Below, in pieces: positions 1 through 21,450 of a DNA stretch of 21,450 bases (within the stretch, counting starts at the first letter, position 1; every line of letters begins with the position of its first letter). The DNA is taken from positions 1-21,450 of the forward strand of contig JBGSIV010000280.1 in assembly GCA_041742355.1 (NCBI GenBank), in the 5' to 3' direction. The notes beneath the pieces were generated by a model. It was not told the DNA's origin, ran no database searches, and saw nothing but the letters and a program-made list of their open reading frames with translations. A program made the position numbers and the translations under genes. Source of the stretch: Candidatus Zixiibacteriota bacterium (GTDB lineage Bacteria; Zixibacteria; MSB-5A5; GN15; FEB-12).

Positions 1-14
1 CTTTCTACGAAATG

Positions 15-54
15 ACTCTCTCCTCCACGACGACGGGGGAGAGAGTTCTTTTTT
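15..54 (+). terminator. Rho-independent terminator of a transcript upstream of the window
   Basis: Stem ACTCTCTCCTCC (15-26) / GGGGGAGAGAGT (35-46), 8-nt loop, followed by TCTTTTTT. Confidence 0.8.
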
Positions 55-144
55 GTGGTGTCAGGTGTCCTCACCTGACACCACAAATGAACGATGAGCA
101 GCAACATGCTCTCTGTGCTGTCATGTGTCCCCACCTGACAGCAC
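55..144. repeat. Two related 30-bp palindromes 60 bp apart
   Basis: GTGGTGTCAGGTG-TCCT-CACCTGACACCAC (55-84) and GTGCTGTCATGTG-TCCC-CACCTGACAGCAC (115-144); compensatory G-C/C-G swap at position 4. Confidence 0.85.
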
Positions 145-186
145 AGAGAGATCGGATAATAGCGCCGCGAACTTGAATCTCCGCAG

Positions 187-519
187 CGTCGGCCGGGTCC
201 CGAGCTGCTTCACCCCCGAGCGGTCGCAAACCGACTTTCTTCCCGGAAGTAGGTCAGGCTCCTTGGAGCCTGACACAAACAGAAACAAAGCGAAAAAGAG
301 AAGATACGCTCGACAACTCCAACCCCCGTTCCGCAGGGTCTTGCGCGATTCCGAGCAAAGCGAGGGAGAGCGCGTGACCCTGCGGGTGTACACGGCTGAT
401 TTCTTCGTTCCGCAGTGTCTTGCGCGACCCCGAGTACAGCGAGGGAGAGCGTGTGACCCTGCGGAAGAGCGCGGCTGACACGCACACGCCGTGCGCGGCC
501 GATGTCCACATCGGCCGCG
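187..519 (+). repeat. REP-like mosaic cluster 1
   Basis: GTAGGTCAGGCTCCTTGGAGCCTGAC at 249-274 (identical copy at 10337-10362); two long hairpins CCGCAG(G/T)GTC...GACCCTGCGG at 331-385 and 408-466; hairpin CGCGGCCGATG-TCCA-CATCGGCCGCG at 494-519. The last two types recur at 19535-19641. Confidence 0.85.
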
Positions 520-674
520 AAGAGGCGTCGCCTACCCCCGCCCCTCAAGCCAAACTGGGAGATTAGTTTCGCCCCCACACGACGGCAGCAGATTCTGCGA
601 CAGAACCCGGCATAAACTGCGATATGGGCTCCGAAAGCACTTTTCGCGACATCCGCGCATTCACCGTAAGCATC

Positions 675-733
675 TTGACGGCAGCATCTTGCGTGGATAT
701 TAACGGTTCCGGCACGGGGTTTGTATATATACT
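675..733 (+). promoter_or_regulatory. Putative sigma70-type promoter(s) for the 738-838 RNA
   Basis: TTGACG (675-680)-N17-TATTAA (698-703); alternatively TTAACG (700-705)-N18-TATATA (724-729) or TATACT (728-733) just before the structured region; AGCATCTTG direct repeat at 669-677 and 683-691. Confidence 0.45.
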
Positions 734-737
734 TGGC

Positions 738-838
738 ATCGGGTAGCAAGGTAGTGCGACAGACCCGCAACCTGACGCATTACACGGAAGTGTTGAGCAG
801 TATTTCTTGGCGGTTAAACTGCTTAGAGCTTTCCCGAT
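738..838 (+). ncRNA. Candidate structured non-coding RNA, family not recognised
   Basis: Ends pair (ATCGGGTAGC / GCTTTCCCGAT); internal stems GTAGTGCG/CGCATTAC with CAG-ACCCGCAAC-CTG, ACAC-GGAA-GTGT, and GAGCAGT/ACTGCTT; lies between an AT-rich promoter-like sequence and a + strand terminator; no credible ORF. Confidence 0.6.
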
Positions 839-845
839 TGGTGAG

Positions 846-880
846 GAGAGAGAGGCCTCGAGCGATCGAGGCCTTTTTCT
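846..880 (+). terminator. Rho-independent terminator (+ polarity, possibly bidirectional)
   Basis: AGGCCTCGA-GCGA-TCGAGGCCT followed by TTTTCT; GNRA loop; T tract on the + side. Confidence 0.85.
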
Positions 881-921
881 GTTACGACAACGAAACCTGG
901 TAATCCCTGCCCGCGCACCCC

Positions 922-1953
922 TTACTTCAGTATATACCCCTGTATCTCCTCATCCGCCGCAGGTTTGACAACCATCGTCCGCCCCCCGGCCCCATTGTCA
1001 AACACCGTCACTTCCACCTCCGGCAGCGCTTTCGATTCGCAATACCGCGCCGTAATCGAGGCCGCCAGCCTCACCACCTCTTCCGGCGGATTCGCCCCCA
1101 CCAGCAGCGTCACCGGCGACCCGATCCCCATCGCCTCTATATGCACATGGTAATTCCGCTTCACCGCCATCAGGTGGTCGTTGTCCTCCTCATGCCGCCC
1201 CACCACCAGCTTGTAATCGGGCGTCAGACGGAAATGCCGCCCGTACTTCAGCAGATTCAGATCGTCAAAACTCAACCGCCCCGTATGCGCCAGAAGATCC
1301 CGCAAACGGTTCGAATACCCAACATCCGTCAGCAAACACCCCGATGCCGGAGTCGGATAGTCCTCCAGCCCAAACTGCACCGCCAGCTCCATCTGGCGCT
1401 TGCGCGACCGCCCCTCGATCCGCTCCAGCTTCTCCCGATCCACCATCCCCGATTTCTCCGGATCGGTCGGGGGGAGGAGCTTCGCCGAAAGCGGTCGCAG
1501 CAGTTTCCCCTCCAGCCCCGTCTCATTCTCAATCAGACGCATCCTCGGCTTGACCTGCGACATCGGGCGCTGTCCCACCACCTCGCCCGTGATGATAAAG
1601 TCCGCGTTCACCATCTCCATGAACGTCTTCGCCTCGTTCAGCATGAGAATGCGGCAATCGGTGCATGGATTCATGTTCCGGCCGCGCCCGAACCGGGGGT
1701 TCTCGACAATATCCACGAACTTCTGCCCGAGGTGCATCAGCTTGACATTGAACCCGAACTTCTCGGCCGCCGGGTAGGGATTCGACCCGCACGACGACCG
1801 ATCCCCGAGGTCGCACCCGAAGTGCGTCATGAACGTCAGCGCGGTCACTTCGATATTCTGGCGCAGCATGAGCAGGATCGCCAGCGCGGAGTCCAATCCG
1901 CCGGAAAAGAGCGCGATCGCATGCCCCCGTTTGGCCCCTTCAGCATTATACAT
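922..1953 (-). CDS. PP-loop ATPase, tRNA sulfurtransferase-like (ThiI/MnmA-related) with probable C-terminal DUF814/NFACT-R-like domain
   Basis: ALFSGGLDS PP-loop, NPCTDCR, ITGEVVGQRPMSQ, LLRPLSAKLL, GRSRKRQ, PASGCLLT, GRHFR motifs; GGAG upstream of ATG; no THUMP domain visible. Confidence 0.85.
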   Translation of the reverse strand: MYNAEGAKRGHAIALFSGGLDSALAILLMLRQNIEVTALTFMTHFGCDLGDRSSCGSNPYPAAEKFGFNVKLMHLGQKFVDIVENPRFGRGRNMNPCTDCRILMLNEAKTFMEMVNADFIITGEVVGQRPMSQVKPRMRLIENETGLEGKLLRPLSAKLLPPTDPEKSGMVDREKLERIEGRSRKRQMELAVQFGLEDYPTPASGCLLTDVGYSNRLRDLLAHTGRLSFDDLNLLKYGRHFRLTPDYKLVVGRHEEDNDHLMAVKRNYHVHIEAMGIGSPVTLLVGANPPEEVVRLAASITARYCESKALPEVEVTVFDNGAGGRTMVVKPAADEEIQGYILK

Positions 1954-2142
1954 AGCCTGTCACAGTCTCCATTGCCCGGCGGGTTCCGACCGTTTGTACC
2001 GGCCGCATGTTCGTTTCGTTCGTTTTCGGTCCCTGGCCGGGGACAATATACCGCTTACGCCCGCCCGCCGACAGGACAATCGCGCCCTCCCGTCGGGCCA
2101 CCACTCGCGCCACCGGCACGGTCCGTCCGCGGCCAATTGACC

Positions 2143-2171
2143 TTGACTTCAACAGATCCGGCGGCTAATAT
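2143..2171 (+). promoter_or_regulatory. sigma70-type promoter of the mla operon
   Basis: TTGACT (2143-2148)-N17-TAATAT (2166-2171). Confidence 0.7.
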
Positions 2172-2258
2172 AGAAACCAATCGGCTAACGAAAGGACGGA
2201 CGGTATAATTTCGGCCTTCAACAACTGGCTCAAGCGCTTCGCGTACGAGCTGCAGCAG

Positions 2259-2987
2259 ATGTTCTACTTCTCGCTGCGCACCATCGCTGCCATCTTCAGC
2301 CCGCCGTACTACCGCGCCGAAACCCTCGAGCAAATGTACAATGTCGGCGTCGGCTCCCTCTTCCTGGTCATCCTCACCGGCATGTTCGCGGGACAGGGGT
2401 TCGCCCTCGCCTTCTCCGTGGAGCTGGCCGATTTCGGCGCCAAGGATTACCTCGGCCGCATCATCGCCCTGGCCGTCGTCCGTGAACTCGGCCCCCTCCT
2501 CGCCGCCCTCATGATCTCGGCCCGCGTCGCCTCCGGCATCACCGCCGAACTCGGCGCCATGAAATCCTCCAACCAGCTCGACGCCATGATCGCGTTCGGC
2601 GTCGACCCGCGCAAAAAACTGATCGTCCCCCGCGTCGTCGCCCTGTTCGTCATGGTCCCCGTCCTGACCGTCGTCACCGACGTTATCGCGATCGCCGGCG
2701 GATGGATCATCGCCGTCTTCGTGGCCCATGTCTCCTCCACCATGTACTGGTCGGCCGTGCGCGAATGCCTCATCTTCGGCAACCTCTTCATCGGCATCCT
2801 CAAGCCGATCATCTTCTCCTTCATCATCGCCTTCGTTTCGACCTACAAGGGCTTCGCCGCCGAGGGCGGCACCAAGGGCGTCGGCCGCGCCACCACCGAA
2901 TCCGTCATGATCACGTCGATCTCTCTCCTCGTTGTCAACTTCTTCATCACCCGCGTGGTCTTCTCGGCCCTGAAAGGGTGGTTATGA
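2259..2987 (+). CDS. mlaE: MlaE-family lipid ABC transporter permease (true start may be near 2205, see findings)
   Basis: VRELGPLLAALMISARVASGITAELGAMK, QLDAM..GVDP...LIVPRV and GGTKGVGRATTESV motifs; multiple TM segments; ATGA overlap with the next gene. Confidence 0.93.
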   Translation: MFYFSLRTIAAIFSPPYYRAETLEQMYNVGVGSLFLVILTGMFAGQGFALAFSVELADFGAKDYLGRIIALAVVRELGPLLAALMISARVASGITAELGAMKSSNQLDAMIAFGVDPRKKLIVPRVVALFVMVPVLTVVTDVIAIAGGWIIAVFVAHVSSTMYWSAVRECLIFGNLFIGILKPIIFSFIIAFVSTYKGFAAEGGTKGVGRATTESVMITSISLLVVNFFITRVVFSALKGWL

Positions 2988-3754
2988 TCCACCTGCACCA
3001 CGTCCACTTCGCCTATGACGAGCGCCCGATCCTCCGGGATGTCTCGTTCGACCTCGCCGAGAACGAGTCCCTCGTCATCATGGGCCCGTCGGGATCGGGC
3101 AAATCGACCATCCTGCGCCTCATCCTCGGCCTGGAGTGCCCTCAGCGCGGCGAGGTGATCATCGACGACGAAAACATCTGCACTATGAGCGAGAACAAGA
3201 AGATCGAGGTGCGCAAGAAGATCGGCATGGTCTTTCAGGCCGGGGCGCTCTTCGATTCGCTCAGCGTGGGGGAGAACGTCTCCTACTACCTGCTCGAACA
3301 CACCCGCCTGCCGTGGGACGAAGTCTCCGAACGCGCCCGCGAAATGCTCGGCTTCGTCGGCCTCGACGCCAGCGAAATCATCGACAAACTCCCCGAAGAG
3401 CTCTCCGGCGGCATGCAGCGCCGCGTCGCCATCGGCCGCGCCCTGCTCTCCACCAACCCCAAGATCATGCTGTACGACGAACCGACCACCGGGCTGGATC
3501 CCCGCTCCAGCGAACAGGTCCTCAACCTGATCAACAAGCTCAACCGCGAAAAACACACCGCCTCGATCGTCGTCACCCACGAAATCGCCGACGCTTTTAA
3601 CCTCGCCGGCCGCTACCTCATCATCGTCGCCGGCGAGGTCGCCTTCGACGGCTCCCTGGAGGAACTGCGCGACACCGCCGACACCCGCGTCGTCGATTTC
3701 CTCGCCCCCTTCCGGGAATCGTTTGCGCAAGTCAGCCGGAAACGGTTTATATAG
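2984..3754 (+). CDS. mlaF: MlaF-family ABC transporter ATP-binding protein
   Basis: ATG at 2984 overlaps mlaE stop; Walker A GPSGSGKS, IGMVFQAGALFDSLSVGENV, signature LSGGMQRR, Walker B MLYDEPTTGLDP, H-loop VTHE. Confidence 0.93.
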   Translation: MIHLHHVHFAYDERPILRDVSFDLAENESLVIMGPSGSGKSTILRLILGLECPQRGEVIIDDENICTMSENKKIEVRKKIGMVFQAGALFDSLSVGENVSYYLLEHTRLPWDEVSERAREMLGFVGLDASEIIDKLPEELSGGMQRRVAIGRALLSTNPKIMLYDEPTTGLDPRSSEQVLNLINKLNREKHTASIVVTHEIADAFNLAGRYLIIVAGEVAFDGSLEELRDTADTRVVDFLAPFRESFAQVSRKRFI

Positions 3755-3804
3755 GGTAAATCTATGGATTCCTCGATCACACCGAAAGTCAACGGAACGG
3801 GCAT

Positions 3805-4740
3805 ATGAAAAAGACCACCGGGATACGATGGGGCGGCCTCAAAGTCGGGATCGTGCTCATGTTCGCGATCGCCGTCTTGCTCTGGGCCTCTCTCTCAGGC
3901 GGCGGCACCTCCATTTTCGAAAAGAAAGCCACCTACCGGGCATTCTTCCGCAACGTCAACGGCCTCGTCTCGGGCTCGCCCGTCTGGATGGCCGGCGTCG
4001 AGGTCGGCAACGTCCGAGGCATCGACTTCGTCAACCTCGACTCCCTCCGCCGCGTTCAGGTCAATTTCACCGTCAAGGAATCCGTGCTCCGCATGGTGAC
4101 CCGGGACGCCCATGTCCAGCTCGGAACCATCGGCTTCCTCGGCGACAAGTATATCGAGGTGCTGCCCGGCGTTCCCGACGGAGAGACGCTTCCCGAGGGG
4201 AGCGTGATCGCCGTCCGCGATGCCGGCAGTGTCGACGCCGTGTTCAAAGAGGCTGAAGCCGCCGCCGGCGAAGCCAAACAGGTCGCCGCCGGTATCGACA
4301 CCCTCCTCGAACGCATGAACGCCGGCGTTGGCACGCTCGGCCAGCTCGCCACCAACGAGGCCCTCTACGAACAGATGACGGAGCTCTCCCGTCAGCTCAC
4401 CACGCTCGTTACCGAGCTGCAGCGCAACCAGGAACGCCTCGTCGGATCGGTCGAACGCTCCACCAACGCTATCGCTGACCTCAGCCAGAAACTCAACGAC
4501 TCCACCGGCAGCGCCGGCAAGCTCGTCAACGACCCGGCCCTCTACAACAACCTGTCCTCCCTGACCTCGCGGCTCGACACCACCCTCGCCAAAATCAACC
4601 AGGCCGAAGGGAGCCTCGGCCTCCTGGTCAACGACACCACCCTGTATATCGAGATGGCCAACCTCCTCGCCCGGAGCAACCGCCTGATCAAGGATATCCA
4701 GGACGATCCCAAGAAGTACCTCGGCTTCTCGATTTTCTAG
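3805..4740 (+). CDS. mlaD: MlaD/MCE-domain protein with long helical C-terminal region
   Basis: N-terminal TM; F.NVNGLVSGSPVWMAGVEVGNV and GFLGDKYIEV MCE motifs; repeated G(T/S)(L/A)G.L..D..LY helical units; C-terminal DPKKYLGFSIF. Confidence 0.92.
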   Translation: MKKTTGIRWGGLKVGIVLMFAIAVLLWASLSGGGTSIFEKKATYRAFFRNVNGLVSGSPVWMAGVEVGNVRGIDFVNLDSLRRVQVNFTVKESVLRMVTRDAHVQLGTIGFLGDKYIEVLPGVPDGETLPEGSVIAVRDAGSVDAVFKEAEAAAGEAKQVAAGIDTLLERMNAGVGTLGQLATNEALYEQMTELSRQLTTLVTELQRNQERLVGSVERSTNAIADLSQKLNDSTGSAGKLVNDPALYNNLSSLTSRLDTTLAKINQAEGSLGLLVNDTTLYIEMANLLARSNRLIKDIQDDPKKYLGFSIF

Positions 4741-4752
4741 GAGGGACCGCCT

Positions 4753-5415
4753 ATGCGCCGCCACCGACACCTCGCCCTATGCTTGTGCGCCCTGCTCATC
4801 ACCGCGTGGGGCTGCTCCAAATCCGATCAGTCTGATAAATCCGATTCCTCCGCCCAGACGGCCTCCGCCGCGGTGCAGTCGGTCGACATCCCGGACATCG
4901 CCATCAAACCGGGAGCCGGCGCCATCTACATGATTACCGGCCCGCACTCGCCCGAGGTCGTCAGCAAAGGCTTCTACCACATGCGCCGCCAGTTCCCCCT
5001 CGAGCCTTTCCCGCTCGGCCTGCACCAGTACGCCCTCATGGACTCCATCGCCAACTACGAGGTGGTCGGCTACGCCGAATTCAATGGTTTCGAAAAAGCC
5101 GTCGACAGCGTCGGCCCCGGCATGTACACCCTCCTCGTTTATGTCTCCCGACTCAGTAAAGCCGCCGTCAAACACGACACCACCGTCACCGAATCCGGCG
5201 ACACGATCATCACCGACCCCGTCAAGGGCATGTCCCCCTACGAATACTACTTCCGCCCGATCCTCGTCGACAGCATCCGCGTCGAACCGGGCGTCGTCTC
5301 GGTAGTGGATGTCTCCAAAGCCCTCGAAGCCTGGCGGCAACCGCAGCAGACCGAGACCGGCTGGGAGGCTCCCCGCGCCCACTACCTCGCCTGGGACCGC
5401 CGCCTCGGCAAATAG
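4753..5415 (+). CDS. Hypothetical lipoprotein, probably co-transcribed with mlaEFD
   Basis: Basic N-terminus, hydrophobic stretch, lipobox-like AWGC, Ser/Asp-rich linker; GGAGG RBS; 12-nt gap after mlaD; host-like codon usage. Confidence 0.8.
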   Translation: MRRHRHLALCLCALLITAWGCSKSDQSDKSDSSAQTASAAVQSVDIPDIAIKPGAGAIYMITGPHSPEVVSKGFYHMRRQFPLEPFPLGLHQYALMDSIANYEVVGYAEFNGFEKAVDSVGPGMYTLLVYVSRLSKAAVKHDTTVTESGDTIITDPVKGMSPYEYYFRPILVDSIRVEPGVVSVVDVSKALEAWRQPQQTETGWEAPRAHYLAWDRRLGK

Positions 5416-5439
5416 AGAAGATAGATACATACCGAGTAC

Positions 5440-5691
5440 CCCACAGCTTGCTGTGGGATCGCACGGAATACATTCTGCTCGCAAATGTAACTGAACGGCT
5501 GGTTCCCGTCATTGCTGGGTGCCCAACCGCTTGCGTTGGGAGAAGATTCAACGGGTCGCCCACAGCTTGCTGTGGGATCCCTGAAAGCAAATAGTGAAGT
5601 CTCTCTCCTTGTAGGTCAGGACCTTCATAATCCTGACATTGACCGAAACCAACCCCAGAACCTGTCATCCCGGGCAACGCCCCGGGATCCA
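5440..5691 (+). repeat. REP-like mosaic cluster 2 (between convergent genes)
   Basis: CCCACAGCTTGCTGTGGG at 5440-5457 and 5559-5576, variant CCCAACCGCTTGCGTTGGG at 5522-5540, GTAGGTCAGGACCTTCATAATCCTGAC at 5611-5637, GTCATCCCGGGCAACGCCCCGGGATCCA at 5664-5691. Confidence 0.85.
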
Positions 5692-5740
5692 TGCCTTCTG
5701 ACTTCGTACTGAGGACACACAGAGCGTGTCGGCGGTTCCC

Positions 5741-6181
5741 TCACCGCCTCGTCGATCGAATCGCCTCCTCCGCCCCGAGCGTTGTCGTCACCGCCTCGAA
5801 ATCCCCCCGCAACGCCCGCAACGCATATATCTCCCGATCGATCTCCTGACGCGTCCGTATGCCCCGACGCCGCAGCACCGCCACCGGCGGACACCACCCC
5901 TGAACCGCATGCTGCAGCAGAAACGGCAGGACAATCCCCGGAAGCAGCAGCCACGCCCGGCTCTTCGTCATCCCCAGCAGCAACCCGCCCAGAGCCAGCC
6001 CGGCCGCGTTCATCTCCAGCCACCGCTCGATATCCCACTCCCGCTCCAGCTCGCAGATCCGCGTCGTGATCTCATCGCGCCCGCGGTCCGCATAGGCGCG
6101 AATACAGGCTTCGGTTGCCGCATCGATTCTGGCGTTTATCTCTTCCGGGGTATGATCGCGCACTCTATCGGGACTATGCAT
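5741..6181 (-). CDS. DUF2892/YgaP-like membrane protein
   Basis: Start at 6181 (MHSPDRV) after AAAGGAGG RBS; ELEREWDIER, two TM helices, FLLQHAVQGWCPP and RRRGIRT..EIDRE..ALRALRGDF motifs. Confidence 0.8.
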   Translation of the reverse strand: MHSPDRVRDHTPEEINARIDAATEACIRAYADRGRDEITTRICELEREWDIERWLEMNAAGLALGGLLLGMTKSRAWLLLPGIVLPFLLQHAVQGWCPPVAVLRRRGIRTRQEIDREIYALRALRGDFEAVTTTLGAEEAIRSTRR

Positions 6182-6367
6182 GCTCCAGCCTCCTTTGCGT
6201 TTTTGGTCAGCCGTGCCCTCATGACACCCGCAATCGCGCATGACCACAGGGCTGACAAGAATAGAACGCGCCGGAAGGGGAGAGGCGTTGGGGAAAAAGG
6301 TTACGATAGAGTGACATCGAAACGACGCCCCTGCGCAAGACGACGTCGTTTACTAATTCGCAGCTTT

Positions 6368-6576
6368 GTAGGGCTCGGGTCTCTCTGACTCCCGCCTCTT
6401 CTGATCTGATCTGTTCACAAGCGGCGGGAGCCCGGAGACTCCTGCCCTACATCTAACATTGACTTCAACGACGAAGTCCAACGTAGGTCAAGTCCCCTTT
6501 ACCACCTTCAAATCCATCTCGCCCACGGGCGCTCACTCCTCCCTGACTCGGCCACCGTTGCCCCGGGGGACTTGAC
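6368..6576 (+). repeat. REP-like mosaic cluster 3
   Basis: GTAGGGC...GCCCTAC doublet at 6368-6450 (related copy starts at 10395); GTAGGTCAAGTCCCC...GGGGACTTGAC at 6483-6576. Confidence 0.8.
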
Positions 6577-6586
6577 ATGACTCTCG

Positions 6587-8110
6587 TTACCTTGACTGGA
6601 CCCCGCCCTTGCCCGCCCTCTTCGCACTCACCCGCCGCCACCACACATATACCGGCACCCCCAGCAATACAATCACCAGCCCCGGATATGTATACGCCGG
6701 CTTGTAGATCAACAGCGCTACACATATCCCCAGCGCCGCCAGAACATACATCCCCGGCAGCACCGGATACCCCCATGCCCGGTAGGGCCGCTCCGCCTCC
6801 GGCCGCTTCACCCGCAATATGAATATCCCGATAATCGTCAGAACGTAGAAAAGCAGCACGGCAAACACCACATAATCCAGCAGATCGCTATACGTCCCCG
6901 ACAGGCACAACAAACTCGCCCACAGAGCCTGCACCCACAGCGCGTGCGACGGCACCCCGTGCTCATTTAAATACCCCGTCCGCTCGAAAAACAGCTTGTC
7001 CCGCGCCATCGCATACGTCACCCGCGCCCCCGCCAGGATCAACCCATTGTTGCACCCGAACGTCGAGACCATAATCAGCACCCCCATGATCACCGCCGCC
7101 GGTTCGCCGAATATTACCCACGCTGCCGCCGTCCCCACCCGGTCGTTCGTCGCAAACTGAATCCCCCGCGCGAGCACATTCGACGCCGCCGCCGAACCAT
7201 CCAGCGGCAGCACCAGCAGGTACGCGAAATTCGCGAGCAGGTAGAGGACAGTCACCGCACCCGTCCCGATCAACAGGCTCATCGGGATCGTCCGCGACGG
7301 CTTCACCACCTCGCCCGCCGTAAACGTCACATTGTTCCACGCATCACTTGCGAACAACGATCCCACCATCGCCACCGCAATTGCCGCCCACAGCCCGATT
7401 CCCGCCAGCGGCTCCACCGACGTCACTCGCCCGTCGACCACATGCGTCCACGTCGCTCCCCAGAAATCGTTGAAATTCAGATCCATCGCCATCGCGTTCC
7501 GCCCCACGATTATGCCGAGCAGAATCAACCCCACCAGCGCCAGCGTCTTCGCGCTCGTGAAGATGTCCTGAATGATCTTCCCGACCTGAATCCCCCGCGT
7601 GTTTACCGCCGTCAACACCACGATCGACCCGATCGCCACCAACCGCGCCGCCGTAAACCTCACCCCGGCGAAATCTACCAACAGGCGATCCTCCCCCAGC
7701 GCGGGGAAGACGATCGCCGTGAACTTGGCGAACGCCACCGCCACCGCCGCAATTGTCCCGGCCTGAATGACCAGGAACAGCGTCCAGCCGTATAGAAACC
7801 CGACCAGCGGATTGTACGCCTCCCGCAAATACACATACTGCCCCCCGGCCTTCGGCATCATTCCCGCCAGCTCGCCGTAGCTGAGCGCGCAGATCACCGT
7901 CATAATCCCGGTGATCAGCCAGACTACCATCAGGTAGCCGGGGGAGCCGACTGTCCGGGCGATATCCGCGCTCACGATAAATATGCCCGAGCCGATCATC
8001 GACCCGATCACCAGCATGCTCGCATCGAGCAGCCCGATCCGCCGCTGAAACTGGTGCGTCTCGGGAGCCGGTTCGGCCCGGCCGTTGACGGGGCTTTCCG
8101 TTTCCATCAC
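6587..8110 (-). CDS. APC-family amino acid permease
   Basis: IGSMIGSGIF, YGELAGMMPKAGGQYVYLREAY, GEVVKPSRTIP, ARVTYAMARD, ERPYRAWGYP motifs; about 12 TM segments. Confidence 0.93.
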   Translation of the reverse strand: MMETESPVNGRAEPAPETHQFQRRIGLLDASMLVIGSMIGSGIFIVSADIARTVGSPGYLMVVWLITGIMTVICALSYGELAGMMPKAGGQYVYLREAYNPLVGFLYGWTLFLVIQAGTIAAVAVAFAKFTAIVFPALGEDRLLVDFAGVRFTAARLVAIGSIVVLTAVNTRGIQVGKIIQDIFTSAKTLALVGLILLGIIVGRNAMAMDLNFNDFWGATWTHVVDGRVTSVEPLAGIGLWAAIAVAMVGSLFASDAWNNVTFTAGEVVKPSRTIPMSLLIGTGAVTVLYLLANFAYLLVLPLDGSAAASNVLARGIQFATNDRVGTAAAWVIFGEPAAVIMGVLIMVSTFGCNNGLILAGARVTYAMARDKLFFERTGYLNEHGVPSHALWVQALWASLLCLSGTYSDLLDYVVFAVLLFYVLTIIGIFILRVKRPEAERPYRAWGYPVLPGMYVLAALGICVALLIYKPAYTYPGLVIVLLGVPVYVWWRRVSAKRAGKGGVQSR

Positions 8111-8165
8111 ACTCGCCGATTAAAGTTGAGGGGGCTTCCTGGCGCCACGGCCATTGCTGACTGAT

Positions 8166-8194
8166 ATCCTACACGCTCCGCAATCACACCGCAA
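8166..8194 (-). promoter_or_regulatory. Putative sigma70 promoter of the permease
   Basis: On - strand TTGCGG-N17-TAGGAT, about 55 nt upstream of the start. Confidence 0.45.
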
Positions 8195-8350
8195 GTTTGA
8201 AACTACCCCGCCCGCCGGCCGCTTTTTTTTGCCCGTCAAACTCCGCCGCCGCCCGTATTCATTGCAAACGTCCACCCAAACCCATAACCGAGTGCGGCCC
8301 GCCCCCGTCCGGAGGGGAGAGGCGGCCGCCGGAATTATCGGAGGTGTCAC

Positions 8351-8629
8351 ATGCCCAAATTCCTGATTGAGGTCCCGCACTCCCATGACCAACTCGAGTG
8401 CGCCAAAGTCGTGAAGGTCTTCCTGGAAACCGGCTCCCACTTCCTCACCCACGCCGACTGGGGCTGCTCCGATGGCGAGCACAAGGCCTGGATCACCGTC
8501 GACGTCGACAGCAGGAACGAGGCCCGCTCCATCGTCCCCCATGCCTACCGTCAGGACGCCCGCATCGTCCAATTGAGCAGCTTCACCATGGAGGAGATCG
8601 ACCGCATTATCGAGCAACACACGCGGTAA
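8351..8629 (+). CDS. Small hypothetical protein, His/Cys-rich, possible dimeric alpha/beta-barrel fold
   Basis: GGAGGT RBS, host-like codon usage, EVPH...C and WGC..GEH motifs. Confidence 0.8.
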   Translation: MPKFLIEVPHSHDQLECAKVVKVFLETGSHFLTHADWGCSDGEHKAWITVDVDSRNEARSIVPHAYRQDARIVQLSSFTMEEIDRIIEQHTR

Positions 8630-8754
8630 CTGCGATCGGCGCAAACAGAGACTCTATCGGGCAACTTTTCGCCCCCCCGCTGCGTACCTCTCCACAGGTG
8701 CCGCCGGAGTCGTTTGCCCGGCAGCCGACAATCTCGCCGCAAAGGAGGATCCGT

Positions 8755-9675
8755 TTGTCTCGAACACACTGCCGCCCCGTAGCCCTCGCGGCTGCCCTTG
8801 CCATCTTCACCGCCTCGGCCGCATCCGCCGCCGACCGCCAACCGCTCACCGTCCCGACCACCCCCGACTCCGTCCGCGTCCTCCTCTTCAAAGAGGGCGT
8901 GCAGTACGCCTACCCGCGGTGGTCCGCCGATGGCTCCCAAATCCTCTACCAGTCCAACGAATCCGGCTCATGGCAGATCTATGTTATGAACGCCGATGGC
9001 ACCGGCATCCGCCAACTCACCGACCACGACAGCAACAACAACTACCCCGATTGGTCCCCCGACAACACCCGCCTCGCCTACGTCTCCGATCGTACCGGCA
9101 ATGAAGAAGTCTATGTCATGAGCATGGATGGCACGGGGCTGGCCAATCTCTCGAACAACCCCGGCCGCGACATCCACCCCTACTGGTCCCCCGATAGCCG
9201 CTTTATTCTCTTCAACTCCAACCGAGACAACCCCTCAAGCCTCAGCGTCTTTCGCATCGCTGCCGATGGCTCCAATCTCACGCGCCTGTCCGCCACGAAC
9301 GACGTCGAAACCTGCGCCCGACTTTCCCCCGATGGTTCCCGGATCGTCCTCCTGCGTGCCTTTGAACAGATCAACGACGAGGTCTTTCTGACCGATCCCG
9401 AGGGCGCCAACCCGATCAACCTGACCGCCTCCAACGCCGCCGAGGGCTGGCCCTGCTGGACTCCTGACAGCCGCCGCGTCGTCTACTCCTCGGACTCCGA
9501 TGGCCCGTTCCGCCTCTTCATCATCAACGCCGATGGCACCGGCCGCCGCCCGCTTTCTCATGCCCCCGCGCCGTGGAACGATGCCCGGGCAAGCGTTTCC
9601 ACCGATGGCCGGCAGGTGGTCATAAACCGCCAGACCGGCGGTACAATTGCGATCTGCGACATGACGTTGAACTGA
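8755..9675 (+). CDS. Secreted TolB-like beta-propeller (PD40 repeats)
   Basis: TTG start after AAAGGAGG; Ala-rich signal peptide; repeated P.WSPDG..I.(Y/F).S.R.G...(I/V)YVM..DG units. Confidence 0.88.
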   Translation: MSRTHCRPVALAAALAIFTASAASAADRQPLTVPTTPDSVRVLLFKEGVQYAYPRWSADGSQILYQSNESGSWQIYVMNADGTGIRQLTDHDSNNNYPDWSPDNTRLAYVSDRTGNEEVYVMSMDGTGLANLSNNPGRDIHPYWSPDSRFILFNSNRDNPSSLSVFRIAADGSNLTRLSATNDVETCARLSPDGSRIVLLRAFEQINDEVFLTDPEGANPINLTASNAAEGWPCWTPDSRRVVYSSDSDGPFRLFIINADGTGRRPLSHAPAPWNDARASVSTDGRQVVINRQTGGTIAICDMTLN

Positions 9676-9830
9676 TTGGGCTTGCGCGCCACGGCCTGCC
9701 GCCGCCGGGAACGACCCTCGTCCTCGACTTCCGTGCTCCCCGTTCCCAACTGTCGTTCAGATATGCCGGTGGGACGACGATAAACAATAGGGGAGAGGGA
9801 TGATCCTGTACTCTTGCAAGCGGAGTTGGT

Positions 9831-10253
9831 ATGTATCAGATCACGCCGACAAACTACGGCTTCAAAGTCAGATCGAGCGGCTCCTTCAGCGCCGATGAGG
9901 TCCTTCGCCTCCGCCGGGATCTGCTGCACGCTATCGAGAAGCGGGGCGGCCCCTTCTCCCTGGTCATTGATTCACGCACTCTCGTGCTCCCCACCGGCGA
10001 AATTCGTGACCAGTTCTTCGATCTTCACGCCGCCGTCTGGCGCGCGGGATGCATTCGAGTCGCCTTCGTCATCATGTCGCCGGTCGCGAAGCACCAGGTC
10101 AGACAGATGCACTTCTCGGCCGCCCCGGAAGGCAACGATCGGGTTATCGAAGCCGCCGTAATTGAAAACTGGGAAGAAGTGGCTACCGCGTGGGTGACCG
10201 ATGCCGTGGAACCCCCGGCTTTCACCGTCGACCAGGTTGATGTCGTCCGCTGA
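9831..10253 (+). CDS. Hypothetical protein, possible STAS/SpoIIAA-like fold
   Basis: GGAG RBS; pattern G.FS.DE..helix..F.LVID.R....RVAFV....EEVATAW resembles SpoIIAA-like proteins. Confidence 0.7.
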   Translation: MYQITPTNYGFKVRSSGSFSADEVLRLRRDLLHAIEKRGGPFSLVIDSRTLVLPTGEIRDQFFDLHAAVWRAGCIRVAFVIMSPVAKHQVRQMHFSAAPEGNDRVIEAAVIENWEEVATAWVTDAVEPPAFTVDQVDVVR

Positions 10254-10273
10254 CCACCCTCGATCAATCCGAA

Positions 10274-11512
10274 ACAGCGTGATCGCTTGATACAGCGTCA
10301 TCGCTTGATCCGGATTCCGTCCTGTAGGTCAGTCCTGTAGGTCAGGCTCCTTGGAGCCTGACGTTGATTCACCGGATCACTCAGGTGCTGTCTTGTAGGG
10401 CGGGAGTCCCTCTGACTCCCGCCTCTTCCGACTCCATTTGTCTTCAAGCGGCAGGAGTGGGGGCTTTTGACCAACAACTGACACTGCCTTGCACGACTCG
10501 TCACCCTGAGCGAAATCGAAGGGTACGACCCCTGGGGCGATGTCTGCATGGGTGCCCAAACGAAGTGCGACGATCCAAAACGTCACCCTGAGCGAAATCG
10601 AAGGGTGACGGAGGCGCCGGTAGGTCAAGCACCGGTCGCGGTGCTTGACAGAAGTCCCCGTGCCTGTCATGAGTCTCGGTGCTTGACACGGGTCTCGGTG
10701 CGCTGCACACTGCCGTAGGTCGGGTTCCGAGGCGCGTAGCGCCGAGAAACCCGACACACCGGACAACTCGAAAACGATCAAACGCACCAAAATTCAATGG
10801 GAGACTCATAGCTGTCACCATGGCAGACGTAGAGTTTGCTGCATATTCTGTCAGCCCGGCGGAGGCCGGTCCCCAGTCACGCCCGAACCTACCGTATGCC
10901 GGTTTACCAAACGAACCCCATCTCCGGGAAAGTAGGTCAGACCGCTTGCGGCCTGACAGCACGACAAACACGCAACCGAGAAACCGCACCAACGACCCCA
11001 AACAAGGTCGGGTTCCGACGGGCGTACGCCCCGAATAACCCGACCTGATACCGACATCTTGATTGATTGGAAAAACGAACCCGGCCCCGCGCTTTGACCT
11101 GTGGCATGGTAACCCGCAGCTCTGCTGCGGGCCGCTATATCCAACTGCTCCGCCCGTACATCAAGGCCCCTCGCGGTCCCGACACTGACCCTCATCAACT
11201 ACCTGAATCCCCAACGTTACCCTGAGCGGAGTCGAAGGGTGACCGAGAGGCCGGTAGGTCAAGCACCGGTCTCGGTGCTTGACAAGCTGGCGTGGGTCGG
11301 ATTCCGAGGCGCGTGGTGCCAAGAAACCCGACTTGATACGATAACGTGTTTGGCGGTAGGTCAAACACGGCTCTGCGTGTTTGACATTGAATTACCGAGA
11401 ACGCTTAATGGGAGTCATTGCGAGCGCAGCGAAGCAATCTCTCCGGTAGGTCAAACACGGCTTTGCGTGTTTGACATTGCCTCTTGTAGGTCAGGACCTT
11501 CATGGTCCTGAC
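10274..11512 (+). repeat. REP-like mosaic cluster 4 (about 1.2 kb non-coding spacer between convergent genes)
   Basis: GTAG/GTGG-tagged hairpins at 10337, 10395, 10620, 10715, 10932, 11254, 11292, 11356, 11446, 11486; untagged relative at 11005; GTCACCCTGAGCG..TCGAAGGGT at 10500, 10582, 11216; GTCATTGCGAGCGCAGCGAAGCAATCTCT at 11414. Confidence 0.92.
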
Positions 11513-11541
11513 ATTGAACTTCGCCGACGTATCAACACCCC

Positions 11542-13818
11542 TCACACCGGCGCGGTCGCCATCACAAACTCCAACAACCGCAGCGCCCCAGCCTTCCCCC
11601 CAACCCCCACCTCCATCGGCGGCCCCACACACGCCGGGCACCCATCCGCGCACCCGCACGACTTCACCTGATGATACGCCGCCTCGAACAGCCGCTCGTG
11701 CTCGCTGAACAGCTTCTCCGACAAGCCCACTCCGCCCGGAATATTTTCGTAGATATAGATCGTCGGACGTTCCGTAAACGGCGCCCGTACCTGCGAAATC
11801 GACCGCAGATCCCGCGAATCGCACATCACCCACAACGGCGCTATCTTCCCCAGCACATTCGCGATTCCCCGCAACGCCCCGCCAAATTGCTCCCCATCGA
11901 TATTCAGCAGAAGATGCACATTCCCCGGATACGAGTACCAGAACGAATGCGTGTGCATCTCCAATTCCGGCATCGAGAGCTTCCCCCAGCCCACATTCTC
12001 GTGCGTCTCGAACTTGATCTTCTTGAACAGCACCGTGACATTCGTCACCGAAACCTCGCCGCAGTTGATCTCGGCATCCCCGAACGACCGCGACTGATCC
12101 ACCTCGAGCACCTTCAGGTCGGTCTTCGTCTCGGCGTCGGTGTAGTAATCGACCTGGACCTCTTTCACATACGCCTTGCGCCCCTCCCAATCAAATTTCG
12201 TCACCTGGTACTGCTGCGCCCTATGAAGGTAGATCGCCTGCGGGTGCAAAAATATCGGCGCGGAGAAGAAATCCACCTCGCCGATCACCTCGGCGTTGTT
12301 GCTCTCGTTGAGGATCACGAAATTCTCCGGCGCCGCCGAACGCAAAGAAATCTCCTGCGCCGGGTAAATCTCCGATGACCAGTGGTAGCGCGTCCCCGAG
12401 TGGTGCACGATCTTCGCCTCCTCGAGGTAATCGAGGATCTCTTTCACCCCGTCATCCTCGGCGTACTCGCTCTCGTCAAACGGCAACTCGAACGCCGCGC
12501 ACTTCAGGTGGTTGCTCCGGATAATCAGGTTGTTCGGATCGATAATCCCCGACTCCGGCGTCCGGCCGAAAATGTACTCCGGGTCTGCACAGAGGAACTG
12601 GTTGATCGCCGAGGAATTCGCGATCATCACGGTCACCGACGTATTCGACCGCCGCCCCGCTCGCCCCGCCTGCTGCCACAACGACGCCATCGTCCCCGGA
12701 TACCCGACAATGATCGACACATCGAGGCTCCCGATATCAACGCCCAATTCCAGCGCATTCGTCGACACCACGCCGTGAATCTTCCCGCTGCGAAGCCCCT
12801 GCTCGATTCCTCGACGTTCACTCGGCAGATATCCCCCGCGATACCCCGCTATATTCACCCCGCGCCCGAAATCCCCCTTCAGCTCCCGTTGCAGATACGT
12901 CAGCAACACCTCGACATACAGGCGGTAATGGGCAAAGACAATCGTCTGAATCTTGTGCCGCAGAAATATGCTCGCCAGCCGCGCCGCTTCGTTGAGCGCC
13001 GACCGTCGAATCCCCAACTGCTTGTTCACCACCGGCGGGTTGTAGATGAGGAAGTGTTTCTCGCCAGAGGGCGCGCCGTTGTTGTCCACCAGGCGAACCG
13101 TCCGCCCGATTATCTTCTGCGTCAGCTCTTTGGGATTGGCGATCGTCGCCGAGGAACAGATGAACTGCGGATTCGACCCGTAGAACTTGCAGATCCGCTT
13201 CAAGCGCTTGATCACATTCGCCAGGTGGCTCCCGAACACCCCCCGGTACTGATGCACCTCATCGATCACCACATACTTGAGATTCTCGAACAGCTTGATC
13301 CACTTCGTGTGGTGGGGGAGAATCCCCGCGTGAAGCATATCCGGATTCGTGATCACGATATGCCCGGCCGACCGGATCAACCTTCGCGCCGTCTGCGGCG
13401 TGTCCCCGTCGAACGTGTACGTCTTGATATCGACATCGAGCTTCTGAATCAGCTCGTATAGCTCCGACATCTGATCCTGCGACAGCGCCTTGGTGGGGAA
13501 GAGGTACAGCGCCCGCGTCTCCGGCTCGGCCATGATCCGGTTGAGCACCGGAAGGTTGTAGCAGAGCGTCTTGCCCGAGGCCGTCGGCGTCACCACCACC
13601 ACGTCGTCCCCGTCCACCACCGCCTGCACCGCTTCTGCCTGGTGCGTGTAGAGCTGCGCAATCCCCCGATCGCGCATCGACTGGATCAGCCGCGGATCGA
13701 GGAAATCGGGGAAATCGACACATTTTGCCGGACGAGGCGAGAACGACCGCCAGTGGGTGACATTCTCGCGAAGGTCGGCGTCAGTCTTGAGCAGATCGAG
13801 GATTTGATCGAGATTCAT
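11542..13818 (-). CDS. DEAD/DEAH-box helicase with DUF1998-type Zn-binding C-terminus (YprA/MrfA/Hrq1-like)
   Basis: LYTHQAEA, TPTASGKT, LFPTKALSQDQ, DEVH, SAT, YRGGY, STNALELGVDIG, QQAGRAGRR; C-terminal CD..D and CGCADGCPAC; start either ATG 13818 or GTG 13836. Confidence 0.95.
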   Translation of the reverse strand: MNLDQILDLLKTDADLRENVTHWRSFSPRPAKCVDFPDFLDPRLIQSMRDRGIAQLYTHQAEAVQAVVDGDDVVVVTPTASGKTLCYNLPVLNRIMAEPETRALYLFPTKALSQDQMSELYELIQKLDVDIKTYTFDGDTPQTARRLIRSAGHIVITNPDMLHAGILPHHTKWIKLFENLKYVVIDEVHQYRGVFGSHLANVIKRLKRICKFYGSNPQFICSSATIANPKELTQKIIGRTVRLVDNNGAPSGEKHFLIYNPPVVNKQLGIRRSALNEAARLASIFLRHKIQTIVFAHYRLYVEVLLTYLQRELKGDFGRGVNIAGYRGGYLPSERRGIEQGLRSGKIHGVVSTNALELGVDIGSLDVSIIVGYPGTMASLWQQAGRAGRRSNTSVTVMIANSSAINQFLCADPEYIFGRTPESGIIDPNNLIIRSNHLKCAAFELPFDESEYAEDDGVKEILDYLEEAKIVHHSGTRYHWSSEIYPAQEISLRSAAPENFVILNESNNAEVIGEVDFFSAPIFLHPQAIYLHRAQQYQVTKFDWEGRKAYVKEVQVDYYTDAETKTDLKVLEVDQSRSFGDAEINCGEVSVTNVTVLFKKIKFETHENVGWGKLSMPELEMHTHSFWYSYPGNVHLLLNIDGEQFGGALRGIANVLGKIAPLWVMCDSRDLRSISQVRAPFTERPTIYIYENIPGGVGLSEKLFSEHERLFEAAYHQVKSCGCADGCPACVGPPMEVGVGGKAGALRLLEFVMATAPV

Positions 13819-13933
13819 GGCGGTGTTTGTTCTCACGCGGTCGGGAACGTTTACTCTCAGGCGGCCGGGGGAGAGGCCCCGCCCGCAGCATCAGGGTGGG
13901 CAATATCGTCAGTGGGCTATGTTTCCAAATCGA

Positions 13934-14218
13934 GTAGGTCAGGCCGTTTATGGCCTGCCATTGACCTACACCAAACGTCGTGTACATGTGTCATTGCGAG
14001 CGCAGCGAAGCAATCTCTCTTCTTGTAGGGCAGGATCCCCCAGGATCCTGCCATTGACCTGCACCTGATGCTTGGACACTGTCATCCCTGCGAAAGGTAC
14101 CCCCGGGCACCGACCCGGGGCAGGATTCCAATCTATTTTTCTCCCCGTCAAACACGCAGAGCCGTGTTTGACCTACCTTCGATTTCCGGTAGGTCAAGCA
14201 CCGGTTTCGGTGCTTGAC
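13934..14218 (+). repeat. REP-like mosaic cluster 5
   Basis: GTAGGTCA...TGACCTAC at 13934-13969; GTCATTGCGAGCGCAGCGAAGCAATCTCT at 13990-14018; GTAGGGCAGGATCC..GGATCCTGCC at 14025; GTCATCCCTGC...GCAGGATTCCA at 14081-14130; inverted GTAGGTCAAACACG copy at 14147-14176; GTAGGTCAAGCACCG..CGGTGCTTGAC at 14189-14218. Confidence 0.9.
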
Positions 14219-14264
14219 TTGTCGAGATCATTTCCGCCCTGTCATGACGCAAATGCCCGTACCC

Positions 14265-14810
14265 TCACACCACCCCGGTCAGCTTCCGCTTGCAGATATC
14301 GCAGAACTTCCGCCCCTTCGAATCGATATCCAGCATCATCTGGCTGTAGTAATTCACACACCGTGGATTCCGGCACTCGTGCAGATCGAACAGGTGCGCC
14401 AGCTGGTGCAGCGCCTCCTTGTACAGCCGGGGATACACCTTCTTCTCATCCTCCGGCAACCCGTAAAATTCCATCCGCATCTGGTACAGCGACACCACCG
14501 AGGTCCCGGCCAGGACATCGGCATGCCCCAGGAGCACGCTCTCATCCGGAAGGTAGAGGTCCTCCTCGCAGATCGCTATCACTTTTTCCCGGGAGTTAGC
14601 CTTCACCCGCTCCAGCTTCGCCAGAAGAACCGTCGCGTAGTACTGGCCCCGGACAATGTTGTTCGCTTCGGTCGGCATCTTCATCCCTTTCAGAATGTCC
14701 ACCGATCGATTGAACACCGGGCCGACATCGGCCGCCAGACGATTCACCATCATCGGATCGACATCACCGAGCGGAACAACGACAATCTTGGATTTCAGTA
14801 GGGCCATCAT
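14265..14810 (-). CDS. Archaemetzincin (peptidase M54)-like protein with degenerate catalytic motif
   Basis: RGQYYA..LL, DLY, RLYKEALHQLAHLFDLHEC....CV and DID.K..KFC..C follow the archaemetzincin layout; HExxH reads HQLAH. Confidence 0.85.
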   Translation of the reverse strand: MMALLKSKIVVVPLGDVDPMMVNRLAADVGPVFNRSVDILKGMKMPTEANNIVRGQYYATVLLAKLERVKANSREKVIAICEEDLYLPDESVLLGHADVLAGTSVVSLYQMRMEFYGLPEDEKKVYPRLYKEALHQLAHLFDLHECRNPRCVNYYSQMMLDIDSKGRKFCDICKRKLTGVV

Positions 14811-14812
14811 GT

Positions 14813-15004
14813 TTACTCAACGCTGAAGAACCGGTCTTTCCGGCCGGTCGGTGAGACTTCCACCCGCACCTGGCCGGCACACTTCGGGCACCAGCCGACA
14901 AACGCCGACCCGGCTTTATTGAGATATATCCGCGCATACACGCGGCAGCACTTGAAATACATCCCCAGGAATGGCCGGCTCCGGGTGTCGTTCTCCTGAT
15001 GCAT
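14813..15004 (-). CDS. Small Cys-rich hypothetical protein (probable Zn ribbon)
   Basis: RPFLGMYFKCCRVYARIY.N.....F.GWCPKC...RFF; stop lies 2 nt before the archaemetzincin-like start; start ATG 15004 (or TTG 15022). Confidence 0.75.
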   Translation of the reverse strand: MHQENDTRSRPFLGMYFKCCRVYARIYLNKAGSAFVGWCPKCAGQVRVEVSPTGRKDRFFSVE

Positions 15005-15175
15005 ACCGGAGTCAAAATACAATAAAAAACGCGAAAATCAAGATAGTATGGACGAATGGTACTAATTGCGGCTCCGGGCAATCGAGGATCGGCGGGCGGC
15101 ATTTCCAGCGGTTGTAAGAGCGGCTTCGAACCTGAGGGGGACAGGTTACGATGCCGATCGCGTCGAAATTGGCCC

Positions 15176-15204
15176 TTGACAGAACTTGACGAATGTGCCA
15201 TATA
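15176..15204 (+). promoter_or_regulatory. Putative sigma70 promoter of the two-gene insert
   Basis: TTGACA (15176-15181)-N17-CATATA (15199-15204). Confidence 0.45.
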
Positions 15205-15349
15205 TCCGACACAGCTTTTCGAGTAATCGAGCGCTGTCGTGTGCCCTTTGCCAGCGACATATTGTTTCTCCGTGCGATGGAGAGGTGTGCGAGGCGGGGT
15301 TGCACGCAGCGGCTCAAAGGACATAAGCGGTTCACTTCTTTGACTTGAT

Positions 15350-15817
15350 ATGGATGCAGGGCTAGCAACTCTTCTCTCTGGCTTGGGCGGCGCTCTTGTT
15401 GCCGGGTCCATCGGCGTCATCTCGGCCGTACTTTCATATAGGTTGGCTGGCAAGCAGACGGCGCAACTTGCGGAGGAGCAGGACAAGAACCGAAAGTTGG
15501 AGGAGGCTAAGCTTGCCTTGCCGAAGCGGCTAGAAGCGGCACAGGTTGCCTGGAAAATGCTGTTCAAGATGGAGCATTTCGGCAAGATTAGTGATGGTGA
15601 GGTAGATGGTTTTGTCTCGGCGCAGATGTGGCTGCCGGAAGAAGCAAGAGGTGCCTGCCTATCACTGCTGAAGCAATGGCAATCGGCCGCGAATGGTCAG
15701 TCCGCGGCACCCCAAGGTGCATCCTATGCCAATTGTCGCGCGATTCTCTTGAGGCTCACTGGATTGGATCAACAAATGAGTGTGGAGGATAAGAATGGAT
15801 CCGCAACAAATCAGTAG
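15350..15817 (+). CDS. Hypothetical protein, N-terminal TM helix plus helical domain
   Basis: 155-aa ORF; hydrophobic LATLLSGLGGALVAGSIGVISAVLSY followed by a charged helical stretch; atypical codon usage. Confidence 0.7.
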   Translation: MDAGLATLLSGLGGALVAGSIGVISAVLSYRLAGKQTAQLAEEQDKNRKLEEAKLALPKRLEAAQVAWKMLFKMEHFGKISDGEVDGFVSAQMWLPEEARGACLSLLKQWQSAANGQSAAPQGASYANCRAILLRLTGLDQQMSVEDKNGSATNQ

Positions 15818-16727
15818 CGAAGGTGCTGAGGACCTGCAGGTCATATCGGAAATTGCGGAACGGCGGAGGGAGGACCTGAAACAAGCCCTATCAAAGCCTG
15901 TTCCTGACTTCATCGTTTCGACCGAGCAGGCTGAAGTCGTCTACACAATCCATCCGAACATGCTTCCGTATTCGCAAATGGATCTTGGCACTCTGGCCTC
16001 GAGGCTGAGACAAAAGTACCATGTGAAGTTCCAGAATCCTTCTCTCCCGCCATCCTTTGCAGCGCTGAGCAACACTGAAGGTGCTGGCGATGACGCCAAG
16101 TATTCGGCTGCAAAAGACCTCCTTGCTGGAGCGATGCCCGACGAAGATCTCACGTTTGTTCAGGGGAGGTTGGCTATTGGCCCTGATGACGTGGTTGCAA
16201 TCAGGCAGATATCTATGAATTCCGAATCCGTCCACGTGGCGGTTACTGGTGACAGCAAGGTCGCTGACCTGGTGGTCAAGGAAGTAGTGGAGGAACTATG
16301 GGCCAGTACAGGCATTCCCAAGAGGTGGGACAGCATCTATCCTTCCGTGCAAATGATCCGCTACGGTACCGCCACAAAAGTAGACTTTGGTGTGCATCTC
16401 GAGGAGTTTCTTTCGGTAGGATGTAGGTCGTTCATCACTTCCCAAGTCTTGGATGGAAAGAACTTCGCCGCTAGGTCGGTTGCACGCTCTGCCCGAGACA
16501 AATTCCAACCCCCTCCCAATACGTTGGCGACTTGGACATTGGACGACTTGAAGCTGGTGTTTCATGTGTTCAATCGCGTAAACGGTCGAGCGGAAAACTC
16601 GCAATTCAGGCTAAGTGTGTCTACAAGGGATGAAGAAGGTACAGGAATCTTCATCGCTATATCAGAAATGCCGTTTGATGAGCATGTGGAGTGCATGCGG
16701 GCGTTGCGGGACTACCTTTCAAAGTAA
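15795..16727 (+). CDS. Hypothetical soluble protein of unknown family
   Basis: ATG at 15795 after GGAGG RBS, overlapping the previous gene by 23 nt; 310-codon open frame in lower-GC DNA. Confidence 0.8.
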   Translation: MDPQQISSEGAEDLQVISEIAERRREDLKQALSKPVPDFIVSTEQAEVVYTIHPNMLPYSQMDLGTLASRLRQKYHVKFQNPSLPPSFAALSNTEGAGDDAKYSAAKDLLAGAMPDEDLTFVQGRLAIGPDDVVAIRQISMNSESVHVAVTGDSKVADLVVKEVVEELWASTGIPKRWDSIYPSVQMIRYGTATKVDFGVHLEEFLSVGCRSFITSQVLDGKNFAARSVARSARDKFQPPPNTLATWTLDDLKLVFHVFNRVNGRAENSQFRLSVSTRDEEGTGIFIAISEMPFDEHVECMRALRDYLSK

Positions 16728-16787
16728 CTCTCGTTCCCCCGGCTGCCTCAGTTTTTCCCCGGTTCTTCCATCATCTCAACCTCTTGG

Positions 16788-17582
16788 TTATGTGAGGGGA
16801 AGCGATAGTATCTCCGCACTTGCCGAACTCCCCAGCCGTGTTGCCCCCGCCTCAATCATCCGAACGCAATCCTCGGCCGTCCGAATCCCCCCCGAGGCCT
16901 TCACCTCGACTCTGCCCTCAACCGCCGCAAACAGCGTTCGTACCTGCTCCGCTGTCGCCCCGCCGAAGAAACCCGTCGATGTCTTGACAAACTGCGCCCC
17001 GCCCTCGATCACTGCTCGCGTCGCCGCCGCCATCTGAGCAGGGGAAAGCAACCCCGCTTCAATTATCACCTTGAGCACAACACCGTACTCGATCGCAGCC
17101 TTGTCCGCGAGCCCGGCATCGTTCTTGATCGCATCATTGTGGGGGGGATCAACATTGTAGGGGAGAGCAACGATGTGGGGGAGAGCATCCCGTACCGCCC
17201 GTATCTCCCGCGCCACCTCCGCCATCCGCCCATCGAGTATCCACCCGATATTCGCCACCATGTCGATTTCGTGCGCCCCGTCCACCACCGCCCGCACCGC
17301 CTCATCGACCTTAACTTCCGTCCGGTTCGCCCCCAGCGGAAACCCCGCCACACTGGCAATCCGCACCGAGGACACCCTGAGCGGAGTCGACTGGCGACCT
17401 TCCTCCGTTCCCGCCAACTCCTCCCGACACCTCGCCACCCACACCGGATTGACACATACCGCAAACAACTCATACTCGACTGCTTCCTGGCACAGCCGCA
17501 CAATATCTGCTTCGGTTGTTTCCGGCTTGAGCGCCGCATGGTCAAACCGCCGGTTGAGATCTATGAGCGCTGAATCCATCAT
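16788..17582 (-). CDS. deoC: Deoxyribose-phosphate aldolase carrying two in-frame insertions
   Basis: DHAALKP, AVCVNP, VAGFPLGA, GAHEIDMV, LKVIIE, FVKTSTGF, VKASGGIRT, GATRLGSS; directly downstream of deoB. Confidence 0.95.
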   Translation of the reverse strand: MMDSALIDLNRRFDHAALKPETTEADIVRLCQEAVEYELFAVCVNPVWVARCREELAGTEEGRQSTPLRVSSVRIASVAGFPLGANRTEVKVDEAVRAVVDGAHEIDMVANIGWILDGRMAEVAREIRAVRDALPHIVALPYNVDPPHNDAIKNDAGLADKAAIEYGVVLKVIIEAGLLSPAQMAAATRAVIEGGAQFVKTSTGFFGGATAEQVRTLFAAVEGRVEVKASGGIRTAEDCVRMIEAGATRLGSSASAEILSLPLT

Positions 17583-17589
17583 TTCTCGA

Positions 17590-17830
17590 GTAGGTCAGGC
17601 CGCTTACGGCCTGACTTTGATCCAAACGAACTCTGAGAAATTGTCATCCCGGGCTTGACCCGGGATCCAGTCTTCTGCCTTTGTGTCACGGGCAAGCCCC
17701 TCGTGTCCGTGCCTCCTAACCAAATTATCGCCGTAGGTCAAATCCCCTTTGCCGCCGCCTCATTGAACTGCCACTGCTTCGCGCGACATCCCGTATCAAT
17801 CCACATCCGCCGCTTCGAGGGATTTGACCT
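17590..17830 (+). repeat. REP-like mosaic cluster 6, between deoC and deoB
   Basis: GTAGGTCAGGCCGCTTACGGCCTGAC at 17590-17615; GTCATCCCGGGCTTGACCCGGGATCCAG at 17643-17670; GTAGGTCAAATCCC...GGGATTTGACCT at 17733-17830. Confidence 0.88.
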
Positions 17831-17834
17831 CCAC

Positions 17835-19016
17835 CTACCCCCCCACCTCCCCCGCAAACGACCTCCCCGCCCCCAACCCCTTCACCCCAAACAGATCCGC
17901 CACCGTCGCCGCCACATCCGCCATCGTCTCCCGCGTCCCCAGATTCACTCCCCCCGGCATCATCCGCCGATACACTATGAGCGGCACATACTCCCGCGTA
18001 TGATCCGTGTGTTTCACATACGTCGGATCACACCCATGATCTGCCGTGATAAACAGAAGATCCGTATCCCGCATTACCCCCAGCAACTCCTCCAGCCCCC
18101 GATCAAACTCCTCCAGCGCCTTCGCAAAATTCCCCGGATCCCTTCGGTGCCCCCACGCCTGATCGAAATCGACCAGATTGATAAACAACAGCGCGTGCTT
18201 TCTGTCCTTCCGCACCAGCTCGATCGTCCTGCGCATCCCGTCGTGATTGCTCTCAGTCTTCACGTGACTGCTCATCCCGCGTTCGGCGAACAGATCCCAG
18301 ATCTTTCCCACCGCATATGTCCTGTGTCCCGCTTCCACCATCACATCGAGAATCGTCTTGCCCCCCGGCGGCAGCGAAAAATCTCTGCGCCTCGGCGTCC
18401 GCGTGAAATTCCCCGGCTCACCCACAAACGGTCGCGCAATGACTCGTCCCACCGCATGTTCCCCGGTCAGCATATCCCTTGCAATCTGACACAACTCATA
18501 CAACCGCTCGATAGGGAAGAGGCTCTCGTGCGCCGCCATCTGCCAGACCGAATCCGCCGAGGTATACAGTATCACCGCCCCCGTCCGCAAATGCTCCTCG
18601 CCCAGCTCATCGAGAATCACCGTTCCCGAGGCCGCCTTGTTCCCGATCGTCTTCACCCCGGCCCGACGCTCCAACTCGGCCACCAGTCCCTCGGGAAACC
18701 CGCTTGGATACGTCGGAAACGGCGTCGGCGTAATCACGCCGCCGATCTCCCAGTGCCCTGTGGTCGAATCCTTCCCGGCCGACACCTCGGCCATCTTCCC
18801 GTACGCCCCCACCGGCCGCTCCACCGGCGGCACCCCTCTGATCGGCACGATATTCCCCAGCCCCAGACGTTGACACGCCGGCATCCGCAGCCCTCCGACC
18901 GCTTCGGCGCAGTGCGGGATCGTGCTCGCCCCCTCGTCGTCGTACGTCGCCGCATCAGGAAGCGCCCCGACTCCGCACGCATCAATCACCAGTATGATCG
19001 CTCGTTTAGTATCCAT
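17835..19016 (-). CDS. deoB: Phosphopentomutase
   Basis: LVIDACGVGALPDA, SAGKDSTTGHWE, YTSADSV.QMAAHE, GRVIARPF, NLVDFD..WGHRRD, ITADHGCDP, TDHTREYVP. Confidence 0.96.
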   Translation of the reverse strand: MDTKRAIILVIDACGVGALPDAATYDDEGASTIPHCAEAVGGLRMPACQRLGLGNIVPIRGVPPVERPVGAYGKMAEVSAGKDSTTGHWEIGGVITPTPFPTYPSGFPEGLVAELERRAGVKTIGNKAASGTVILDELGEEHLRTGAVILYTSADSVWQMAAHESLFPIERLYELCQIARDMLTGEHAVGRVIARPFVGEPGNFTRTPRRRDFSLPPGGKTILDVMVEAGHRTYAVGKIWDLFAERGMSSHVKTESNHDGMRRTIELVRKDRKHALLFINLVDFDQAWGHRRDPGNFAKALEEFDRGLEELLGVMRDTDLLFITADHGCDPTYVKHTDHTREYVPLIVYRRMMPGGVNLGTRETMADVAATVADLFGVKGLGAGRSFAGEVGG

Positions 19017-19773
19017 ATCCGAAAAGTAGACGGGGGAGAGGCGCTTGTAAACGAAAAAGGCGGATTCCTGCGTAGGTCAAACACGGCTCTGCGTGTTTGA
19101 CATTGCCTCTTGTAGGGCCGGAGTCCAACGGCTCCTGCCGTCGAACTAAACAAACGTTGAGAAATTGTCATCCCGGGCTTGACCCGGGATCCAGTCCTCT
19201 GTCTTTGTGCCACCACCACGCCTTGCATGTCCGTGCAGACCCGTAGGTCGCGGTTCCGAGGGGCTTTAGCCCCGAGAAACCCGACATCGTCACCCAACCA
19301 GCCCGCTGGCTATGAGCGGAGTCGAACGGTGGCGAAACGGTCAAACACGACTCGGCATATTTGCCGTGCTGACGACATCGATCTCCCGTAGGTCAGGCCG
19401 CTTGCGGCCTGACATCGCCATCATTCGCCCGAACTCCGGTTGACACATCCAGTACCGTCATGCGGAGACACCCAACCGTCATGCTGAGCGGAGTCGAAGC
19501 ATGACGGCATTCCCGGTTCCGCAGGATCTACCCGGTTCCGCAGGGTCTTGCGCGACTCCAAGCGGAGCGAGGAGAGGCGTGTGACCCTGCGGAACGTACG
19601 CGGCCCGCGGGCGTGCGCGGCAGATGTCCACATCTGCCGCGTAGGGGCCGTAGGGCAAATCCCTTCTACCGCCGCTCACTCTCTATCCGACCGTCCGACT
19701 ATCGGTAACCTCCTATCAACTCCCACCGCTCCGAGGGATTTGACACGGAGGGACGGAGCCACTACCCGCCCAC

Positions 19774-19801
19774 AAAAAAACCGGGCGCAACACGCGCCCG
19801 G
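19774..19801 (-). terminator. Second identical copy of the 20140-20167 terminator
   Basis: On - strand CCGGGCGC-GTGTT-GCGCCCGG-TTTTTTT. Confidence 0.7.
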
Positions 19802-20139
19802 TCAAATCCCTTCCACCGCCGCTCACTCTCTATCCGAACGTCCGACTATCGGTAACCTCCAACCAACTCTCACCGCTCCGAGGGATTTGACAACGGTCTG
19901 ACATTCGGGGGGAGCGTCCTTGTGCCGCGGACTCGCCCCGCGTGTCCGTGCGTGGTACCGGGGCCGCCCAAGGCCGCCCCGCACGCTGAAATCCAACTCC
20001 TGTGTCCCTGGGCCGTAGGTCAAATCCCTTCTACCGCCGCTCACTCTCTATCCGACCGTCCGACTATCGGTAACCTCCAATCAACTCCCACCGCTCCGAG
20101 GGATTTGACACGCGGGGGGCGGTGCGACAACCCGCCCAC

Positions 20140-20167
20140 AAAAAAACCGGGCGCAACACGCGCCCGG
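20140..20167 (-). terminator. Rho-independent terminator of the 20195-21043 gene
   Basis: On - strand CCGGGCGC-GTGTT-GCGCCCGG followed by 7 T, 27 nt after the stop. Confidence 0.85.
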
Positions 20168-20194
20168 CTGATTATCATTCCTCTGTAATTCCCC

Positions 20195-21043
20195 TCACTG
20201 CACCGTCGACCGCTCCACCAACGCAAAATCCACATCCGACTCAACCAGCAACTTATATGCCTCGGTCTTTCCCTTCTTCGTCGACTTGTGATCTCCTTCG
20301 ATTATCCAGCGCTCCCGCTGCAGCACCACCATCCCCTCTTTGTAGGCGAAATACATCTTGCCCGTCGTATGAATGCGCTCGACACCGATGGACGTAATGC
20401 TGTCGCTGGGGGAGGGCTCAATCGGAATGATCAAGTTGCCGTCGACCTCAATCAGCGCACAATCATACCCCGCCTCACGCACCAGCGCCGTCAGCTTATA
20501 GGTCGACTTCGCTTCCATCGTCTGATCCGGCATAATCACCTTGGAGGTCTGCGTCCACGAAAACCCGGGCGAAATCTCACCCGATGGAAACACCGGCATC
20601 CCCTGCTCCATGAAATTCTTGATATAGGCACGGTTTGTCTCGTTCGATTCATCGACAAACTGCACATCCAGAATGTCGCCGTCCGGCCGAACCGTCACCA
20701 GCATCGTCCGCTGGTGGCTGACCGTATCAATTACCGTCGTATCCCCCTTCGAAGGCCGGGCATAGGACCAGCTGTCGGTCTCGCGAATTACCGCCGTGCT
20801 GTCGGCGCGGACTTCTTCGACCGCCTGCACCACACTGAGCACATACTTGTTGTTTGATTTCTCTATGACAGAATCGCCGACAACCACGCGGGCGTTCCGC
20901 TGCATGTCCTGGTGGTAAACCAGCTTCAGGCCGGGTGTATACTTGTAACGCAGGACAATCGTCTTTTCCCCCTGCTCGCAGGCGACCAGAATGGCCGATC
21001 CGATCAAGATGACTGCGAACAGGCTGGCGGTTAATTTCTTCAA
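20195..21043 (-). CDS. Hypothetical beta-rich lipoprotein
   Basis: TTG start after GAAGGAG; MKK + hydrophobic stretch + LVAC lipobox; LRYKY.PG and P.FP...I.PG.SW motifs. Confidence 0.85.
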   Translation of the reverse strand: MKKLTASLFAVILIGSAILVACEQGEKTIVLRYKYTPGLKLVYHQDMQRNARVVVGDSVIEKSNNKYVLSVVQAVEEVRADSTAVIRETDSWSYARPSKGDTTVIDTVSHQRTMLVTVRPDGDILDVQFVDESNETNRAYIKNFMEQGMPVFPSGEISPGFSWTQTSKVIMPDQTMEAKSTYKLTALVREAGYDCALIEVDGNLIIPIEPSPSDSITSIGVERIHTTGKMYFAYKEGMVVLQRERWIIEGDHKSTKKGKTEAYKLLVESDVDFALVERSTVQ

Positions 21044-21069
21044 CGTAGATATCTCCTTCTCAAGCTGAT

Positions 21070-21450
21070 TTACGATTCCCCGGGGAGGTTTGTTCGGGAG
21101 AACTCGGGAAACGCAGAAAATCTGCCCAGCAGGCCGGGGCTGCCCAGGAGCATCATCCCCTGCGCAATCCGCAACTGATCCGCCTGCGTGAACACCGCCG
21201 ACGCGTCCTCGCCCACCAACTGCCTGACATCCGCCGTCGCGAGCACCGGCGATGTCCGGCTTATCAGCCGCACCTGCTGCGTGTCGTCGCTGGAACCGAT
21301 ATAAATCGCCCCGAACAAGAGCGCCAGCGACGCCGCCACCGACAGCACCGCCCGCACCAGCGCCCAGCGCTTGCCGGACTGACCGTCCGATTCGCCGTCG
21401 GATGAACCGGCGGAATCCGCCTCGCTTCCCACCGTACGGGCGAGAATGAG
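21070..21450 (-). CDS. 3' part of a single-TM membrane protein (5' end outside the window); possibly anti-sigma-factor-like
   Basis: Frame is open to the window edge (LILARTVGSE...); TM segment WALVRAVLSVAASLALLFGAIYIG; stop 26 nt before the next start. Confidence 0.6.
   Translation of the reverse strand, partial: LILARTVGSEADSAGSSDGESDGQSGKRWALVRAVLSVAASLALLFGAIYIGSSDDTQQVRLISRTSPVLATADVRQLVGEDASAVFTQADQLRIAQGMMLLGSPGLLGRFSAFPEFSRTNLPGES

Follow-up and report, generated by a model that had tools for sequence, protein, structure and literature searches.

A real non-coding RNA gene without an Rfam match, here called RNA A, lies at ~736-881 on the plus strand of the window, the whole stretch of 21,450 nucleotides of Zixibacteria DNA that we analysed. 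RNA A is very probably a small RNA transcribed from a sigma-54 promoter. We further propose, with a probability of roughly 0.45, that it is a trans-acting regulatory sRNA and the output of a sigma-54 relay, in which RNA A and a sibling, RNA B, act by lineage-specific base pairing. The analyses below demonstrate the gene, its fold, the conservation of its promoter and enhancer, the sibling, and the presence of RNA A in RNA libraries. The features of the region are as follows.

588..599, plus strand: distal enhancer, a putative activator-binding site of the form CA-N5-TGCG; a second site in many homologues
610..621, plus strand: predicted proximal enhancer site, ~100 bp upstream of the -24 GG
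666..677, plus strand: a weakly matching possible IHF site, differing at one base from the search pattern
710..725, plus strand: sigma-54 promoter with the -24 GG at 711-712 and the -12 element at 721-724, from a profile of 50 promoters
736..881, plus strand: small RNA gene (RNA A), its start placed by promoter spacing and its end by the terminator
738..838, plus strand: P1 closing stem, 738-743/833-838, with covariation
751..783, plus strand: P2, a variable arm whose CCGCAA loop (765-770) is an optional partner of the P4 loop
782..793, plus strand: GNRA hairpin proposed by the sequence-only reading, not conserved (3/53)
795..824, plus strand: P4, with a covarying stem 795-801/818-824 and the conserved loop motif UGGCGGU at 808-814
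840..848, plus strand: conserved G-rich, Shine-Dalgarno-like (SD-like) strand GGUGAGGAG
851..881, plus strand: intrinsic terminator hairpin, 851-861/866-876, with U tract, from folding and covariation
922..1953, minus strand: convergent ThiI-like/NFACT-R gene (context)

The sequence-only reading, made before any database search, had described a structured unit of ~100 nt. All sequences and helices it quoted were found where it placed them (P1 738-743/833-838, P2 751-783, P4 795-801/818-824, terminator 851-876), and a structured RNA is indeed present, but the transcript is longer: with the G-rich strand and the terminator it would measure ~145 nt, its ends being set by promoter spacing and the terminator. 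The stretch 738-880 folded better than its shuffles (z -4.6, 0/200 as good). After removal of the terminator, 738-845 reached only z -1.5, and 15/200 shuffles were equally good; most of the folding excess is the terminator. In a comparison with Rfam 15, nothing in the window reached the gathering score and the best sub-threshold match covered the terminator only; 10 RNA A homologue loci gave no match either. No 6S RNA match was found in the whole genome at E up to 1, and the RNA A fold is not a long bulged hairpin; SRP RNA and tmRNA lie elsewhere in the genome. Family-model searches, with other loci filling the SRP and tmRNA roles, thus ruled out 6S, SRP, tmRNA and tRNA as identities for RNA A. 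Two palindromic REP-like repeat families, with units of 32 nt and 73 nt, were observed upstream of the enhancer at window positions 52-150 and 327-478.

A covariance model built from 11 sequences detected one RNA A copy each in 43/55 genomes of the host family, in 2/15 of the neighbouring family, and in none of the other 80 genomes searched. BLAST recovered the region in 7/40 relatives. A pattern scan of species genomes yielded 89 stretches, and a profile then recovered further true copies. A search of the genome itself found one copy, as had been claimed from the window. In an alignment of 20 homologues made from sequence alone, P1, P4 and the terminator were paired in 94.4% of cells, and 32-57% were paired in slid controls; two-sided changes occurred at 13/21 pairs of these helices, a number reached by 0/500 shuffles. 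The model-fitted alignment, which leans to structure, showed such changes at 33/34 pairs; it comprised 56 distinct rows, including two spurious opposite-strand matches and one partial match. There, P2 was 65-77% paired; it is shortened or replaced in many homologues. P1 and P4 therefore covary, while P2 is real but variable. The motif UGGCGGU was present in the P4 loop of 49/53 homologues, and the G-rich strand contained GUGAGG in 49/53 and GAGGA in 50/53; these counts lean upward, since the searches used the motifs. The 7-mer is constant across RNAs of 0.36-0.62 GC. A mini-stem that would close the putative seed loop around this motif showed no covariation, which counts for the pairing proposal. 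Two homologues (L141, L144) had P1, the G-rich strand and the terminator without the P4 motif. The proposed hairpin ACAC-GGAA-GTGT did not survive comparison, a 4-bp GNRA hairpin being found in 3/53 homologues. The stretch ACA-N-GGAAG at window 782-790 was present in 6/53 and resembles one of the GGA motifs of flagellin leaders.

The sequence-only reading had also pointed to kissing loops and a possibly ribozyme-like RNA. Complementarity between the two loops does exist here (765-768 with 810-813), but it is optional at best and does not define the family. CCGC or UCGC occurred in a predicted upstream loop in 18/49 homologues and anywhere 5' of P4 in 27/52; in the model-fitted alignment 25/56 rows were without an alignable loop, and the loop-loop pair had no two-sided change. 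As judged from these alignments, the kissing loop would be optional, possible in about half of the homologues and without compensatory change. A kissing-loop tertiary fold might instead be central to function, as it would be in a ribozyme or a ligand-sensing RNA. In favour of this, 92.7% of cells pair in rows with both loops (5 via U-G wobbles), and the CCGCAA loop is old, since it occurs in the neighbouring family as well (L146). Against this stand the rows without a loop, the missing two-sided change, the absence of a CCGC-type upstream loop from RNA B (0/35), and the lack of any Rfam ribozyme or riboswitch match. Conservation moreover sits in one loop and one linker; the junction is not conserved, and P2 varies or is lost. 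A self-cleaving ribozyme is not supported, given the varying junction and P2 and the optional loop-loop contact, and we regard a kissing-loop core in general as highly improbable.

The AT-rich stretch TATATATACT had been read as promoter-like; no sigma-70 site was called, and it is the spacer of the sigma-54 promoter at 710-725. A GGCA-N6-TTG motif, which we take to be the sigma-54 -24/-12 signature, stood ~25 nt before the start of every well-bounded RNA A homologue. It was found at 52/54 RNA A loci, a constant distance upstream of a non-coding unit that ends in a terminator, compared with 0.7% of random windows. The site CA-N5-TGCG ~100 bp upstream was found at 50/52 promoter-bearing loci versus 1.4% of random windows, and many homologues had a second copy ~22-23 bp, or two helical turns, upstream of the proximal one. 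A core resembling what we assume to be the IHF pattern (666..677) occurred at 17/52 loci against 0.9% of random windows. Neither promoter nor enhancer was part of the RNA A covariance model. With a conserved site 80-150 bp upstream in 50/52 RNA A and 35/35 RNA B loci, both RNAs have the promoter and enhancer layout of sigma-54 enhancer-driven sRNAs. The genome has rpoN, two HU/IHF-family genes and 27 matches to sigma-54 activator domains, 22 of them strong; no activator gene was found to recur beside RNA A or RNA B. The promoter was not found in 2/54 RNA A loci, which counts against the proposed relay. L131 and L134, RNA A homologues in two genomes of a single genus, showed no sigma-54 motif at the usual place, and another structured stretch lay upstream. 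The sigma-54 promoter with its enhancer, like the sibling RNA, is what the sequence-only reading had missed.

The same convergent neighbour gene was found at 38/54 RNA A loci. At 44/54, RNA A was preceded by a gene whose product is a secreted protein bearing a type IX-like sorting domain. In one genome only (L114, G013:C2), a large sigma-54 activator gene lay directly downstream of RNA A.

In order to look for transcripts, contigs of four sequencing runs were compared with window positions 300-2200; the runs had been found using the RNA A stretch, and there was no DNA control. In three RNA libraries from three studies, contigs covered only 755-880, with a depth of up to 1,483 in one library; they show neither strand nor ends, and the uncovered flanks were not taken as proof of silence. 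One RNA library also contained a second RNA A variant, with flanks resembling those of homologues L130, L132 and L133. In run X2, which is RNA only by guess, a contig lay in the neighbouring gene too. This cover is supporting, not conclusive. One could still argue that there is no functional RNA here, and that a conserved terminator of the convergent gene merely lies beside chance structure; the unit minus its terminator is only weakly better than shuffles (z -1.5), and the contigs give neither strand nor ends. However, P1 and P4 covary, promoter and enhancer are fixed, the library cover is confined to the gene, and RNA A is kept at 16/54 loci that showed no sign of the convergent gene. We therefore find this explanation scarcely credible. 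The earlier view of a stand-alone, trans-acting and uncatalogued RNA is supported by the covariation, the RNA-library contigs, the model search and the lack of an Rfam match.

RNA B was found by enhancer scoring of 474 sigma-54-like sites; among the 88 scored intergenic sigma-54 sites, the two best enhancer scores were those of RNA A and RNA B. It is a unit of ~100 nt in the same genome (G000:C20, ~35129-35228, plus strand; listed also as 35103-35228 and as L224:1230-1329), and consists of a single hairpin with a UGGCGGU loop, followed by GGUGGGGA and a terminator whose loop is often GUGAGG. It has neither P1 nor P2. A model of RNA B matched 115/151 genomes of the phylum, 111 at E 2e-4 or better, in 9/19 families; promoter, enhancer and motif were confirmed together in 12/20 loci from other families, and not in the partial matches of two families. 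In Rfam it had sub-threshold matches only, none at gathering score. Its enhancer was present at 35/35 family loci, which had not been selected on the enhancer, and at 34 of these it is the perfect palindrome CGCA-N5-TGCG. RNA B adjoins lpdA in 29/35 loci. A second sibling-like copy was seen in one genome (G023:C8:83708-83766), with C at the position preceding UGGCGGU.

The same CGCA-N5-TGCG palindrome was found upstream of the secreted-protein gene in 14/21 regions, ~400 bp before the start in most, and no sigma-54 promoter was found at this palindrome. In this genome the gene is cut at a contig end (G000:C166:6100-7146; relatives L333-L352). It has a very strong SD with a UUG start, and many regions contain a sigma-70 promoter together with what is presumably an ECF-like motif. 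From the shared site, one activator seems to reach two sRNAs and the secreted protein. A third sigma-54 short RNA, RNA C, follows an activator gene (L271:1618-1750, G000:C217, plus strand); it is pyrimidine-rich with the terminator loop GAGGG, and 18 homologues were recovered from 30 loci. It has no enhancer in common with A and B and is distinct from both. Pairing of RNA A with RNA B, or of either with RNA C, was no better than with shuffles.

RNA A and RNA B are very probably a new pair of sibling sRNAs under sigma-54 control, and their layout resembles that of Qrr, CrcZ/Y or GlmY/Z. In Vibrio, one enhancer-binding activator, LuxO, and sigma-54 drive several scattered sRNA genes, Qrr1-4, which share a motif and act by pairing (PMC2632942), an arrangement much like that of RNA A/B. 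The Qrr RNAs differ in that they need Hfq and are sequence paralogues, whereas here no Hfq was found, the folds are unrelated and there is no Rfam match. In Enterobacteriaceae, activator sites for GlrR, an IHF site and a sigma-54 promoter precede the two sRNAs glmY and glmZ (PMC3045617), the same promoter layout as that of RNA A. GlmZ uses one of its single-stranded regions to pair and so counter a hairpin that blocks the SD (PMC2267818), and the SD-like seed of RNA A could act in the same manner. In contrast to GlmY/GlmZ, neither RapZ nor Hfq was found here, the activator site is another one, and no conserved hairpin target was found; membership in that system was rejected, as RapZ was not found in the host. 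CbrB and sigma-54 of Pseudomonadaceae drive CrcZ and CrcY, two RpoN-dependent antagonists of Hfq-Crc (PMC6292655), which resemble RNA A/B as a sibling pair. RNA A and B are, however, short and G-rich with one loop motif. CrcZ and CrcY are reportedly long RNAs with many A-rich sites for Hfq-Crc. In Myxococcus, Pxr, under Nla19, is a ~108-nt sRNA of three hairpins with a predicted sigma-54 promoter (PMC5568312), and is thus short and structured like RNA A; pxr adjoins its activator gene, whereas no activator gene recurs beside RNA A or B, and there is no Rfam match. The G-rich single strands of RosA in Bacillus subtilis pair with C-rich sRNAs (PMC8216469) and recall those of RNA A/B, but RosA has a sigma-A promoter, and the pyrimidine-rich candidate here, RNA C, pairs no better than shuffles. 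In their transcription RNA A and B would work like these relays, yet they belong to none of Qrr, CrcZ/Y, GlmY/Z and Pxr: their sequences do not match, neither Hfq nor RapZ was found, their motifs are G-rich and not A-rich or anti-SD, and the two siblings fold in unrelated ways. Literature on Zixibacteria sRNAs or RNA motifs, sigma-54 sibling sRNAs and SD mimics gave nothing on RNA A/B; subscription papers and the supplements of motif collections could hold them.

In the mechanism that we favour, an enhancer-binding activator would bind the CGCA-N5-TGCG-type sites ~100-125 bp upstream and open the sigma-54 promoter. RNA A, of ~145 nt by its predicted start, would then be made and end at its own terminator, and RNA B at another locus would be switched on by the same activator. 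Both RNAs would expose two motifs, UGGCGGU in the loop of a stem and GUG(A/G)GGA in the strand leading up to the terminator. We consider it most likely that the motifs serve as pairing seeds for C-rich sites in several RNAs, without Hfq and with lineage-dependent targets. Roughly every second RNA A homologue has a CCGC loop that may fold over the seed and mask it. Pairing is favoured by the two short conserved unpaired segments, which sit on covarying, freely changing stems. Since no Hfq was found in this genome, which is 93.8% complete, RNA A/B do not fall among Hfq-dependent base-pairing sRNAs.

The strongest pairing in this genome joined the P4 loop region to the ribosome-binding site of an otsA-like gene (-27.8 vs a mean of -11.6, best of 3,475 starts), over 18 complementary bases at L157:777-795 (G000:C48), and it exceeded the genome-wide best of 39/39 shuffled seeds. 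As a conserved target this gene was rejected: of 30 loci taken, 21 were scored, nine being left out for want of a start, seed or RNA, and the pairing was absent in 21/21. The exact 13-mer of the site occurs at 16 places, at a start only in this genome. An hpf leader was likewise rejected, as it recurred in 2/30 relatives, both of the same genus and one judged by eye. In that leader (L302:1863-1920, G000:C214, minus strand), downstream of rpoN, an arm is predicted to block the SD and has a wobble seed match, in this genus only. The ribosome-binding site of the upstream secreted-protein gene paired no better than chance in 42 pairs, and no tRNA of this genome fitted a pairing with tRNA 3' ends. 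Seed complements beside starts occurred at much the same frequency as their reversed controls, and no gene recurred among the matches listed (150/394 and 150/682). They were not enriched near starts in this genome; a genome-wide joint scan of both loops gave no clear site; and no near-perfect complement of the sibling loop recurred in 32 genomes. Viral contigs gave two chance coding matches to the sibling motif and none for RNA A. No seed complement was seen in flagellin leaders; these leaders (L244-L248) contain several conserved GGA hairpin motifs, of a pattern we take to be typical of CsrA targets. These searches, which covered near-perfect seeds close to starts in part of the rows, found no conserved pairing target; the seeds themselves are conserved.

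The same results bear on a tentative second explanation, in which RNA A and B are protein decoys under the same sigma-54 control: a conserved RNA-binding protein would read the UGGCGGU loop and the G-rich strand, and be titrated off its mRNAs, as by CrcZ/CrcY and GlmY. Two unrelated folds with only the motifs in common, a 7-mer constant over such a range of GC, the lack of a conserved complementary target, the depth in one RNA library and GUG(A/G)GG-like words occurring up to three times in RNA B all agree with a decoy. Yet RNA A has one copy of each motif, and the known decoy targets Hfq and RapZ were not found. CsrA is universal (151/151 genomes), but its gene lies in a flagellar flgK-csrA-flgL cluster with FliW present. 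CsrB/C carry 13-22 GGA motifs, and CsrA might act here as a chaperone, as it does in B. subtilis (PMC6546359). RNA A and RNA B are not decoys of the Csr/Rsm type, because each has 0-2 predicted unpaired GGA.

The motifs might also mimic a translation start, the loop standing either for an SD altered at one base (GGCGGU in place of GGAGGU) or for a start codon followed by Ala-Val; the RNAs would then associate with the small ribosomal subunit or code for a micro-peptide. The base before UGGCGGU was A, G or U in 84/84 sequences counted, and loop and linker pair with the 16S tail of this genome at -7 to -10 kcal/mol, about the median of ribosome-binding sites. However, the C that disrupts pairing with the anti-SD never reverts, no synonymous change occurs in GCG, the frames after the codon differ between close homologues, and the sibling-like copy of G023:C8 has C at the preceding position; we consider such mimicry improbable. 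An unlikely but wider variant concerns the phylum as one in which neither Hfq nor RapZ was found. A single sigma-54 activator would drive two RNAs of unrelated structure that show a near-SD word (GGCGGU for GGAGGU) and titrate an undescribed RNA-binding protein or the ribosomal anti-SD, with the CCGC lid of RNA A able to switch the motif off. This would be a new class of decoy RNA, and the enhancer in common would link it to a conserved secreted protein.

In summary, post-transcriptional control in candidate phyla is almost unmapped. For the Zixibacteria, RNA A and B provide an sRNA pair that is conserved and apparently abundant, and whose promoter, enhancer and 7-nt functional motif are defined. 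Relays of this layout are known in Proteobacteria, but not with this motif or with siblings of unrelated fold. Identifying what binds UGGCGGU would uncover either the rules of pairing without Hfq or a new regulator that binds RNA.
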